The translations under genes and the position numbers were made by a program. Shown here piece by piece: positions 1-64,000 of a stretch of 64,000 nt of DNA. The notes beneath the pieces were generated by a model that saw only the letters and a program-made list of their open reading frames with translations, had not been told where the DNA came from and searched no databases. The stretch's first letter is position 1, and every line of letters begins with the position of its first letter. Source of the stretch: a virus (Duplodnaviria; Caudoviricetes); the IMG/VR virus record IMGVR_UViG_3300042402_003952; one strand, 5' to 3'.

Positions 1-114
1 AAACTAAAAGATAAACTTCATAAAGATCATATTAGACCTGAAATGGATATGAAAGGACTTGCTCATAAATATCTGAATGAAGTTCTTGATATAATAGATG
101 AGTACAGATATTGA
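1..114 (+). CDS. 3' end of a hypothetical protein (partial)
   Basis: Frame 1 is open from base 1 (KLKDKLHKDHIRPEMDMKGLAHKYLNEVLDIIDEYRY) to TGA at 112-114. Confidence 0.6.
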   Translation, partial: KLKDKLHKDHIRPEMDMKGLAHKYLNEVLDIIDEYRY

Positions 115-541
115 CTATGAAAATCCTTGGATTTATAATGGAGTGCCTTTTACTTCCTCTAATATTCAAGATTATTTTGGTTTTGTTTATCTTATCCAGA
201 ATAATCTTACTGGCAAAAAATATATTGGAAGAAAATATCTTTGGCAGTTCCGTACTCCAAAGGGTAAAAAAAGAAAAGTAAAATCAGAATCAAATTGGAA
301 GGAATACTATGGGTCTTGTCCGGAACTTAAAGAAGACATTGACAAATTGGGCAGAGAAAATTTTAGTCGAACTATCTTATCATTACATAAAACAAAGGGC
401 AAAACAAACTTTGGAGAGACCAGCCAACTTTTCAAAAACGATGTCCTCACGGAGTCCCTTGACGACGGAGAACCCGCCTTCTATAATAGCAACATCCTTG
501 GAAGGTTTTACCGAAAAGACTATTATGACCGCAACGACTGA
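98..541 (+). CDS. GIY-YIG-family nuclease-like protein (conserved cyanomyovirus type)
   Basis: FGFVYLIQNNLTGKKYIGRK bipartite GIY-YIG-like motif, plus YYGS. Confidence 0.75.
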   Translation: MSTDIDYENPWIYNGVPFTSSNIQDYFGFVYLIQNNLTGKKYIGRKYLWQFRTPKGKKRKVKSESNWKEYYGSCPELKEDIDKLGRENFSRTILSLHKTKGKTNFGETSQLFKNDVLTESLDDGEPAFYNSNILGRFYRKDYYDRND

Positions 542-698
542 AGATATCGTGGCGCATGTGAGAACTTGGTCTCTTGATCGTGCTGCTGATATGAGTATTC
601 ATAAAGAGGATGCCCGCGCAATTCTTGCTGAGTTCTATGAGTGGATTGAACCAGAAAGTGATGAACTGGAAATTGTCTCTCTAGAACCAGAAGATTGA
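525..698 (+). CDS. small hypothetical protein (57 aa)
   Basis: ATG at 525 overlaps the upstream stop region; acidic protein MTATTEDIVAHVRTWSLDRAAD...; C-terminal part of track ORF 309..698. Confidence 0.65.
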   Translation: MTATTEDIVAHVRTWSLDRAADMSIHKEDARAILAEFYEWIEPESDELEIVSLEPED

Positions 699-777
699 CA
701 ATCCATAAATACTCACTTATAATGTTAAGATTCACAACTATGTGAATCTTTTTTATTATGAGACTTTGATTTTAATT

Positions 778-843
778 TAGAGCCGTGGAAGATGCCCTTT
801 GAGAAAAGGGTGGACCCCTCTTCTATACGGATGTAGAGTTCTA
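778..843 (+). ncRNA. candidate structured cis-regulatory RNA in the rlpA leader
   Basis: Nested pairings TAGAG/TTCTA, CCGT/ACGG, GAAGA/TCTTC and CCCTTT-GAGA-AAAGGG (GNRA loop), ending 9 nt before the ATG at 853. Confidence 0.45.
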
Positions 844-852
844 TTAATTTTA

Positions 853-1215
853 ATGCTTTTTAAAACACTTTCGATTTTAGCCCTTGCCACTGCAGGACTA
901 GCACCCCTTCAAGCAAAGGCAGCGAGCGGATGTTCACTCGCATCACACTATGGAGTTGGTGATGGGTATCACGGGCAGATAACTGCCAATGGAGAAAGAT
1001 ACAATGCTTATGGAAATTCGGTAGCACATAAAACACTTCCCTTTGGAACTAGATTGCGCGTAACCAATCAATCAAATGGAAGATCAGTAATTGTGCGTGT
1101 AAATGATCGCGGTCCTTATATCGCGGGTAGAGACCTTGACTTGTCTTATGGTGCATTCTCTACTATTGCTTCACCTAGTCAAGGTGTAGCTAGAATTTGC
1201 TACTCGCGTGTATGA
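853..1215 (+). CDS. rlpA: RlpA-like (double-psi beta-barrel) lytic transglycosylase with signal peptide
   Basis: ASHYG...TANGERYN...AHKTLPFGTRLRVTN..NGRSVIVRVNDRGPY...DLDLSYGAF is the RlpA/DPBB signature; hydrophobic N-terminus. Confidence 0.9.
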   Translation: MLFKTLSILALATAGLAPLQAKAASGCSLASHYGVGDGYHGQITANGERYNAYGNSVAHKTLPFGTRLRVTNQSNGRSVIVRVNDRGPYIAGRDLDLSYGAFSTIASPSQGVARICYSRV

Positions 1216-1240
1216 TTGAATGAAAACCGAATAATAAATA

Positions 1241-1270
1241 GAGGGGAGCGGTTGCTACTCCTCTTTTTTT
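1241..1270 (+). terminator. intrinsic terminator
   Basis: GAGGGGAGC-GGTT-GCTACTCCTC hairpin followed by a T run. Confidence 0.7.
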
Positions 1271-1675
1271 ATGTTTAATTTTAACTTCGGAAAGAAGAAA
1301 TCAGACAAGAAGCAGATAATCCTCATAAGCGTAATACTCAGTGGTATCGTAGCAACCCTCTCACAATGCTCTGGAGTCTCCTCAGAGCGTCTCTGGGACC
1401 TTCTAGACGAGGTACAGAGGTCTCTGTTCCCTCAGACCATAATCAACGATGTTTTGCTCCAAGATCCTGGTGTGGTGGAGAGGAGAGTCGAAAGAGATGT
1501 AGATAAAGCAATCAGAGAATATGAACGCTTGACAAGACACTCAGAACCACCTAGAGTACCTTTGCCCAGGTTGATAAAGAAATCTCTAGATAATTCTAAG
1601 TGTTATAGTAAAGAATGTAAGTCTTTAGGTGGAGAAATAAGACTTTGTGCTCCTTGGAAAGAGGATTGTGTTTAA
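1271..1675 (+). CDS. hypothetical membrane-anchored protein
   Basis: 134-aa ORF with an N-terminal hydrophobic segment (IILISVILSGIVATL) and a Cys-containing C-terminus. Confidence 0.7.
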   Translation: MFNFNFGKKKSDKKQIILISVILSGIVATLSQCSGVSSERLWDLLDEVQRSLFPQTIINDVLLQDPGVVERRVERDVDKAIREYERLTRHSEPPRVPLPRLIKKSLDNSKCYSKECKSLGGEIRLCAPWKEDCV

Positions 1676-1717
1676 AATGTATAAATAACTTATCCTTATA
1701 TTTACTTAAAGGTTATT

Positions 1718-1906
1718 ATGTCAGTATCACAAGAACTCTTAAATGCTGTTGAAGTGTGGAAAGTAGAAGATGAAAAATTTACTACAGGAAACAATTCTGC
1801 AGGAACTCGCGCTCGTAAAGCACTTCAAGAAATTGCTAAATTAGTTAAATCCCGTAGAGCAGAAATTGCAGAGGAAAAAAATTCCCGTAAAGAAGCAAAG
1901 GGTTGA
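1718..1906 (+). CDS. small basic protein, histone H1-like (Hc1-type) family resemblance
   Basis: GNNSAGTRARKALQEIAKLVKSRRAEI resembles the NKAAGTRARK-type motif; AAGG-type RBS and TATAAATA upstream. Confidence 0.55.
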   Translation: MSVSQELLNAVEVWKVEDEKFTTGNNSAGTRARKALQEIAKLVKSRRAEIAEEKNSRKEAKG

Positions 1907-1954
1907 AAATTTATAAGAAAACTCTTATAAATAAACATACTTAGGTCGAAAACA

Positions 1955-2056
1955 ATGTCTTATCCAATGCCCACCAAACAGTTTAGTATTCTCGATTGCC
2001 GCTATTGGCATATTGAGGGTGCTCCCCTGTTTGCGGATATGGAAAGACATATGTAA
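1955..2056 (+). CDS. 33-aa small ORF with its own late promoter and terminator
   Basis: TATAAATA at ~1926, ATG 1955, MSYPMPTKQFSILDCRYWHIEGAPLFADMERHM, TAA 2054-2056, terminator at ~2082-2114. Confidence 0.5.
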   Translation: MSYPMPTKQFSILDCRYWHIEGAPLFADMERHM

Positions 2057-2122
2057 GATGTAATCCATAAAGCAAAATACAGGGGAGAGAAACCAAAAGT
2101 TTCCTCCCTTTTTTTATGCTTT

Positions 2123-2280
2123 GTGCCACTTGTTCAACTGGTCGTATCATTTGCCATTGGGGTCCAAACCCTGGTATATTACTTGAGTTGGTGGGGGAAC
2201 GAGACCCCAAGTGCCTAGGACCACTTCTGGAACTGGCACAAACCACTTGATTCCCAACGGGTTCTGTGGTATTCTTAAGG
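2123..2280 (+). promoter_or_regulatory. tandem sigma70-type promoters upstream of the tRNA array, each preceded by a 16-bp dyad CCACTT-N4-AACTGG
   Basis: TTGCCA-N18-TATATT and TTGATT-N17-TATTCT; dyads CCACTTGTTCAACTGG and CCACTTCTGGAACTGG. Confidence 0.5.
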
Positions 2281-2325
2281 AGTGGTTGAGAGACCACCAG
2301 CACCTTGACAATCTAAACCTTTAAT

Positions 2326-2398
2326 GGGTCTGTTGCATAGCGGCTAATGCACCTGGCTTTTAACCAGTATATCGTGGGTTCGAGTCCCACCAGACCCA
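2326..2398 (+). tRNA. tRNA-Lys(UUU)
   Basis: Acceptor GGGTCTG/CAGACCC; anticodon loop CT-TTT-AA; TTCGAGT T-loop. Confidence 0.95.
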
Positions 2399-2436
2399 TT
2401 GACCGCTACAGTTCGGTCATTAAACATAAACTGTTC

Positions 2437-2518
2437 GGGTAGGTGTCCGAGTGGTTAATGGAGGAGGTCTGTAAAACCTCTGGCTCTGCCTACGGGGGTT
2501 CAAATCCCTCCCTGCCCA
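2437..2518 (+). tRNA. tRNA-Tyr(GUA)
   Basis: GAGGT-CTGTAAA-ACCTC anticodon arm; long variable arm; TTCAAAT T-loop. Confidence 0.95.
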
Positions 2519-2522
2519 CCTT

Positions 2523-2596
2523 GACCCATTAGTGTAGCGGTTTATCACGCCACCCTGTCACGGTGGAGATCACGGGTTCAAATCCCGTATGGGTCG
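2523..2596 (+). tRNA. tRNA-Asp(GUC)
   Basis: CCACC-CTGTCAC-GGTGG; acceptor GACCCAT/ATGGGTC. Confidence 0.95.
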
Positions 2597-2644
2597 TTGC
2601 TACGCTGCCTGTGGAGTATTCCTCCTTGGTGGTTGTAGCATCAT

Positions 2645-2716
2645 GGTCCTATCGTCTAGTGGTGAGGACATCACTCTTTCACAGTGAAGACACGGGTTCA
2701 AATCCCGTTAGGACTA
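2645..2716 (+). tRNA. tRNA-Glu(UUC)
   Basis: TCACT-CTTTCAC-AGTGA; acceptor GGTCCTA/TAGGACT. Confidence 0.95.
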
Positions 2717-2719
2717 CCA

Positions 2720-2796
2720 CGGAATGTAGCGCAGTTTGGTAGCGCATCTGTTTTGGGAACAGAGGGTCGCAGGTTCGAATCCTGTCATTCCGACCA
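2720..2796 (+). tRNA. tRNA-Pro(UGG), CCA encoded
   Basis: TCTGT-TTTGGGA-ACAGA; acceptor CGGAATG/CATTCCG followed by ACCA. Confidence 0.95.
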
Positions 2797-2869
2797 GGAA
2801 ACATAGCTTAGTTGGTAAAGCATTCGACTGATAATCGAAAGAGCACTGGTTCGAGTCCAGTTGTTTCCA
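2797..2869 (+). tRNA. tRNA-Ile(GAU)
   Basis: TTCGA-CTGATAA-TCGAA; acceptor GGAAACA/TGTTTCC. Confidence 0.95.
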
Positions 2870-2892
2870 TTGTTGCCTTAAGGCAACATTAA

Positions 2893-2982
2893 GGAAGTGT
2901 GGCAGAGAGGTCTAATGCAGTGGATTGCTAATCCGCCGATGTTCTTTAAGGGCATCCGTTGGTTCGAATCCAACCACTTCCG
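2893..2982 (+). tRNA. tRNA-Ser(GCU)
   Basis: GTGGA-TTGCTAA-TCCGC; long variable arm; acceptor GGAAGTG/CACTTCC; G73. Confidence 0.95.
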
Positions 2983-2984
2983 TA

Positions 2985-3064
2985 GGACTCCAGCAAGGTG
3001 CTTGCTAGGATATAAAAGACTGACGCCTCCCTCTTCAGAAAGAGTAACCAGCAGGTCAGCGTCC
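2985..3064 (+). ncRNA. unidentified structured RNA within the tRNA array
   Basis: GGAC/GTCC ends, AGCAAG-GTG-CTTGCT hairpin, CTGAC/GTCAG stem enclosing a CTCTT-CAG-AAAGAG hairpin; no tRNA T-loop. Confidence 0.4.
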
Positions 3065-3069
3065 ACTTT

Positions 3070-3141
3070 GGCAGTGTAGTTCAGTGGTAGAACAAGAGAT
3101 TCATACCCTCTATGTCGGTAGTTCAATTCTACCCACTGCCT
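3070..3141 (+). tRNA. tRNA with CAU anticodon (Met or Ile2)
   Basis: AGAGA-TTCATAC-CCTCT (A31-C39 mismatch); acceptor GGCAGTG/CACTGCC. Confidence 0.85.
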
Positions 3142-3142
3142 T

Positions 3143-3214
3143 GTGTCGTTAGCCTAGTGGTTAAGGCAGTAGTTTGTGGAACTACCTAGATGGGTTCAAT
3201 TCCCATACGACACC
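3143..3214 (+). tRNA. tRNA-His(GUG); G-1 not encoded
   Basis: GTAGT-TTGTGGA-ACTAC; acceptor GTGTCGT/ACGACAC; C73; base -1 is T. Confidence 0.9.
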
Positions 3215-3216
3215 CC

Positions 3217-3288
3217 GCCCTTATAGCTCAGTGGTAGAGCAACTCACTAGTAATGAGTAGGTCGTTGGTTCAAATCCGACTGAGGGCT
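3217..3288 (+). tRNA. tRNA-Thr(AGU), A34 anticodon
   Basis: ACTCA-CTAGTAA-TGAGT; acceptor GCCCTTA/TGAGGGC; U73. Confidence 0.9.
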
Positions 3289-3323
3289 CTCAACTATCTG
3301 AAATTTCCAGATAGTTCATACAA

Positions 3324-3395
3324 TCCAGAATCGACTAACTGGCAGGTCAGCACCCTTTGAAGGTGTACGTCTAGGTTCGAATCCTAGTTCTGGAA
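3324..3395 (+). tRNA. tRNA-Gln(UUG)
   Basis: GCACC-CTTTGAA-GGTGT; acceptor TCCAGAA/TTCTGGA. Confidence 0.95.
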
Positions 3396-3413
3396 TTGCC
3401 CCTAATGGGGCAA

Positions 3414-3590
3414 CAATCTGTCCAACACTGGGGTTCGACTCCCCACATCTCCACTCTTGGGGATGAACTGGCATTCGACTGGGCAGAGGGTTCTGAGAAT
3501 AAATCTCAACAACATCGTATCTTTCCGCAGAACTGCTGTTGCCGTTTGAGCAATAGCACTTTGAGCGAACTGGGGAGTAATCCCTTTTTC
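3414..3590 (+). ncRNA. ssrA: circularly permuted (two-piece) tmRNA
   Basis: T-arm TGGGG-TTCGACT-CCCCA and acceptor 3' strand CATCTCC-A (3429-3453) come before the 5' strand GGGGATG (3459-3465, G3.U70) and ..ATTCGAC; helix TCTGTCCA/TGGGCAGA; tag ORF 3505-3549 LNNIVSFRRTAVAV* resembles cyanobacterial ANNIVSF... tags. Confidence 0.9.
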
Positions 3591-3591
3591 T

Positions 3592-3666
3592 GTTGGGTTG
3601 GTGCAATTGGTAGCATCTCGGTCTCCAAAACCGAAGATCAGAGTTCAAGTCTCTGGCCCTTCGCCA
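3592..3666 (+). tRNA. tRNA-Trp(CCA), with two U-U mismatches in the acceptor stem
   Basis: TCGG-TCTCCAAAA-CCGA anticodon arm (loop CT-CCA-AA); G73 plus CCA; acceptor GTTGGGT/GCCCTTC. Confidence 0.8.
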
Positions 3667-3667
3667 T

Positions 3668-3744
3668 ACCCTCTTAACTCAGTGGACCAGAGTGCTTGGC
3701 TACGAACCAAGAAGTCGCAAGTTCGAATCTTGCAGAGGGTGCCA
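3668..3744 (+). tRNA. tRNA-Arg(ACG), CCA encoded
   Basis: CTTGG-CTACGAA-CCAAG; acceptor ACCCTCT/AGAGGGT. Confidence 0.95.
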
Positions 3745-3781
3745 TTTAAATCTAAATAGCAACAAGAGGTGTGATAGGAAA

Positions 3782-4252
3782 ATGGAATTAGTAGAACCAC
3801 ACTCAACTATACTAGTTTTGAATAGTTCTTACGAGCCACTACACTTCACTAATTGGAAACGTGCAATAGTTTTACTTTTCAAACAGAAAGCAAAACTTAT
3901 CTCCAAGAGAATTATTCGTTTGGTGAATTATGTGAAAATTCCATTTTCCTATGGAAGATCAGATTACCCGACGAGAGCACTCATCTATAAACGGGATGAT
4001 TATGAGTGTCAGTATTGTGAGTCTAAAAATGACCTTACAATTGACCACATAATTCCCCGCTCAAAAGGTGGTAAAGATACTTGGGATAATTTAGTTGCTT
4101 GTTGCACATCTTGTAATCTCAAAAAAGGAAATAAACTTCTTAAAGAGACTAATATGATCTTAAAGAGTATTCCGCAAGCACCAATTAGTAGAGTAATACT
4201 TGATATTCAGAAAACAAAAGTTTCTGAATGGAAGGACTATTTGTTTCAGTGA
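3782..4252 (+). CDS. HNH endonuclease (McrA/HNH_5-like) inside the tRNA array
   Basis: LVLNSSYEPL...RDDYECQYC...LTIDHIIPRSKGGKDTWDNLVACCTSCNLKKG; AGGA-type RBS before ATG 3782. Confidence 0.9.
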   Translation: MELVEPHSTILVLNSSYEPLHFTNWKRAIVLLFKQKAKLISKRIIRLVNYVKIPFSYGRSDYPTRALIYKRDDYECQYCESKNDLTIDHIIPRSKGGKDTWDNLVACCTSCNLKKGNKLLKETNMILKSIPQAPISRVILDIQKTKVSEWKDYLFQ

Positions 4253-4347
4253 GAGATTGACAAATTTTTGAAAATACCCTAATATATAAAGACAGAGGTT
4301 AAGTCCCTGTTACATCCTTATGAGGTGTATCACACTTAATCCATCAT

Positions 4348-4422
4348 CGTGGGGAAGTGTAATGGTTGCACAGAAGTCTCATAAGCTTCAGGTAGGTGGT
4401 TCAACTCCATCCCCCGCCTCCA
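4348..4422 (+). tRNA. tRNA-Met(CAU), initiator-like (C1 mismatch), CCA encoded
   Basis: C1:C72 mismatch; GAAGT-CTCATAA-GCTTC; lacks the three G-C anticodon-stem pairs typical of fMet. Confidence 0.8.
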
Positions 4423-4495
4423 GCCCTTGTATTCCAATGGTAGAGAAGGTGGACTTAGAATCCATACAGTGTAAGTTCGAATCTTACCAGGGGCA
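4423..4495 (+). tRNA. tRNA-Leu(UAG) with a short variable loop
   Basis: GTGGA-CTTAGAA-TCCAT; 5-nt variable region ACAGT; A73. Confidence 0.9.
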
Positions 4496-4535
4496 CTTGA
4501 CAATCAAACTTAAATAGTTTATAATTGTCTTATAA

Positions 4536-4607
4536 GCGGAGTTAGTTCAGCGGTAGAACGCTATCCTTCCAAGTTAGATGTCGTCGGTTCGATTCCGATA
4601 CTCCGCT
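4536..4607 (+). tRNA. tRNA-Gly(UCC)
   Basis: CTATC-CTTCCAA-GTTAG; acceptor GCGGAGT/ACTCCGC; U73. Confidence 0.9.
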
Positions 4608-4659
4608 CTGAACCTTCGGGTTCTATAAACACACAAACACACTTCATAGGAGAATACTT

Positions 4660-4857
4660 ATGACGCCTTATCAACTTAGATTTGAAGTTTTTAAGCAAGC
4701 TTATGCGATGCTTTCGGATAATTATCATGTAGAGTTTGCAAAAGCAGAATGCTCTAATGGTGGCAAATTGCCGGATGGATTTGATTTAAAATATCCAACT
4801 CTTTCTGATGTTCTTGGGCACGCAGAAACGATTAATGATTTTGTAAGTTCTAAGTAA
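4660..4857 (+). CDS. hypothetical protein (65 aa)
   Basis: AGGAGA RBS; MTPYQLRFEVFKQAY...YPTLSDVLGHAETINDFVSSK. Confidence 0.7.
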   Translation: MTPYQLRFEVFKQAYAMLSDNYHVEFAKAECSNGGKLPDGFDLKYPTLSDVLGHAETINDFVSSK

Positions 4858-4865
4858 TAGAACAT

Positions 4866-4937
4866 TCCCCTGTGGCGCAGCGGTAGCGCGAGAAACTGTT
4901 AATTTCCAGGTCACAAGTTCGAATCTTGTCGGGGGAG
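4866..4937 (+). tRNA. tRNA-Asn(GUU)
   Basis: Loop CT-GTT-AA; acceptor TCCCCTG/CGGGGGA; G73. Confidence 0.9.
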
Positions 4938-4956
4938 TTGCTATCAGTAGCAAACT

Positions 4957-5034
4957 GTAGGTGCCAAATACCCCTTCTGGTTAATGCTGGAAGAAGTAAA
5001 GAGTGTGGACATAGGTAAAGTCCACAACACCTAC
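4957..5034 (+). ncRNA. unidentified three-way-junction RNA between tRNAs
   Basis: GTAGGTG/CACCTAC closing stem with inner hairpins CTTCTGG/CTGGAAG and GTGGAC/GTCCAC. Confidence 0.4.
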
Positions 5035-5039
5035 CACAA

Positions 5040-5111
5040 CCTCTGGTAGTCTATTGGTAAGGACGGGCGGATAACGCACTTGGAAACTAGGTTCGATTCC
5101 TAGACAGAGGT
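5040..5111 (+). ncRNA. tRNA-like RNA with a non-canonical anticodon arm
   Basis: Acceptor CCTCTG/CAGAGG, D-arm GTC/GAC with TGG, T-arm CTAGG-TTCGATT-CCTAG; the anticodon region GGGCGGATAACGCAC gives only a ~5-nt loop. Confidence 0.6.
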
Positions 5112-5114
5112 AAC

Positions 5115-5187
5115 GGGAGCATAGCTCAGCGGTAGCAGCGTCTGCTTTACACGCAGAATGTCGGGGGTTCGAATCCCTCTGCTCCCA
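5115..5187 (+). tRNA. tRNA-Val(UAC)
   Basis: TCTGC-TTTACAC-GCAGA; acceptor GGGAGCA/TGCTCCC. Confidence 0.95.
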
Positions 5188-5214
5188 CTTGCATAAATAT
5201 TGAAAAAGAGTATA

Positions 5215-5649
5215 ATGGAAAAACTGTTTAAACTTTTAAGTGATGCTCAGTCATCACTTTTTGTTTTATTTCATAAAACTTGGGCATTTCATTGGAATGT
5301 AGTTGGTGAAGATTTCACACAACTACATCAACTCTTTGGTGGACAGTATGAGACTATGTTTGAAGAGATTGATCGTCTTTCTGAACATATGAGATACTTA
5401 AATGTAAAACCATTAAGTTCTCTTTCAAGAATGCTTGAAGTGACTCAAATCAAAGAGTCTGCAAGTTCAACTGGAGCAAAAGAAATGCTTCAGGAACTTC
5501 TGGATAATAACACCAAGTTTTGTGAGTTAATGGCAGAGATTTCGGAAGAAGCAGAAGAACAAAAGTCTTATGCAACTGCCAATCTAGTTCAAGACTTAAT
5601 GGAATCTCATGGTAAATTTGTATGGATGTTGAGATCACATTTACAGTGA
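5215..5649 (+). CDS. dps: Dps / ferritin-like DNA-protecting protein
   Basis: HKTWAFHWNVVGEDFTQLHQLF...QYETMFEEIDRLSEH and ESHGKFVWML are Dps-family motifs. Confidence 0.9.
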   Translation: MEKLFKLLSDAQSSLFVLFHKTWAFHWNVVGEDFTQLHQLFGGQYETMFEEIDRLSEHMRYLNVKPLSSLSRMLEVTQIKESASSTGAKEMLQELLDNNTKFCELMAEISEEAEEQKSYATANLVQDLMESHGKFVWMLRSHLQ

Positions 5650-5664
5650 TAAGGATGAAGAAAA

Positions 5665-5916
5665 ATGATTTCAATAAGATGTAAAGATTGCAATAAAGAA
5701 TTAACAGGACACCCATCAAAAACAGTTACTTGTGGGTGTCCTAATATGGCAACAATTCGTGGAGACAAGATTTCGGCACTTGACTTATCTCGAATTGTCA
5801 TGCTAAACTCTCTAAAAGAAAATCAAAACAAAAGTGTGCTTACTTCTCAAGACATTGCTTGGCAAGAAGCACGTCGTCAACGTAAAGTAAGACGACTTGA
5901 TTTTGAAGTCCGTTGA
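5665..5916 (+). CDS. hypothetical Zn-ribbon-like protein
   Basis: CKDC...CGCPN cysteine pattern. Confidence 0.7.
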   Translation: MISIRCKDCNKELTGHPSKTVTCGCPNMATIRGDKISALDLSRIVMLNSLKENQNKSVLTSQDIAWQEARRQRKVRRLDFEVR

Positions 5917-5927
5917 GGACTTAATTT

Positions 5928-6014
5928 GGAAGGTCAATCCGATTGGCGACGGAACCGCTCTTGAAAAGCGTTGAGGTGTTAAAGCCCTTGGGAGTTCGAC
6001 TCTCCCACCTTCCG
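5928..6014 (+). tRNA. tRNA-Ser(UGA)
   Basis: CGCT-CTTGAAA-AGCG; long variable arm; acceptor GGAAGGT/ACCTTCC; G73. Confidence 0.95.
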
Positions 6015-6127
6015 TTTAGAAAAGTTACAAATTTAACAATTTCTTCAACAGTGTTAAGATATCAACACAAAAAGTTGACTGCGAAATACCTGTGATTAGT
6101 ATATAGTAGTATCACGGGGACGAACCG

Positions 6128-6277
6128 ATGGATCAACATACTTACGAAAATTGGGTGAAAATCAAAGAAACATTTGAAACTTCTGGTAATATTGATAATA
6201 TGTTTTACAAAAGAGCCGTTCAAATTGTTAAAACAAGAGTCGATCCTCTTGCAAAGTTTTTGGGAGATGAGAAGTGA
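6128..6277 (+). CDS. small hypothetical protein (49 aa)
   Basis: MDQHTYENWVKIKETFETSGNIDNMFYKRAVQIVKTRVDPLAKFLGDEK; GGGGA RBS; TGATG coupling to the next ORF. Confidence 0.65.
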   Translation: MDQHTYENWVKIKETFETSGNIDNMFYKRAVQIVKTRVDPLAKFLGDEK

Positions 6278-6444
6278 TGGAACCTGGGGATGAATTTATT
6301 AGTAGGTCTGAAGTGCAGGAGATGATCGACCAAGCTATTGACAAACACAATAAAACTGCTACAATAATATCAGCAGCAATCGGTTCGGTTCTGCTCTTCT
6401 TCTATGCCCACGGCGTCATTGCTATTATAGATAGAGTACAATGA
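6277..6444 (+). CDS. small membrane protein (55 aa)
   Basis: MEPGDEFISRSEVQEMIDQAIDKHNKTATIISAAIGSVLLFFYAHGVIAIIDRVQ; one C-terminal TM segment. Confidence 0.65.
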   Translation: MEPGDEFISRSEVQEMIDQAIDKHNKTATIISAAIGSVLLFFYAHGVIAIIDRVQ

Positions 6445-6560
6445 GACACTTTGCTCATTTAATTTTGGATAATCAGGTTTCGCTTTTTATCCTTTGCTAC
6501 CTCTTGACAATGGTTCCAATCATGGGTATAATGATTATACACCAAACAAAAGAAAAATAA
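6441..6560 (+). CDS. small membrane protein (39 aa)
   Basis: ATGA overlap; MRHFAHLILDNQVSLFILCYLLTMVPIMGIMIIHQTKEK. Confidence 0.55.
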   Translation: MRHFAHLILDNQVSLFILCYLLTMVPIMGIMIIHQTKEK

Positions 6561-6636
6561 CGGAGTATCGCCTAACTTGGTCATGGCACCTGCTTTGGGA
6601 GCAGGAATAATTTCGGTTCAAATCCGAATACTCCGA
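6561..6636 (+). tRNA. tRNA-Pro(UGG), second copy
   Basis: CCTGC-TTTGGGA-GCAGG; acceptor CGGAGTA/TACTCCG. Confidence 0.9.
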
Positions 6637-6652
6637 TCATAAAAATAACTTT

Positions 6653-6880
6653 ATGAAAATGCAAGAACTAGAAGAACTTCAATCCTTTACAGTCGAAGAG
6701 TTTCAATCTGATTTTGACAATCTAATACAAAGAGTAGAAAACGGTGAATCATTTATCATACGAGATGGAAATAATAGCGCAGTGATAGTTCCTTACAACG
6801 AAACCATAAAGTACGCAATAGAATCAACTGTGGATGACGAACTGATACGTCTTCACACAGACCACGAAGAAGGTTCTTGA
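6653..6880 (+). CDS. Phd/YefM antitoxin-like protein (orphan)
   Basis: SFTVEEFQSDFDNLIQRVENGESFIIRDGNNSAVIVPY fits the Phd/YefM N-terminal pattern; acidic tail; no adjacent toxin seen. Confidence 0.5.
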   Translation: MKMQELEELQSFTVEEFQSDFDNLIQRVENGESFIIRDGNNSAVIVPYNETIKYAIESTVDDELIRLHTDHEEGS

Positions 6881-6905
6881 CACAGAGTTCCAGATCCTCT
6901 ATAAT
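6877..6905 (+). promoter_or_regulatory. consensus sigma70 promoter for the Ile(UAU)/CAU tRNA pair
   Basis: TTGACA-N17-TATAAT exact. Confidence 0.85.
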
Positions 6906-6919
6906 AGATTCAGATTCAA

Positions 6920-7007
6920 GCGAGTGAGACTTGGTAGTCAGAGGGCACTTATAACGCCTTTCCGCCAGATTAGCGGCTTTGACCTGGTTCGAATCCAGGC
7001 ACTCGTA
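6920..7007 (+). tRNA. atypical tRNA, UAU anticodon (Ile) with a long variable arm
   Basis: Acceptor GCGAGTG/CACTCGT; small D-arm GAC-TTGGTA-GTC; loop CT-TAT-AA; variable stem CCGC/GCGG; T-arm CCTGG-TTCGAAT-CCAGG. Confidence 0.75.
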
Positions 7008-7036
7008 TTGTTATTCGTGATTTGCGAATAGCGAAT

Positions 7037-7109
7037 GCCCGTTTGGCCCTCTGGTGAAGGCAATCTGCTCATAACAGATAGAAGGTCGGATCGTAACCGA
7101 CAACGGGCA
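7037..7109 (+). tRNA. tRNA with CAU anticodon (Met or Ile2), non-canonical T-loop
   Basis: ATCTG-CTCATAA-CAGAT; T-arm GTCGG-ATCGTAA-CCGAC (A54 instead of T54). Confidence 0.8.
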
Positions 7110-7157
7110 TTTTTTAATAAAACTCATATAAATAAATAGGACTGTCCTATTATAAGT

Positions 7158-7778
7158 ATGAGTTGTAAAAAGCAAGGTTTATTTGATAAACATCATATTG
7201 TCCCAAGATATATGGGTGGGACAGATAACTTTGATAATTTGGTTACAGTATCGAGGACTTGCCATACGATGTTTCATTATTGTAACTGGAATCTATGGAA
7301 CAACAAAGAAGATTATATTGCGTATAAAGGATTGTCTTCTCAAATAACAAAACAAGATATAATTAAAGAGACTGCTAGTATTGCTGGTAAAAAATCTTAC
7401 AAAAATGGAACTGGGTTATTTTCTCTAACAAAAGAAGAAAAGAAAAAAGCATCTTCAAAGGGAGGTAAAAAAGCAGGGAAATATATGTCACAATCTATGT
7501 GGATAAATGATGGAACACAAAATAGAAGAATATTAAAAATCGAAATATTACCTGATGGTTGGGTAGCAGGTAAAGTTAAAAAGAAAAAAAGAAAAAGATA
7601 TGGAAGAAGTTGGGACGAATATATGGATACATTTAAAGAGGAATATCAAAGTAGAATTGAATACTTAAATGGAGTTGACTTGACAAAATGGGGTATTAAG
7701 ACTAAAATTGCTAATGACTGGGGCATTTCAAGAACACAAGTAAATAGATTTCTTGAAAAACACTATTTACCAGCATAG
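7158..7778 (+). CDS. free-standing HNH homing endonuclease
   Basis: KHHIVPRYMGGTDNFDNLVTVSRTCHTMFH; C-terminal HTH-like WGISRTQVNRFL; late promoter upstream; homologous to the psbA intron-1 ORF. Confidence 0.8.
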   Translation: MSCKKQGLFDKHHIVPRYMGGTDNFDNLVTVSRTCHTMFHYCNWNLWNNKEDYIAYKGLSSQITKQDIIKETASIAGKKSYKNGTGLFSLTKEEKKKASSKGGKKAGKYMSQSMWINDGTQNRRILKIEILPDGWVAGKVKKKKRKRYGRSWDEYMDTFKEEYQSRIEYLNGVDLTKWGIKTKIANDWGISRTQVNRFLEKHYLPA

Positions 7779-7851
7779 GACACTCATCCAAGTGTCTCAC
7801 TTGACTTCTCCAAGTCAAACCCTTATAATACTAAGGTCAACATTCAAAACA

Positions 7852-8067
7852 ATGACTCTCACAGCAAAATTCAAGAAAGACGTTCAAACCCTTCGTGGTG
7901 CAGCAAATGGCGATTTCTACCTTGATGTAAAGAATCCAAAACTTTACAAAAAGGTTCGTCGATACTATGAAAACGAAGGTGTAGTATTTTCTGGTGATCC
8001 TTTGGATGATTATGAAATGCTTATGGAATATGTTCTTTCTGACCTTGAATCTGTCGAGGTTGCCTGA
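7852..8067 (+). CDS. conserved cyanophage hypothetical protein
   Basis: TTGACT-N17-TATAAT promoter at 7801-7829; MTLTAKFKKDVQTLRGAANGDFYLDVKNPKLYKKVRRYY. Confidence 0.7.
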   Translation: MTLTAKFKKDVQTLRGAANGDFYLDVKNPKLYKKVRRYYENEGVVFSGDPLDDYEMLMEYVLSDLESVEVA

Positions 8068-8103
8068 GTAAATAGTCACGGAGAGACTTTAAAAGTACTG
8101 GTC

Positions 8104-8346
8104 GTGAGCAAACCCCTTATGTCTAGATCTGATTTACTTCGGTGGATTGGAAACATTCTCCTCATAATAGGATATCAAATCATGTTATGGGGGGATTTCA
8201 AATACGGTTTAATGATAAAAGTTGTTGGAGGACTACTCACAATACCTTTTGCTATTAAACTTAAACTTTGGGATGTTCTATTTTTATGTGCATTCTTTGG
8301 TATTACCGAGATATCAAAGTTAACCCAACTTTTCTTAGTTTCTTAA
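8104..8346 (+). CDS. hypothetical multi-TM membrane protein
   Basis: Three hydrophobic segments. Confidence 0.65.
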   Translation: MSKPLMSRSDLLRWIGNILLIIGYQIMLWGDFKYGLMIKVVGGLLTIPFAIKLKLWDVLFLCAFFGITEISKLTQLFLVS

Positions 8347-8351
8347 AACTA

Positions 8352-8475
8352 AGTGGTGGAGCCTCAGAAAGGACCCTCTAGGGTTTATTGCTTCCTTTAA
8401 AGAGCAATTGGTGCGGATGGGGATCTCTCCTGCCTGGTTTCCAATTTCCAGTCAAAGAATTGGTGGCGAGACTGA
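8352..8475 (+). ncRNA. structured RNA upstream of the NAD-dependent epimerase (wcaG/manA-type cyanophage motif)
   Basis: Two tandem modules GGTTT-[stem]-TTCC-N3/4-AAAGA-[stem]-TGG with compensating stems ATTGC/GCAAT and CCAAT/ATTGG; TGGYG motifs; upstream of a WcaG-family gene. Confidence 0.6.
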
Positions 8476-8484
8476 GTTTACCTA

Positions 8485-8512
8485 GAGGAGTTGCATAAAC
8501 TCCTCTTTTTTT
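8485..8512 (+). terminator. intrinsic terminator
   Basis: GAGGAGTT-GCATA-AACTCCTC followed by a T run. Confidence 0.8.
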
Positions 8513-8545
8513 GTATAATATATACTAAGAGAATTTTATTAATCT

Positions 8546-9613
8546 ATGAGTGATTATAAAAAAACAGCACTTGTTCTTGGTGCTGGTGGCTTTATTGGAA
8601 GTCATATGGTAAAAAGACTGCGATCCGAAGGGTATTGGGTTCGTGGTGTAGACCTTAAGTATCCAGAATATTCAGATACTGAAGCAAATGAATTTATTGT
8701 TGGAGACCTGAGAGATGCTGCTTTTGTTGAGAGAGTAATTAACTTTAAAGGATACCTAGGTAATTTTTATCATTTTGTTCCTTCAAAGCATGTTGATACC
8801 TTTGATGAAATCTATCAGTTTGCTGCTGATATGGGTGGCGCAGGATTTGTATTCACTGGTGAGAATGATGCAGATATTATGCACAACTCTGCAACCATTA
8901 ATCTGAATGTTCTTGAAGCGCAAAGACAATTAAATGATTTTAAAGGTGTAAACAAAACAAAAATTTTCTATTCTGGATCGGCATGTATGTATCCAGAATA
9001 TAATCAACTAGATCCAGATAATCCCGATTGCCGTGAAGAATCCGCATATCCCGCAGCACCAGATTCTGAATATGGTTGGGAGAAACTGTTCTCAGAGCGG
9101 TTGTTTTTCGCTTATCATCGTAATTATGGGATCCCTGTTCGGGTTGCTAGGTATCATAATATCTTTGGACCAGAAGGAACCTGGGAAGGTGGACGAGAAA
9201 AAGCACCAGCAGCAATCTGTCGTAAAGTAGCATATCTGCAGAAGGAAGGTGGAACAGTTGAAGTATGGGGAGATGGTTTACAAACTCGTTCTTTCTTGTA
9301 CATTGATGAATGTATTGAAGCAACACGAAGGATGATGGATTCTGAATTTATTGGACCAGTCAATATTGGTTCAGAAGAAATGGTTACTATCAATCAACTT
9401 GTAGATACTGCTGCTAAAGTTGCAGGTAAGGTTGTAGAAAAGAATCATATTGACGGACCTCTTGGAGTTCGTGGTCGTAATTCAAATAACGATCTTATTC
9501 GCGAAAAACTTGGTTGGGACTATTCTCAAACACTTGAAGAGGGAATTCATAAGACTTATAATTGGATTTCTGAACAAATTAACAAAAAACATATTGCACA
9601 TCATCCTGTATAA
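8546..9613 (+). CDS. NAD-dependent epimerase/dehydratase (GDP-mannose 3,5-epimerase-like, WcaG family)
   Basis: LVLGAGGFIGSH, AADMGG, YGWEK catalytic YxxxK, GREKAPAA. Confidence 0.9.
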   Translation: MSDYKKTALVLGAGGFIGSHMVKRLRSEGYWVRGVDLKYPEYSDTEANEFIVGDLRDAAFVERVINFKGYLGNFYHFVPSKHVDTFDEIYQFAADMGGAGFVFTGENDADIMHNSATINLNVLEAQRQLNDFKGVNKTKIFYSGSACMYPEYNQLDPDNPDCREESAYPAAPDSEYGWEKLFSERLFFAYHRNYGIPVRVARYHNIFGPEGTWEGGREKAPAAICRKVAYLQKEGGTVEVWGDGLQTRSFLYIDECIEATRRMMDSEFIGPVNIGSEEMVTINQLVDTAAKVAGKVVEKNHIDGPLGVRGRNSNNDLIREKLGWDYSQTLEEGIHKTYNWISEQINKKHIAHHPV

Positions 9614-9615
9614 AA

Positions 9616-10275
9616 ATGGCAAAACTACAAAACGCAATTCACCTTCGTCCTACATTTGAAGACTTTGGTATTCAACATTATGTTGAAACTGGAACTGGTG
9701 GAATTTTAGATTCATATGGTCAGAATTCTCTCCTCCAAGTTTCACAACTTCAAAAATCTGATTTGACTATGCATTCGATTGAAATTCTTGATCGAATTTA
9801 TAGCGAAGCGGTTGATTATTTCAAAGATAATTCAAAAGTTTGTATGCATCTTGGCAATAGCCACGATGAACTTCCTAAAGTTCTTGATGAACTTGATGAG
9901 AATCCTGCTCTATTTTTCCTTGATGCTCATTTTCCAGATTCATATCGTGATGAGTTTAATCGTGAAGTTATTCGTGATGATCCTGATTACATTAAAATTC
10001 CACTCGAAGGAGAACTTAGAATTCTATGCCAGAAACGTGATGTAAGTAAGGATATTATTGTTATTGATGATATTCGAATTTATAAAGAAGGTCCTTATCA
10101 AAATGGAAACTTTGAAAATAAAGCTCTCCATGGTGGAGAAAGTCTAGACTTTGTTTATGAACTTCTTGATGAAACGCATGTTATTGTTGAATCTTACTTG
10201 CAAGAAGGTTATTTGATTTGTTTTCCAATTAGTACCAAAGAAGATTCTCTTCGCAAATATATTGTTGGTGCATAA
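9616..10275 (+). CDS. hypothetical SAM-methyltransferase-like protein
   Basis: YVETGT...SIEI...GNS...FFLDAH...IIVIDDIR pattern. Confidence 0.55.
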   Translation: MAKLQNAIHLRPTFEDFGIQHYVETGTGGILDSYGQNSLLQVSQLQKSDLTMHSIEILDRIYSEAVDYFKDNSKVCMHLGNSHDELPKVLDELDENPALFFLDAHFPDSYRDEFNREVIRDDPDYIKIPLEGELRILCQKRDVSKDIIVIDDIRIYKEGPYQNGNFENKALHGGESLDFVYELLDETHVIVESYLQEGYLICFPISTKEDSLRKYIVGA

Positions 10276-11117
10276 TGAAATTACAGAATTGTAAATATAC
10301 CTCTGCATCGGGTGGATGTGATCTTCTAGGACATCCAGAAATGAATGTCCTAGACTGTCTCTGGAATTGTGGATTTTATTCTAATCAGTTTCAGATTTTT
10401 TGTTCACTTCTAATTTTAATGAGACATGGGATTGTTCCTGATAAAATTGATTATTCAATGGGATTCAAACATTTTAAAAAAGATCCTAATCAGGACATTT
10501 ATCCGTTATTTCATCAGATAGATAAGAATCAACCAGTAGACCTTTTTGCAGATATTGATATTCCTGATGCAAATAAGTTTCAAAAAAATCTTTACAATTT
10601 TGAAATTTACAATCAAATCACAAAGAGATTCTTTAATCCAAGTGATATTATTAATGATAGAAAAAAATATTTGCTAGAGAAGTATCAGATAGATACTTCA
10701 AAAACAATTTCAGTTTTGTATAGAGGAACTGATAAGGGAACCGAATTAAAACTTGCTAATCCAGAGCAGTATATGGTAGTTACTAAAAGTCTTCTTAGTC
10801 AAAATAGTGACTTTAAAGTTTTGCTTCAAACTGATCAAACTCAAGTGATTCATTATTTTCACGAAGAATTGAGAGATAGATTAGTTATATTTGAAGAGAC
10901 TCCATCTACAACATCTAATCGTGTTATATGGAGTCTCATGGAGCAGAATGGTGCAGATTCAATTGATTGGTCTCAGTGGTTTGATGCTGCACTTAGGTGT
11001 GTTTCTGATTGTAAATATGTTGTAAATCATACTGGAAATGTTGGTATGTTTATGAATTTGTATAGAGGAAATTTGGAAGGAGTATATCAATTTAATGAAA
11101 GTGGAGATTTGGGATGA
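10275..11117 (+). CDS. NodZ/alpha-1,2-fucosyltransferase-like glycosyltransferase
   Basis: ISVLYRGTDK motif and VLLQTD. Confidence 0.6.
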   Translation: MKLQNCKYTSASGGCDLLGHPEMNVLDCLWNCGFYSNQFQIFCSLLILMRHGIVPDKIDYSMGFKHFKKDPNQDIYPLFHQIDKNQPVDLFADIDIPDANKFQKNLYNFEIYNQITKRFFNPSDIINDRKKYLLEKYQIDTSKTISVLYRGTDKGTELKLANPEQYMVVTKSLLSQNSDFKVLLQTDQTQVIHYFHEELRDRLVIFEETPSTTSNRVIWSLMEQNGADSIDWSQWFDAALRCVSDCKYVVNHTGNVGMFMNLYRGNLEGVYQFNESGDLG

Positions 11118-11692
11118 AAAACATAAACGCAGAAATAGAATACATTGAAAATTTACCATCCTTTAGTTGGCCAGCAGATTACTTTGAAAATGTTATTTCT
11201 TATGTAAAAAACGAAGGATTGTGGTTAGAATTTGGTGTTTGTTCTGGAAACACAATAAACATAATCTCTTCAAAAACGAAAAACACTGTTTATGGTTTTG
11301 ATAGTTTTTTAGGTCTTCCTGAAGATTGGGGAGATCATCAACCAAAAGGAGCATATAGTAGAAATGGAAATCTTCCATCTATTAATAATAATGTAGAGTT
11401 AGTTGTAGGATTATTTCAAGATACTTTGGATGATTTTCTAAAAGAACATAAAGAACCAGTAGCATATTTGCACTTAGATGCGGATCTATATTCATCAACT
11501 AAATTTGTTCTAGACAAACTTAAAAAAAGAATTGTTTCTGGAACTGTTATTTCATTTGATGAAATTAGAAACTATCCAGAATATAGAGATCATGAAATTA
11601 AAGCATGGTTAGAATTTTCTAGTAAAACAAAAATATCATATGAATGGATTAGTAGAACTGATTATGAACAAGCCACATGTATAGTAAAATGA
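11114..11692 (+). CDS. TylF/MycF-type class I SAM methyltransferase
   Basis: LEFGVCSG, VYGFDSFLGLPEDW, GLFQDTL, LHLDADLYSST, ISFDE. Confidence 0.8.
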   Translation: MKNINAEIEYIENLPSFSWPADYFENVISYVKNEGLWLEFGVCSGNTINIISSKTKNTVYGFDSFLGLPEDWGDHQPKGAYSRNGNLPSINNNVELVVGLFQDTLDDFLKEHKEPVAYLHLDADLYSSTKFVLDKLKKRIVSGTVISFDEIRNYPEYRDHEIKAWLEFSSKTKISYEWISRTDYEQATCIVK

Positions 11693-12483
11693 ATAAAGTT
11701 TCTGATTTAGTTTTTCATCATCATACATCTTTAGGTGATAATTTTATTTGCAATGGAATTGTTCATAATTATGCAGAACAACTTTGCGAAAGACTCCATA
11801 TTCCTTGTCATCATAGGTATTATGAAACTGTAAGTTGCCTTTATCAAGATTTTGAGAATATTATTGTGCATCCTTTTAATGATGACTGGGCAACTTTGGA
11901 GCAAGAAATGTTTCCTTGGGCACAAGAGAAAGGGTGGCCTGTAACAAGAATTGGATTTGAAAAAGTTTATTATCGCCGCCTTCAAAGAGAAAATTCCCCA
12001 CCAGAATTTTTTGCTGTCAACTTTGATAGGCAATTTTATGAGCAAGCAGGAATTCTTTTTAAGGAAAGGTATGAAAAGTTTACCCTACCAAAACAAATCC
12101 CTGGAGTAGATGAAGTTTATGATAAGTTGACAGAAGGTGAAAATGATTATATCTTAGTGCATAAGAATTCCAGTGCAGAAGAAGATTATCCAATCGATCT
12201 TTGGACTTGGAGAAGAAATCAAATAGGTGCAATTCCTGATACTAAAATTATAAAAATTCAAATGGGACAGACAACGAATATGTTGTCATATATGAAACTC
12301 ATTGAAAATGCAAAAGAGATTCATTGCATAAACAGTAGTTTCTTTTGTCTGGTTGATAGTGTTGCTAAGAGACTTAAACCAAAACTTTTTTACCATGATA
12401 TTCGCATGAATAATATTACTCAAACAAATTGTGAAGCGAATGGTAATCGTTGGACTGTTGTTGATTATCCTTTTAAGAAATGA
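11689..12483 (+). CDS. hypothetical glycosyltransferase-like protein
   Basis: HHHTSLGDNFICNG and AKEIHCINSSF motifs; located in the polysaccharide operon. Confidence 0.55.
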   Translation: MNKVSDLVFHHHTSLGDNFICNGIVHNYAEQLCERLHIPCHHRYYETVSCLYQDFENIIVHPFNDDWATLEQEMFPWAQEKGWPVTRIGFEKVYYRRLQRENSPPEFFAVNFDRQFYEQAGILFKERYEKFTLPKQIPGVDEVYDKLTEGENDYILVHKNSSAEEDYPIDLWTWRRNQIGAIPDTKIIKIQMGQTTNMLSYMKLIENAKEIHCINSSFFCLVDSVAKRLKPKLFYHDIRMNNITQTNCEANGNRWTVVDYPFKK

Positions 12484-13358
12484 AAAAAATAGCAGTTTCT
12501 ACTTGGTGTACTGATGATTATGCCGTACATTTAAGACCAGATAAGTTACAGAAACTTATTAATCACTTTCATCCGGAAATTGATTTTCATATTTTTGGTA
12601 CAGAAGATACTAAAAATATAACTAAAGATCATCCTTGGATTGGCAAAGAAAATGTTAGATTTTCTGATTGGATGATGGTAGTTACATGTCTTCCTTTAGT
12701 TGAAGACTATGATATGGTTATTCATATAGACGCAGATTCTTTTTGTATCGGTAGTCTTGATCATGTTATTAATTCTGATGCTGAACTAATTGGTGTTAGG
12801 AATAATAATTTCTTTGGAAAAGCAGGTGCAGCACAACCATGCGTAAGTCCTTTTTATGAACCGTATGGTGATGGTGGAATGATTGGTGTTGATCAATTCC
12901 TTAATGCCGGATTCATCGCTTCAAATGATAAACAATTCTGGTATGAATGGAGAGACTTTAATAAGTTTGTTGCTGAGCAAAGTGATGGACAAACATTCAC
13001 TTATAGACCTTGGCCATTAATTCGCAATGAACAAGATACTTGGAATCATATTTTCCATGCAAAAAATAAGTACACTACTGAAATTGTTGATAAAGAAGGT
13101 AGTGGTGTAACATATGGAATAGTTAATCAGTGGGGAGAAAAAGATCATTGTGAGAGTTGGAAAAATTTATATGTAAAAGATAATTCGGTTTACATTGATC
13201 ATCCAATTACAGGAGAACCTTTGAGGACAAGTGTTCTTCATGCTGCTGGAGTTGGAACAATGGAAACTATTAAAGAATATGGTGACCATTATAACTGGTT
13301 GTATGGTATAATTAAACCAGAGGTAAAAGATTACATTCAAACAATTTTAGGAGAATAA
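12480..13358 (+). CDS. GT-A fold glycosyltransferase (GT8-like)
   Basis: IHIDADS DxD motif, FLNAGFI, NEQDTWN. Confidence 0.6.
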   Translation: MKKIAVSTWCTDDYAVHLRPDKLQKLINHFHPEIDFHIFGTEDTKNITKDHPWIGKENVRFSDWMMVVTCLPLVEDYDMVIHIDADSFCIGSLDHVINSDAELIGVRNNNFFGKAGAAQPCVSPFYEPYGDGGMIGVDQFLNAGFIASNDKQFWYEWRDFNKFVAEQSDGQTFTYRPWPLIRNEQDTWNHIFHAKNKYTTEIVDKEGSGVTYGIVNQWGEKDHCESWKNLYVKDNSVYIDHPITGEPLRTSVLHAAGVGTMETIKEYGDHYNWLYGIIKPEVKDYIQTILGE

Positions 13359-13359
13359 A

Positions 13360-14070
13360 ATGACTGTTATTTTGAAAACGATTAAAGATCTTAAAACATA
13401 TGATCTTTCTAAATCTGAAAAATTTTTAGAGCATCATAATACACCGCACTCAAAAACAACTGCAATTCTTGAGCAATTTGAGAATGGATTCTATTCCTTT
13501 CTTGATGAAAATGAAGAAGTCGTAATGGTTGATCTTGGTGCAAACATCGGACTTTTCTCTCTCTATATGAGTTCTATCTGCAAAGAAGTTTATGCAGTTG
13601 AACCAACACCTTCTCATATTGAGATCATGAAAGATCTTTTTAAAAATCTTGGTGTAAAAAATATCTTTCCGCATCAAGTTGCAATTCACACAAAAAATGG
13701 TGAAGAAGAATTTCAATTAAACAGTAGTAACTCTACAATGAATTCTTTCCTTCGTCATGGTATTGATCCTGGTGGAACTGACAGTGTTATGGTTCCAACT
13801 ACAACTCTTGCAGATTTTATTAAAAATAATGTGAAGAAAAGAGTTAATTTTGTTAAGATGGACATTGAAGGTTTTGAAAATGTGATCGTTCATGATCCAT
13901 CATTTGAAGATGCAATCAAAGAGATTGATGCCATTTATGTTGAAGTTCATGACTTTGAAGGTGTTGGAAAGATGGAAGAGAACGTAAACAAAGTTATTGA
14001 ACGACTTGAATCACTAGGCAAGAAAACCGTAAAACTTACTTATGATGGAGTTCTTGGTTATGACGGATGA
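13360..14070 (+). CDS. FkbM-family methyltransferase
   Basis: VDLGANIGLFS, VYAVEP, FVKMDIEGFE. Confidence 0.9.
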   Translation: MTVILKTIKDLKTYDLSKSEKFLEHHNTPHSKTTAILEQFENGFYSFLDENEEVVMVDLGANIGLFSLYMSSICKEVYAVEPTPSHIEIMKDLFKNLGVKNIFPHQVAIHTKNGEEEFQLNSSNSTMNSFLRHGIDPGGTDSVMVPTTTLADFIKNNVKKRVNFVKMDIEGFENVIVHDPSFEDAIKEIDAIYVEVHDFEGVGKMEENVNKVIERLESLGKKTVKLTYDGVLGYDG

Positions 14071-14683
14071 AAAACTAGAACGTAGACTTCTTGATATTTG
14101 CTACAATAAAAAACTCCATCACTTGGGAAGTTATTTTTCTTGTTTACATCTCATTGATAAAATCTACGGTGAGATGCAAGATGATGATATTTTCATCCTC
14201 TCAAATGGACATGCTGTAGTTTCTCTCTATGTTGTTCTTGAAAAATATTTTGGATTTGATGCAGAAGAACTTCTTGAAAAATATGGAGAGCATCCAAAAA
14301 GAAATGAAGATGTAAAAATTCATTGCTCAACTGGAAGTCTTGGTATGGGATTAACAGTTGCTGTTGGAAGAGCACTAGCAAATCCTGATCGTAATGTTTA
14401 TTGTATGATCTCTGATGGTGAGTGTGCAGAAGGATCTATTTGGGAAGCATTAAGGTTTGCATATGAAAAAAATGTTCACAATCTTAAGATTTATGTGAAT
14501 GCAAATGGATGGGCTGCTTATGATGCTGTAGATTTAGATTACCTTGAGGATAGAATTAAAGCATTTAATCCTTATGTGAACTTTGTAAGAACTACAGTTG
14601 AGCATCATGGACTTGAAGGACTACATGCTCACTATACTAATTTTACAGAAGAACAATATAAATCTGCCTTGGAGGTTCTATGA
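14060..14683 (+). CDS. transketolase, N-terminal TPP-binding subunit
   Basis: HLGS, FILSNGH, TGSLGMGL, GDGECAEGSIWEA-type TPP motif (SDGECAEG). Confidence 0.85.
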   Translation: MTDEKLERRLLDICYNKKLHHLGSYFSCLHLIDKIYGEMQDDDIFILSNGHAVVSLYVVLEKYFGFDAEELLEKYGEHPKRNEDVKIHCSTGSLGMGLTVAVGRALANPDRNVYCMISDGECAEGSIWEALRFAYEKNVHNLKIYVNANGWAAYDAVDLDYLEDRIKAFNPYVNFVRTTVEHHGLEGLHAHYTNFTEEQYKSALEVL

Positions 14684-15150
14684 GAAGGACATTTAGAGAT
14701 CAATTAACTATTGAGATGAGAGAGAATCCTAAAATTTCTCTTTTAGTTGGTGATGTTGGATATGGATTGTTTGATGATCTTAGAAAAGAGTTTCCTCATA
14801 GAGTTATTAATCCTGGAGCATCTGAGCAATTGATGATCGGAATGGCAGTCGGAATGGCAATGGAAGAAATTATTCCAGTTGTTTACTCTATTACTCCTTT
14901 TGTTCTATATCGTCCATTTGAGTTTATTCGTAATTATGTAAATCACGAAAACATTCCAGTAAAACTTGTTGGAAGTGGAAGAAATGATGACTACGGTGTT
15001 TGTGGATTTTCTCATTATGCTTGCGAAGACATGCAAGTATTATCAATCTTTCCAAACATCAAAACTTTCATTCCAAATACAAAGAATGATGTGAATGTAA
15101 AAGAATTCTTATATAACTCTTCCCCATCTTATATGAATTTGAGTAGATGA
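14680..15150 (+). CDS. transketolase, pyrimidine-binding subunit (no C-terminal domain)
   Basis: GDVGYG, NPGASEQLMIGMAVGMA, RPFEFIR, SH; only 156 aa. Confidence 0.85.
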   Translation: MRRTFRDQLTIEMRENPKISLLVGDVGYGLFDDLRKEFPHRVINPGASEQLMIGMAVGMAMEEIIPVVYSITPFVLYRPFEFIRNYVNHENIPVKLVGSGRNDDYGVCGFSHYACEDMQVLSIFPNIKTFIPNTKNDVNVKEFLYNSSPSYMNLSR

Positions 15151-15965
15151 ATATTTTATTTACAGGACATAGAGGATTTCTTGGAAGAGAATTAATTCCA
15201 TATCTTTCTGAAAATCATAATGTTTACTATCCAGAAATTGATTATACTAAGAAAGATCAGATTGATTTATTTCTGGGCGAAAAAAAAATTGATTTCATTC
15301 TTCATGCTGCTATCAAAGGTGGACGTAGAGTAAGGCAAGATATATCAGATGATTTCTACATCAATATGATGATGTTTGAAAATCTTGCTTCTCTAGAAAT
15401 ACCGATGATTAATTTTTGTAGTGGCGCTGCTTTTGGTAGACAAAAAGATATTTTTCTATCGGAAGAAATAAAAGTTGGTAATAGAATTCCTGAAGACTTT
15501 TATGGATTCGCTAAGTGTTTAATCACACAAAGATGTCGTCAATTAGAACATGTTTATAATCTGAGATTTTTTAATGTATTCGGACCAAAAACTCCTAACA
15601 ATATGTTCACCACAGTCAACATAAAAAATTACATTCATAAAAGAGAGATTGTAATTTTTAAAGATAAGTTTATGGACTTCTTTGGAATTGAAGATACTAA
15701 AAAAGTTTTAGATCTTTACCTGAGTAATAATGATCTTCCAAAAGAAGTTAATCTGGTATATGAAAATAAAACAAAATTATCAGATGTTGCAAACTTAATC
15801 AATAATCTTTCTACTCATAAAGTTAATATTGATGTATTGGAAAGTGGAAATGATAATTCGTATTGTGGTTCTGGATTGATCTTAAAATCACTTGGATTAA
15901 ATCTTAATGGGTTAGATAAAGAAATTAGAAATTGTTATGAAAATTTTTGTCAACGGAACATTTGA
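15147..15965 (+). CDS. NAD-dependent epimerase/dehydratase
   Basis: ILFTGHRGFLG, YGFAK, LRFFNVFGP. Confidence 0.85.
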   Translation: MNILFTGHRGFLGRELIPYLSENHNVYYPEIDYTKKDQIDLFLGEKKIDFILHAAIKGGRRVRQDISDDFYINMMMFENLASLEIPMINFCSGAAFGRQKDIFLSEEIKVGNRIPEDFYGFAKCLITQRCRQLEHVYNLRFFNVFGPKTPNNMFTTVNIKNYIHKREIVIFKDKFMDFFGIEDTKKVLDLYLSNNDLPKEVNLVYENKTKLSDVANLINNLSTHKVNIDVLESGNDNSYCGSGLILKSLGLNLNGLDKEIRNCYENFCQRNI

Positions 15966-16335
15966 TATTCTTCATCGTGGACATCTTGAACTTTTGAATT
16001 ATGCAAAAAGTCTTGGTGACTATTTGTGTGTTGGTATTGATACTGATGATAGAGTAAAGGAAAAGAAGGGTCCAACAAGACCTATACATAATCAAGATGA
16101 AAGAAAATTTTTTCTAGAAAATTTAAAGGCAGTTGATGAGGTAAAACTTTTTTCTAGCGATGAGGAACTTGAGGGTTTGGTAAAATCTTTTAAACCTAAT
16201 ATAATGGTTGTTGGTTCTGACTGGAAAGATAAGTCTGTAATAGGCTCTTATTATGCTGCTGAATTAATATTCTTTGATAGGATAGGAGATTATGCCACAA
16301 CAAAAACCATACAGGATATTATTGATCGGGGATAG
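15937..16335 (+). CDS. RfaE/HldE domain II-like nucleotidyltransferase
   Basis: NGTFDILHRGH (HIGH motif), KGPTRPI, VGSDW. Confidence 0.9.
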   Translation: MKIFVNGTFDILHRGHLELLNYAKSLGDYLCVGIDTDDRVKEKKGPTRPIHNQDERKFFLENLKAVDEVKLFSSDEELEGLVKSFKPNIMVVGSDWKDKSVIGSYYAAELIFFDRIGDYATTKTIQDIIDRG

Positions 16336-17041
16336 TTGCGTCGATGAATACGTCTATGGAACTTGCGAGAGACTAAACCCAGAAGCACCTGTACCAATTC
16401 TTAAGTTTCATAGAAAAGAAAGTAAGAATGGAATGGCGTGGAATGTAAGAGACAATCTGCAAGCATTTGGTATGGAAGTTTATATGTTAACTAATAAAGA
16501 GAAGATTTATAAAACACGATATATTGATGAAAGGTATAATCATCAAATCTTGAGAGTAGATATTGAGGGTGTTTTATCTCCAATGGAATATGAAATACCA
16601 AATGAAAAATTTGATGCATTGGTTATTTCTGATTATGACAAGGGATTTGTCACGCAAAACAGATTATTTGAAATAGTTTTTAACTCTAGAATTCCTGTTT
16701 TTGTTGATAGTAAAAAAACAATCTTACCAGAATCAAATTGTTTTATTAAAATCAATGATAATGAATCAAAACTATTAAAAAGTAGGCACGACAATCTAAT
16801 CGTAACAAGGGGTTCATGTGGGGCAGAATATAATGGTATAACTTATCCTGGAGAAAAGGTAAGTGTATTTGATGTTTGTGGGGCAGGAGATACCTTTTTA
16901 TCTGCGTTAGTTTACTTTTATCTAGAGTATGGTACAATAGAAAGAGCAATACCTTACGCTAATAAAGCAGCTGCAATAGCAGTTCAAAACTTTGGGACTT
17001 ATGTTTTAACTGGAGATGATATTGATGAAATACGTCATTGA
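16292..17041 (+). CDS. RfaE/HldE domain I-like PfkB sugar kinase
   Basis: IGDSCVDEYVYGTCERLNPEAPVP, ISDYDKG, DVCGAGDTF. Confidence 0.9.
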   Translation: MPQQKPYRILLIGDSCVDEYVYGTCERLNPEAPVPILKFHRKESKNGMAWNVRDNLQAFGMEVYMLTNKEKIYKTRYIDERYNHQILRVDIEGVLSPMEYEIPNEKFDALVISDYDKGFVTQNRLFEIVFNSRIPVFVDSKKTILPESNCFIKINDNESKLLKSRHDNLIVTRGSCGAEYNGITYPGEKVSVFDVCGAGDTFLSALVYFYLEYGTIERAIPYANKAAAIAVQNFGTYVLTGDDIDEIRH

Positions 17042-17348
17042 TATTGATGGAACTATTTGTGATAAAGATGAAGGTAAAACTTATTCATCTTCCTCGCCAA
17101 AAAGAGATAGAATAAAACTAATCAATCAACTTTATGATGAAGGTCATTATGTTGTATATCTTACCGCAAGAGGTATGGGTAGATATGATAATGATGCAAA
17201 ACTAGCAGAAGCAGATTTGAGATATATAACAGAATTGCAACTCAAAGAATGGGGTTGTAAATATCATAAATTGTTTATGGGTAAACCTGCCGGTGATGTC
17301 TACATAGATGACAAAGGAATTAATGCAAATGACTTCTTCGGAAATTAA
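17025..17348 (+). CDS. HAD-family phosphatase (capsule-biosynthesis type)
   Basis: VIDIDGTIC, YLTARG, GKPAGDVYIDDK. Confidence 0.85.
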   Translation: MKYVIDIDGTICDKDEGKTYSSSSPKRDRIKLINQLYDEGHYVVYLTARGMGRYDNDAKLAEADLRYITELQLKEWGCKYHKLFMGKPAGDVYIDDKGINANDFFGN

Positions 17349-17685
17349 ATTTGTCCCTAAAGGATGGGGATTTGAAAAGTGGATTGTAAACTCTGAAGAA
17401 TACTGTGGAAAACTTCTTTATTTTGTAAAAGGAAAAAAATGCTCTTGGCATTTTCACAAACTTAAAGATGAAGTTTTCTATTTACAATCTGGGAAAATTT
17501 TGTTAAAATATTATGATGAAGATGATATTGCTTTAGCAAATGAACTAATCTTGAATAAAGGAGATAAGTTTCATGTTTATCGCGGATTAAGACATCAAAT
17601 GATTGCTCTTGAAGATACTGAGCTTTTTGAATTTTCAACACAACATTTTGATGAAGATAGTTATCGTGTAATTAAAGGAGATTGA
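17329..17685 (+). CDS. cupin-fold sugar isomerase-like protein
   Basis: VPKGWGFE, SWHFHKLKDEVF, RHQM. Confidence 0.75.
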   Translation: MTSSEIKFVPKGWGFEKWIVNSEEYCGKLLYFVKGKKCSWHFHKLKDEVFYLQSGKILLKYYDEDDIALANELILNKGDKFHVYRGLRHQMIALEDTELFEFSTQHFDEDSYRVIKGD

Positions 17686-17686
17686 A

Positions 17687-19234
17687 ATGAGTTTTGGGAT
17701 TAAGTTAGTTGAGGGAATGCATCGTGGATTTCTCTCGAACTATCTTACTATTTTGACAAGTTTTAGAACACTTGAAAATAAAGGAGTAGATCTTAATCAA
17801 GTCTGCGTTTCTCCATCAATGTTTATGTTGTATGGAACTCCAGATCATTGGTTCGATCCTTCTCGCGTATCTGATGATGCCAGTAAAGTTTTTAATGCAC
17901 AAGATGGATGGGATTGTGATTATCCTTGGGCATCTTTTAGGGATTTTGATTTGGATAAGTATCGTAAATACTTACCTTATAATGAAAGAATGCAATCAAA
18001 AATTGATAACATTCCTAGAGATAAGTATAAAAATGCCCTAGGTGTTCATTATCGTGGAACTGATGGAGTTGGGCATACAGAATTTGTTGCTATTGAAAAG
18101 TATATTAAGGTAACAGAAGAAGAATTTAATTCTGGCGGATATGATTGCATTTTTCTTACTACAGATCAGACTAATGTAATTGATGAATTTAAAAATTATT
18201 TTCCAAACATAATGATTCATCATTATGATCATCAGCGTACTATGAGTACTGCTGGTCTTCATTACTCTATTCAGGCAGAACCTAATAGTTCTGAAAGGAT
18301 TCTTGCGGGCGATGAAGTTTTGATTGATGCAACTACGCTATCAATGTGTAAAACTATCATTGGCAAGTCTTCGAATATTACCAACTATGCACGTATTTTG
18401 AGTCCTTATGTTGAAATTCTTTATCAAGATTTGAATACTAGTAATGATCATGGAGATCATGCAGATCTTAATAGTAGAGGTTATCTGGAAAGATTTCCTC
18501 AAATTAGAGTAAAAGATATTCAACCATTTATTTTTAACTGGAATCGTCAGTTTGAAAAAACTTGTGCTATTGAGGATGCACTGAAAGAAGTATTTGATGA
18601 AGTTACAGTCATCAACAGCGACGATAACAATACTAGAGAGGGTTGGATTGACCTTGGAGATTCTGCTTACTTTACTTCTCAATTTACTAAGGCACTAGAA
18701 CTTTTTAAAGATAATAAAAAAGTTCTTCTTCATATTCAAGGAGATACTGAATATGATAATTGGAAACAACTCGTTGATGATGCAAGAAAGTATTATAATC
18801 TTTATGAGTGGGGTGTTTATGCTCCAGATGTAACTAATGTTTGGTATACTCCAGACCAAACTGATATTGATGGATTGCAATCAGAAGATCCTAATATTAA
18901 AATGGTTGCTTGTACTGATGAAACTGTATGGTTTATTCATAGAGATATTATTTCTGATTTTTATAATAGAAATCTTTCTGAAGTTATGACACCAGAAACA
19001 ATGAAAATGGGATGGGGTTGGGATCTTGTAATGAATGCAATTTCTTTTATTATGCAGAGACCCGTAATTAGAGATTATGGTCATCAAATTCAACATGCGC
19101 AGGGAACCAACTATAATAAAGAAACTGCAGGTCAAGAAATGGCAAATCTATGGAACAGTCTTCCTAGTGACCTAAAAGAATGTATTGCCTATATTAAAGG
19201 GGATAGAGAAAAAATCGTTAAGTATTTTGAGTGA
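17687..19234 (+). CDS. two-domain glycosyltransferase (NodZ-like plus GT-A)
   Basis: GVHYRGTD and IFLTTD in the N-half; LHIQGD and GWGWD in the C-half. Confidence 0.6.
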   Translation: MSFGIKLVEGMHRGFLSNYLTILTSFRTLENKGVDLNQVCVSPSMFMLYGTPDHWFDPSRVSDDASKVFNAQDGWDCDYPWASFRDFDLDKYRKYLPYNERMQSKIDNIPRDKYKNALGVHYRGTDGVGHTEFVAIEKYIKVTEEEFNSGGYDCIFLTTDQTNVIDEFKNYFPNIMIHHYDHQRTMSTAGLHYSIQAEPNSSERILAGDEVLIDATTLSMCKTIIGKSSNITNYARILSPYVEILYQDLNTSNDHGDHADLNSRGYLERFPQIRVKDIQPFIFNWNRQFEKTCAIEDALKEVFDEVTVINSDDNNTREGWIDLGDSAYFTSQFTKALELFKDNKKVLLHIQGDTEYDNWKQLVDDARKYYNLYEWGVYAPDVTNVWYTPDQTDIDGLQSEDPNIKMVACTDETVWFIHRDIISDFYNRNLSEVMTPETMKMGWGWDLVMNAISFIMQRPVIRDYGHQIQHAQGTNYNKETAGQEMANLWNSLPSDLKECIAYIKGDREKIVKYFE

Positions 19235-20034
19235 TGGACAAAAACAAATCAGTATTCAAACTCAAAGGTCTTCCGCAGATCTATTGGTTAAATCTAGATG
19301 CAGATACTCATCGTCGTGAGTATATGGAATCTCAATTTAAATATTGGGAGATTGAAAATCATACACGTATTTCTGGATATGATGGGAGAGTTGATGATGT
19401 ATCTTCCCATTTGAAAGGAAGAATTCCTGATAATGTATCTCAAAATGAATTGGGATGTTGTATGTCTCATCTTAAAGCAATTCGCCATTTTTATGAAAAT
19501 ACAAACGATGAGTATTGTTTGATTCTGGAAGATGATGTAAACCTTGACATTGCCAAATACTGGAACTTCACTTGGAAAGAGTTTTTCTCACTTCTTCCAT
19601 ATGATTGGGACTGTGTGCAGCTTACTACTATTTGCACGGGAGATATTCATGTTAAATTGCATTTAAAGTTTATCAATGATTTTTCTGCAGCAATCTACTT
19701 AATCAGTAGACATCATGCTGCAAAACTTATGAAACATCATATACGTGGTGAAAAATATAAACTTGATAACGGGGTAAAACCAAGGGCAGTTTCTGAAGAT
19801 ACTATTTTGGAGACTGGAAAAACGTATACGATTCCGTTGTTTTTATATAACTTAGATATGGGGTCTGCCATTCATACAGATCATCTTAGTATCTTTCATA
19901 AAGGTCCTCACGATGCACTACTAAACTGGTGGCAACAGTCTGGTGCAGGTGTTGATATTAGAGAGTATATGAATTATGATCCATATTTGGGTCGAATAAC
20001 TGAAAACTCTTCTACTCAATCTCAAAACGCTTGA
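19231..20034 (+). CDS. glycosyltransferase family 25
   Basis: YWLNLD...RR, GCCMSH, LILEDD. Confidence 0.85.
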   Translation: MMDKNKSVFKLKGLPQIYWLNLDADTHRREYMESQFKYWEIENHTRISGYDGRVDDVSSHLKGRIPDNVSQNELGCCMSHLKAIRHFYENTNDEYCLILEDDVNLDIAKYWNFTWKEFFSLLPYDWDCVQLTTICTGDIHVKLHLKFINDFSAAIYLISRHHAAKLMKHHIRGEKYKLDNGVKPRAVSEDTILETGKTYTIPLFLYNLDMGSAIHTDHLSIFHKGPHDALLNWWQQSGAGVDIREYMNYDPYLGRITENSSTQSQNA

Positions 20035-20127
20035 CACTCTTTTAGTTTCCCTCTATACTAAATAAGTACTTAAGAATTCTGTTGTAATTCTTAATCTTTG
20101 TCCTATAGTACAAACAAAAACAAATCT

Positions 20128-21594
20128 ATGAAATTCTTTCAACAACTGATGCTTGCACCTGTTGCTCTGGGAATGGTTGCTCCTGCTGCGACTGCGGCAG
20201 ACCTTAATATGAATGGGGTCAACCAATATTCCGCCGATCAGGTTACAAGCGTCACTCAATTTTCTGATGTACGTCCTACTGATTGGGCATATCAGGCACT
20301 CAGCAACCTCGTAGAGCGTTATGGTTGCGTTGCTGGTTACCCTAACGGAACCTTTGGTGGTGGTAAAGCGATGACTCGTTATGAGGCAGCAGCACTTCTG
20401 AATGCTTGCCTTGATCGTGTGACTGAAGTTACCGATGAACTGAAGCGTCTTCAGGTAGAATTTGCACAAGAACTTGCTGTTCTTCGTGGTCGTGTAGATA
20501 AACTGGAAGCACAAGTTACTACTCTTGAAGCACAACAGTTCTCCACTACAACCAAACTGCGTGGTGAAGCAAACTTTGTAATTGGTAATGTAGATAATTA
20601 TCAAACTAAGGCTGGTGATGTAACTCACGCCGCATTCAACTATGATCTGCGTCTGAACCTGGACACTTCGTTCACTGGTAAGGATCTGCTTCGCACTCGT
20701 CTGCGTTCTTCCAACTTCAGTGCAGATCCTTTTGGTTCCAGTTCATCTATCTTTAAACTGGATAAGGCAGACAACACTACAGGTGAGAATGGTAACAATG
20801 TAGTTATCGATCGTCTGTACTATCAGTTCCCTGCGTTCAATAACACCACCACATTTACTGCTGGTGCTCTAGTTCGTAACACTGAAATTGCTTGGCTGCC
20901 TACTGCTTATAGTTCCAAGATCCTTGACTTCTTCCAAGTTGCTGGTGCTCCTGGTGTTTATAACAAAGCAGTTGGTTCTGGTTTCGGTGTCCAGTATGGT
21001 AACAAGGGTCTTGTTGCTGGTGTAAACTATGTTGCCCAAAATGGTAGCGATAGTGCTACTGGTGAATTTGACCGCTCTGGTGCTCTGAACACTCTGGCAC
21101 AGATCGGTTATCGTGGTGACAACTATGGTATCGCATTTGGTTATCGTTATGGTACTGAAGGCACCCGTGTTCGCACCTACAACGGTCTGAATGGTGCTTC
21201 AGGTACTCTGGTTCCTGGTCAAACCTCTAACGGTTATGCGATCAACGCTTACTGGCAGCCCACTCAATCTGGTTGGGTTCCCTCCATCTCTGGTGGTTAC
21301 GGTTGGAACACTGTAAGTGGCACTCCTAGTGCTGCTACCAACAGTCAATCTTGGTTTGCTGGTCTTCAGTGGGAAGATGTGTTTGTTGATGGAAACACTG
21401 CTGGTGTTGCTATCGGTCAAGCTCCTACTGGTTCTAACCTTGAGAAGTCCACGATGCTTGAGATCTTCTACAAGTATCAAGTGTCTGATAACATCAGCGT
21501 CACTCCTGCTATCATCTATGGTAGTGACAATCAGCGTCTTGCTGGTAACTCCTCAAATTGGGGAGGAATTTTACAAACAACCTTTAAGTTCTAA
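20128..21594 (+). CDS. cyanobacterial-type outer-membrane porin (SLH domain plus OprB/Som beta-barrel)
   Basis: Signal peptide; FSDVRPTDWAYQAL...GYPNGTF...TRYEAAA SLH motif; QQFSTTTKLRG; C-terminal TTFKF. Confidence 0.95.
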   Translation: MKFFQQLMLAPVALGMVAPAATAADLNMNGVNQYSADQVTSVTQFSDVRPTDWAYQALSNLVERYGCVAGYPNGTFGGGKAMTRYEAAALLNACLDRVTEVTDELKRLQVEFAQELAVLRGRVDKLEAQVTTLEAQQFSTTTKLRGEANFVIGNVDNYQTKAGDVTHAAFNYDLRLNLDTSFTGKDLLRTRLRSSNFSADPFGSSSSIFKLDKADNTTGENGNNVVIDRLYYQFPAFNNTTTFTAGALVRNTEIAWLPTAYSSKILDFFQVAGAPGVYNKAVGSGFGVQYGNKGLVAGVNYVAQNGSDSATGEFDRSGALNTLAQIGYRGDNYGIAFGYRYGTEGTRVRTYNGLNGASGTLVPGQTSNGYAINAYWQPTQSGWVPSISGGYGWNTVSGTPSAATNSQSWFAGLQWEDVFVDGNTAGVAIGQAPTGSNLEKSTMLEIFYKYQVSDNISVTPAIIYGSDNQRLAGNSSNWGGILQTTFKF

Positions 21595-21612
21595 GGTATA
21601 AATAATAATGCC

Positions 21613-21703
21613 TTAATTGGTTCGCATCTTTAAGGTAGAGATTGGAGGGCAGAAATGCCCTCTTTTCTTTTATAAATAGTATTGCGAACCAATTTAAGAG
21701 CAG
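21613..21703 (+). promoter_or_regulatory. terminator and late promoter enclosed by an inverted repeat, upstream of a homing endonuclease
   Basis: AATTGGTTCGCA ... GAGGGC-AGAAAT-GCCCTC-T run-TATAAATA ... TGCGAACCAATT. Confidence 0.65.
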
Positions 21704-22333
21704 ATGAAAAACACTAATATGTTTTATACTTACGCATACTTGCGTGAAGATGGAACTCCTTACTATATTGGTAAAGGAGTTAAAGGTAGAATTTACTCTT
21801 CTAATAGAAAAATAAAAAAACCAAAAGATAAATCTAAAATTATATTTCTTAAACAAAATCTGACAGAAGAGGAAGCATTCAATCACGAAGAGTATATGAT
21901 TTCAGTTCTTGGTAGAAAAGATTTAGGAACTGGAATGTTGAGAAATAGGACTAATGGTGGTGAGGGTGCTTCTGGCTCTTTGAAAAGTGAAGAATTCAAA
22001 AGAAGACATAGTGAAAGAATGAAAGGGAAAAATAATCCTAGTTATGGTAGGAAACAATCAGAGGAACATAGAAGAAAAAATAGTGAGGCAAATAGAGGAG
22101 AAAATAATCATTTTTATGGTAAATCTCATTCGGAAGAAACCAAGAAAAAAATTAGTATGAAGAAGAAAGGAAAACCACTTTCTACAGAGACCAAAAGAAA
22201 ATTAAGTGAGATACATAAGGGAAAATGTGGAGAAAATCATTCTCATTATGGAAAGAAGTGGTGGAACGACGGTAAAGGTAATACTACACTATCACTAGAT
22301 TGTCCTGGTGAAAATTGGGTTCTTGGTAGATAA
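21704..22333 (+). CDS. GIY-YIG-like homing endonuclease with NUMOD3 repeats
   Basis: YTYAYLREDGTPYYIGKG, NRTNGGEG, repeated HSEETKKKIS / YGKSHS motifs. Confidence 0.85.
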   Translation: MKNTNMFYTYAYLREDGTPYYIGKGVKGRIYSSNRKIKKPKDKSKIIFLKQNLTEEEAFNHEEYMISVLGRKDLGTGMLRNRTNGGEGASGSLKSEEFKRRHSERMKGKNNPSYGRKQSEEHRRKNSEANRGENNHFYGKSHSEETKKKISMKKKGKPLSTETKRKLSEIHKGKCGENHSHYGKKWWNDGKGNTTLSLDCPGENWVLGR

Positions 22334-22368
22334 CTTACTTTAATAAATAACTAAAAAGTATTTGTAAG

Positions 22369-22875
22369 ATGGACGCACAAGAACTTCGCAATCTTCAAGA
22401 AGCATATATGGAAGTTGTTGAAAATCAGCAACTTGATGAAGCATCTGGTGGTATTATTGGTGGGAAAACTTTTCCTTCTAAAAATGTTCCTGAAAAATCA
22501 AAATCAAATAAACCATCAAAGATTGGAAGAGGTATAAGAAAATCAATACAATCTGCTTCTTTTGGATTTAGTCAGGAAAACCCGAAAGATATTGTTTCCA
22601 GACATAAAAAATATAGTGATAAAGAACTTGATACAGTTTCCAGAGGAAAGGACGAACCAAAACCAGGAAAAGGAAGAAGTAGAAGTGCTAGGGAGTTTCA
22701 GTTGAAGGTTATTGAAAGGGAGAAAAGAAGGAGACAAAAAGCAAACGAAGAAGTAGATATTTACGACATCATCCTCTCACACTTACTTGATGAAGGGTAT
22801 GCTGAAACCCCAGAAGCAGCAGAAGCAATTATGGTGAATATGAGTGAAGAGTGGAGAGATAGTATTATCGGATGA
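22369..22875 (+). CDS. hypothetical protein with a cyanophage C-terminal repeat-type domain
   Basis: MDAQELRNLQEAYMEV N-terminus; VDIYDIILSHLLDEGYAETPEAAEAIMVNMSEEW C-terminus; basic middle. Confidence 0.65.
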   Translation: MDAQELRNLQEAYMEVVENQQLDEASGGIIGGKTFPSKNVPEKSKSNKPSKIGRGIRKSIQSASFGFSQENPKDIVSRHKKYSDKELDTVSRGKDEPKPGKGRSRSAREFQLKVIEREKRRRQKANEEVDIYDIILSHLLDEGYAETPEAAEAIMVNMSEEWRDSIIG

Positions 22876-22911
22876 TAAGTTAGCAAAACCGAATAAAACC
22901 TTAAGGGATGC

Positions 22912-22940
22912 TTGACACCCTTTTCTTTTTCCTATATAAT
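22912..22940 (+). promoter_or_regulatory. consensus sigma70 promoter of the hli-petF operon
   Basis: TTGACA-N17-TATAAT. Confidence 0.85.
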
Positions 22941-22967
22941 TGTGTAACAATTCGTAATAAAACAAAA

Positions 22968-23177
22968 ATGACTATAACTAAAAATGAGTTCGGGCAAATG
23001 AATATGTTTGCTAAAGAACCATCGATGTATATGACCAAGGAAGACCTTGATCGTTATGGCATCGAACCTTATGCCGAGAAGGCGGAGAAAATGAATGGAC
23101 GCACTGCAATGGTCGGGTTTATTGCTGGTCTTATTTCTTATGCTTTCACTGGCAAACTCTTTTTCGGGGTCTTCTGA
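22968..23177 (+). CDS. hli: high-light-inducible protein
   Basis: AEKMNGRTAMVGF chlorophyll-binding ExxNGRxAMxG motif followed by a TM helix. Confidence 0.9.
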   Translation: MTITKNEFGQMNMFAKEPSMYMTKEDLDRYGIEPYAEKAEKMNGRTAMVGFIAGLISYAFTGKLFFGVF

Positions 23178-23186
23178 GGGTTGACA

Positions 23187-23273
23187 ATGACTTCACTCTT
23201 GTTTACAATGACCTCAGTTGCCTTCTTCGTTTTGTTGGCAGCATCTGTAGAAAAACTTTGTGAGACTTACTAA
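23187..23273 (+). CDS. 28-aa hydrophobic peptide
   Basis: [28 protein letters not shown]; TAATG coupling to petF. Confidence 0.5.
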
Positions 23274-23566
23274 TGACCGTTTTTAATGTCACTCTTCAAT
23301 CTCCTGATGGAACTGAAACCACTATCGAATGTGCTGATGACCAATACATTCTCGAAGCAGCAGAAGAGGCAGGCGTTGACCTTCCTTCATCGTGTAAGGC
23401 AGGCGCTTGTTCCGCTTGTGCAGGCAAACTCATCTCTGGCACCGTTGACAACGAAGAACAATCGTTCCTTGATGACGATCAACAAGCAGAAGGTTGGGTT
23501 CTCACTTGCGTTGCTTATCCCACAAGTGATTGTGTAATTCTTACTGAACAGGAAGAGAATCTGTGA
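23273..23566 (+). CDS. petF: plant-type [2Fe-2S] ferredoxin
   Basis: [13 protein letters not shown]...[12 protein letters not shown]. Confidence 0.97.
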
Positions 23567-23877
23567 TTGGTAACCTTGAACCAGAGGAGAACGTTATGAG
23601 CAATCCTGGAATGCTAGGACAATTTGCTATTGCTCTACAAGAACTTGGATGGGATAAAGACGATGATGTCTCAGTTGAAATTGGTGGAGTAGCGGTCACA
23701 GGAACTGCTACTAGTCCAAATGCAAACCCAAAATGGGCAAAACCATTTGGAACAGTGTCCTATCAAAACGATGCCTTCATCGTAATTAAAAACAAATCAA
23801 GGAATCCAGTTGTTCCTTCACAACCAAATCCTGAACTCAAACAACAACACCCTTATAATGGAACACTCTCTAGTTGA
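23563..23877 (+). CDS. conserved cyanophage hypothetical protein
   Basis: GTG start overlapping the petF stop; 104-aa ORF. Confidence 0.65.
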
Positions 23878-24043
23878 ATTGCTGACTTACTATGTGATTG
23901 TTGCTGCTCTCTTTATTGGAGCACCAGCAGTATTCTTCACAATTGTCTTTATGCCTGCACTTATGAATACTAAGGGTGCAGTTGTTGGTTACAAAATTCA
24001 CCGTGATTATGGTGAAACATCTATCTATTCTAAAGTAAACTAA
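23858..24043 (+). CDS. small membrane protein
   Basis: [35 protein letters not shown]... hydrophobic stretch. Confidence 0.6.
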   Translation: MEHSLVELLTYYVIVAALFIGAPAVFFTIVFMPALMNTKGAVVGYKIHRDYGETSIYSKVN

Positions 24044-24055
24044 AGGAGAAAAACA

Positions 24056-24163
24056 ATGAACGAACGCGCAGAACGTATTAATGGTTGGGCAGCAATGATC
24101 GGTATTGTTGCCGCAATGGGTTCCTATGCCCTCACCGGACAGATTATTCCGGGTATTTGGTGA
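24056..24163 (+). CDS. hli: high-light-inducible protein (35 aa)
   Basis: AAGGAG RBS; MNERAERINGWAAMIGIVAAMGSYALTGQIIPGIW. Confidence 0.9.
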   Translation: MNERAERINGWAAMIGIVAAMGSYALTGQIIPGIW

Positions 24164-24212
24164 ATTGATGTTTAATATTTTTAAGAAAAAGAAAAATATT
24201 ATGGAGGTTAAA

Positions 24213-24740
24213 ATGCGTAAAGAACAATATGAAGTTCCCCAAGTTGAATTTGTATTTCGTGAGAATGGGGAATTTGTAACTCGTACTACTTCAGAACTCT
24301 TCGATGGAAAGCGTGTGGTCTTGTTTAGTCTGCCTGGTGCTTTCACTCCTACTTGCAGTGCCTATCAGCTTCCTGGATTCGAAGAGAGATACGACGACTT
24401 TATTGGTAGTGGCATCGACGCTATTTACTGCATCTCTGTTAATGATGGGTTTGTAATGAATGCTTGGCAACAAGATCAGAACATCAAGAATGTACAACTC
24501 ATTCCAGACGGCAATGCATATTTCACACGTTCTATGGGTATGCTCGTCAATAAGTCTAACCTTGGTTTCGGTGATCGCTCTTGGCGTTATGCTATGGTCG
24601 TGGATAACGGAATCATTGAAAAACTATTCGTTGAGGCAGGTCAGCGAGACAATGCAGACAGTGACCCTTACGAAGCAACTACTCCAGAGAATGTTCTGGA
24701 CTATGTAAAATCTACAGTGCGAGAAACTGCAACTGTTTGA
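24213..24740 (+). CDS. peroxiredoxin (Prx5/type II family)
   Basis: LPGAFTPTCS, SVNDGFVM, GDRSWRYAM; GGAGGT RBS. Confidence 0.9.
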   Translation: MRKEQYEVPQVEFVFRENGEFVTRTTSELFDGKRVVLFSLPGAFTPTCSAYQLPGFEERYDDFIGSGIDAIYCISVNDGFVMNAWQQDQNIKNVQLIPDGNAYFTRSMGMLVNKSNLGFGDRSWRYAMVVDNGIIEKLFVEAGQRDNADSDPYEATTPENVLDYVKSTVRETATV

Positions 24741-24805
24741 AGAATACTCAAAGCGCCCCAAAAGGGCGCTTTTTTAATAAATAGAATATCGAATGGATAA
24801 GGACA

Positions 24806-25495
24806 ATGAGAGTAGATCTTCATAACTTTTTTCAGTATTATGATCCAAAGAATCCTAAACATGTTGCAGCAGTCGAACAACTAGAAGTTGACTTAAAGGA
24901 TTCTCCTCTACTTGACGATAGTTCTAATTGGGTCAAAATTTATAGAACAAAACCAACTGTTCCGGGAGTCCTACCCGTTCCTTTTTATCCACAGACAGAT
25001 AATTATAGAGATGCGCAAAGAACCTGCAATTCATCTGCTTGTGCAATGTGCCTAGAGTATTTCAAACCAGGCACTCTCCAAGGAGCAAAGGGTGATGATA
25101 CCTATATTCAAAAAGTATTTGCAATTGGTGATACAACTGATCACACCGTACAGACAAAAGTTCTGGAAGGTTATGGTATTAAGTCACGATTTAGTTACAA
25201 TCTTGGGTTTGCTGATCTTGATCGTGAGTTATCCGCTGGGAGACCTGTTGTTATTGGTATCCTTCACAGGGGCACTCTATCTGCACCTACTGGTGGGCAC
25301 ATGGTTGTAGTGATTGGGAAGAGAGGTGAGGATTATGTTGTGAACGATCCTTACGGTTCTCTGAATGATGGATATACTGGACCAGTCACAAACGGTAAAG
25401 GTGCGGTGTATAAGAAATCTGATCTGAACTTCCGTTGGTTAGAAAAAGGTAAAGATAAGACTGGTTGGGGGCGTATTTTTGACGCAAAAAAGTAG
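24806..25495 (+). CDS. C39-like cysteine peptidase domain protein; 0-frame product of a probable -1 frameshift locus
   Basis: YPQTDN...RTCNSSACAMCL...GGHMVVVIG...VNDPYG (Q-C-H-D arrangement); ends GAC GCA AAA AAG TAG. Confidence 0.8.
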   Translation: MRVDLHNFFQYYDPKNPKHVAAVEQLEVDLKDSPLLDDSSNWVKIYRTKPTVPGVLPVPFYPQTDNYRDAQRTCNSSACAMCLEYFKPGTLQGAKGDDTYIQKVFAIGDTTDHTVQTKVLEGYGIKSRFSYNLGFADLDRELSAGRPVVIGILHRGTLSAPTGGHMVVVIGKRGEDYVVNDPYGSLNDGYTGPVTNGKGAVYKKSDLNFRWLEKGKDKTGWGRIFDAKK

Positions 25496-25986
25496 AAAGT
25501 TCTACTCCTGATTCGAGTAAAAGTGATATATCCATAAAAGGAGTAGAACTTATAAAAGAATTTGAAGGATGTCACTTAAATGCTTATCCAGACCCTTTAA
25601 CAAAAGGACCACCGATTACAATTGGTTGGGGAAGCACTAGAGACTTTGACGGAACGCCATTTAAAATAGGTAGAGTGATTACTCAAAAGTATGCAGACAC
25701 TCTACTTGAGTTTGATTTAAAGAATAGATTTTTACCATCACTTCAAAGAATACCTTACTGGAATGAAATGAATGAAAATCAACAAGGAGCTCTTCTATCT
25801 TTTGCTTATAATCTTGGTGCTGGTTTTTACGGGTCTTCCAATTTTAATACCATAACCAGAGTTCTTAAGAATAAAGAGTGGTCTAAAGTTCCTGATGCTT
25901 TATATCTTTACCGCAATCCTGGAACAAGTGTGGAAGCGGGTTTGAAAAGAAGAAGAGTTGCAGAAGGTAAACTCTGGTCTTCTTAA
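25492..25986 (+). CDS. GH24 (T4/lambda-superfamily) lysozyme domain, probably translated by -1 frameshift from the upstream ORF
   Basis: Frame open 25483-25986: GVELIKEFEGCHLNAYPD...TIGWGST...QQGALLSFAYNLG...GLKRRRVAEGKLW; the catalytic E-x8-D-x8-T region lies upstream of the first GTG (25675) and no ATG/GTG/TTG precedes it. Confidence 0.85.
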   Translation, partial: VESSTPDSSKSDISIKGVELIKEFEGCHLNAYPDPLTKGPPITIGWGSTRDFDGTPFKIGRVITQKYADTLLEFDLKNRFLPSLQRIPYWNEMNENQQGALLSFAYNLGAGFYGSSNFNTITRVLKNKEWSKVPDALYLYRNPGTSVEAGLKRRRVAEGKLWSS

Positions 25987-26219
25987 TCATCCATCTTTGC
26001 TTTTAATCCAAGCAACGCAGTAAACAAAGTAAACAACGCACTATATCCTTTGTCTATAGAGTTTTCGCACTTTATAGATGGGGGATTTTTTAATTCTCCT
26101 TTTGCATTGGCACTTTCAATAGATCCAGGGATCATAAAGTTGCAGTTGGTAAATGTAATACCAACATACCCTACAGTGCAAACTACAATAATAATGATTA
26201 ATTTGTCTAGTATTTTCAT
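25983..26219 (-). CDS. small two-TM membrane protein
   Basis: LIIIIVVCTVGYVGITF and ALFTLFTALLGL hydrophobic segments. Confidence 0.6.
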   Translation of the reverse strand: MKILDKLIIIIVVCTVGYVGITFTNCNFMIPGSIESANAKGELKNPPSIKCENSIDKGYSALFTLFTALLGLKAKMDD

Positions 26220-26407
26220 CTTCCTTCTTGTTTATGAATCCAAGTTTTTAACTCATGTAAATATTGCCTGAGTTGATCTGCTTTCTGAAGATGCCACAAA
26301 TCACCACTCTTGAAATACTCTTGAGTGTGATTGTCTATTGCTTTTAAAATATTATGGATGGGAGCGTTCCAAGGTTCACGCTTTGGTGTATTCCACTCTC
26401 GTGGCAT
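26216..26407 (-). CDS. hypothetical protein (63 aa)
   Basis: MPREWNTPKREPWNAPIHNILKAIDNH...; overlaps the next gene's start. Confidence 0.65.
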   Translation of the reverse strand: MPREWNTPKREPWNAPIHNILKAIDNHTQEYFKSGDLWHLQKADQLRQYLHELKTWIHKQEGR

Positions 26408-26413
26408 ATGCCC

Positions 26414-26527
26414 TCACTTTTTCTTGCCACCGTTTTTTGCTTTTTTCGCAGTTGCATTGCCTTGATTTTGCTTGGGTTGCTTGCCACCAGCAGAACCCTT
26501 CTTACCTTTGTTTGCAGACTTTGCCAC
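26414..26527 (-). CDS. 37-aa Lys/Gly-rich basic peptide
   Basis: GTG start; MAKSANKGKKGSAGGKQPKQNQGNATAKKAKNGGKKK*; stop 6 nt before the next ATG. Confidence 0.6.
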   Translation of the reverse strand: MAKSANKGKKGSAGGKQPKQNQGNATAKKAKNGGKKK

Positions 26528-26584
26528 TGCACCGTCCCAGATGATACAATGATATTTAGGGAAAACGGTTCTTATTTATACTGT

Positions 26585-26660
26585 GCCACCTGAGCAATTG
26601 GACCTATTGACAGCGTTTCCTAACGGTGCTATGATAAATAGGTAAACAAATGTTACGAGT
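26585..26660 (+). promoter_or_regulatory. psbA promoter region: 16-bp dyad, sigma70 promoter, late promoter and HLR1-like repeat
   Basis: CCACCTGAGCAATTGG; TTGACA-N17-TATGAT; ATAAATA; GTAAACAAAT-GTTACGA. Confidence 0.6.
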
Positions 26661-26689
26661 CTCTCATAACTCTTAACATTGTTAAACAC

Positions 26690-26760
26690 CCATTAACCGA
26701 GACCTATGGGGTGTATAAATTACGTCTCTCATATCTTCTCTAGGGGTGAGAAGAAATATT
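26690..26760 (+). ncRNA. structured psbA 5' leader (PhotoRC-II-like)
   Basis: GAGAC...GTCTC pairing and TTCTC-TAGGGGT-GAGAA hairpin upstream of psbA; family assignment from recall of cyanophage psbA leaders. Confidence 0.5.
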
Positions 26761-26806
26761 GAACCCTGTTCGTCCCCACGAACTCTTACTTAACCCTTTT
26801 TCAAAT

Positions 26807-29180
26807 ATGACTGCTTCAATCGCTTCACGCCGTTCTGGCGAAAACCTCTGGGAACAATTCTGTTCCTGGGTAACTTCAACCGATAATAGACTGTATGTTG
26901 GTTGGTTCGGAGTCCTTATGATTCCTTGCCTTCTTGCTGCTACAACTTGTTTTATTATCGCTTTCATCGGTGCTCCCCCTGTAGACATAGACGGTATCCG
27001 TGAACCCGTTGCTGGTTCACTAATGTATGGAAACAACATCATCTCTGGTGCTGTTATTCCAAGTTCTAATGCCATTGGATTGCATTTTTACAGCATCTGG
27101 GATGCTGCTTCTCTTGATGAGTGGCTTTATAAATAATATTGGGTCACTTTAAATCGGGTGAACTGCTGGAAAGCTAAGTTCTTTATGAAACACAAACATC
27201 ACCTTACTCCAAAATATCTTGGTGGTTCTAACGAATCCCAAAATCTTGTAGAAGTTTCTACAACTCAACACGCTATGTTTCATTATTGTAACTGGCGTCT
27301 TTGGGGAAACGAAGAAGATAAGATTGCTTGGAAAGCACTTGCAGGATACTCTAAAAAAGAGGAAATAATTCATCAAGTTATTTCTCTTGCAGGTAAAAGA
27401 GGTGGTAAGGTTGCAAAAGAAAGCGGACAACTTCGGTCTGCTGCTCTTAAACAACCAAGAAGTGTAAGGCAAAAGATTGGTAAAAATCTTATCAACTATG
27501 CCTACAAAAATCCAAAGAATGCAACACAAGAAACTCTTACTAATAGAAAATACAGTAAAGTATTTCACATTTATGAAAAACTAACTGAAAGGACTATTGG
27601 TAATCATCTTGGGGATGTAGTTTTTAATCCAGAAGAAGATAAAACACTCAAAACTGTTTGTTCTATTATTCTGGAAAAATATGGGGTAAAAGTTTATCCT
27701 TCACATCTTAATAGTGTTGCTAATGGAAATAGACTTTTAACAAGTGGTATTTCTTGTAGTTGGATTTTAGAGAATATGCCAATCAGCATCCAAGCCACAG
27801 ACGATACTTCTGTGGAAGGTTCAGAGACTACTGGGTTCAACAAGCGTGTTGAGTAATACCAGATTAGCGCCCGACATCTTATAAAAAATAAGATGAAGAT
27901 ATAGTCCAGTCCATATGGAAACATATGGTTCCCCCGACTGCTATAATGGGGGTCCTTTCCAACTTGTTGTCTTCCACTTCCTCATCGGCATCTACTGCTA
28001 TATGGGTCGTGAATGGGAACTCTCTTACCGTCTAGGTATGCGCCCTTGGATTATGGTTGCTTATAGCGCACCTGTTGCTGCTGCGAGTGCTGTATTCCTG
28101 GTCTATCCTTTCGGTCAAGGTTCTTTCTCTGATGCGATGCCTCTTGGTATCTCTGGTACATTCAACTACATGCTTGTATTCCAGGCAGAGCACAACATCC
28201 TGATGCACCCCTTCCACATGCTTGGAGTTGCTGGTGTCTTCGGTGGTTCTCTTTTCTCTGCTATGCACGGATCTCTTGTCACCTCTAGTCTTGTACGTGA
28301 GACTACAGAAAATGAGTCACAGAACTACGGATACAAGTTCGGACAAGAAGAAGAAACCTACAACATTGTAGCTGCTCATGGTTATTTTGGTCGCCTTATC
28401 TTCCAATATGCTTCCTTCAATAACTCACGTTCACTTCACTTCTTCCTTGCTGCTTGGCCCGTTGTAGGCATCTGGTTCACTGCTCTTGGTGTTTCTACAA
28501 TGGCTTTTAACCTCAATCGTCGGGGTCCCGTCTTAGCAATTTGACGGTAAACATCGGGTGAACTGCTGGAAGCCCTCCATAAATGGGTAATCAGCATCCA
28601 AGTCCAAAGTACACTTTGGAAAGGTTCAGAGACTACCTGAGGAGTTCAGTCTCCTTAATAACAGGAATAAGTGCCCGACATCCTAAATGGATGAAGATAT
28701 AGTCCACTCCTTAAAGATGGTAAATTTAAGGGTTCAGTGCAACGGTTTTAATTTCAATCAGTCCATCATTGACTCACAAGGTCGTGTCCTTAATACTTGG
28801 GCAGATGTACTGAATCGTGCAGGTCTCGGAATGGAGGTCATGCATGAACGGAACGCTAGATTTGTTGGTGTTCTTGCTTAGGAATAAGCATTAGTAAAAT
28901 CGGGTTAAACGGGGAAACTCTCTATGAGACAATCCCGTACCAAGTCAGAAAGGGTTTAAGTTTTCTGAAAGGTCTAACGACTAGATGGTGAGTCCCAACA
29001 ATAATCCATCCACGAATGCCCGACATCCAGAACGGATGAAGAGATAGTCTGAACTTACTAGTGATAGTAAGAAGTAGAGGATAAAGAACCACTACGATAA
29101 CAAAATTGCACAACTTCCCACTTGACCTTGCCGCAGCAGAAGCAACACCAGTTGCTCTTACTGCTCCCGCAATCGGTTGA
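26807..29180 (+). CDS. psbA: photosystem II D1 protein in four exons (26807-27126, 27941-28513, 28740-28857, 29109-29180)
   Basis: Joined exons total 1083 nt = 360 aa plus stop; junctions restore EWL|YNGG, AFNL|NGFN and ERNA|HNFPLDLA. Confidence 0.97.
27127..27940 (+). mobile_element. group I intron 1 in psbA, encoding an HNH endonuclease
   Basis: 5' exon ends in U with P1 GTGGCT/GGTCAC; terminal G at 27940; core motifs AATCGGGTGAACTGCTGGAA, AATCAGCATCCAAG, GGTTCAGAGACTA, AGATATAGTCC. Confidence 0.92.
27185..27856 (+). CDS. intron-encoded HNH homing endonuclease
   Basis: [30 protein letters not shown]; the 3' end reads through intron core motifs. Confidence 0.85.
   Translation: MKHKHHLTPKYLGGSNESQNLVEVSTTQHAMFHYCNWRLWGNEEDKIAWKALAGYSKKEEIIHQVISLAGKRGGKVAKESGQLRSAALKQPRSVRQKIGKNLINYAYKNPKNATQETLTNRKYSKVFHIYEKLTERTIGNHLGDVVFNPEEDKTLKTVCSIILEKYGVKVYPSHLNSVANGNRLLTSGISCSWILENMPISIQATDDTSVEGSETTGFNKRVE
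28514..28739 (+). mobile_element. group I intron 2 in psbA (ORF-less, 226 nt)
   Basis: Core motifs ATCGGGTGAACTGCTGGAA, AATCAGCATCCAAG, GGTTCAGAGACTA, AGATATAGTCC; terminal G at 28739; removal restores CT|C AAC GGT. Confidence 0.92.
28858..29108 (+). mobile_element. group I intron 3 in psbA (ORF-less, 251 nt) near codon 334-336
   Basis: P1 GAACGCT/GGTGTTC; motifs AAATCGGGTTAAACGGGGAA, CAATCCCGTACCAAG, GGTCTAACGACTAG, AGATAGTCT; terminal G at 29108. Confidence 0.92.
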
Positions 29181-29186
29181 TATAAT

Positions 29187-29215
29187 GAGAGACCCTTTAC
29201 GGGTCTCTTTTTTTA
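29187..29215 (+). terminator. psbA terminator
   Basis: GAGAGACCC-TTTAC-GGGTCTCT followed by a T run. Confidence 0.85.
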
Positions 29216-29267
29216 TGCTATAATGGAGTTTAAGATTTTATAAATAGTTAAAAGATTAAACACCATA

Positions 29268-29789
29268 ATGAGAACCACGAAGATTTGTAGAACCTGCACA
29301 CAAGAACTTCCTATCTCTGATTTTAGAGAAGGTCGTAGAAGATGTATTAGGTGTGAAGAAAAAACCTATGCAGAAAATTGGGCAAGTAAAACTCACATTA
29401 CTTGCAACAAGTGTGGTTTAGAAAAACTTATTTCTGAATATTATAAAGGTCATAAGAGGTGTAAGGATTGTTACAGTAAAGACTATAAAGACAAAAAACC
29501 TTCTTATGATGATAAGAAAGACTATATGTTAAAGTATACTTATGGGCAGGATTTTGGATTAACTGAATATCAAAATCTTTTGCAGGAACAGAATGAAGTA
29601 TGTGCTATTTGTTTAAATCCAAATACTAATGGTAGGAAGGATAGTAATAATCTTTATGTAGACCACGATCATAATACTGGAAAGGTTCGTGGATTGTTGT
29701 GTAGTAACTGCAATAGAATGCTTGGACTAGTAGGAGATAATATCGGCACACTAACTAATGCAGTTAAATACTTACAAAAGCACCAATAA
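29268..29789 (+). CDS. free-standing endonuclease VII-type HNH homing endonuclease (F-CphI-like)
   Basis: QNEVCAIC...YVDHDHNTGKVRGLLCSNCNRMLG EndoVII signature; N-terminal Cys repeats; between psbA and psbD as for S-PM2 F-CphI. Confidence 0.88.
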   Translation: MRTTKICRTCTQELPISDFREGRRRCIRCEEKTYAENWASKTHITCNKCGLEKLISEYYKGHKRCKDCYSKDYKDKKPSYDDKKDYMLKYTYGQDFGLTEYQNLLQEQNEVCAICLNPNTNGRKDSNNLYVDHDHNTGKVRGLLCSNCNRMLGLVGDNIGTLTNAVKYLQKHQ

Positions 29790-29790
29790 T

Positions 29791-29913
29791 ATGTCTCATA
29801 ATAATCAACATCATCCTATGGAACCCTGGGTCATTTGGGCAGGTGTAGCTATGATGGTATTCACAGTTCTTGTGTTTGTTTTATTCACTCTTGGGCAGAT
29901 TTATTGGGGATGA
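29791..29913 (+). CDS. 40-aa single-TM peptide
   Basis: MSHNNQHHPMEPWVIWAGVAMMVFTVLVFVLFTLGQIYWG*. Confidence 0.55.
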   Translation: MSHNNQHHPMEPWVIWAGVAMMVFTVLVFVLFTLGQIYWG

Positions 29914-29980
29914 GAATTAATACTCATTGACCTCTTTGTTAACATATGTTAACATAAATATGAGAAATCACTAGGAGGTT

Positions 29981-31042
29981 ATGACTTCTTCAACACTTTC
30001 GCAACCTATTTCACAACGAGGATGGTTTGATGTCCTGGATGACTGGCTTAAACGAGATCGCTTTGTATTTGTGGGTTGGTCTGGACTATTACTTTTTCCC
30101 ACTGCTTATCTTGCTCTTGGTGGTTGGCTTACTGGGACGACTTTCGTTACGAGTTGGTATACTCACGGGTTGGCAAGTTCCTATCTTGAGGGTGCAAACT
30201 TTCTTACTGCAGCAGTTAGTACTCCAGCAGATGCTATGGGTCATTCTCTTCTTCTACTTTGGGGTCCTGAGTCTCAAGGGGATATCATCAGGTGGTTCCA
30301 ACTTGGGGGACTCTGGACTTTTGTGGCGCTCCACGGATCTTTCGCTCTGATTGGATTTATGCTTCGCCAGTTTGAGATTGCACGACTGGTCGGTATTCGT
30401 CCTTATAACGCAATCGCATTCTCTGGTCCTATTGCAGTATTCGTTTCTGTATTCCTTATGTATCCACTGGGACAATCCAGTTGGTTCTTTGCACCATCTT
30501 TTGGTGTTGCTGCTATCTTCAGGTTCCTTCTGTTTCTGCAAGGTTTCCACAACTGGACCCTCAACCCTTTTCATATGATGGGAGTTGCTGGTATACTAGG
30601 AGGTGCTCTGCTATGTGCTATTCATGGTGCAACGGTTGAAAACACCCTCTACGAAGACGGAGACAAAGCAAACACTTTCAAAGGTTTTGAACCCACCCAA
30701 GAAGAAGAAACTTATTCAATGGTTACAGCGAATAGGTACTGGTCTCAAATTTTTGGTATCGCTTTTAGTAATAAGCGTTGGCTCCATTTCTTTATGTTGT
30801 TTGTACCTGTTATGGGTCTCTGGACATCTAGTATTGGAATTATTGGACTCGCTCTTAACCTTAGAGCATACGATTTCGTATCACAGGAAGTTCGTGCAGC
30901 AGAAGATCCAGAGTTTGAGACTTTCTACACAAAAAACATCCTTCTAAATGAAGGACTACGTGCTTGGATGGCACCAGTAGACCAACCTCATGAGAACTTT
31001 GTATTTCCAGAAGAAGTTCTCCCTCGCGGAAATGCCCTTTAA
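29981..31042 (+). CDS. psbD: photosystem II D2 protein
   Basis: [16 protein letters not shown]...[10 protein letters not shown]; AGGAGG RBS. Confidence 0.99.
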
Positions 31043-31079
31043 AAATAAATAGAGGAGTTCCACAAGAACTCCTTTTTTT

Positions 31080-31154
31080 ATGCTTCTTATACTTACACTA
31101 TTCATAGCATTCGGTTTCTTTATGTTTATAATGTCTGTAATACAAGACATTTAA
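31080..31154 (+). CDS. 24-aa hydrophobic peptide
   Basis: MLLILTLFIAFGFFMFIMSVIQDI*, immediately after the psbD terminator. Confidence 0.4.
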   Translation: MLLILTLFIAFGFFMFIMSVIQDI

Positions 31155-31187
31155 TATTCCTACATAAAGATGTGTTGCTTTTTAAGA

Positions 31188-31349
31188 ATGAAAACTTTAA
31201 CACTTACTGAAAATCAAATTAAACTCTTGGCAGATGCTGTATGGGTGCGCCAGCGTCGTTTTATTGCAGGAGATAAAAGATTCAAAGAATATGGAGAAAT
31301 ATTAAATAATATTCTTGAAGATATGGAATATACTCCATCAAGATTTTGA
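31188..31349 (+). CDS. small hypothetical protein (53 aa)
   Basis: MKTLTLTENQIKLLADAVWVRQRRFIAGDKRFKEYGEIL... Confidence 0.55.
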   Translation: MKTLTLTENQIKLLADAVWVRQRRFIAGDKRFKEYGEILNNILEDMEYTPSRF

Positions 31350-31470
31350 TTATGAATACTGATGGAATATATTGTTTGGAAAAAATATTAAAATAATATC
31401 TTCAATTCATAACAAAATCTAACACATTAACAAGAACTCATTATAATTAGAAATGAGTTCTTGCTTTTTT

Positions 31471-32133
31471 ATGAAGATCTTTTTAGACACAGCAGATGTT
31501 TCAATGATTAGTTCAGCATATGACACTGGACTATTGGATGGAGTCACTACAAATCCCACTTTAATTCTTAAAAGTGGCAGACAACTATTAGAAGTTATTG
31601 AAGAAATAACAAAGTCTTTTTCAAAACTAGAAAGTATTTCAGCAGAGGTTGTTGCTGATACTGCAGAAGAAATGCTTTCACGAGCACATCAATATTACAC
31701 AATCGCACCTGCAGTCACCATTAAGGTTCCCTGCACGGTAGAAGGACTTAAGGCTTGTAAGTTTCTTTCCGATAAAGGAATTCAAGTCAATGTAACCCTT
31801 GTGTTTTCTGTAGCACAGGCAATTCTTGCATCCAAAGCAGGTGCAACATTCATCTCACCATTCGTTGGTCGTTGGATGGACAATTCTATTGATGGAATTG
31901 AACTCATCAAGAACATCCGTAAGGCATTTGATTACTCAGGAACATCTACACAAATTCTTGCAGCATCTCTTCGTGATGTGAGGCAAGTAGAACAATCTGC
32001 TCTTGCTGGTGCAAATGTCGTTACAATCCCTCCAGTTGTATTTTGGTCGATGTATAAGAACATTATGACTGATAAGGGTCTAGAACTCTTTCAGAAAGAT
32101 TGGGATGATGTTATTAAATCCGCAGGAAAATGA
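31471..32133 (+). CDS. talC: transaldolase (TalC/FSA family)
   Basis: IFLDTAD, GVTTNPTL, IKVP, NVTLVFS, ISPFVGR, ILAASLR. Confidence 0.97.
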   Translation: MKIFLDTADVSMISSAYDTGLLDGVTTNPTLILKSGRQLLEVIEEITKSFSKLESISAEVVADTAEEMLSRAHQYYTIAPAVTIKVPCTVEGLKACKFLSDKGIQVNVTLVFSVAQAILASKAGATFISPFVGRWMDNSIDGIELIKNIRKAFDYSGTSTQILAASLRDVRQVEQSALAGANVVTIPPVVFWSMYKNIMTDKGLELFQKDWDDVIKSAGK

Positions 32134-32336
32134 AGAAAGAGCATCAATGTTGGCATTTTGTAATGTCATCTTTTGCTAGAATTTATGGAGTACCAAAAAT
32201 TAGAAGTGATGAAAGAATACATGCATTTGCATTAGAATGGTGTGATGAACATAATTATACTTGTGATGTTCATTTGGATGATTTGAGAAAAGTTGATACT
32301 TATTTTAGACAACAGTACGAATCTTGGGAGGGTTAA
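32130..32336 (+). CDS. hypothetical protein
   Basis: ATGA-coupled 68-aa ORF. Confidence 0.65.
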   Translation: MKKEHQCWHFVMSSFARIYGVPKIRSDERIHAFALEWCDEHNYTCDVHLDDLRKVDTYFRQQYESWEG

Positions 32337-33359
32337 ATGAAAGTAGGACTAATAGGACTAGGAAGGATGGGAGAAGGAATGTCTCGTCGTATGATGAAGG
32401 CAGGAATAGAAGTCTGGGGTTATCGAAGAAATTATGAAAAGGCACAAGAAGCATTTGAAAATGGATATGTTAATGGTATTGCAGATACTATACAAATCCT
32501 TGTTCAAGTAGTTAAGAATGAAAATAAACCAGGCATTTTTCAAATGGTTGTGCCTGCTGAAACTGTAGAGGAGACGATTAATGAATTACTACGATATTGT
32601 GGTGAAGGAGATATTATTATTGATCATGGCAACAGCAATTTTAAAGACAGTCGGAAGAGAGCAGAACGTCTGGCAAAGATGGGTATCCAATATATTGATT
32701 GTGGCACTAGCGGTGGTGTTTATGGTTTGGATCGTGGATACTGTCTTATGGTTGGAGGTGGAGATACTGCAGTCGCCACTTGTGCAAAGATATTTTCCGC
32801 CCTCTCCCCAGACATTCACTCCTGCCATAGAACGGATCCAACATCTGATGTAACTTCTGCTGAATATGGATGGTTGCATTGTGGTGGTCCAGGTGCAGGA
32901 CATTTTGTAAAGATGGTGCATAATGGTATTGAGTATGGTATTATGCAAGCATATGCTGAAGGTTTTAATATTTTAAAGAACGCTAACGCAGGTTCTCGGT
33001 ATGTTAAAGAAGGAGATGCTGAGGTTGCTCCAATGGCAGACCCAGAAAGTTATTGCTATGATATTGATGTTGCTGAAGTGGCTGAGCTATGGCGTCGTGG
33101 TAGCGTGGTTGGTAGTTGGTTACTCGATCTTACTGCTGATGTGTTACGCAGGGATGGTAGCCTTAAACAGTTCTCTGGAGGCGTATCCGACAGCGGTGAG
33201 GGTCGTTGGACTGTTTCTGCCGCTGTGGACTTGGGGGTTCCCGCTCCTGTTATTACTACTGCCCTATTTGAAAGATTTAACTCACGCAATCTCGGATCAT
33301 TCGGAGCAAAGATCTTAAATGGAATGCGTTATATGTTTGGGGGTCATTTAACAAGATAA
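32337..33359 (+). CDS. gnd: 6-phosphogluconate dehydrogenase (short type)
   Basis: GLIGLGRMG, IDHGNS, DCGTSGG, GHFVKMVHNGIEYG, DSGEGRWT. Confidence 0.97.
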   Translation: MKVGLIGLGRMGEGMSRRMMKAGIEVWGYRRNYEKAQEAFENGYVNGIADTIQILVQVVKNENKPGIFQMVVPAETVEETINELLRYCGEGDIIIDHGNSNFKDSRKRAERLAKMGIQYIDCGTSGGVYGLDRGYCLMVGGGDTAVATCAKIFSALSPDIHSCHRTDPTSDVTSAEYGWLHCGGPGAGHFVKMVHNGIEYGIMQAYAEGFNILKNANAGSRYVKEGDAEVAPMADPESYCYDIDVAEVAELWRRGSVVGSWLLDLTADVLRRDGSLKQFSGGVSDSGEGRWTVSAAVDLGVPAPVITTALFERFNSRNLGSFGAKILNGMRYMFGGHLTR

Positions 33360-33360
33360 T

Positions 33361-33483
33361 ATGATTAATCCTGAAACACCTTATAAACTTGCAGAGATCA
33401 TTCGTGATACTTGGCCAGGTCTTTACAGACCATCAAAAGAAACTTATAATACAAAAAACAATAAGAAGAAAAAGAATGTATGA
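33361..33483 (+). CDS. small hypothetical protein (40 aa)
   Basis: MINPETPYKLAEIIRDTWPGLYRPSKETYNTKNNKKKKNV*. Confidence 0.5.
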   Translation: MINPETPYKLAEIIRDTWPGLYRPSKETYNTKNNKKKKNV

Positions 33484-33760
33484 TTATTGGGTGGTGATAG
33501 ATAAAACCACAGGTAGAGTAATTGCTCATTGTGGTGAAGAAAATGATGCGCTTGCAATGATTGGTTTTGATCCAGACAAAAGAATTTATCGAAAGCAAAA
33601 GTTCATTATGGATCAAGTAATTACAGTTACATCAACAACAGATAAACAACTTCCTGGACAACAAGGATTGCCTGCTGCAAAAGAAGAACTGCCTCCAATA
33701 GAACTTCAACAGCAAGTGTGGCTTCCTGAAGGACAAGGAATTCCAGTAAACGCTAAATAA
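33476..33760 (+). CDS. hypothetical protein
   Basis: MYDYWVVIDKTTGRVIAHCGEENDA... Confidence 0.65.
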   Translation: MYDYWVVIDKTTGRVIAHCGEENDALAMIGFDPDKRIYRKQKFIMDQVITVTSTTDKQLPGQQGLPAAKEELPPIELQQQVWLPEGQGIPVNAK

Positions 33761-33780
33761 CTTTCAGTTTTATAAGAATT

Positions 33781-34017
33781 ATGAAGTTTACAGTTTATTC
33801 AAAAGACGGTTGCCCATATTGCACAAAAGTTCAACAAGTGCTAGAGTTGACGAAACTACAGCATGTAGTTTATAAATTGGACACTGATTTTACAAGAGAA
33901 GAATTCTATGCAGAGTTTGGACAAGGATCTACTTTTCCTCAAGTGATTGTAAATGACCAACATATCGGAGGGTGTACCGATACAGTTCAATATCTAAAGG
34001 AGCAAAATTTAGTTTAA
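33781..34017 (+). CDS. nrdC: glutaredoxin
   Basis: YSKDGCPYC, TFPQV, IGGCTD. Confidence 0.92.
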   Translation: MKFTVYSKDGCPYCTKVQQVLELTKLQHVVYKLDTDFTREEFYAEFGQGSTFPQVIVNDQHIGGCTDTVQYLKEQNLV

Positions 34018-34376
34018 TGAGCAGCACATTTCACGAAGTCTATGGCGATGTAGAAAAAGCTATTGACTATGCTTTTCAAGGACAGTTTGTCTTAAAATTT
34101 TATGATTACTTAAAAATTCGTGGAGCTAAAAAAGTAGAAGTTGAAGAATTTATTGAGAGTAATACAGCTAACGAAATCAGCAATTTAGTAATAGATTTGG
34201 ATGATTATCTTGAGGGTGGATCTGATGAAATTCATAGACAACTTCGTGAAGGGTATGGACATATTCCAAAACCACAAGCAAGAAAGATAAGAAATTATCT
34301 TTCTAATATACTTGAAGATGCTTGGAAGTATAAACATGACAAGAGGCCAGGAAGACGAAAAAAGGAAACTAAATAA
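34017..34376 (+). CDS. conserved cyanophage hypothetical protein
   Basis: TAATG-coupled; REGYGHIPKPQARKIRNYL. Confidence 0.7.
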   Translation: MSSTFHEVYGDVEKAIDYAFQGQFVLKFYDYLKIRGAKKVEVEEFIESNTANEISNLVIDLDDYLEGGSDEIHRQLREGYGHIPKPQARKIRNYLSNILEDAWKYKHDKRPGRRKKETK

Positions 34377-34560
34377 ATCAGAACCTCAAATTAATCGAGG
34401 TGTTGAGTTACTACTTAGGAATAGGAGGAGAAGATCAGAAAAACCAAAAACTTTTCAAGTGAAGTTTGGTAAGATGATCTCTCTTTTCCGTAGAGAGTTT
34501 CATTTCTTTATAGAATTTCACTTTGATGTCAGAAGAAAATAAACTCTCTGGAGAAAACAA

Positions 34561-34791
34561 ATGGAAACAGCATATGTAATTACATTCTCTGTAATGTTCA
34601 CGTTGCTCTTTTTTATGGTTGGAAGTATAATAGGTTGGTTAACCTATAGGCACTTAGAAGAATCAAAACCTCCGTATTTACATCCAGAGTTTTTTGATGA
34701 AAATGGTCAGGTAATTCCTGACGAAATAGTATCAGTAAGATTTGAAAACGAAAACTATTATGACTATGACGACGAGGAAGAAGACAGCTGA
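34561..34791 (+). CDS. small membrane protein
   Basis: N-terminal TM segment; HPEFFDENG motif; acidic tail. Confidence 0.7.
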   Translation: METAYVITFSVMFTLLFFMVGSIIGWLTYRHLEESKPPYLHPEFFDENGQVIPDEIVSVRFENENYYDYDDEEEDS

Positions 34792-35332
34792 AAAACCAAT
34801 TGAAACTCTTCCGACAAATCCTTTTGTATTTGAAGTTCTAGAACTTGCTTCAAAACAAAAAAGTAATGCAAAAAAAGTAGAAGTTCTAAAGACTTATGAG
34901 CATGACTCACTAAAAACAATTTTTATTTGGAACTTTGATGAAAGTGTAATTTCTCTTCTTCCTGAAGGAGATGTTCCTTATGCAAGCACTGGAGAACAAA
35001 CATCTTATAGTGGAACTCTTAGTGAAAAAATTGAAGATGCTGTTTCTAAAATGAGCGAATTGGATTCAAAATCTCTTGGTTCTATGGATCAGGGAAAATC
35101 ATCAATTAGAAGAGAATATACTATGTTTTTTAATTTTGTAAAAGGTGGCAATAATTCATTGAGTTCTCTTCGTAGAGAAACAATGTTTATTAACATTCTT
35201 CAAGGACTTCATCCTCTTGAAGCAGAAATTGTCTGTTTGGTTAAAGATAAAAAACTTACGAATAAATATAAAATATCTTTTGATATTGTGAAAGAGGCTT
35301 ATCCAGATATTGTTTGGGGGGGACGCTCATGA
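34760..35332 (+). CDS. conserved T4-like hypothetical protein
   Basis: LPEGDVPY, RRETMFINILQGLHPLEAEI. Confidence 0.75.
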   Translation: MTMTTRKKTAEKPIETLPTNPFVFEVLELASKQKSNAKKVEVLKTYEHDSLKTIFIWNFDESVISLLPEGDVPYASTGEQTSYSGTLSEKIEDAVSKMSELDSKSLGSMDQGKSSIRREYTMFFNFVKGGNNSLSSLRRETMFINILQGLHPLEAEIVCLVKDKKLTNKYKISFDIVKEAYPDIVWGGRS

Positions 35333-35667
35333 CAGTAGTTGCAGAGGAAAAAAAGAAAATGGCAGAATATTCAAAAAAAGAAAAAAAAGTTCTGCCCCAT
35401 GAATATGGATGCGAGGTCCTTTTAGAAAAGACTACGATTGACAAAGCAAAAGATACTTCTTATCCTAATGATGCTTATTTGATCTGGTATAATGTTGATG
35501 ATGAAGAACATCTTGATCTTGTAAGAGGATCAAGAGTTCGCATTTTTGATATGTACTATGACAAATTTGGTCCAAAATCAATTCAAAAAATTGATTTTGG
35601 ATACGGAAGAGCAAATCCTAAACTGTGGGGATTGAAACAACCTGAAAAGAAAAAGAAAGGAAGATGA
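35329..35667 (+). CDS. conserved cyanophage hypothetical protein
   Basis: IFDMYYDK, FGYGRANPKLWG. Confidence 0.7.
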   Translation: MTVVAEEKKKMAEYSKKEKKVLPHEYGCEVLLEKTTIDKAKDTSYPNDAYLIWYNVDDEEHLDLVRGSRVRIFDMYYDKFGPKSIQKIDFGYGRANPKLWGLKQPEKKKKGR

Positions 35668-35849
35668 GTGAAGGTTTTAGTGAAGAAAAGATTGAAGTAG
35701 CAATCAATAAAGATGAAGTAAAAAAACTTCTAAAAAAATATAAAAAAGTTAAAAAGTATATGAAATCTCCTCTATTTGCAGTTAAGACTATGGATGGAAC
35801 TGAGACCTATGTGAGTGAACTATTAAAACAATCTGAGGGGAATGGGTAA
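35664..35849 (+). CDS. hypothetical protein
   Basis: ATGA-coupled 61-aa ORF. Confidence 0.65.
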   Translation: MSEGFSEEKIEVAINKDEVKKLLKKYKKVKKYMKSPLFAVKTMDGTETYVSELLKQSEGNG

Positions 35850-36168
35850 GCATTATCTTTTAAATTTGTATGGATGTTCATTTGTTCTTTTGGACGATGA
35901 ACGTTGTCTTATTGACTTATTAGAAAACGCAGCAGTTGCTAGTGGTGCTACTGTGGTTCAAACTATCTCAAAGAAGTTTGAACCACAGGGATGCACTATT
36001 ATATCTCTACTTTCAGAAAGTCATATCAGTATTCATACATGGCCTGAGGAAGGTAAAGCAGCAGTAGATGTTTATACCTGTGGAGATTGCAATCCAAAGA
36101 TTGGTTGTGATATAATAATAGCACAATTATATCCACAAAGATATAAGTTAGAATTTATAGAAAGATAA
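35842..36168 (+). CDS. speD: S-adenosylmethionine decarboxylase proenzyme
   Basis: FEPQGCT...LLSESHISIHTWPE...DVYTCG (E-S self-cleavage motif). Confidence 0.95.
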   Translation: MGKHYLLNLYGCSFVLLDDERCLIDLLENAAVASGATVVQTISKKFEPQGCTIISLLSESHISIHTWPEEGKAAVDVYTCGDCNPKIGCDIIIAQLYPQRYKLEFIER

Positions 36169-36231
36169 GTTTTGTATCTTATTTTACAAAAAAATTTGCA
36201 TATATAGATCGATGGGTCTATAATGACCTTA

Positions 36232-36326
36232 CGTTCATCCCAATGGGACGGAAGTAAGCCGACGCGGAACGGATCGTTCATTCGCTATTCGCAAATAGCG
36301 AACGCAAACGCCGACTGAAGGAACGC
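36232..36326 (+). ncRNA. glutamine riboswitch (glnA/Downstream-peptide class), apparently tandem
   Basis: Two CGTTCA...GAACG units with GGAAGTAAG and CCGAC-N-GAAGGAACG motifs; sigma70 promoter TTGCAT-N17-TATAAT just upstream; upstream of a DUF4278-like peptide. Confidence 0.8.
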
Positions 36327-36358
36327 TCTTTAACTTAAAAAACTAAGGAGAAAACCTA

Positions 36359-36496
36359 ATGTCTAAAGTAGTATATCGCGGTATTGAGTATGATACTCAA
36401 AAGCGCCTGGAGTATCAACAGCAAATGATGCAGCAACCCCAACAATACAACGAAACCTATCGTGGTGTTAAGTTTGTAAAGGAGGGACATAAGTGA
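36359..36496 (+). CDS. DUF4278-like (YRG-motif) Gln-rich peptide
   Basis: AAGGAG RBS; MSKVVYRGIEYDTQKRLEYQQQMMQQPQQYNETYRGVKFVKEGHK with two YRG motifs. Confidence 0.8.
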   Translation: MSKVVYRGIEYDTQKRLEYQQQMMQQPQQYNETYRGVKFVKEGHK

Positions 36497-36597
36497 TGAA
36501 TACTTACTTCGTTCGTTATCTTAAGAGAAAAGCAAAGAAAGAAAAACTTCTTTATATTGCTCAAATTAATATGGCAAAGCAACCACAAGTTGCTTGA
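36496..36597 (+). CDS. 33-aa basic peptide
   Basis: TGATG coupling; MNTYFVRYLKRKAKKEKLLYIAQINMAKQPQVA*; terminator follows. Confidence 0.5.
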   Translation: MNTYFVRYLKRKAKKEKLLYIAQINMAKQPQVA

Positions 36598-36662
36598 TAT
36601 GAGAGGGGACTTGACTCCCCTCTTTTTTTTGACTATAATTACCTTTGTGAGGTTTAATCAAG

Positions 36663-36902
36663 ATGGATAAAGAAAAGCTTAAGTTAATCATCAGAAACCT
36701 TGAATCTCTTGTTGAATGTCTTAAATCAGAAGTATATTCTGATGTAGATGCATATAAACCAGAGATTCAGTATGAAGAAATAGCACCTTACATTGATGAT
36801 TATGATGAGGTGTTCTATGATGAGAGTGATGAACTAGCAGATTTAATGAGAGTGAATCAAAAGTACAAACTTACAAACGATGATGATGGAGATGGACTGT
36901 GA
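36663..36902 (+). CDS. conserved cyanophage hypothetical protein
   Basis: MDKEKLKLIIRNLESLVECLKSEVYSD; acidic tail. Confidence 0.75.
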   Translation: MDKEKLKLIIRNLESLVECLKSEVYSDVDAYKPEIQYEEIAPYIDDYDEVFYDESDELADLMRVNQKYKLTNDDDGDGL

Positions 36903-37651
36903 AACCTATTAAAGCAAAAGACCTTCTTGAGAGGGATAAAAATCTTGAAGTAGTAATGCTTCAGTGCTATCCACTTCCGGAACAAGTAATTTATCAAGCA
37001 GGAAAATGTGACTATTCAGAAACACCAATTCACAGTCAAAAAATTCCTAAACCAAGTGAATGTGGAGAGTGGGTTGTTGAACGTCTTTTAAGCAACGAGA
37101 AAGGACACTGGGGACCTCTAGAACATCCTTCAATTACTTTTTCGGTATCTGGGTATGTTCACAACGTTGCAATGCAAGCAAGGACTCATAGAGTAGGTGT
37201 TAGTTTTGATGTTCAATCGCAACGATACACTGGAAAAAGAGTCATTAAGGTTGCTAATGGAGAACTAAAACCAGAAGATGTATTTTATGTTCGTCCACCA
37301 GGATTTTATACTAATCGTTATGGTAAAAAGTATGATTGGACAGAAGATGATTATGTAGATGAACTCAACTGGATTGTAGAAGGATGTAAGCGTTATGCAG
37401 TAAAATATGAAAAAGGAATGTGTGAAGAACATATTCGTGACTATCTTGCACAGGCAATTCGTCAAAACTTTGTAGTTTCTTTTAATCTTCGTTCAGTTTT
37501 ACATCTTTTGGATTTGAGAGCAAAAATGGATGCTCAATTAGAAATTCAAGCACTTTGTGAACAAATTGCACCTCAACTTGAAAAGTGGTCTCCACATGTG
37601 TGGAAATATTATGAAGAGAAACGTCTTCATAAAGCAAGACTTTCTCCCTGA
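36899..37651 (+). CDS. thyX: flavin-dependent thymidylate synthase
   Basis: GHWGPLEH, QARTHRVGVSFDVQSQRY (RHR-x7-S-like), NLRSVLH, RAKMDAQLEI. Confidence 0.92.
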   Translation: MKPIKAKDLLERDKNLEVVMLQCYPLPEQVIYQAGKCDYSETPIHSQKIPKPSECGEWVVERLLSNEKGHWGPLEHPSITFSVSGYVHNVAMQARTHRVGVSFDVQSQRYTGKRVIKVANGELKPEDVFYVRPPGFYTNRYGKKYDWTEDDYVDELNWIVEGCKRYAVKYEKGMCEEHIRDYLAQAIRQNFVVSFNLRSVLHLLDLRAKMDAQLEIQALCEQIAPQLEKWSPHVWKYYEEKRLHKARLSP

Positions 37652-37657
37652 GGTTTT

Positions 37658-37816
37658 ATGAAGAGTTGGTGTGTAAAAGACCATCTTACAAGACATGTAT
37701 TTAAAGTCTTATTATCGGAAGAAGATTTTCAAAAGTTTCTTAAAGAAAATCCAGATATGGATGAATGTATTGATTGTGTAGAGTGCGATGATGCACCATC
37801 TATTACCATTGAATAA
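37658..37816 (+). CDS. small hypothetical protein (52 aa)
   Basis: GAGG RBS; CIDCVEC motif. Confidence 0.55.
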   Translation: MKSWCVKDHLTRHVFKVLLSEEDFQKFLKENPDMDECIDCVECDDAPSITIE

Positions 37817-37845
37817 ATACTCTCATATAAAATGGAGGAAACAAT

Positions 37846-38094
37846 TTGGCAACATATCCTGTTTATAATAAAGTAACTGGCGAACAAAAAGAAGTTACGA
37901 TGAGTGTTCATGATTGGGACCAGTGGAAAAAAGATAATTCAGAATGGGATAGAGATTGGAGTGATCCTTCAACGTGTCCTAATTCTGGAGAAGTTGGAGA
38001 AATCTATGATAGACTTAAGAAGTCTCATCCAGGGTGGAATGATGTTCTTCACAAAGCATCAAAAGCACCAGGTTCAAAAGTAAAACCAATCTGA
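37846..38094 (+). CDS. conserved cyanophage hypothetical protein
   Basis: TTG start with GGAGG RBS; ATYPVYNKVTGEQKE...GWNDVLHK. Confidence 0.75.
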   Translation: MATYPVYNKVTGEQKEVTMSVHDWDQWKKDNSEWDRDWSDPSTCPNSGEVGEIYDRLKKSHPGWNDVLHKASKAPGSKVKPI

Positions 38095-38100
38095 TTTTAT

Positions 38101-38853
38101 ATGGCAAGAAAAAGAACGAACGATCAACCAATTGGTGTTGGACTTACTGCTAAACAAATGAAGCGTAAGAAACCAATCAGTGCTGATTTAATGAGAGACA
38201 TTGATCCTCTCACTGATAATCAAAAACTACTTTACACGGCATACGAAGATCATAAAAATATTGTTGCTTATGGTGCTGCTGGTACAGGTAAAACCTTTAT
38301 CACACTCTACAATGCTCTTCAAGATGTTTTAGATGAAAGAAGTCCTTACGAAAAAATCTATATCGTTAGGTCTCTTGTTGCTACTCGTGAAATTGGATTT
38401 CTTCCTGGTGATCACGAAGACAAGTCCTCACTTTATCAAATTCCTTACAAGAATATGGTAAAGTATATGTTCCAAATGCCAGATGATGCATCTTTTGAAA
38501 TGCTCTATGGTAATTTGAAACTACAAGGAACAATTAGTTTTTGGAGCACTTCTTTTATTCGTGGTACAACTCTGGACAATGCAATCATTATCGTTGATGA
38601 ATTCCAGAACCTAAATTTCCACGAACTTGATTCTATCATTACTCGTGTTGGTGAAAATAGTAAGATTATGTTCTGCGGTGATGCTACTCAAAGTGATCTA
38701 ATTAAGACCAATGAGAAGAATGGCATTATTGACTTCATGAAGATTCTACGTGTGATGCCTTCTTTTGATGTAATTGAATTTGGTATTGATGATATTGTTC
38801 GTTCAGGATTAGTTAAAGAGTATATCATTGCGAAGACGGAACTAAATCTATGA
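38101..38853 (+). CDS. phoH: PhoH-family ATPase
   Basis: GAAGTGKT, IGFLPG, FIRGTT, IVDEFQN, GDATQSD, DIVRSGL. Confidence 0.97.
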   Translation: MARKRTNDQPIGVGLTAKQMKRKKPISADLMRDIDPLTDNQKLLYTAYEDHKNIVAYGAAGTGKTFITLYNALQDVLDERSPYEKIYIVRSLVATREIGFLPGDHEDKSSLYQIPYKNMVKYMFQMPDDASFEMLYGNLKLQGTISFWSTSFIRGTTLDNAIIIVDEFQNLNFHELDSIITRVGENSKIMFCGDATQSDLIKTNEKNGIIDFMKILRVMPSFDVIEFGIDDIVRSGLVKEYIIAKTELNL

Positions 38854-39530
38854 CATTCATTCATCATAATTACCTAGGTGATCTTGAATTAGAAAAAAAA
38901 GAAAAAAATGGCATCCGTCTCTATAACCTACCAAGTGGAGCATGGGTGCCATCCATCACATCAGTGACTTCTTTTTATAATCGTGAGATCTTTGTTAAGT
39001 GGAGAAAGAGAGTTGGACTTGAAGAAGCAAATCGTATTACTAAAAAGGCAACAGCAAGAGGTACTGATTTCCACCAAGTTTGTCAGGACTATCTTGAAAA
39101 CAAAGAAATGAACTGGGATGATTATCAACCACTAACAAAGTTCATGTTTCATCATGCTAAACCTTATCTTGACAAGATAAATAATATTCATGCAATTGAA
39201 AGAACACTTTACTCTGAGTATCTTGGACTCGCTGGAAGAGTAGACTGTATTGCAGAGTATGAAGGAGAACTAGCAGTCATTGATTTCAAGACATCAGAAA
39301 AAATTAAACCAGAGGAATGGATTGAAAACTATTTTGTTCAAGAGATGTTTTATGCTGCTGCATATTACGAACTCACTGACATTCCTCCAGTCAAATTGAT
39401 TACACTAATGGTCACTCCTGGAGGTGAGGTCAAAGTATTTGACAAAAGAAACAAATCAGACTATATTAAACTATTAGTTCGTTATATTAAAGAATTTGTA
39501 TCTCACAATACTAGGCCAGATGGAGAATGA
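38850..39530 (+). CDS. PD-(D/E)XK exonuclease (cyanophage ExoA-type)
   Basis: PSITSV, ATARGTDFH, AGRVDCI, IDFKTS. Confidence 0.85.
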   Translation: MTFIHHNYLGDLELEKKEKNGIRLYNLPSGAWVPSITSVTSFYNREIFVKWRKRVGLEEANRITKKATARGTDFHQVCQDYLENKEMNWDDYQPLTKFMFHHAKPYLDKINNIHAIERTLYSEYLGLAGRVDCIAEYEGELAVIDFKTSEKIKPEEWIENYFVQEMFYAAAYYELTDIPPVKLITLMVTPGGEVKVFDKRNKSDYIKLLVRYIKEFVSHNTRPDGE

Positions 39531-39777
39531 ATTAGAGAAAGTACTAGAAAGTAAATTTTTCTGTCCATCACGATTTGCACAAGAAATTGAACATCTTGTG
39601 CAAATAAATGTGGAGATGAATTATATTGACGCGATTATTCATTTCTGCGAACAAAACAATATTGATTTGGAATCAGTTCCTAAATTGATTTCCAAACCAT
39701 TGAAAGAAAAACTTAAGTATGAAGCAATGGAACTTAACTTTTTAAAGAGGAGTTCCAGAGCGAAACTACCCCTTTGA
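39520..39777 (+). CDS. 33: late-promoter transcription coactivator gp33
   Basis: NYIDAIIHFCEQNNIDLESVPKLISKPLKEKLKYEAMELNFL; position upstream of gp59. Confidence 0.85.
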   Translation: MENELEKVLESKFFCPSRFAQEIEHLVQINVEMNYIDAIIHFCEQNNIDLESVPKLISKPLKEKLKYEAMELNFLKRSSRAKLPL

Positions 39778-39837
39778 TAAATGATGCCGTTTGATTAACT
39801 CCTGTATAAATATTATTAGATTTATTTTAGTTTAATA

Positions 39838-40332
39838 ATGTATTACTGCTATGCTTATTTGCGTGAAGATGGAACTCCATATTATATTGGAAAAGGAAGA
39901 GGGCAAAGAGCCTATTTAAAACATCCTCGCGCAAATGGATTAGATTTGCGTCCGAAAGATAAAAATAGAATAGTTATTCTTAAAGAATTTGAAGATGAGA
40001 TTTCTGCTTATCAGTATGAAATGGAAATGATAGAAAAATATGGACGCAAATGTGATGGAACTGGCATATTGAGAAATATGACTATTGGTGGTGAAGGAAA
40101 TAAGTCTATTTTTAAAACTTATGAGCAAAGAAAACAAGCAGAAATTGAAAGAAAACGTAAATGGTATTATGATAATCAGGAACGTTTAAGGCAAAAAGCA
40201 GCAAAAATACTTGATGAAAACCGTGATGAAATTAATCGCAAACGCAGGGAACGACGCAACACAGAACCATATCGTTCAGAATATCTTGCTCGGCAACGTG
40301 AGAGGAGAAATAAGAAAAGTGGTTCCATTTGA
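39838..40332 (+). CDS. GIY-YIG-like homing endonuclease inserted at the 5' end of gene 59
   Basis: YYCYAYLREDGTPYYIGKG, NMTIGGEG; TATAAATA upstream; overlaps the gp59 start. Confidence 0.85.
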   Translation: MYYCYAYLREDGTPYYIGKGRGQRAYLKHPRANGLDLRPKDKNRIVILKEFEDEISAYQYEMEMIEKYGRKCDGTGILRNMTIGGEGNKSIFKTYEQRKQAEIERKRKWYYDNQERLRQKAAKILDENRDEINRKRRERRNTEPYRSEYLARQRERRNKKSGSI

Positions 40333-40915
40333 TTCTTATAAAACTTATCTGTCCTTGAAGAATCATTTCACCAAGGACAGTTATGATTATTTCAAATATT
40401 GTGGAAAGAGCCGCGCAACACTCCAATCTTTCTACAAACGTAAAGACAGGATGTGGTTCGAAAAAGTCTCCAGACAAAAGACAGATCAAGAGGTTATAGA
40501 TTTTTTTGTTTCTAACTTCGTATCTTGTAATGATCCAGAGACTCTTTGGATTGGTGAAATGATCAAAGAAGGAGAAGCAAGATATCAAAACTGGCAAAAG
40601 AAAATTCAATCACTTTCCTATATCTTCAAAGAAGAATCACAAAGTCTCTTTGAAGAAAATAAATTTGAGGATGTCTTTAAGTGTTCTAAAGGACATCCTA
40701 TTCTTCTTAAAAAATTCCTGAATGGTAAAATTAGCTTAGAAACACTAGTCATCTACGATAGAATTTTCCTGTTCGGGAATAAGTTTGATAAGAAACTTCA
40801 AGACCCGGTGTGGCAAACCGTCAGTCGTAGGATTAAAAAATATAATCCTTTTCTAAATATTGATGTATTTCGTTTTCGTAAAATCTTGAAAGAGATTGTT
40901 CTGGAGGATTCATGA
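40319..40915 (+). CDS. 59: helicase loader gp59
   Basis: GTG start with GAGGAG RBS; PFDSYKTYLSLKNHFTKDSYDYFKY..K...FYKRKDR. Confidence 0.9.
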   Translation: MVPFDSYKTYLSLKNHFTKDSYDYFKYCGKSRATLQSFYKRKDRMWFEKVSRQKTDQEVIDFFVSNFVSCNDPETLWIGEMIKEGEARYQNWQKKIQSLSYIFKEESQSLFEENKFEDVFKCSKGHPILLKKFLNGKISLETLVIYDRIFLFGNKFDKKLQDPVWQTVSRRIKKYNPFLNIDVFRFRKILKEIVLEDS

Positions 40916-41256
40916 GTTTCTTTAATTCTGAGGTTGTCCGTGCAGAGATGACCGAGATTGCAGAATTGCAAGAAGATGTTTATTCAAATGTCTTTAAGTT
41001 TCCTGCGATGTCAAAAGAACAGAAACTTCAACATGTAGAACTTTTGGAAAAACTTCTTGATAAACAAAAAGTTCTTTATACAAGAGTGAGTTTGTCGGAT
41101 GATCCAGAAGCAATTGAAATGAAAGAACGAATTATGCAATCTGCTATTATGATGGGAATGCCTCCTGGCACTGACATGAATATCATTCTCAATAACATGT
41201 CTCAGATGCTTGAGGTGATGAAGCAGCAGATTGACAAAACAGGTTCAGACCTGTAG
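40912..41256 (+). CDS. conserved cyanophage hypothetical protein (DUF1825-like)
   Basis: MSFFNSEVVRAEM...QKVLYTRVSLSDDPEA. Confidence 0.75.
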   Translation: MSFFNSEVVRAEMTEIAELQEDVYSNVFKFPAMSKEQKLQHVELLEKLLDKQKVLYTRVSLSDDPEAIEMKERIMQSAIMMGMPPGTDMNIILNNMSQMLEVMKQQIDKTGSDL

Positions 41257-41305
41257 AATAACGAGGTACACAAAAGCCAAATCCTAATTAATCCGAGGTA
41301 ATCTA

Positions 41306-42247
41306 ATGTCTTTTTCAGATCTTAAAAAGCAATCTAAACTTGGTTCTCTCACTTCCAAACTTGTAAAGGAAGTTGAGAAGATGAGCAACACTTCTGGTGG
41401 CGCTGATGAGCGTCTCTGGAAACCTGAGATGGATAAAACTGGAAACGGTTTTGCTGTTATTCGTTTCTTGCCCGCTCCCGAAGGAGAAGATGTTCCTTGG
41501 GCAAAGATGTATTCTCACGGTTTTCAAGGTCCTGGTGGTTGGTATATTGAAAACTCTCTGACCACTATGGGTCAGAAAGATCCTGTATCCGAACACAATC
41601 GCAAACTGTGGAACAGTGGTAGCGATAAGGATAAAGAAACTGTTCGCAAGCAAAAGCGTAAACTGTCTTATTACAGCAATATCTACGTTGTAAAAGATCC
41701 TACAAATCCACAAAACGAAGGTAAAGTCTTCCTCTTCAAATATGGTAAGAAGATCTTTGATAAGATCATGGAAGCAATGCAACCTGAGTTTGAAGATGAA
41801 ACTCCTATTAATCCTTTTGACTTCTGGCAGGGTGCTAATTTCAAACTCAAAATCGTAAAGAAAGATGGGTATTGGAACTACGACAAGTCAGAATTTGGTT
41901 CTGTTGAACCACTACTGGATGATGACGATGCTCTGGAAGCCATCTGGAAGAAAGAGTATTCTCTGGCAGCAGTAATTGCTCCTGATCAATTCAAGTCCTA
42001 TGAAGAACTTGATGCACGTCTGAATGCTGTTCTTGGTCTTCAGACTCCTACTCGCTCTCGTGCTGTAGTTGAACAGGAAGACGATTTGGAGGAGTATACA
42101 CAAACTCCTACCGCTCAGGATCGTGTGGTAGAAGAACTGGAGCAATCTTATGCTCGCTCTAAGTCTCCTTCACTGCCTACTATCAATTCTTCTGATGAAG
42201 ATGAAGACGATGCGCTTTCGTATTTTCAACGCTTGGCAGAAGATTGA
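41306..42247 (+). CDS. 32: single-stranded DNA-binding protein gp32
   Basis: DERLWKP..DKTGNGFAVIRFLPAP, WYIENSLTT, GANFKLKI, NYDKSEF; acidic C-terminus. Confidence 0.97.
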   Translation: MSFSDLKKQSKLGSLTSKLVKEVEKMSNTSGGADERLWKPEMDKTGNGFAVIRFLPAPEGEDVPWAKMYSHGFQGPGGWYIENSLTTMGQKDPVSEHNRKLWNSGSDKDKETVRKQKRKLSYYSNIYVVKDPTNPQNEGKVFLFKYGKKIFDKIMEAMQPEFEDETPINPFDFWQGANFKLKIVKKDGYWNYDKSEFGSVEPLLDDDDALEAIWKKEYSLAAVIAPDQFKSYEELDARLNAVLGLQTPTRSRAVVEQEDDLEEYTQTPTAQDRVVEELEQSYARSKSPSLPTINSSDEDEDDALSYFQRLAED

Positions 42248-42916
42248 TTAGGTATATAACCTAATATTATCTCCTTTCTTAAGGTTCTCGGAAACATATT
42301 GCTGAGAACCTTTTTTATATGGCATAATCTCTTCCATATCATTAAACACTACGTTTAGATATGTTGGTTTCAATATAAAAATATTTCTCTTATCATCTTG
42401 TAATTTCTGTTCATACTCAAAGTTAGTAACTGCTCTAGTGAAGTTTCTTTGAGTTACTTGTCTTCCTAAAATATCATCATAATAAGTTGTTGTGAAGTTT
42501 GATGGAACTTGTAGACCAGCAGGAATAATTAAGATTCCATTCGTATTTTTAATTTCATTCGTTTCATAATGATGAACTGCATAGATCTGATCATAGGATC
42601 CATACTTTTCTAAAAGGAAATTATCAAATCCTTGTTGACTTAATGGCCATTCGGTTTGAACATTAAGAATGTTATTTGAGAGAAGTACAACCCAATCTAG
42701 AGTTTCGTCATCATAAACTTTGTATGCAACATTATCTGGTCTCTCGTTTCCAATGATTTTATATTTTGTGAAGAACTGTAGATTTCCAAAAATATCTTCA
42801 CGTAGTTTTCCGCGCTTGAATAAATTCTTTACGGTAATATAATCAGATATACTTTGTGAATTTGGTAATCTGCTGACGTACTGAAAATCTGGAACTTGAC
42901 GGAAGTAACTTGCCAT
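42248..42916 (-). CDS. 53: baseplate wedge gp53
   Basis: YFRQVPDFQY, ERPDNVAYKVY...WVVLLSNNI...WPL. Confidence 0.9.
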   Translation of the reverse strand: MASYFRQVPDFQYVSRLPNSQSISDYITVKNLFKRGKLREDIFGNLQFFTKYKIIGNERPDNVAYKVYDDETLDWVVLLSNNILNVQTEWPLSQQGFDNFLLEKYGSYDQIYAVHHYETNEIKNTNGILIIPAGLQVPSNFTTTYYDDILGRQVTQRNFTRAVTNFEYEQKLQDDKRNIFILKPTYLNVVFNDMEEIMPYKKGSQQYVSENLKKGDNIRLYT

Positions 42917-42917
42917 A

Positions 42918-44336
42918 TTAGAAACCTATATCTCCTTTGTTTAATCCTGAATTGAAGTAATCGTCCTCATAGATTGGTTCAAGTTCGCCAAATCTTAGAG
43001 TTAGTTGATATGATGTCATTGTTTTTCCACTATCATTGAATGTCATATAAGTTCCATCTGGCGTATAATCAACATCACATCCAAGAAGAGCACAATCTTT
43101 AATTCTATTTAATGACGGATGATCCTTTGAACCAGAAATGTATTTTATTTGAAAGATGTTCGGTGCCTTTAAAAATACTGTAGTATTAGAAGTTTTGACC
43201 GACATTCCCTGTTTAAAAAACCTAATAATTTTTTTTACATTTTCTGCTTCTTTAGCACTTCTTGGTGAAAGTCTAAATGTAAAATTAAAATTTCTTAATG
43301 TTGGTCCATTAAAAAGTAATTCTAAATTTGGGTTTAAAATTGCTCCAGTTGTTCTTGATAATAATCCTTGAATACCGACTGCCTCTTGTGCTAAATATAA
43401 TTTAAAAGCATTTTGCAAATCTTTATTATTTTTTAGTTCTTTTAAATTTTGAGAAACTTTTCCGAATATATCAGATGCCAAATCTGCTACACTACCATTT
43501 TCGTCCATAGCACCTCTTGCTATGGATGCTGCATATGCTTGAATTGGATTAAGTGGTGTTCCTCCCCATTCCACTCCATTACTATCACTAATAGAAGGTT
43601 GAATAGGTAGCGTAACTGTTCCTACTATTTCTGTCCCTCTTCTTGTAGTGGCACCGGGACCCGAAATTTTTGTATTTCCAATTGTTTCTTCTGATATTGC
43701 GCCTAGACTTCTGCCTACATATCTAAACATCTTAAATTGAATACAATCTTGTGTATCTAAATTTAATTTGAAAGGATATCTTAAATCATCAATGCTTCCA
43801 TAATTAGTTTCTATTTTTTCAGTATTATCTGATAGCTCTTTATTTCCATCATTTATTTCTAAATTTGCTGGATTGACGTTATCGAGATTAACCGATTCTT
43901 TAGTTGTAGTTCCTAGTGGTTCAGGTTGGTTTGGATCAGATCCTATAGGAGCTTTATTAGGTGCAACTTGTAAGATTTGTGTGGCTTGTTGTTTAGTTAC
44001 TCCAGCAGATTTACTTAGTGCATTTGTTGTTGCATCATCTAAAGAAGTGGTTAAACTACTTGGACTATTTTCAATAAGTGCTTTTTGAAATCCAGTTCCA
44101 GCAGCAGGCGTAAAAATCCAATTATTTTTATTTGTTACATCTCTTTCTCCTAAATTAGTCCAATTCGTTAAAGGAGTAAAAGGTTCTGGTCTATATTGAA
44201 CAGTGTATCTAATTGGTGCTGTCGTACTTAAAGTTCCCTGAACTCCAAGTCCGGTTTGATATTCAGTTGCTGTTCTAACCTGATATTTTTTTCCTTCTAT
44301 GGTTATTATTTTTTCTCCACTAAAAGCTGATGCCAT
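42918..44336 (-). CDS. 48: baseplate tail-tube cap gp48
   Basis: LRYP, NPNLELLFNGPTLRNFNFTF, VDYTPDG, LRFGELEP. Confidence 0.85.
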   Translation of the reverse strand: MASAFSGEKIITIEGKKYQVRTATEYQTGLGVQGTLSTTAPIRYTVQYRPEPFTPLTNWTNLGERDVTNKNNWIFTPAAGTGFQKALIENSPSSLTTSLDDATTNALSKSAGVTKQQATQILQVAPNKAPIGSDPNQPEPLGTTTKESVNLDNVNPANLEINDGNKELSDNTEKIETNYGSIDDLRYPFKLNLDTQDCIQFKMFRYVGRSLGAISEETIGNTKISGPGATTRRGTEIVGTVTLPIQPSISDSNGVEWGGTPLNPIQAYAASIARGAMDENGSVADLASDIFGKVSQNLKELKNNKDLQNAFKLYLAQEAVGIQGLLSRTTGAILNPNLELLFNGPTLRNFNFTFRLSPRSAKEAENVKKIIRFFKQGMSVKTSNTTVFLKAPNIFQIKYISGSKDHPSLNRIKDCALLGCDVDYTPDGTYMTFNDSGKTMTSYQLTLRFGELEPIYEDDYFNSGLNKGDIGF

Positions 44337-44415
44337 CAGAAATCTCTCCCGTTTACAAGGTGAGCCAGTATCTCAAGTTTTTGTAAAGTAAGAGACATTT
44401 ATAGATGTTTTTTAT

Positions 44416-44802
44416 TTATTTAGTTCTGAATTTTGCATATTGAAGAGAACGAAAATAATCAATTTCATTTGGTTTGATTTCTAATAGTCTACTATTAACT
44501 TCAAACCAGGTGTAGTTTCTAACTGTTCCCCAATGAAAATTAAGACCACGAAATCCCCACTTTTCGATGGAAAGAGTTGCAATTAGTGGAAATTCGTCAT
44601 ATCTTAATCCTTTTGTTTTTGCTGAGTATATGAAGGTATAATATTTTCCAACGTCAGGAACAAAGTCTCCTTCACGAAAGACTTCCATGATAGTCATCAT
44701 AATATCATCAGGTTTGGTATATTTGTATTTCTTTAGTTTCGCTTTTAGTTCATTAACTCTTTTTGAACTTGATTCAATATATTGACCGAAACCTTTTGCC
44801 AT
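44416..44802 (-). CDS. 2: DNA end protector gp2-like
   Basis: YYTFIYSAKT...YDEFPLI...GLNFHW. Confidence 0.75.
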   Translation of the reverse strand: MAKGFGQYIESSSKRVNELKAKLKKYKYTKPDDIMMTIMEVFREGDFVPDVGKYYTFIYSAKTKGLRYDEFPLIATLSIEKWGFRGLNFHWGTVRNYTWFEVNSRLLEIKPNEIDYFRSLQYAKFRTK

Positions 44803-45245
44803 TACTTAATACCTAGATTATCTTCTGTGATAATTTTGAATCCTATCATTCTATCAGCACAAAATTCTTTTGCTGCCTCCCACTTTGCTTGATTGACTGC
44901 ATAAGTTTTTGCTTCGTGTATGTATGATTTTGTCACTCTTGATTTTTTCTGTGGAGGAACAGTTTGTTTCTTTGGTTTTACTTCAATCACATAAGTTTTA
45001 ATTTCGCCAGTTTGCTCTTTAACTTTGATAATAAAGTCTGGAAAATACTTATGAACTCTATTATCAATTGGTGATATGTAAGGAATGTAAAATTCTTCAC
45101 TGCCCCAAGAAATTATATGCTCACTTAAATCGCACCAACGACAAAACTTTCGTTCCCAACTACTTCTACAAATAATATTGTTGGGATTCCCTTTGTATTT
45201 TTGAGGATACTCTGGTTTGTATTTGCTCTTAATACTTTCTGCCAT
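44802..45245 (-). CDS. 4: head completion nuclease gp4
   Basis: KYKPEYPQKYKG, RSSWERKF, WGSEE, YFPDF, IEVKP. Confidence 0.92.
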   Translation of the reverse strand: MAESIKSKYKPEYPQKYKGNPNNIICRSSWERKFCRWCDLSEHIISWGSEEFYIPYISPIDNRVHKYFPDFIIKVKEQTGEIKTYVIEVKPKKQTVPPQKKSRVTKSYIHEAKTYAVNQAKWEAAKEFCADRMIGFKIITEDNLGIK

Positions 45246-45288
45246 TATCCAGACTACATAATATATCAGTAGAAATATTTATAGATAG

Positions 45289-46143
45289 ATGCCTTCGCCA
45301 TCACCAAGACCTAGAACAGTATCTGAGTTAAAGTCATCTATATTAAATCCCGCATTAACTTCTCACTTTGAGTGCTCTTTTAATCCGCCGCAACCTGTAA
45401 GAGATTGGGTTAATTTGCATAGAAACAATGCGGGACTTGGAAATGGTTATGGATTTGAAATTAGTGGATCGTCTGCAGAGTTCTTTAACCTATCTTGTTC
45501 CGATGCATCATTACCTGGTTCTTCATTAGCAACTCATGAAATTAATAATGACTTCACCGGAGTAACTGAAAGGCACGTATACAGAAGACAGTATGATGAT
45601 AGAGCAGACTTTACTTTCTATGTTGATCATGATTATAATATAATTTTCTTTTTTGAGAATTGGATGTCTTACATTGTAAACGAACAGTATACTAATGTTG
45701 CGACTGGAGTTCCAAATGCAGGAATAGAATTGCCTAATTTTAATTACAGAGTTAATTTTCCTGGATTAGGAGATGGTGATGGATATAAAACAACAATATA
45801 TCTTAAAAAATTTGAGAGAGACTACACCGGAAGAGTATTGCAGTATAGATTTTTGAATGCATATCCAATTAGTATTAATTCAATGCCAGTTTCTTATGAT
45901 TCATCTCAATTACTAAAATGCACTGTCTCCTTTAATTATTCAAGATATATTGTTGGTGGTGGTGATATTCTTGTTCCACCAAAACAAGAGCAAACTCCAA
46001 CACAACAAGCTGAACAGCAAGCAGTACAACAAGCACCTGCTTCTTCTCCAGGAAATCCAGTAGTTCCTGATGAATTAGTTGAGTATGGAGTATGGCCTAG
46101 ACCGTTGACAAATTATGCTGGGCAACGTCTATTTCCAGACTAA
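45289..46143 (+). CDS. tail-tube initiator / gp54-gp19-like protein
   Basis: ASLPG, TFYVD, AYPISI, VSFNY tube-fold motifs. Confidence 0.75.
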   Translation: MPSPSPRPRTVSELKSSILNPALTSHFECSFNPPQPVRDWVNLHRNNAGLGNGYGFEISGSSAEFFNLSCSDASLPGSSLATHEINNDFTGVTERHVYRRQYDDRADFTFYVDHDYNIIFFFENWMSYIVNEQYTNVATGVPNAGIELPNFNYRVNFPGLGDGDGYKTTIYLKKFERDYTGRVLQYRFLNAYPISINSMPVSYDSSQLLKCTVSFNYSRYIVGGGDILVPPKQEQTPTQQAEQQAVQQAPASSPGNPVVPDELVEYGVWPRPLTNYAGQRLFPD

Positions 46144-46173
46144 ATAATCATACTGAAACTTCTATAGGTTATT

Positions 46174-46893
46174 ATGCCTTTACCAAAGATCTCTACGCCA
46201 ACACATGAGTTGGAACTACCTTCTACTGGGCAAACGATTCAGTATCGCCCTTTTCTTGTGCGAGAAGAAAAACTTCTTGTATTAGCACTTGAAAGTGAGA
46301 ATACCAAAGAAATTACAACAGCAATTAAGAACGTTATTAAGAATTGTATTCAAACAAAAGGAGTAAAGGTAGAATCGCTACCTACTTTTGATATTGAGTA
46401 TCTTTTCCTTAATATTCGCGGTAAATCTGTTGGAGAAGAGATTGAAGTTAATATTGTTTGTCCAGATGATGGAGAAACTTATGTTCCAGTGAAGATTGAT
46501 ATTGATGAAATTAAAGTGCAAAAAAATGAAGAGCATACAACTAAAATTCAAGTAGATCAATCTATCGTGATGGAAATGAAGTATCCGTCATTGGATCAAT
46601 TCATTAAAAATAACTTTGATTTTAATGAAAACAATTCAATGGATCAGTCATTTGATCTAGTTGCTTCTTGTGTAGACAAGATTTATAATGAAGAAGAAGT
46701 CTGGTCTGCTGCTGATGTAACAAAGAAAGAACTGATTGAGTTTTTGGATCAAATGAACTCATCTCAATTCAAACAGATTGAAAAGTTCTTTGAAACAATG
46801 CCAAAACTTTCTCATACTGTTAAAGTCAAGAATCCAAATACTGAAGTTGAAAGTGAAGTTGTGTTGGAGGGTTTGTCCAGTTTTTTCGCATAG
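46174..46893 (+). CDS. 26: baseplate hub assembly protein gp26
   Basis: MPLPKI, YRPFLVREEKLL, DIEYLFLNIRGKSVGE, FFETMPKL; ends AGT TTT TTC GCA TAG. Confidence 0.92.
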   Translation: MPLPKISTPTHELELPSTGQTIQYRPFLVREEKLLVLALESENTKEITTAIKNVIKNCIQTKGVKVESLPTFDIEYLFLNIRGKSVGEEIEVNIVCPDDGETYVPVKIDIDEIKVQKNEEHTTKIQVDQSIVMEMKYPSLDQFIKNNFDFNENNSMDQSFDLVASCVDKIYNEEEVWSAADVTKKELIEFLDQMNSSQFKQIEKFFETMPKLSHTVKVKNPNTEVESEVVLEGLSSFFA

Positions 46894-47066
46894 GACTTTG
46901 TTATATAGATTTGGAAAATTATTACAAACTTAATTTTTCATTGATGCAATACCATAAATGGAGTTTATGGGAAATTGAAGGACTGATGCCTTGGGAAAGA
47001 GATGTTTATGTTTCTTTATTAAAAAATTACTTGGAAGAAGAAAAAGCAAAACAACAGCAACAATAG
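46884..47066 (+). CDS. 51: gp51-like baseplate hub assembly chaperone segment in the -1 frame of gp26
   Basis: IGLCYIDLENYYKLNFSLMQYHKWSLWEIEGLMPWERDVYVSLL...; the first possible starts are TTG 46911 and ATG 46944. Confidence 0.8.
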   Translation, partial: FRIGLCYIDLENYYKLNFSLMQYHKWSLWEIEGLMPWERDVYVSLLKNYLEEEKAKQQQQ

Positions 47067-47081
47067 TAATAATAATTTAAA

Positions 47082-47741
47082 TTAATTAATTTGAATTCTA
47101 TTTGCAGGATCAATTCCTCTTTTTTTCTGGTATCTTGTTAATGGTCCCGCAGTGCTTATGAAATTACTTATGGTGCATTTATATTTTTTGCTATTTGTTA
47201 TATTTGCACCTTTTATTCCGTCTTCTCTCATTTGTTCTTTTGTTCTATCAAAATATCCAATTTTTAGATCTTTTACTTTATAACCACCACTTCTTCCATC
47301 TAATATTTTTTGGTTTTTATTTCTAGCAAAAATTCCTTTTTTTAATTTTTTTACTTTTTCTCCGGATTTTTTTCTTGCTTTTTGTTTTTCTTCTTCAGTT
47401 ATTCCGTATATTCCTTTTTTTAAATTTAGACTATTAAATCCATTCTTTCTTTTTGTATCTAGTGAAAAATTTCCACCGCATCCTTCATTCAAACACCAAG
47501 GATCATTAAGAACTGGTTTTATCAATCTATCCTCTACCTTTCTACATTTTTCATAACCCTCATCAGAGTAATCAAATATCTCTAATATCTGTTTCTTTGG
47601 AGTATAAAGTTCCCAACCCCATTTGTTTGTTTTAGGTGAACCCCAGTACTCTTGATTATAATATTTTTCTTTTTTACTTCCATAGTAATAATACGGAACT
47701 TCTTCAAAGGTAATCTTATACGTATAGATACATGGTTTCAT
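47082..47741 (-). CDS. GIY-YIG-like homing endonuclease, opposite orientation
   Basis: IYTYKITF...YYYYGS, YWGS, CLNEGCGG; AT-rich; flanked by a duplicated gp51 3' end. Confidence 0.75.
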   Translation of the reverse strand: MKPCIYTYKITFEEVPYYYYGSKKEKYYNQEYWGSPKTNKWGWELYTPKKQILEIFDYSDEGYEKCRKVEDRLIKPVLNDPWCLNEGCGGNFSLDTKRKNGFNSLNLKKGIYGITEEEKQKARKKSGEKVKKLKKGIFARNKNQKILDGRSGGYKVKDLKIGYFDRTKEQMREDGIKGANITNSKKYKCTISNFISTAGPLTRYQKKRGIDPANRIQIN

Positions 47742-47887
47742 AATTCTACTCTAGATGTCTGCATTTATATTTATAAAATAGAGGGAATTTCACCCTCTTC
47801 CTGAAGTTTGCAGACATCCAGGTATCGTTATTTATGCTGTTGATAAATATAATTATCTAGAAGAAGAAAAAGAAAAGCAGCAACAAA

Positions 47888-49969
47888 ATGGGACCTGACG
47901 AACTAGACGATCTACTGGCAAGTATTAGAGCGGAATCTAAAAGAGAATCCGCTTCAACTTTGTATGAAGGAACTGCAGAAGAGGATCTTGTAAACGAAGA
48001 AGTAGATGAAAGAGTTTTAACTTTACTTGGTCTTAATGAAGTTTTTGATATTGATTATGGAACTTATATCTCTCTTTTAAAAGAAAAATTAGTTGCGTCT
48101 AGAAATTTTGATAAAAAACTTTCCACTGAAGAAGATGAGTTATTAGTTGGAGAGTTTAAAAGAGTAAAAGGAAAAGTAGGTAAATTCAAATTAAAAAGAA
48201 AGAAAGTTACTTCGGATAATATTGGAGTAACTGGTCCTATTCGTGTATCATCAGACAAGTTTTTATTGACTGGAAAGGCAATAGTTCCAGAAACTGCTCC
48301 AGCAGAAACTTCTAGTGACATCGTAGATATTCAGAAAGCATTAGATAATATTCTAAAAAATCTTTCACTCCAAAATAAAGAAAAGAAAAAGGCGAGTGAA
48401 GATGAGAGAAAGAAGAGTGAAGATAGAAGAAGAAAAAAAAGAGAAGGTGATTTAGAAAAACCGCTTACACAACTAAAGGCACTTGCAAAGAAAATCATTG
48501 CACCCGCTCAAGGTATTCTTGATCGTATTTTCAGGTTTATTAAATTCACTTTACTTGGTTATGCTTTTAATCAGTTAATAAAATGGTTTAATGATCCTAA
48601 AAATGCTGACAAAATAAAAGTACTTGGTAGGTTTTTAAAGGATTGGTGGCCTTCATTACTTTCTGCTTATGTATTATTTGCAACTCCATTTGGTAAGTTC
48701 ATACGTGGAACTCTTAAAATGTTAAGAGGATTTATTCCTCAAATTGCAAGATTCATTGCGGCAAATCCAGTTTTGGTAGCAACTGCGGCAGCAGGAGTAG
48801 GTGCTTATGTAATATCTCAAAAAAATGAGTCATATAGAGAGGAACTTAAAAAAACCCAACCGTCTATTGTCACTCCAAAGGAAACTAAAGAAACTGGAAA
48901 GACGCCTGGAGTTCCTCAACTACAGCAAGAACAAGTGTTCCAAAGAGGATTGGGTGGAGCATTTAAAGGTGGAGGTATTGTTCCTAGAATTAGAAAGTCT
49001 TTCTTTGGTGGTGGTTTAATCCAAAGAGAAATAGATGCAAGAGATATTGCATTTGAAGGTGGTGGTGGAATTAGTGATGATACAGGTGTAAGAATTAAAG
49101 GTGCAGGTGTTGATACGCAACTGATTGCTGCAAGACCTGGTGAAGTCGTAATGTCAAAAGAAGCAGTTGACAAATATGGTGCAAACTTCTTCTTGGATCT
49201 AAACAAAAAAGGTGGTGGAACTGGTGTTCCAAGAATGGTAAACAATATTCAACTTGCTGCTGGAGGTGGATTAATTAAGAGAACAATTAAGTCCTATCAA
49301 GGTGGTGGAATGATTGGTTCTCTTGGTAGAGTTCTTCCTGGAACAGGAAGTGTTATGGCACCTAGAGGTATGAATCTTGGATATCAAAATAAGTTTTTAG
49401 GAATGAATGTTGGTGGAGTAAAAAATCTACCACTCAATCAAACATATTCCCCAGATGCGGTCAAGAGATATAATGCAAATTCAAGTGCTCCAAGTTCTTT
49501 AGTTAAATTTGGAACTGGACCCCTTGCAGAAAGATCTGTAAGTATTCCAAAATCATCTTCATCTAAAAACTCTTTTGCAATACCACCAAGTAGTGTTTCT
49601 AGACCACCAATGTCAAAACCACCGACTGGTCTTAATTTGAATCTGAAGCAAAATATTCAAACCATTCGTGATGCTTCAAACAGACAAGAAAAGATGATGA
49701 GAGAACTTGGTGTTGAACCTGATGGATATGTAAATCTCCGTGGACAACCTCTTAATCTTGGTCCACAAAGTCGCTCTATGGCACCTCCAGGACCTCCTGT
49801 AATCTATACAAAGACAACTTATACAGTTCTTCCACCAATTAAAGCACCAACTAAGACGCCTGCAATTGCAAGAGGTTCTAAAATTCCAGAATTTTCAGTT
49901 TCAAGTGTCAATGATACACGCTCAAAAAATGCTTCAATTTTAGGAATTGCTGATCTTATAGGAGCATAA
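47888..49969 (+). CDS. baseplate hub / tape-measure-like protein (gp29-like)
   Basis: Coiled-coil N-terminus, hydrophobic middle, DTQLIAARPGEVVM motif, Gly/Pro-rich tail; follows gp26/51. Confidence 0.55.
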   Translation: MGPDELDDLLASIRAESKRESASTLYEGTAEEDLVNEEVDERVLTLLGLNEVFDIDYGTYISLLKEKLVASRNFDKKLSTEEDELLVGEFKRVKGKVGKFKLKRKKVTSDNIGVTGPIRVSSDKFLLTGKAIVPETAPAETSSDIVDIQKALDNILKNLSLQNKEKKKASEDERKKSEDRRRKKREGDLEKPLTQLKALAKKIIAPAQGILDRIFRFIKFTLLGYAFNQLIKWFNDPKNADKIKVLGRFLKDWWPSLLSAYVLFATPFGKFIRGTLKMLRGFIPQIARFIAANPVLVATAAAGVGAYVISQKNESYREELKKTQPSIVTPKETKETGKTPGVPQLQQEQVFQRGLGGAFKGGGIVPRIRKSFFGGGLIQREIDARDIAFEGGGGISDDTGVRIKGAGVDTQLIAARPGEVVMSKEAVDKYGANFFLDLNKKGGGTGVPRMVNNIQLAAGGGLIKRTIKSYQGGGMIGSLGRVLPGTGSVMAPRGMNLGYQNKFLGMNVGGVKNLPLNQTYSPDAVKRYNANSSAPSSLVKFGTGPLAERSVSIPKSSSSKNSFAIPPSSVSRPPMSKPPTGLNLNLKQNIQTIRDASNRQEKMMRELGVEPDGYVNLRGQPLNLGPQSRSMAPPGPPVIYTKTTYTVLPPIKAPTKTPAIARGSKIPEFSVSSVNDTRSKNASILGIADLIGA

Positions 49970-49973
49970 TAAG

Positions 49974-52900
49974 ATGGCAACGATAGATTCTAGAAAACTA
50001 TTACCATCAAGCACTAAAGGTAGTGCGATTGATAAACCAAAGTTTCTTGTTCCTATTAAAAATATTTCCACTAAAAAAATTAGTGGATCTGATTTAAAAC
50101 CAATTGATAAAAAAACAGAAACTTCTGGATCTCTTGTTGTTTTAAAGAAAAAGATTATCAAACTTGATAGTCTAATTCAAAATAATCTACTGATAGACCA
50201 AAAAGAAAGAACAAGAAAAAGAAAAGAAGAGGAAAGATCAAAGGTAGAAAAAAGAGAAGCAGATCTTGAAAAAGGAGTAAAGAAAAATAATGTAAGAATA
50301 AATTTAATTTCATCTATTCCTGGACAAAGTATTCTTGATAAAATTAATCGTTTTATTGGATTTACTTTACTTGGTTATTTGTTCAACAAGTATGGAGAAC
50401 TTCTTCCAAAACTTATGGAGTTTGGAAAGGTTCTAAAACCAGTTGCAGAGTTTGTTGAAAGTTTTGCTAAAAATCTTCTTAAAGGTGTAATTGATTTTGT
50501 TGAATTTGGTTATAAGGCATACGATAAGACAAGAGATTTTGTTAAACAGATAGGCGGAGAAGGAGCACAAAAAACATTTGATGAGTTTTCAAAGCAGTTA
50601 AATCTTCTTTTGAATGGAGCTATAGCAGCTTCAATGTTGATTGCAAGTAGTAAACCCAAACCTACATCTACTGGTAGTGGTTCTTTCGGTGCAGGATACG
50701 CTTCAGGATATGCTGCTGGACTTTCTGCTAGTCGTGGAGGTAGACCTGGAGCTGGATTTAGAGATCCATCAAGATATCGTTCTCCTGGACAAGCAAGATC
50801 TGGCGGATTTGATCTGGAACAAACTAGAAGAATAAACACTCAAGCAAATAGTGCAGCACCAACTGGCCCAAAAGGACCTTTAGATAGGATTAGTCGTGGT
50901 ATTAGAGGAGCGGGAGCACAACTTGAAACTGGAACTTTATTTAAAAGAGGTGCAGGACTTCAAAAATCTTTATATAATGCTCCAGGAAAAATAAAAAGTA
51001 TATCATCAAAACTTGGTGGATTTGGTGGAAAGATATTTGGCAGAATTCCAATTATTGGTGGATTAATTAATTTTGCAATTAGTCTTGCTTTAGGTGAAGA
51101 TCCCGGAAGAGCAGCGGCTAAAGCGGTTGGTTCTACTGCTGGCGCTGCCTTGGGGACATTTATTCCTGTTCCTGGTGTTGGAACTATTCTTGGTGGTATT
51201 CTTGGTGATATTGCCGGTGGAGCATTATATGATACTCTAATTGGCAATAAACAAAAACCACAAGGTCGGGCAGAAGGTGGACAAGTAACTAGAGGCGGTC
51301 AATCGACAGTAGCACCTTCAAGAAGGATAAAAAAACCGGTAAGAAAAGCACCACCAAGAATTCAACCACAAAAAACACAACCAGGAAAAGATGTTGGTGG
51401 CAAATTAAAGATTGAAGAACTTTATGGTAAGGACGAACCAGGAAAGAGAAGTGCATTAAGAGCACTCCGAAAGAGTTCTGATGATGTTAAGAGGATGAAA
51501 TCCATTAACGGACTTGCTGGTTCAATGTTTGGTGCTGGTATTGATATGGCACTTGGACAAAAGCCAGATAAAAATCTTTCAAAAAATCTTGGAAATATTT
51601 TTGGATCTGTGATTGCTTCTGCAGTTGATATGGAACTTAATAACTCTCTTGGTGATATTTCTAAAACTATTGCGATGGCAAATGGTGGCGTAGTTCCTTC
51701 ACGAGAGATTGGAAAGAGTTTGAGTATTGGTGAAAGAATAGGTAGTTTTATTTCAAGAGCACTTGCAGTTTCTATTGAGAGTTCCGCTTCAAAGATACTT
51801 CAGAATTTACGTAATGAAATGAATTTGGAAGGTGGTGCTCCTGGCACAACACCTTCCGACGGTGGACCTGGTGGTGGCGGTGGAGAAATTCCAGGCGATG
51901 CTCCACCAGAAGTTAAGGCAATGCTTGAAGCAATTTCTGCTGGGGAAGGAAGTTGGGATTCTGTAAATCCATCAACAACAGTACCTGGATTAAGTAATAT
52001 GACAATTGCTGATGCTCGTAAGGCTGCAATAGCAAAAGGTGTGGATCAACTTGGCGGATCTGGTGCGATGGGTAAGTGGCAGCAAATGCCGGCATTTATT
52101 CTTGAAAGAGCAAGAGATGTGGGGTTAGATCCAAATAAAGATAAATTTAATCCAGAAAATCAAACCAAAATTGCTAGAATGTTGATGGCATCCGTTTATC
52201 CCGGAGGAGAATCACAATTAGTTAAAGATGCTCAGAGAGATCCAATGTCTGCTGCAGCAAAGTTGAGAGGAACATGGCCTTCTTTGCCTGGAGGAAGTCA
52301 AGCAAATACTAAAGAGAAGAAATTTAGAGAAAATTTTGCAAAAGCTTTGCAATCATACAAGTCTCCAAGTGCAGTTCTAACAAAAGGTTCTTTTGCATCA
52401 GTTCTTCCAAGAGGAAATCCACAATTTACTAGTGGTTTTGGTTCTAGATGGGGAAGAAACCATCAAGGTATTGATATTGGTGTTGATGCAAATTCTCCAG
52501 TTACTGCTCTACAGGATGGAAAGGTAGTTGCAATTTATAAAAACTTTGGAGGACATGGAGTAGGAATTGTTGTTCAGCATTCTGATGGAACTAAAATCGT
52601 TTATGGACACGTAAATGCAAATGTAAGAGAGGGAGATACAGTTAAAAAGGGACAAACAATAGCAACAGTTAAAGGTTGGTTTAACGCATATGGAAATAAA
52701 GATAATACGCACTTGCACCTAGAAAGATATGTTGGTGGAGCTGCTACAGATCCAACAGGATATTTAAATTCACTATCTAAATCACAACCAGATACTCGTC
52801 CAGCATCCTCACCACCTTCTCAGGTTAGAACTAAATTAACTAGAAGTAATCAGTGGGACCCTTCTAAGTCTGGACTTAAGTTTAATGAAAAAACTGGAAT

Positions 52901-53042
52901 GTATGAAAAAGCATCACTTGCACCATCACAATCCTCATCAGTTGCCTCTTTAAATAAATCTGGCATTTTAAAGGAGGATACATCCACAATGATTTACAAT
53001 AATAATGCAGTTGCTATTCTTCCAATTGAAGTTACTGCGTAA
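49974..53042 (+). CDS. tape-measure-like virion protein with lambda-type muramidase and M23 peptidase domains
   Basis: MLEAISAGEG...GKWQ...TWPSLPG (lambda R-like); NHQGIDIG...HLHLE (M23 HxxxD / HxH). Confidence 0.75.
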   Translation: MATIDSRKLLPSSTKGSAIDKPKFLVPIKNISTKKISGSDLKPIDKKTETSGSLVVLKKKIIKLDSLIQNNLLIDQKERTRKRKEEERSKVEKREADLEKGVKKNNVRINLISSIPGQSILDKINRFIGFTLLGYLFNKYGELLPKLMEFGKVLKPVAEFVESFAKNLLKGVIDFVEFGYKAYDKTRDFVKQIGGEGAQKTFDEFSKQLNLLLNGAIAASMLIASSKPKPTSTGSGSFGAGYASGYAAGLSASRGGRPGAGFRDPSRYRSPGQARSGGFDLEQTRRINTQANSAAPTGPKGPLDRISRGIRGAGAQLETGTLFKRGAGLQKSLYNAPGKIKSISSKLGGFGGKIFGRIPIIGGLINFAISLALGEDPGRAAAKAVGSTAGAALGTFIPVPGVGTILGGILGDIAGGALYDTLIGNKQKPQGRAEGGQVTRGGQSTVAPSRRIKKPVRKAPPRIQPQKTQPGKDVGGKLKIEELYGKDEPGKRSALRALRKSSDDVKRMKSINGLAGSMFGAGIDMALGQKPDKNLSKNLGNIFGSVIASAVDMELNNSLGDISKTIAMANGGVVPSREIGKSLSIGERIGSFISRALAVSIESSASKILQNLRNEMNLEGGAPGTTPSDGGPGGGGGEIPGDAPPEVKAMLEAISAGEGSWDSVNPSTTVPGLSNMTIADARKAAIAKGVDQLGGSGAMGKWQQMPAFILERARDVGLDPNKDKFNPENQTKIARMLMASVYPGGESQLVKDAQRDPMSAAAKLRGTWPSLPGGSQANTKEKKFRENFAKALQSYKSPSAVLTKGSFASVLPRGNPQFTSGFGSRWGRNHQGIDIGVDANSPVTALQDGKVVAIYKNFGGHGVGIVVQHSDGTKIVYGHVNANVREGDTVKKGQTIATVKGWFNAYGNKDNTHLHLERYVGGAATDPTGYLNSLSKSQPDTRPASSPPSQVRTKLTRSNQWDPSKSGLKFNEKTGMYEKASLAPSQSSSVASLNKSGILKEDTSTMIYNNNAVAILPIEVTA

Positions 53043-53066
53043 ATAGTAATACGGTAAATAAAAATT

Positions 53067-54347
53067 ATGTCAGGAAGTAAGGAAGCAGCAACAGCAAATC
53101 TATTTGAAATAATTTCTAACTCTGGTGGATCATCTTTTGACGTAAGATCTGGTTCTCCAAGAATTGAGTACCGCGAGAGTATGATTGATGATACGATCAG
53201 ACTTTCTGTTGCGATTGTTGATACTGGACAATCTGGATTTTCTGCTGCAGAAGCATTGAAACTTCAAGGTGGAGAGAAAGTCAAATTTAAATATACTGAT
53301 GGTTCTGGAAACTCTTTAGACTTTTCTAATGGAGAATGGTTGCGTTTATCTCATAAAACTTTTGAAGTTAGATCTTTCAAATCTTCTAGTTTTATAGCGC
53401 AGATTGTAGCAAAAGAATTTTTAGATAATAAACTTTCGAAAAATAATGTTTTAAGATGTTATAAAGGAAAAATATCAGAGGCTGTTGAAAGTATTTTAAA
53501 GTATGATTTAAAAACTGATAAAAATTTATATATTAGTGAAACTGTAAACACTATTTCTGATTGGGGATTAAGATTAAAACCATACGAAGTTATATTAGAA
53601 CTTCAGCAAATTTCAATTCCAACGGTCAAAGGATCAAATGGAAAAACAGCAGGATTTTTCTTCTGGCAAACTGCAAAGGGATTTCATTTTAAGTCTGCTG
53701 ATGAAATCTTTAATGGAAAACCAACTAAGAAATACATTTACAACTTTAAAGTAGACGATCAAATGCCAGTAGGTTATACTAATAAACTATTAGATTTCAA
53801 AGCAAAAAGAGTTATTGATGTGGAAAAGCAACTTGATTATGGTACATATAGTACTGTTTCTGAATCTTTTAATCCAGCATCTCAAGAATATAAAAAAGAT
53901 TCTCCTTTGGTCGCTGATGTTGATTCTAAAATTTGGTCAGGAAAAGAACCACCAAATTATGGCGAATATTTTCAAAAACCATCTTCATATTTTGCAATGC
54001 CTGAATCAATAGGAAATGCATATGTAAATCCATCTGAAATAAATAACTTGCTTGAAAAATCAAAAGATCAAAACTTTAATGTAATGCAAACAATTCCGCA
54101 GGCAACGCAGAATTATAGGCAAAGATTGAACTTTATGTATGAGGCTATAATACCGGGAGACTTTAGTTTGCACGCAGGTGATATTATTCAGTGTGATGTT
54201 CCTGAATTGTCTGATAAAACTACGCCAGTAAGAAGTCCCAAAGATAGTGGTATATATATGATATTAGAGTTATGTCATTACATATCTCCAACACAAACTT
54301 ACACTGGATTAGTTTTAGTTAAAGATTCTTTTGGTGTAAAAGTTTAA
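53067..54347 (+). CDS. baseplate hub-like structural protein
   Basis: 426-aa ORF in the tail cluster; FFFWQTAKGFHFKS, IPGDFSLHAGD, SGIYMILELCH. Confidence 0.55.
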   Translation: MSGSKEAATANLFEIISNSGGSSFDVRSGSPRIEYRESMIDDTIRLSVAIVDTGQSGFSAAEALKLQGGEKVKFKYTDGSGNSLDFSNGEWLRLSHKTFEVRSFKSSSFIAQIVAKEFLDNKLSKNNVLRCYKGKISEAVESILKYDLKTDKNLYISETVNTISDWGLRLKPYEVILELQQISIPTVKGSNGKTAGFFFWQTAKGFHFKSADEIFNGKPTKKYIYNFKVDDQMPVGYTNKLLDFKAKRVIDVEKQLDYGTYSTVSESFNPASQEYKKDSPLVADVDSKIWSGKEPPNYGEYFQKPSSYFAMPESIGNAYVNPSEINNLLEKSKDQNFNVMQTIPQATQNYRQRLNFMYEAIIPGDFSLHAGDIIQCDVPELSDKTTPVRSPKDSGIYMILELCHYISPTQTYTGLVLVKDSFGVKV

Positions 54348-54358
54348 GGTAAACAACT

Positions 54359-54574
54359 ATGGAAAAATCACTCCAGCAACACATTAATGACGATCGTGAT
54401 GAACTTGATAATCCAAATACAGGTAGTCAGCGCCGCCGTCATTTAGAAGATGAACTTGGTGCATTAGAGCAATATCAAGTAAATCATCCAGACGATGATC
54501 ACGATCCGACATCATTAGAACTATATTGCGATACGCATCCAGATGCTCTTGAATGTAGAGTCTACGAAGATTAA
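54359..54574 (+). CDS. cp12: Calvin-cycle inhibitor CP12
   Basis: C-terminal LELYCDTHPDALECRVYED CP12 motif. Confidence 0.9.
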   Translation: MEKSLQQHINDDRDELDNPNTGSQRRRHLEDELGALEQYQVNHPDDDHDPTSLELYCDTHPDALECRVYED

Positions 54575-54576
54575 TA

Positions 54577-56904
54577 ATGACAAATTATTTGTATGAAAAT
54601 TATAGTTCCCAATCAATATTCATTGGTATTGGACAAATATCGGAAAAAACTTACAAAGATTTTGTTCCGAAAAACCAAGGGGATGAAAAGGGTAAGGAAC
54701 CTAAAGGATGGTCTTCAAGATATCCAGTCCGTCTTTGTTTTAGGATGGATCCAAAAGAAAAAGATGAATTAGTTGCTTTATATGAAGGATCTTTTCCTTC
54801 GGGTCATGCTGGCATACAAATTTCGTTTCCACTTGCACCGAATACTTTTGTAAATGTTTTTTGTAAAGCTTATAATGATCCAGCTGGACAACTTAAACCA
54901 ATTCCTGGAGCATATTTCATTGGAAGTGTAATTGGAAATACTCTATGTGCATTTTCTGATAGTAAAAATGCAGCTGAAGGGTGTGCTCCAAAATCTGGAT
55001 TTATACCTGGCATTGGAGCACTTGGTTCGGTTCCTGCAAGTCACATATCAAAGGATGGTAAAGTAGCAAATGAAGCAGGTGCAGGAGCACCTTGTAAAAT
55101 ATCTCAGGCAGATGAAGATCTTCAGAAGTTAAATGAATATATTAATGTTCCGTCTGCTTGTAAACCATTTGATTCAAATGCAATTAATAATTCTCTAAAG
55201 AATTTAAAGAAAGATATTGAAGGTTTAAGGAGTCAATTAAGTGGTCCTAATAGTGCTCTTTCAAATGCAGAGAATTTTTTAAATCAAGCAAAAGAAAAAA
55301 TAAGTGGAGTTGCTGATAAGATAACTGGATTTGTGAAATGGTTAATTAATTTTATTAAAGAAAAGGTGCAGAGAGGCGTAAACTTCATCACGAATAAAGC
55401 AAAAGCCGCATTATATCTGAATCAAAGATTTCAACTACAAGAAAAAAAATCTACTGCACTTGATCTAATTCTTTGTTTGTTTAATAAAATACTGGATAAT
55501 TTGAGTGGATTGGTAGATCAATTTTTAAACTCTATTATTAATCGTTATGTAAATATGGCAACCTGTGCCGTTGAAAAATTTCTTACAGAGTTGGTTGGAC
55601 AAATCATCGGACAAATATTATCTGCAGTAAATGGAATTCTAAATGCTGTTTTAGGAACGATTGCTGGAATCAAAGGATTGATCGATTCTGTTCTTGATGC
55701 AATTAGTTCCTTACTTGATTTTCTATCTTGTGATGTAAAAGCAGAATGTCCTGATGTCACTGAATGGAACTTTATTGAAGGTGCTGCTCCTCCAGCTAAA
55801 ATTCTAGATGTGAGTGGTATTATTAATTCAGCAAAGTCAATTATTTCCTCTGCAAAATCTATTGCAGATCCAAATAATTTCAAATTCAGTCTAGACATCA
55901 ATTCAATGATTGCTGGCGTTGGTGATTCTTGTAATGTCGGTCCTATTTTATGTGGTCCTCCAAAGATTTCTTTCTGGGGAGGCGGCGGATCAGGTGCAAC
56001 TGGAAACGCAGTTGTCAGTGCCGCAGGTGATATTCTTGGAATTGATATTACTTCAACGGGATTTGGATATACTAAAGCACCATTTGTAACTATTGAGGAT
56101 GCTTGTGGTAAAGGTAAAGGAGCACAAGCGGTTGCTGTCATAGGAAAGGTTCCTTATGTTCCACCTCCAGGAACTAGCACAGGTACTGCAACTGGTACTG
56201 CAACTGGTACTGGAACTGGTGGTGGAACTGGTACAGGCACTGGAACTGGAATTGGTCCAAAACCAGGAGATCTTGTGGATGGAATATCTAAAATTATTGT
56301 ACTTGATAGTGGTGGTGGATACTTATCTACTCCTGATGGAAGTCAAGGTGGTGATGGAAGAACTTGGGCTGATAGATGCCAATCCACCATTAGAAGAGCA
56401 GATGGAAATTGGGATTATCCATACAGTCCTGGTGAAGTTATGGACATTAAGGTTGGAGATCTTGTTCAACTTGCTGGAGAATCATCTTTCGTTGCCATTC
56501 AAGATGAAACAACGACAGCACCTCAGTGTCCACCAGAATCTCAACAAGGACAATATCCTTCAAACTCCGATGGAACTTATCCAGTAATTGTAGAGTTGAT
56601 TGATACTGAAATCGTAGATCCTGGATTTAACTATCAGGACGGAGATAAGATCGTGATTACTCCAGATAATGGAGCAATATTAACTCCGAAGTTTGGATAC
56701 AATGGACAGTTGATTGGTATTACTGTTGATAGAACTGGTCTTGGATTTAATGAGAACCCAGAAATTGGTATAGATAGTAATACTGGATATAATGCAGTTA
56801 TTAAGCCAGTGTTTAGAACAATAAAAGACCCCAAACTAATTACGGACAGAGATTCTGCAACATCTGTCTTACAAGTTGTTGATTGTGTTGGTAAACCATT
56901 ATGA
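54577..56904 (+). CDS. gp5-like baseplate hub / tail spike protein
   Basis: N-terminal OB-fold-like region (GWSSRYPVR...FIGSVIG), coiled-coil middle, Gly/Thr linker. Confidence 0.6.
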   Translation: MTNYLYENYSSQSIFIGIGQISEKTYKDFVPKNQGDEKGKEPKGWSSRYPVRLCFRMDPKEKDELVALYEGSFPSGHAGIQISFPLAPNTFVNVFCKAYNDPAGQLKPIPGAYFIGSVIGNTLCAFSDSKNAAEGCAPKSGFIPGIGALGSVPASHISKDGKVANEAGAGAPCKISQADEDLQKLNEYINVPSACKPFDSNAINNSLKNLKKDIEGLRSQLSGPNSALSNAENFLNQAKEKISGVADKITGFVKWLINFIKEKVQRGVNFITNKAKAALYLNQRFQLQEKKSTALDLILCLFNKILDNLSGLVDQFLNSIINRYVNMATCAVEKFLTELVGQIIGQILSAVNGILNAVLGTIAGIKGLIDSVLDAISSLLDFLSCDVKAECPDVTEWNFIEGAAPPAKILDVSGIINSAKSIISSAKSIADPNNFKFSLDINSMIAGVGDSCNVGPILCGPPKISFWGGGGSGATGNAVVSAAGDILGIDITSTGFGYTKAPFVTIEDACGKGKGAQAVAVIGKVPYVPPPGTSTGTATGTATGTGTGGGTGTGTGTGIGPKPGDLVDGISKIIVLDSGGGYLSTPDGSQGGDGRTWADRCQSTIRRADGNWDYPYSPGEVMDIKVGDLVQLAGESSFVAIQDETTTAPQCPPESQQGQYPSNSDGTYPVIVELIDTEIVDPGFNYQDGDKIVITPDNGAILTPKFGYNGQLIGITVDRTGLGFNENPEIGIDSNTGYNAVIKPVFRTIKDPKLITDRDSATSVLQVVDCVGKPL
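56170..56255 (+). repeat. ACTGG(T/A)-type degenerate hexamer repeats encoding a (GT)n linker
   Basis: GTSTGTATGTATGTGTGGGTGTGTGTG. Confidence 0.75.
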
Positions 56905-57515
56905 GTGATAATTTAAAAACTAGTTGGGATTATTCTCGCCTTGGTACAACTCAAGGCGAATTGAAGTTTGGTGATATTTCTTTAAATAAAACTAGTCTTG
57001 CTGCAATTCTCCGAAATAATAATCCAGGAAAAGCATCTGATCATTTTATGGGATTTGCCAGTTCTGGTAAATTCAATGGATCTACTTGGAATCAGTGTCC
57101 TTCAACATATCAAATTATTTGTGGAGATACTCCTGTTAATGGAGTTGCATTTGTAACTTATGCAAAGAATGGTGATGTTATTATTGGTGCTCCAAGTGGA
57201 AGAATCCGAATGTTTGCAAAGGATATTGATTTAATTGCAAGCGGAACCGATAATAAAACTGGATATGTTAATATTGTAACTAATCAAAATATAGAATTAA
57301 ATGCTGGAGCAGATATTAATGTCCAATCAAAAGCAAATATTAATATTGCTGCAGAAAAACAAGTTCAGGTTACATCTCCTGGAAACTTAAAAATCAGAGG
57401 TCCTGGAAATTGGTTGGAAGATTGCGACTTTGTATTTGGACCTATTAGCGGCGCAGTAACCCCACTGCAGTTTTTAGATGGTTTGAAGAAATTAATTGGT
57501 AGTTTAGGAGGATAA
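56901..57515 (+). CDS. gp5 C-terminal-like beta-helix protein
   Basis: Repeated I-x-I-x-A/S strands (NIELNAGADINVQSKANINIAAEK). Confidence 0.55.
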   Translation: MSDNLKTSWDYSRLGTTQGELKFGDISLNKTSLAAILRNNNPGKASDHFMGFASSGKFNGSTWNQCPSTYQIICGDTPVNGVAFVTYAKNGDVIIGAPSGRIRMFAKDIDLIASGTDNKTGYVNIVTNQNIELNAGADINVQSKANINIAAEKQVQVTSPGNLKIRGPGNWLEDCDFVFGPISGAVTPLQFLDGLKKLIGSLGG

Positions 57516-57516
57516 T

Positions 57517-58545
57517 ATGCCTGATTTAGGAAATCTTTTAGTAGGTGGTCAATTTCAAGTAACAGCAGGTCTTCCTGGTGGTGTTCCTGGACCACCTGCA
57601 ACTGCGTTAGGTGGCGGAGCAGGCACTCCTCCTGTAAACGGTAGTGCTTGGATTGAAGGTCCAATGTTGATTGGATCACCCATCTCATATCCATTACCAA
57701 GACCAGCAGCAACTTTGATGATTGGTAGAACTAAAAACTACCTGGCACCAGAGACATCTGGTTTACCTATCATAATGGTTACGAGTAGAGGATTTGCACC
57801 TACTCCAACGGACTTGTTGATTGGAGATCCAAGTGGACCTGTTGGATTGACTGCAACTCTTGCACCTAAAGTTACTATTAATGTTCTTGGTAAGACGACT
57901 TATACCGCAGTTAAAACAACTGGACTTGGAATTTTGTCTTGGGCTGGTAAAAAAATTACAATTGCAGCAAAAACATCTGTTACAGGAAAAACAACAGTTG
58001 GACCAAAGTTGACTGTTGCTGGTGTACTAAATGTCACTGGTGTAATTAAAAGTCCTACGATTGATTCACTCAAAGCAAAGATAGCAACTAAAAAAAGTAA
58101 ACCATTTGATATGGAACACCCAAATAAAAAAGGGTGGAGATTACGTCACGTTTGCATAGAAGGACCAGAAATTGCTGTTTATTGTAGAGGTAAAGTTCCT
58201 GAAGATGGTGTTATCAATCTTCCATCTTTTTGGGATGGTCTTGTAAATATTGAGGATATGTCCATCAGTTTGACACCTATTGGATGTTGGCAAGAACTCT
58301 TTGTTAAAGAAGTACTCTGGGGAAAGCAAGTTATTGTTCGCAATAATGCAGGTGGTCCTATTAATGCAGATTATTATATTGTAGCCCGCCGTCTTGATGA
58401 TGATTTGGTAGTTGAATATGAAGGAGAATCATATCAAGACTATCCAGGTGGTAATGAAGGATATTCCTTTGATTTTGAGAGTAATTATGTTGAGAGCTTA
58501 ATCAAAGAGACAGTTCGCAATCATATTGATAATAACTTGCAGTAA
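57517..58545 (+). CDS. tail spike-like protein with a C-terminal intramolecular-chaperone-like domain
   Basis: KPFDMEHPNKKGWRLRHVCIEGPE...LTPIG. Confidence 0.6.
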   Translation: MPDLGNLLVGGQFQVTAGLPGGVPGPPATALGGGAGTPPVNGSAWIEGPMLIGSPISYPLPRPAATLMIGRTKNYLAPETSGLPIIMVTSRGFAPTPTDLLIGDPSGPVGLTATLAPKVTINVLGKTTYTAVKTTGLGILSWAGKKITIAAKTSVTGKTTVGPKLTVAGVLNVTGVIKSPTIDSLKAKIATKKSKPFDMEHPNKKGWRLRHVCIEGPEIAVYCRGKVPEDGVINLPSFWDGLVNIEDMSISLTPIGCWQELFVKEVLWGKQVIVRNNAGGPINADYYIVARRLDDDLVVEYEGESYQDYPGGNEGYSFDFESNYVESLIKETVRNHIDNNLQ

Positions 58546-58571
58546 AATAAATATTCAAAAGTATTTTAAAG

Positions 58572-59930
58572 ATGGATCCGAGATATTATAGTGTTCTTAA
58601 TGATGATTTGAGAACAAAATTAGAGCAATCAAATTCTTCAATTGAAGATTCTTCGGAAACAATTATAGAATTGGATGGCAAAAAGGCACCATATGATGAT
58701 ATTATTATTTCTTTAGATAATGATATTTTAACTGAAGTAAATTCTGTTAATACCAAAATTATTGATGTAAGTAATGCTTATCAAGACCGAATTAATGTAG
58801 GTTGTAGGACAGATGTATTTTGGAGAAGAGTTGGTCTTGCAGGAACGGTTCATACTTTAGTTGCAACAAAACTTTCTCTTGCTGGATATGCAGGAACTTT
58901 AACTGATGTTGAGTATTTTGATGGTGTTGGGTTTGTAACATATGATAATTATGATACATTTGGATATACGACAGAGAATGCATATGGAATTAAATATTAT
59001 GATGAACCAGTAACACAGGATATCGGTAATACGTTTGTTACTAGTTTTATTGGAACAATCAGTCCAGGAGAAAATAAACTTACGGTTCTTTCTGTTGTTG
59101 GATCTTCATCAACAACTGGAATTGCAACAGGACAACTAGTAATTTCTTCAAAAGATGGAGTTATTCCTTCTTCATCAAATATTATTGGAATAGGGACGAC
59201 AGCATTATCAAGATCTGTTTTAGGAATTTCGACTGGCTCTATTGTTAGTATTTTGACATTAGATGCAACAGCAACTGGTATTGCATCCGCACCAGAATCT
59301 AATGGATCTTTTGTAACTTTTACAGTCTTAACTTCCATAACTGAATTTGGGTTTGACGATTATGAAATTCAATCTGATAAAGATCCATATTCACCACAAA
59401 CGATTGGTATTATGACCTCGGGTAATATTGCTATCGGTGTTTCTGTAAAATATGATAATTCTGGCAATGAACCAAATGTGATTTCTTGGGACCCTGATTT
59501 ATTTGATGATGAAGATCCGAGTACATTTGAACCAGAAGTTGGTGCAGGAGTTTATTACTTACCAGTCGGATTTACTTCATATCCAGTTTCATTGAGTGGA
59601 CAAAGAGTTGCTGTTGGTTTTGCAACAACAGTCACAGATGCACAATTACCTACTATTCTAACTCTCGCCACATCTTGCCCAACAGAGGAAACAAACTTGA
59701 CAAATGCTATTAACACACTAAATACTGCAAAGTCTGACATCTCTTCTGGTATTAGCACATTAAATTATAAAATTGATGTTGCTAATACTTTTAGAGAGCA
59801 GAGAAAAGAAATTCAATCTGAAATTTGGGGACTATCACAACAGATCGCATCATATCGTGCTGATATTATCACTTATAATAAAGCACTTAATTATCTTGGA
59901 GTATCAACCGTCACGGATACAGTACTATGA
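58572..59930 (+). CDS. structural protein (tail/baseplate associated)
   Basis: GIGTT/GISTG motifs; coiled-coil termini. Confidence 0.6.
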   Translation: MDPRYYSVLNDDLRTKLEQSNSSIEDSSETIIELDGKKAPYDDIIISLDNDILTEVNSVNTKIIDVSNAYQDRINVGCRTDVFWRRVGLAGTVHTLVATKLSLAGYAGTLTDVEYFDGVGFVTYDNYDTFGYTTENAYGIKYYDEPVTQDIGNTFVTSFIGTISPGENKLTVLSVVGSSSTTGIATGQLVISSKDGVIPSSSNIIGIGTTALSRSVLGISTGSIVSILTLDATATGIASAPESNGSFVTFTVLTSITEFGFDDYEIQSDKDPYSPQTIGIMTSGNIAIGVSVKYDNSGNEPNVISWDPDLFDDEDPSTFEPEVGAGVYYLPVGFTSYPVSLSGQRVAVGFATTVTDAQLPTILTLATSCPTEETNLTNAINTLNTAKSDISSGISTLNYKIDVANTFREQRKEIQSEIWGLSQQIASYRADIITYNKALNYLGVSTVTDTVL

Positions 59931-60259
59931 AAATTCAACATCCACTAGATAAAAATTATACACTTAATTATGTCTCACCTTTTGGAGATAAAAATTTAGT
60001 CTTCACTCAAGGAAGACTTACGAATCAAAAATACATTCAACTGCCTGAAGAATGGGAGAAAATCGTTGATCTTCATCATGTATCAGTTCATCTAACACCA
60101 ATTCGTGCCAATCAAAATTTATTTGTAAAAAGAATTGAAGGAACTAAAGTTCTTGTAGAGTCAAATGGTATGCCAATTGACTGCTATTACCTGGTGTTTG
60201 GTGAAAGAATTGATATTCCTCGCCTGGACACGGCACAGACACTTGACAGCGGCACCTGA
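59927..60259 (+). CDS. stand-alone paralog of the 57517..58545 C-terminal domain
   Basis: GRL...IQLPEEW..IVDLHHVSVHLTPI...DCYYLVFGERID aligns by eye with GKV...INLPSFW..LVNIEDMSISLTPI...NADYYIVARRLD. Confidence 0.6.
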   Translation: MKIQHPLDKNYTLNYVSPFGDKNLVFTQGRLTNQKYIQLPEEWEKIVDLHHVSVHLTPIRANQNLFVKRIEGTKVLVESNGMPIDCYYLVFGERIDIPRLDTAQTLDSGT

Positions 60260-60296
60260 CCGTGCTACTATACATAGGTAATCAACGGACGACCGA

Positions 60297-60479
60297 ATGA
60301 AAGACGAGTACCTGACACGATGCGTAGTTGATCCCGTAAAGCGTACAGTGTATCTGTATTCTAATGAAGGATCAGAGAAAGAAGTGTCCTGTGAAACCGT
60401 AGAGGAGTTTATGAGTGTGCTAGACTTTGTTCGTAATACACTTGATGAAAGCACTCTGTCTTATGCAAGTCCACTCTGA
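60297..60479 (+). CDS. conserved cyanophage hypothetical protein
   Basis: TTGACA promoter at ~60243; MKDEYLTRCVVDPVKRTVYLYSNEG. Confidence 0.65.
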   Translation: MKDEYLTRCVVDPVKRTVYLYSNEGSEKEVSCETVEEFMSVLDFVRNTLDESTLSYASPL

Positions 60480-60556
60480 AACCAAAATCGACCTTTAATT
60501 CCATTTAGGTCGAAAAAAATCTCCCGGTAAAATTCTCACACGATACTTTTTTCAAA

Positions 60557-60763
60557 ATGAATCCTTATCGCATTAACTATAAAGCACTGAAACAAGAACC
60601 AGTGAAAACAACACCAGAGAATGTGAAGGAGGCAAATGAAAACCTGTTTTGTGCTCGTTGGAATTTGCCAACTGCTGCAAAGCACTGTGGAATGAGTGAA
60701 AAGGAAATGCGCTTGACATTCTTTGAGTATCTGAAGTATAATGATGTAACTTACAAAGTGTAA
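60557..60763 (+). CDS. hypothetical protein
   Basis: 68-aa ORF; WNLPTAAKHCGMS. Confidence 0.65.
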   Translation: MNPYRINYKALKQEPVKTTPENVKEANENLFCARWNLPTAAKHCGMSEKEMRLTFFEYLKYNDVTYKV

Positions 60764-60771
60764 GTTTTTAT

Positions 60772-61053
60772 GGCGGTCTAGCCCAGCGGAAGAGGCAAAC
60801 GACTTTAACAATTTGAGCACCACAGTTGGAAACTCTGTGCGTGAATCCTATCAAATTCGGGGAAACCTGTGAAATGGCAATCCCGAGCCAAGCAAGAGAA
60901 ATCTTGAAGGTGTAGAGAGCAGTAGGTAGGAACCTAAATCCTTATGGATATGGTTAAGGGGTGCTCCAGACCACAAACAATCTTATGGTTGGTAGTGAAA
61001 ACTATAGTGGTAAGAAAATCGTTCAAGGGTGGGTTCGAATCCCACGACCGCTA
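60772..61053 (+). tRNA. trnL: tRNA-Leu(UAA) split by a group I intron (exons 60772-60805 and 61015-61053)
   Basis: Joined exons give acceptor GGCGGTC/GACCGCT, AACGA-CTTAAAA-TCGTT and GTGGG-TTCGAAT-CCCAC; short variable loop; A73. Confidence 0.9.
60806..61014 (+). mobile_element. group I intron (IC3, cyanobacterial trnL type), 209 nt
   Basis: P1 CTT/GAG; TCAAATTCGGGGAAACC, GGCAATCCCGAGCCAAG, GTAGAGAGCA / TGCTCC (P7), GGTAGTGAAAACT; terminal G at 61014. Confidence 0.9.
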
Positions 61054-61095
61054 TGAGGTTTATCCTCTAAATAAACAAAAGTAAAGGACTATTCT

Positions 61096-61365
61096 ATGAA
61101 ATACAGAATAGATGCCAGATACGTTTGGTACAATCGTGGGACTCAAATTATTCTCCTGTATTTTGTAAATCAAATTCCTTTTACTTTTGATGAACTCGAC
61201 GACGAATCTTTATTCGACTTGGAGTTAATCAAATTAGCAGACAACGAAAGACGCTTTGAACCAGAGGATTTGTACCAATCTTCCTATTATCTTATGTTAG
61301 AAGAATGTCATCCTTTGCTTTATGAGTTAGATCTGGAAAATCCAGAAATGTTGCCTGTTGATTAA
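61096..61365 (+). CDS. hypothetical protein
   Basis: AAGGA RBS; 89-aa acidic ORF. Confidence 0.7.
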   Translation: MKYRIDARYVWYNRGTQIILLYFVNQIPFTFDELDDESLFDLELIKLADNERRFEPEDLYQSSYYLMLEECHPLLYELDLENPEMLPVD

Positions 61366-61370
61366 TTTTT

Positions 61371-61443
61371 GCTCCTAAAGCATTTAGTGGCGATGTACCT
61401 GACTTGTAATCAGGAGAGGATGGTTCAATTCCGTCTGGGAGCT
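61371..61443 (+). tRNA. tRNA-Thr(UGU)
   Basis: CCTGA-CTTGTAA-TCAGG; acceptor GCTCCTA/TGGGAGC; U73. Confidence 0.9.
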
Positions 61444-61463
61444 TGAGTTCTATAAAACTCCAA

Positions 61464-61634
61464 ATGTCATTAATTTCACAAAAAGACAGAAAAGTTGCTG
61501 TTGAAGCACTTGATTTTTACCTATTCAATAAGGGCACAGACTTTTCTCAAGAGAAAAGAATGGAAGTAAATGCTCTCCTTAATTGGATCAAATTAGAGAT
61601 TGCTAAAAATGAAGATATCAATCTGGTACTGTGA
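61464..61634 (+). CDS. small hypothetical protein
   Basis: MSLISQKDRKVAVEALDFY... Confidence 0.6.
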   Translation: MSLISQKDRKVAVEALDFYLFNKGTDFSQEKRMEVNALLNWIKLEIAKNEDINLVL

Positions 61635-61782
61635 GTCTATGAATCAATGGAGGTGGACCCTCTGTGACTCCTCACGTCCTATTCGTAGGCAAGAATCTGG
61701 TCAAAGACCATTTATCCGTGATGCTATGGAAGACATTGCAAACACTATAGAATATATGTTAGAATGCAAACAAAGTGAGTAA
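61609..61782 (+). CDS. small hypothetical protein
   Basis: MKISIWYCESMNQWRWTL...QESGQ. Confidence 0.6.
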   Translation: MKISIWYCESMNQWRWTLCDSSRPIRRQESGQRPFIRDAMEDIANTIEYMLECKQSE

Positions 61783-61791
61783 AAATACTCA

Positions 61792-62445
61792 ATGAAATCA
61801 GATTTTTATATAGATAGAGTAGGTAAGGAAGAAATCAAAGAACTTCTTTATACCTACCATTATCTTAAAGACGAATCAAAGGACTTCAAATCGCATTATA
61901 ACTATGGCCTTTTCAGATCCTCGGTTTCTGATATTTTGCGCGTTGGTGGTTGCTTGGGCAGTTGTATCTTCACTGGTTTACCCGTCCCAGAAATAGCCGT
62001 AGGTGCTTTTGGATTAGAAAGAAATCAACAAGAAGGAATATACGAACTCTCAAGACTTTGTATACATCCAGAAGTCCAGAAAGAAGAGTATAATATCACA
62101 TCTTGGTTCGTCAGTCGTTGTATAAGGAGATTTAGAAAAGATGCCCGCGTTTCTTGTATTCTTAGCTACGCTGATGCTAATCACCACCTTGGAACTATAT
62201 ACAGAGCTTGCAATTTTACTTATCACGGTCTAACAGATAAGAAATCTGACTTTTGGATTAAGCAACCAAATGGATCATTTATCAAACACTCAAGAGGTCC
62301 TATCAAAGGATTAGAAGGTGAGTGGAGAGAAAGAAGTAGAAAACACAGATACTTGATGATATTTGATAAGGAACTAAAGAAAAAGTTGACATGGGAAGAG
62401 CAGAAGTGGTATAATAATCAAGACGATACTGAATCGTTACAGTGA
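61792..62445 (+). CDS. Mom-like DNA modification protein (GNAT fold)
   Basis: YHYL...YGLF...YELSRLC...SWFVSRC...ILSYAD...GTIYRACNFTYHG. Confidence 0.7.
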   Translation: MKSDFYIDRVGKEEIKELLYTYHYLKDESKDFKSHYNYGLFRSSVSDILRVGGCLGSCIFTGLPVPEIAVGAFGLERNQQEGIYELSRLCIHPEVQKEEYNITSWFVSRCIRRFRKDARVSCILSYADANHHLGTIYRACNFTYHGLTDKKSDFWIKQPNGSFIKHSRGPIKGLEGEWRERSRKHRYLMIFDKELKKKLTWEEQKWYNNQDDTESLQ

Positions 62446-62521
62446 CCCAAAAAGTGTGACTTGAGAACCTCCCTTGTGGAGGTTTTCTTGTATGATAAAT
62501 ACCTAAAAAGTATCTGAAAAG

Positions 62522-63796
62522 ATGGGTATTCAAATAAACGGAACTACCGATACTATTTCTGCAACTGATGGTGGTTTGGTTGTTTCTGGACAACAACTGA
62601 CTGGAGTAACCAATCTTCAGATTAGTGGTATTACTACAGTTGGTGCTGGATCAACTAGTGCTCCATCAATAACTCCAACAGGAGACAGTAATACCGGAAT
62701 ATTCTTTCCTACTGCTGATACCATTGCATTTGTTGAAGGTGGCGTAGAGTCCGCAAGGTTTGATAGTAATGGTAGATTTGGCTTGGGAACTTCTGCGCCT
62801 AGCGCAACCTTGGATGTTGTCGCCCCTGCTGGACCTGGTGCCACAAACTTCCGATTTGCTGCTCCAGACAACCACATTCTTAGCTTGCAACGCATTGCTC
62901 CTGCTGCAAGCCCAGGTAATTTAAATTTCCAAGTGTCTACGTTTGGCGCTGGAAATATCAATGCCGATAACACTCTGACACTTCAATCTGGCACTAATAC
63001 TTCGATTGTTTTTAATACCTCTGGAGCAAACGAACGCGCCCGCCTCGACAGCTCCGGCAGATTGTTGGTTGGCGCATCTTCGAGTCGTGCTGTTTCAGAC
63101 TCTTCAGGAAACGGTCCTCAAGGGCACATACAAATCGAATCTGCAAATAGTGGCGCACTAATAAGCATCATCTCGGCTGGCACGGCTGATGCTTTCCGCG
63201 CTGGAACTTTAAGTCTCGGACGACACAGAAACTCCACAGTAGGCGGCACACCAACAGTAGTTCAAAGCGGAGATACTTTGGGCGCTATTTGCTTTGCGGG
63301 CGGAGATGGAACCGACATGCTCGCAAATGGCGCGTCTATTGTTTGCCAGGTAGACGGCACCCCCGGCGCTGACGACATGCCGGGCAGGCTTGTTTTTTCT
63401 ACGACGGCCGACGGAGCAAGTCTTCCTACAGAGCGGATGAGAATCGCTCAAAATGGTGTTATTACTATTCAAAATGGTGCTGTTGCTGTTATTGGTACAT
63501 TGACTGATGGCGCAACAATTACACCAGATTTTGCTGCAGATTGTAATTTCACCGTTACGTTGGGTGGATCACGTACAATTGCTAATCCAACCAACATTAC
63601 CGCCGGACAAAGTGGTAGTATTTTTATTGTCCAAGATGGAACAGGAAGTCGAACGTTGTCTTGGGGTAGTTCCTGGGATTTCCCTGGCGGCACTGCACCA
63701 ACCTTAACGACAACTGCTAATGCTGTAGATCGTGTCGATTATGTTGTTCGCACCTCTACTTCTATCCATACCGTTTTTACTGCAAACTACTCATGA
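62522..63796 (+). CDS. tail fibre protein
   Basis: Repeated E(S/R)(A/M)R(F/L/I)DS.GR units; Gly/Thr-rich; C-terminal TLTTTANAVDRVDY domain. Confidence 0.75.
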   Translation: MGIQINGTTDTISATDGGLVVSGQQLTGVTNLQISGITTVGAGSTSAPSITPTGDSNTGIFFPTADTIAFVEGGVESARFDSNGRFGLGTSAPSATLDVVAPAGPGATNFRFAAPDNHILSLQRIAPAASPGNLNFQVSTFGAGNINADNTLTLQSGTNTSIVFNTSGANERARLDSSGRLLVGASSSRAVSDSSGNGPQGHIQIESANSGALISIISAGTADAFRAGTLSLGRHRNSTVGGTPTVVQSGDTLGAICFAGGDGTDMLANGASIVCQVDGTPGADDMPGRLVFSTTADGASLPTERMRIAQNGVITIQNGAVAVIGTLTDGATITPDFAADCNFTVTLGGSRTIANPTNITAGQSGSIFIVQDGTGSRTLSWGSSWDFPGGTAPTLTTTANAVDRVDYVVRTSTSIHTVFTANYS

Positions 63797-64000
63797 GTAT
63801 CTTTCATAACAACAGTCTTATTGGATCCAGTGGTCAAGGTGGATATACTATTTCTAGAAGCCTGCGGTTCAACTCAGCCGACTCGGCTTTTCTCAGCCGC
63901 ACCCCCGCATCAGCCGGCAACCGCAAGACGTGGACCTGGGCGGGGTGGATGAAGCGGTCCAGCTTTGCCACCTTTCAGATGATTTTCCAGGCTGGAAACG
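63793..64000 (+). CDS. tail-fibre-associated LamG/concanavalin-like protein (5' partial)
   Basis: MSIFHNNSLIGSSGQGGYTISRSLRFNSADSAFLSRTPASAGNRKTWTWAGWMKRS; runs off the window. Confidence 0.7.
   Translation, partial: MSIFHNNSLIGSSGQGGYTISRSLRFNSADSAFLSRTPASAGNRKTWTWAGWMKRSSFATFQMIFQAGN

Follow-up and report, generated by a model that had tools for sequence, protein, structure and literature searches.

The window, the whole 64,000-nt stretch of DNA analysed here, encodes on its plus strand a tRNA gene whose anticodon is interrupted. Exon 1 (60772..60805, 34 nt) comprises the 5' strand of the acceptor stem, the D arm, the 5' strand of the anticodon stem and C32, U33 and U34, ending in CTT. A 209-nt intron follows (60806..61014) that starts with TAACAATTTGAGC, ends in GTAAG and appears to be an ORF-less, compact, IC3-like group I intron. 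Exon 2 (61015..61053, 39 nt) begins with AAAATCGTT and supplies A35, A36, A37 and A38, the 3' strand of the anticodon stem, a 5-nt variable loop, the T arm, the 3' strand of the acceptor stem and A73 (A61053); CCA is not encoded. The initial annotation, made from the sequence, had described a 209-nt insertion after U34 between two tRNA halves and a short variable loop in the spliced tRNA. Direct reading, a script and ARAGORN in intron mode, which calls a tRNA-Leu(taa) with a 209-nt intron, all agree on the insertion, and the variable loop measures 5 nt in the ARAGORN cloverleaf. The gene is missed by a default ARAGORN run and by the Rfam tRNA model.

When folded by ARAGORN, the joined exons form a 73-nt cloverleaf with a 7-nt anticodon loop (CUUAAAA), anticodon UAA, G1.U72 and A73. 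The insertion lies between nucleotides 34 and 35 of the UAA anticodon (CUU/...g/AAAA), which is the classical 'Leu.3Ug' site (Williams 2020, 10.1101/2020.01.27.920355). No alternative junction in the window restores a 7-nt loop with a terminal G. A junction yielding a GAA (Phe) anticodon, proposed by ARAGORN for loci L306, L354 and L327, was rejected, since U at -1 and G at omega occur together only with the UAA junction.

The tRNA body is class I and lacks the long variable arm of bacterial tRNA-Leu. Hosts of the 'Leu.3Ug' class are class II, whereas the joined exons come to 73 nt with a 5-nt variable loop here; among the matches listed, exons total 83-90 nt in 64 of 64 sampled cellular Leu(UAA) hosts. 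The two features expected of a bacterial tRNA-Leu, an A73 discriminator and the Leu anticodon UAA, are both present, and from them we assume a leucine identity. Similar short-loop genes are annotated as tRNA-Leu in P-SSM7, P-RSM6 and the Pseudomonas phages ZC03 and ZC08. G1.U72 and A73 are kept in every allele of the short-loop tRNA examined. The acceptor stem, GGCGGUC...GACCGCU, is particular to the window. The short-variable-loop body is common among viral contigs and has no match above 76% identity in 401 sampled cyanobacterial genomes, which accords with its earlier description as phage-type.

The source DNA is a phage, as had been proposed. The window has PHROG matches to a baseplate tail-tube cap, a baseplate hub with tail lysozyme and tail proteins, and it carries a psbA gene together with the cyanophage-associated, psbA-linked PhotoRC-II and wcaG RNA motifs. 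Synechococcus phage S-SM2 is its sole named DNA relative, with a weak match, and a megablast search of the locus against 50,697 phage records returned zero matches. Sequencing runs of lake or freshwater DNA, at least 14 of them and drawn from many studies, contain the locus almost in full; in the lake runs X10-X14, about 62-69% of its sampled words are present. Given this recurrence, the locus is not an assembly artefact, and the virus, which is cyanophage-like, is real and widespread in freshwater.

The split gene lies between two small phage ORFs on the same strand, one upstream (60557..60763, phrog_1920, E 2e-28) and one downstream (61096..61365, phrog_4134, E 3e-31). The upstream ORF is syntenic in relatives with and without the intron, the downstream ORF is likewise syntenic in relatives, and the latter is followed by a tRNA-Thr(UGU) gene (61371-61443). 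No endonuclease gene was found inside the intron or between these conserved flanking ORFs. Elsewhere, the window contains three further group I introns and other mobile nuclease genes. ARAGORN makes 23 tRNA calls across the window. The one other call with a UAA anticodon (5039-5112, 30 bits) is missing U33 and has a mismatched anticodon stem. The G+C content is 36.6%, and UUA makes up 22% of the leucine codons. The intron-split gene is thus probably needed, given this codon usage and the defective-looking second call.

As judged from its sequence, the insert is a compact group I intron without an ORF. Base pairs were counted over alignment A1, which consists of the window and 19 homologues from viral contigs and bacterial genomes, under a model of 61 pairs in 14 helices that spans P1-P9 and includes the P3/P7 pseudoknot. 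Across A1, 95.2% of 1183 cells pair, versus 31-45% when the partners are slid by 1-3 columns. Compensatory changes on both sides occur at 38 of the 61 pairs, and 0 of 500 shuffles reached the observed measures. P2, P3, P7, P8, P9 and P9a each show compensatory changes, and P4 is near-invariant. Sixty-two columns are invariant across the 20 sequences, and the window keeps all of them. The group I core motifs first noticed by eye are therefore borne out by covariation, together with the invariant guanosine site in P7 and the omega-G.

P1 (60803..60817) pairs the exon CUU (60803-60805) with the guide GAG (60815-60817), just as the CTT/GAG pairing had been read, and includes the splice-site wobble U60805.G60815. 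The U.G pair is present in 20/20 sequences of A1, and the U-A and C-G pairs in 19/20 each. The neighbouring UUU (60812..60814) is the P10 half of the guide and is complementary to AAA of exon 2 (61015-61017). P2 (60821..60839) is a hairpin with a GAAA tetraloop in which 7/7 pairs are compensatory. P3 (5' strand 60847..60852, 3' strand 60925..60930) has 96.7% of its cells paired and compensatory changes at 5/6 pairs. P4 (60857..60886, with 60857-60862 paired to 60881-60886) encloses a short P5 (60866-60867 with 60876-60877); both are 100% paired and nearly invariant. P6 and the P6a hairpin, which has a GAAA loop, span 60887..60911 (helices 6-8 of A1; P6 is 60887-60889 with 60909-60911), and the third P6 pair is C-G in 15 sequences, G-C in 3 and U-A in 2.

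P7 is formed by 60915..60921, with a bulged A60916, and 60962..60967. It is 100% paired with compensatory changes at 3/6 pairs, and G60915, A60916, G60917 and U60965, C60966, C60967 are invariant in 20/20 sequences. By homology to Tetrahymena G264-C311, we take G60917-C60966 to be the predicted guanosine-binding pair and A60916 to be the bulge. The compensated GAGCA/TGCTC pairing that had been pointed out (60917-60921 with 60962-60966) holds: the window reads GAGCA/UGCUC where the family consensus is GACUA/UAGUC, and both differing pairs are compensated. The P8 hairpin (60931..60955; helices 10 and 11 of A1) bears a CCUAAA...UAUGG motif that is presumably of the 11-nt GAAA-tetraloop-receptor type and would act as a receptor as in IC3 introns. 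A P9.0 stem (60970..61011, with 60970-60974 paired to 61007-61011) encloses the P9 and P9a hairpins, and P9a, like P2 and P6a, ends in a GAAA tetraloop. The terminal guanosine (omega-G, 61014..61014) is invariant in A1 and lies directly 5' of the 3' splice site. The overall layout is compact, with P2 present, P5abc absent, GNRA loops on P2 and P9 and a receptor-type motif in P8. A compact layout with GNRA loops on P2 and P9 and a P8 receptor marks subgroup IC3, to which this architecture would assign the intron.

Matching to group I intron models, a check suggested along with the initial annotation, gave a divided answer. RF00028 matches the window with E 1.7e-6 in a permissive search of 501 nt, but at 32.2 bits the match falls short of the gathering score (50); at gathering thresholds, Rfam reports nothing at the locus. 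For calibration, the introns of L121 and L306 score 53.5 and 53.3 bits, both above the gathering score, the bacterial trnL intron L186 scores 45.4 bits, and cyanobacterial trnL introns score 65-91 bits. The Rfam seed is without bacterial introns, and 18-20 bits have been used as a working level (Williams 2020, 10.1101/2020.01.27.920355). The low score of the window is probably due to its atypical P7.

The same tRNA gene occurs without the intron. Searching IMG/VR with the anticodon arm expected after splicing recovered many viral contigs. Over tRNA positions 8-65, ten of these match the joined exons at 100% identity, and two match the full 73 nt at 94.5%; exon 1 at positions 8-34 is identical to the uninterrupted alleles. 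The exons of intron-plus and intron-minus relatives can differ by a G/C change in the variable loop. At least 15 viral contigs share one or both flanking genes with the window and have an uninterrupted tRNA at the same syntenic position (L081, L067, L023, L061, L049, L051, L048, L046, L017, L029, L028, L006, L068, L040 and L014); the flanks compared are the upstream ORF (60557-60763) and the stretch that begins at 61054. The uninterrupted alleles read ...AACGACTT|AAAATCGTT... at the junction and fix the insertion point between nucleotides 34 and 35.

Alleles that contain the intron are rare. Searches anchored in the exons gave only L121 in IMG/VR and L361 among metagenome contigs, which brings those of the short-loop type to three with the window. 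L121 is syntenic and 85% identical over the split gene. L361 comes from a phage that is 97% identical, and its intron differs by two bases, one of which turns an A-U pair of P2 into G.U while the other falls in an unpaired linker. Other hits were discarded: L120, L122 and L123 are chance matches of the 18-nt exon-intron junction pattern in coding DNA, and L371-L373 are chance matches of a looser exon anchor at sites without a tRNA. The presence or absence of the intron is a polymorphism in one phage tRNA gene, and the survey for both kinds of allele that had been proposed thus found them. As there are only three intron-plus alleles, the case for selection on the intron in its short-loop host rests mainly on introns in other tRNAs.

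These other tRNAs are diverse. The core motif GGCAATCCYGAGCCAAG, scanned in one genome per prokaryote species, occurs at no fewer than 120 loci. Among the matches listed, 64 are class II tRNA-Leu(UAA) genes of Cyanobacteriota, Pseudomonadota, Acidobacteriota, Bacteroidota and Planctomycetota, and the other cellular hosts include tRNA-Met/Ile2(CAU), Lys, Asn, Arg and Phe. Cyanobacterial trnL(UAA) had been named as a place where the same site is occupied, which is correct; with five phyla occupied, the site is not specific to cyanobacteria. In IMG/VR the motif occurs at 117 or more loci, of which, among the matches listed, about 25 lie in tRNA genes (class II Leu-UAA, Arg-UCU, Met-CAU, Asn, Lys and a UCA tRNA) and 94 outside. 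The nearest introns by blastn are all viral: L121 (85%, split gene), L306/L354 in class II tRNA-Leu(UAA) (82%) and L248 in Arg-UCU (77%). The top cellular match, L186 from a Rhodospirillaceae MAG, reaches 72%. In the 401 cyanobacterial genomes, the best match, within a tRNA-Met gene, has 74% identity across 138 nt; in these sequence comparisons, no cyanobacterial donor is in sight.

The guide follows the host. In the window, UUUGAG provides GAG for exon-1 CUU in P1 and UUU for exon-2 AAA in P10. In tRNA-Arg(UCU) hosts the P10 half is xxG or TAG, with exon-2 CTA, and in the UCA-tRNA host it is TTG, with exon-2 CAA. Such co-variation with the 3' exon would be hard to explain unless the related introns splice in each host. 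On contig L338, an intron-split Arg-UCU gene and an intron-split Leu-UAA gene lie 600 nt apart.

We placed the intron in a tree of 117 tRNA introns over 212 columns (IQ-TREE, GTR+F+G4, lnL -13263.9, bootstrap converged; supports are SH-aLRT/UFBoot). The rows were picked via the exact core motif among the matches listed, so that sampling is biased, and plastid introns were left out. This longer search ended 50 log-likelihood units above the first one, a poor optimum that was beaten by constrained searches, and conclusions are drawn from the better tree. The window and L361 group with L121, L306 and two MAG sequences (99.6/100). This 6-row group is nested in a clade of 12-16 rows that consists almost wholly of viral-contig introns (92.9/99), and as placed by the tree, the intron belongs to a phage-associated lineage. 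Twenty-seven cyanobacterial-type trnL introns form a separate clade (100/100) that leaves the window outside. Of the initial label, a cyanobacterial trnL-type intron, the site and architecture stand and the cyanobacterial lineage does not; the phylogeny that had been called for went against it. The viral-dominated and cyanobacterial clades are neighbours (85.5/93), and a tree that makes the window and L361 sister to the cyanobacterial introns is not rejected by an AU test (delta lnL 11.7, p 0.31). The first, lower-likelihood tree joined the L121 intron, from a short-loop host, with the L306 intron, from a class II host (100/88); in the better tree, L121, L306, the window and L361 all fall in the one 6-row clade, and a single origin for the three short-loop hosts is not rejected by a separate AU test. 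The grouping of L121 with L306 and the double insertion on L338 suggest movement between tRNA genes.

Introns in cyanobacterial trnL(UAA) were reported in 1990, including by Kuhsel et al. 1990, as cited in a review (PMC3984707). They share with the window intron the site CUU/...g/AAAA, the U.G pair, the omega-G, the P4/P6 core motif GGCAAUCC(C/U)GAGCCAAG and the lack of an ORF. They differ in their length of 220-312 nt, their P9 region, their RF00028 scores of twice the window's 32 bits or more, and their ends (AGAAAACTGAGC at the start and AGAATG at the finish, versus TAACAATTTGAGC and GGTAAG). They sit in class II tRNAs that have a long variable arm, and the window intron sits in a 73-nt short-loop phage tRNA. 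The tRNA-Leu(UAA) introns of Pseudomonadota, Acidobacteriota and Bacteroidota resemble the window intron in site, 3' end (GGTAAG/GGTACG) and length (202-250 nt), but sit in class II cellular hosts and form a clade of their own (96/97 in the first, lower-likelihood tree). The design is also Azoarcus-like, which we take to mean a ~200-nt ribozyme in a tRNA anticodon loop with a 3-bp P1, GAAA on P2 and P9, a P8 receptor and no P5abc. The Azoarcus intron, set beside the window intron by description only, has another host tRNA, another position in the loop and another lineage.

Further phages carry introns of this family at the same site. The Agrobacterium jumbo phage Atu_ph07 (MF403008.1, L362:453-814) has a class II tRNA-Leu(UAA) split by a 278-nt intron, and the 735-kb metagenomic phage LR756501.1 (L363:643-933) has one with a 205-nt intron (both by blastn and ARAGORN). 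Both have class II bodies and only ~70-80% identity to the window over part of the intron. Neither split gene is annotated; the Atu_ph07 record shows a hypothetical protein in its place. Closer relatives within the viral clade are the introns of L306/L354 (class II Leu-UAA), L248, L310, L315 and L338 (Arg-UCU) and L273 (UCA tRNA). These share the helices and the ORF-less compact form, with 74-82% identity over 182-208 of 209 nt (blastn; 70% for L273), but have other host tRNAs and guides retuned to each 3' exon. Lak megaphages also have introns in tRNA genes, which the available text of the preprint calls 'enigmatic' and gives no intron class (10.1101/356790); unlike those introns as described there, the window intron has a full group I core. 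The same text states that phage tRNA introns were previously unreported. According to a 2014 review of bacterial group I introns, every phage intron known at the time interrupted a protein-coding gene, although phages have many tRNA genes (PMC3984707), and we found no published group I intron in a phage tRNA gene in the open-access literature.

We consider it very probable that the locus is a UAA-anticodon phage tRNA gene with a short variable loop, split between U34 and A35 by a compact, ORF-less, IC3-like group I intron of the self-splicing type. The precursor would fold into P1-P9, with the guide UUUGAG binding exon-1 CUU, through the U.G wobble, and exon-2 AAA. An external guanosine held at the P7 G-C pair would cleave after U34. 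G61014 would then occupy the guanosine site, and the 3'-OH of exon 1 would join the exons to give a 73-nt tRNA with the loop CUUAAAA. This corresponds to the standard two-step, guanosine-initiated pathway, which we infer from the sequence, and splicing would be independent of protein. A P1 of 3 bp is said to be usual in tRNA introns, after Zaug et al. 1993. Because P1 has only 3 base pairs, the choice of splice site depends on the tRNA exons. The spliced tRNA would be charged with leucine and would read UUA/UUG, needed by an A+T-rich phage. Metatranscriptome contigs (runs X19, X20, X22 and X23) match parts of the intron only, with several differences and other organisms' exons at their ends; as they derive from relatives and lack the exon joint, they have no bearing on splicing of the window gene.

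That the intron is instead a decaying, non-splicing relic in a tRNA pseudogene kept by chance is highly improbable. Its Rfam score under the gathering score, the atypical P7, the few intron-plus alleles against dozens of intron-minus ones and the large tRNA set elsewhere in the window would all fit such decay. However, the core helices are all intact, 62/62 invariant columns are kept, and each change in P7 is matched on the opposite strand. The exons at positions 8-65 moreover match widely conserved uninterrupted alleles, and the one other UAA call seems to be defective. Real splicing that needs help from a protein of the host or the phage, for instance an RNA chaperone or tRNA-binding factor, is unlikely: the very short P1 and a small ribozyme poor in peripheral elements would fit it, yet GAAA loops and the receptor-like P8 motif are present, and the compact Azoarcus and Anabaena IC3 introns of the same architecture self-splice in vitro (PMC3984707).

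Recent direct acquisition from the trnL(UAA) of a cyanobacterial host would explain the shared insertion site and overall architecture, and both the adjoining clades of the best tree and the sister placement of the window and L361, which the AU test does not reject, are compatible with it. We regard it as very unlikely, as the cyanobacterial trnL clade excludes the window intron with full support, the intron ends differ, and the best of the 401 cyanobacterial genomes offers 74% in tRNA-Met genes against 77-85% for viral-contig introns. The intron could also benefit the phage, by delaying a UUA-reading tRNA until late infection or by breaking the target of a nuclease that cuts tRNA genes. The mobile nuclease genes and additional group I introns of the window speak for this, but the locus lacks the intron in most close relatives, there is no sequence sign of regulation, and the conserved flanking ORFs enclose no endonuclease gene; a benefit of this kind is quite unlikely. 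Most likely, the intron is a selfish passenger moving from one phage tRNA gene to another. With no ORF in the intron and no nuclease gene between the flanking ORFs, spread would most likely proceed through recombination during co-infection or through reverse splicing.

A phage-borne intron is a plausible vector for horizontal spread. More tentatively, phages may keep their own ORF-less IC3 lineage that hops among unrelated phage tRNAs by retuning the six-base guide and occasionally seeds bacterial tRNA genes. If so, this lineage would help explain the debated, patchy distribution of the trnL(UAA) intron among bacteria. The locus offers a natural experiment, in which one phage tRNA gene occurs in synteny with and without the intron and near-identical introns sit in different tRNA bodies with matching guides. 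Movement of ORF-less tRNA introns, their carriage by phages between hosts and the minimal exon context of an IC3 ribozyme thereby become testable at the bench. Phage tRNA repertoires are undercounted, since standard annotation misses intron-split genes, as seen with default ARAGORN and the Rfam tRNA model here and with the hypothetical protein of Atu_ph07. The interest of these introns will grow if phages prove to be vehicles that move them between tRNA genes and between hosts.

Three group I introns appear to interrupt the psbA gene, encoding D1, dividing it into four exons (window 26790-29180). Each intron is matched by the Rfam model RF00028 (27663-27928, 28504-28731 and 28848-29071 for introns 1 to 3, respectively; 52-80 bits over the three matches), and the first intron region (about 27137-27930) additionally contains an ORF in which an HNH-like motif is present. 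Together with the intron in tRNA-Leu(UAA), this brings the total in the 64 kb window to four group I introns.

Other viral contigs also carry split tRNA genes. One encodes two of them about 600 nt apart (L338:12986-13822), an Arg-UCU and a class II Leu-UAA whose introns measure 205 nt and 237 nt, respectively, and the two introns are placed in different clades of the intron tree. Another contig encodes a tRNA with the anticodon UCA and 89 nt of exon, called SeC by ARAGORN (L273:14239-14476). Its 226-nt intron falls into the same clade as that of the window, and the gene may give rise to a UGA-reading tRNA only once spliced. ARAGORN also called an 81-nt tRNA with a UCA anticodon immediately upstream of the intron-split tRNA-Leu of the IMG/VR contig L121 (L121:10508-10588), and made no UCA-tRNA call at the corresponding place in the window.

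Agrobacterium phage Atu_ph07 encodes an unannotated class II tRNA-Leu(UAA) that is interrupted by a 278-nt group I intron (L362:453-814, MF403008.1, about 112.9-113.3 kb) and is partly covered by a CDS annotated as a "hypothetical protein" (AUZ94936.1). Pelagibacter phage HTVC120P has two neighbouring CDS each named "capsid protein" (L364:681-1855, MH598807.1 19433-20607). The gap between them matches the P4-P6 core of the window's tRNA intron at 84%, and it is probably a group I intron that interrupts the capsid gene.

Metatranscriptome runs X19, X20, X22 and X23 were compared with window 60813-61020. In marine and aquatic metatranscriptome contigs, related introns are still attached to exons of other tRNA-Leu genes; such contigs stem either from precursors that had yet to be spliced or from DNA carry-over in the libraries.

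The variable loop of the split tRNA (window 61024-61028) reads CAAGG in all three intron-plus alleles and CAAGC or CCAGC in 15 syntenic intron-minus alleles (including L061, L081 and L067). CAAGG could be a co-conversion tract left by intron transfer, or could merely reflect shared lineage. All short-loop Leu(UAA) alleles seen in viral contigs (L001-L119) keep G1.U72 and A73, while the remaining acceptor-stem positions co-vary. This constancy amid a co-varying stem suggests a signal for tRNA identity or processing.

The window encodes other leucine tRNAs. A tRNA-Leu(tag) of 74 nt (4423-4496) has a short variable loop like that of the window's Leu(UAA). ARAGORN also called a second tRNA-Leu(taa) at 5039-5112, with an anticodon loop, GATAACG, that lacks U33, a C.A mismatch in the stem and a score of 30.1 bits on the Rfam tRNA model (cut-off 29). 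This tRNA is probably defective or unusual, and the intron-split gene would thus remain the only regular UAA tRNA of the window.
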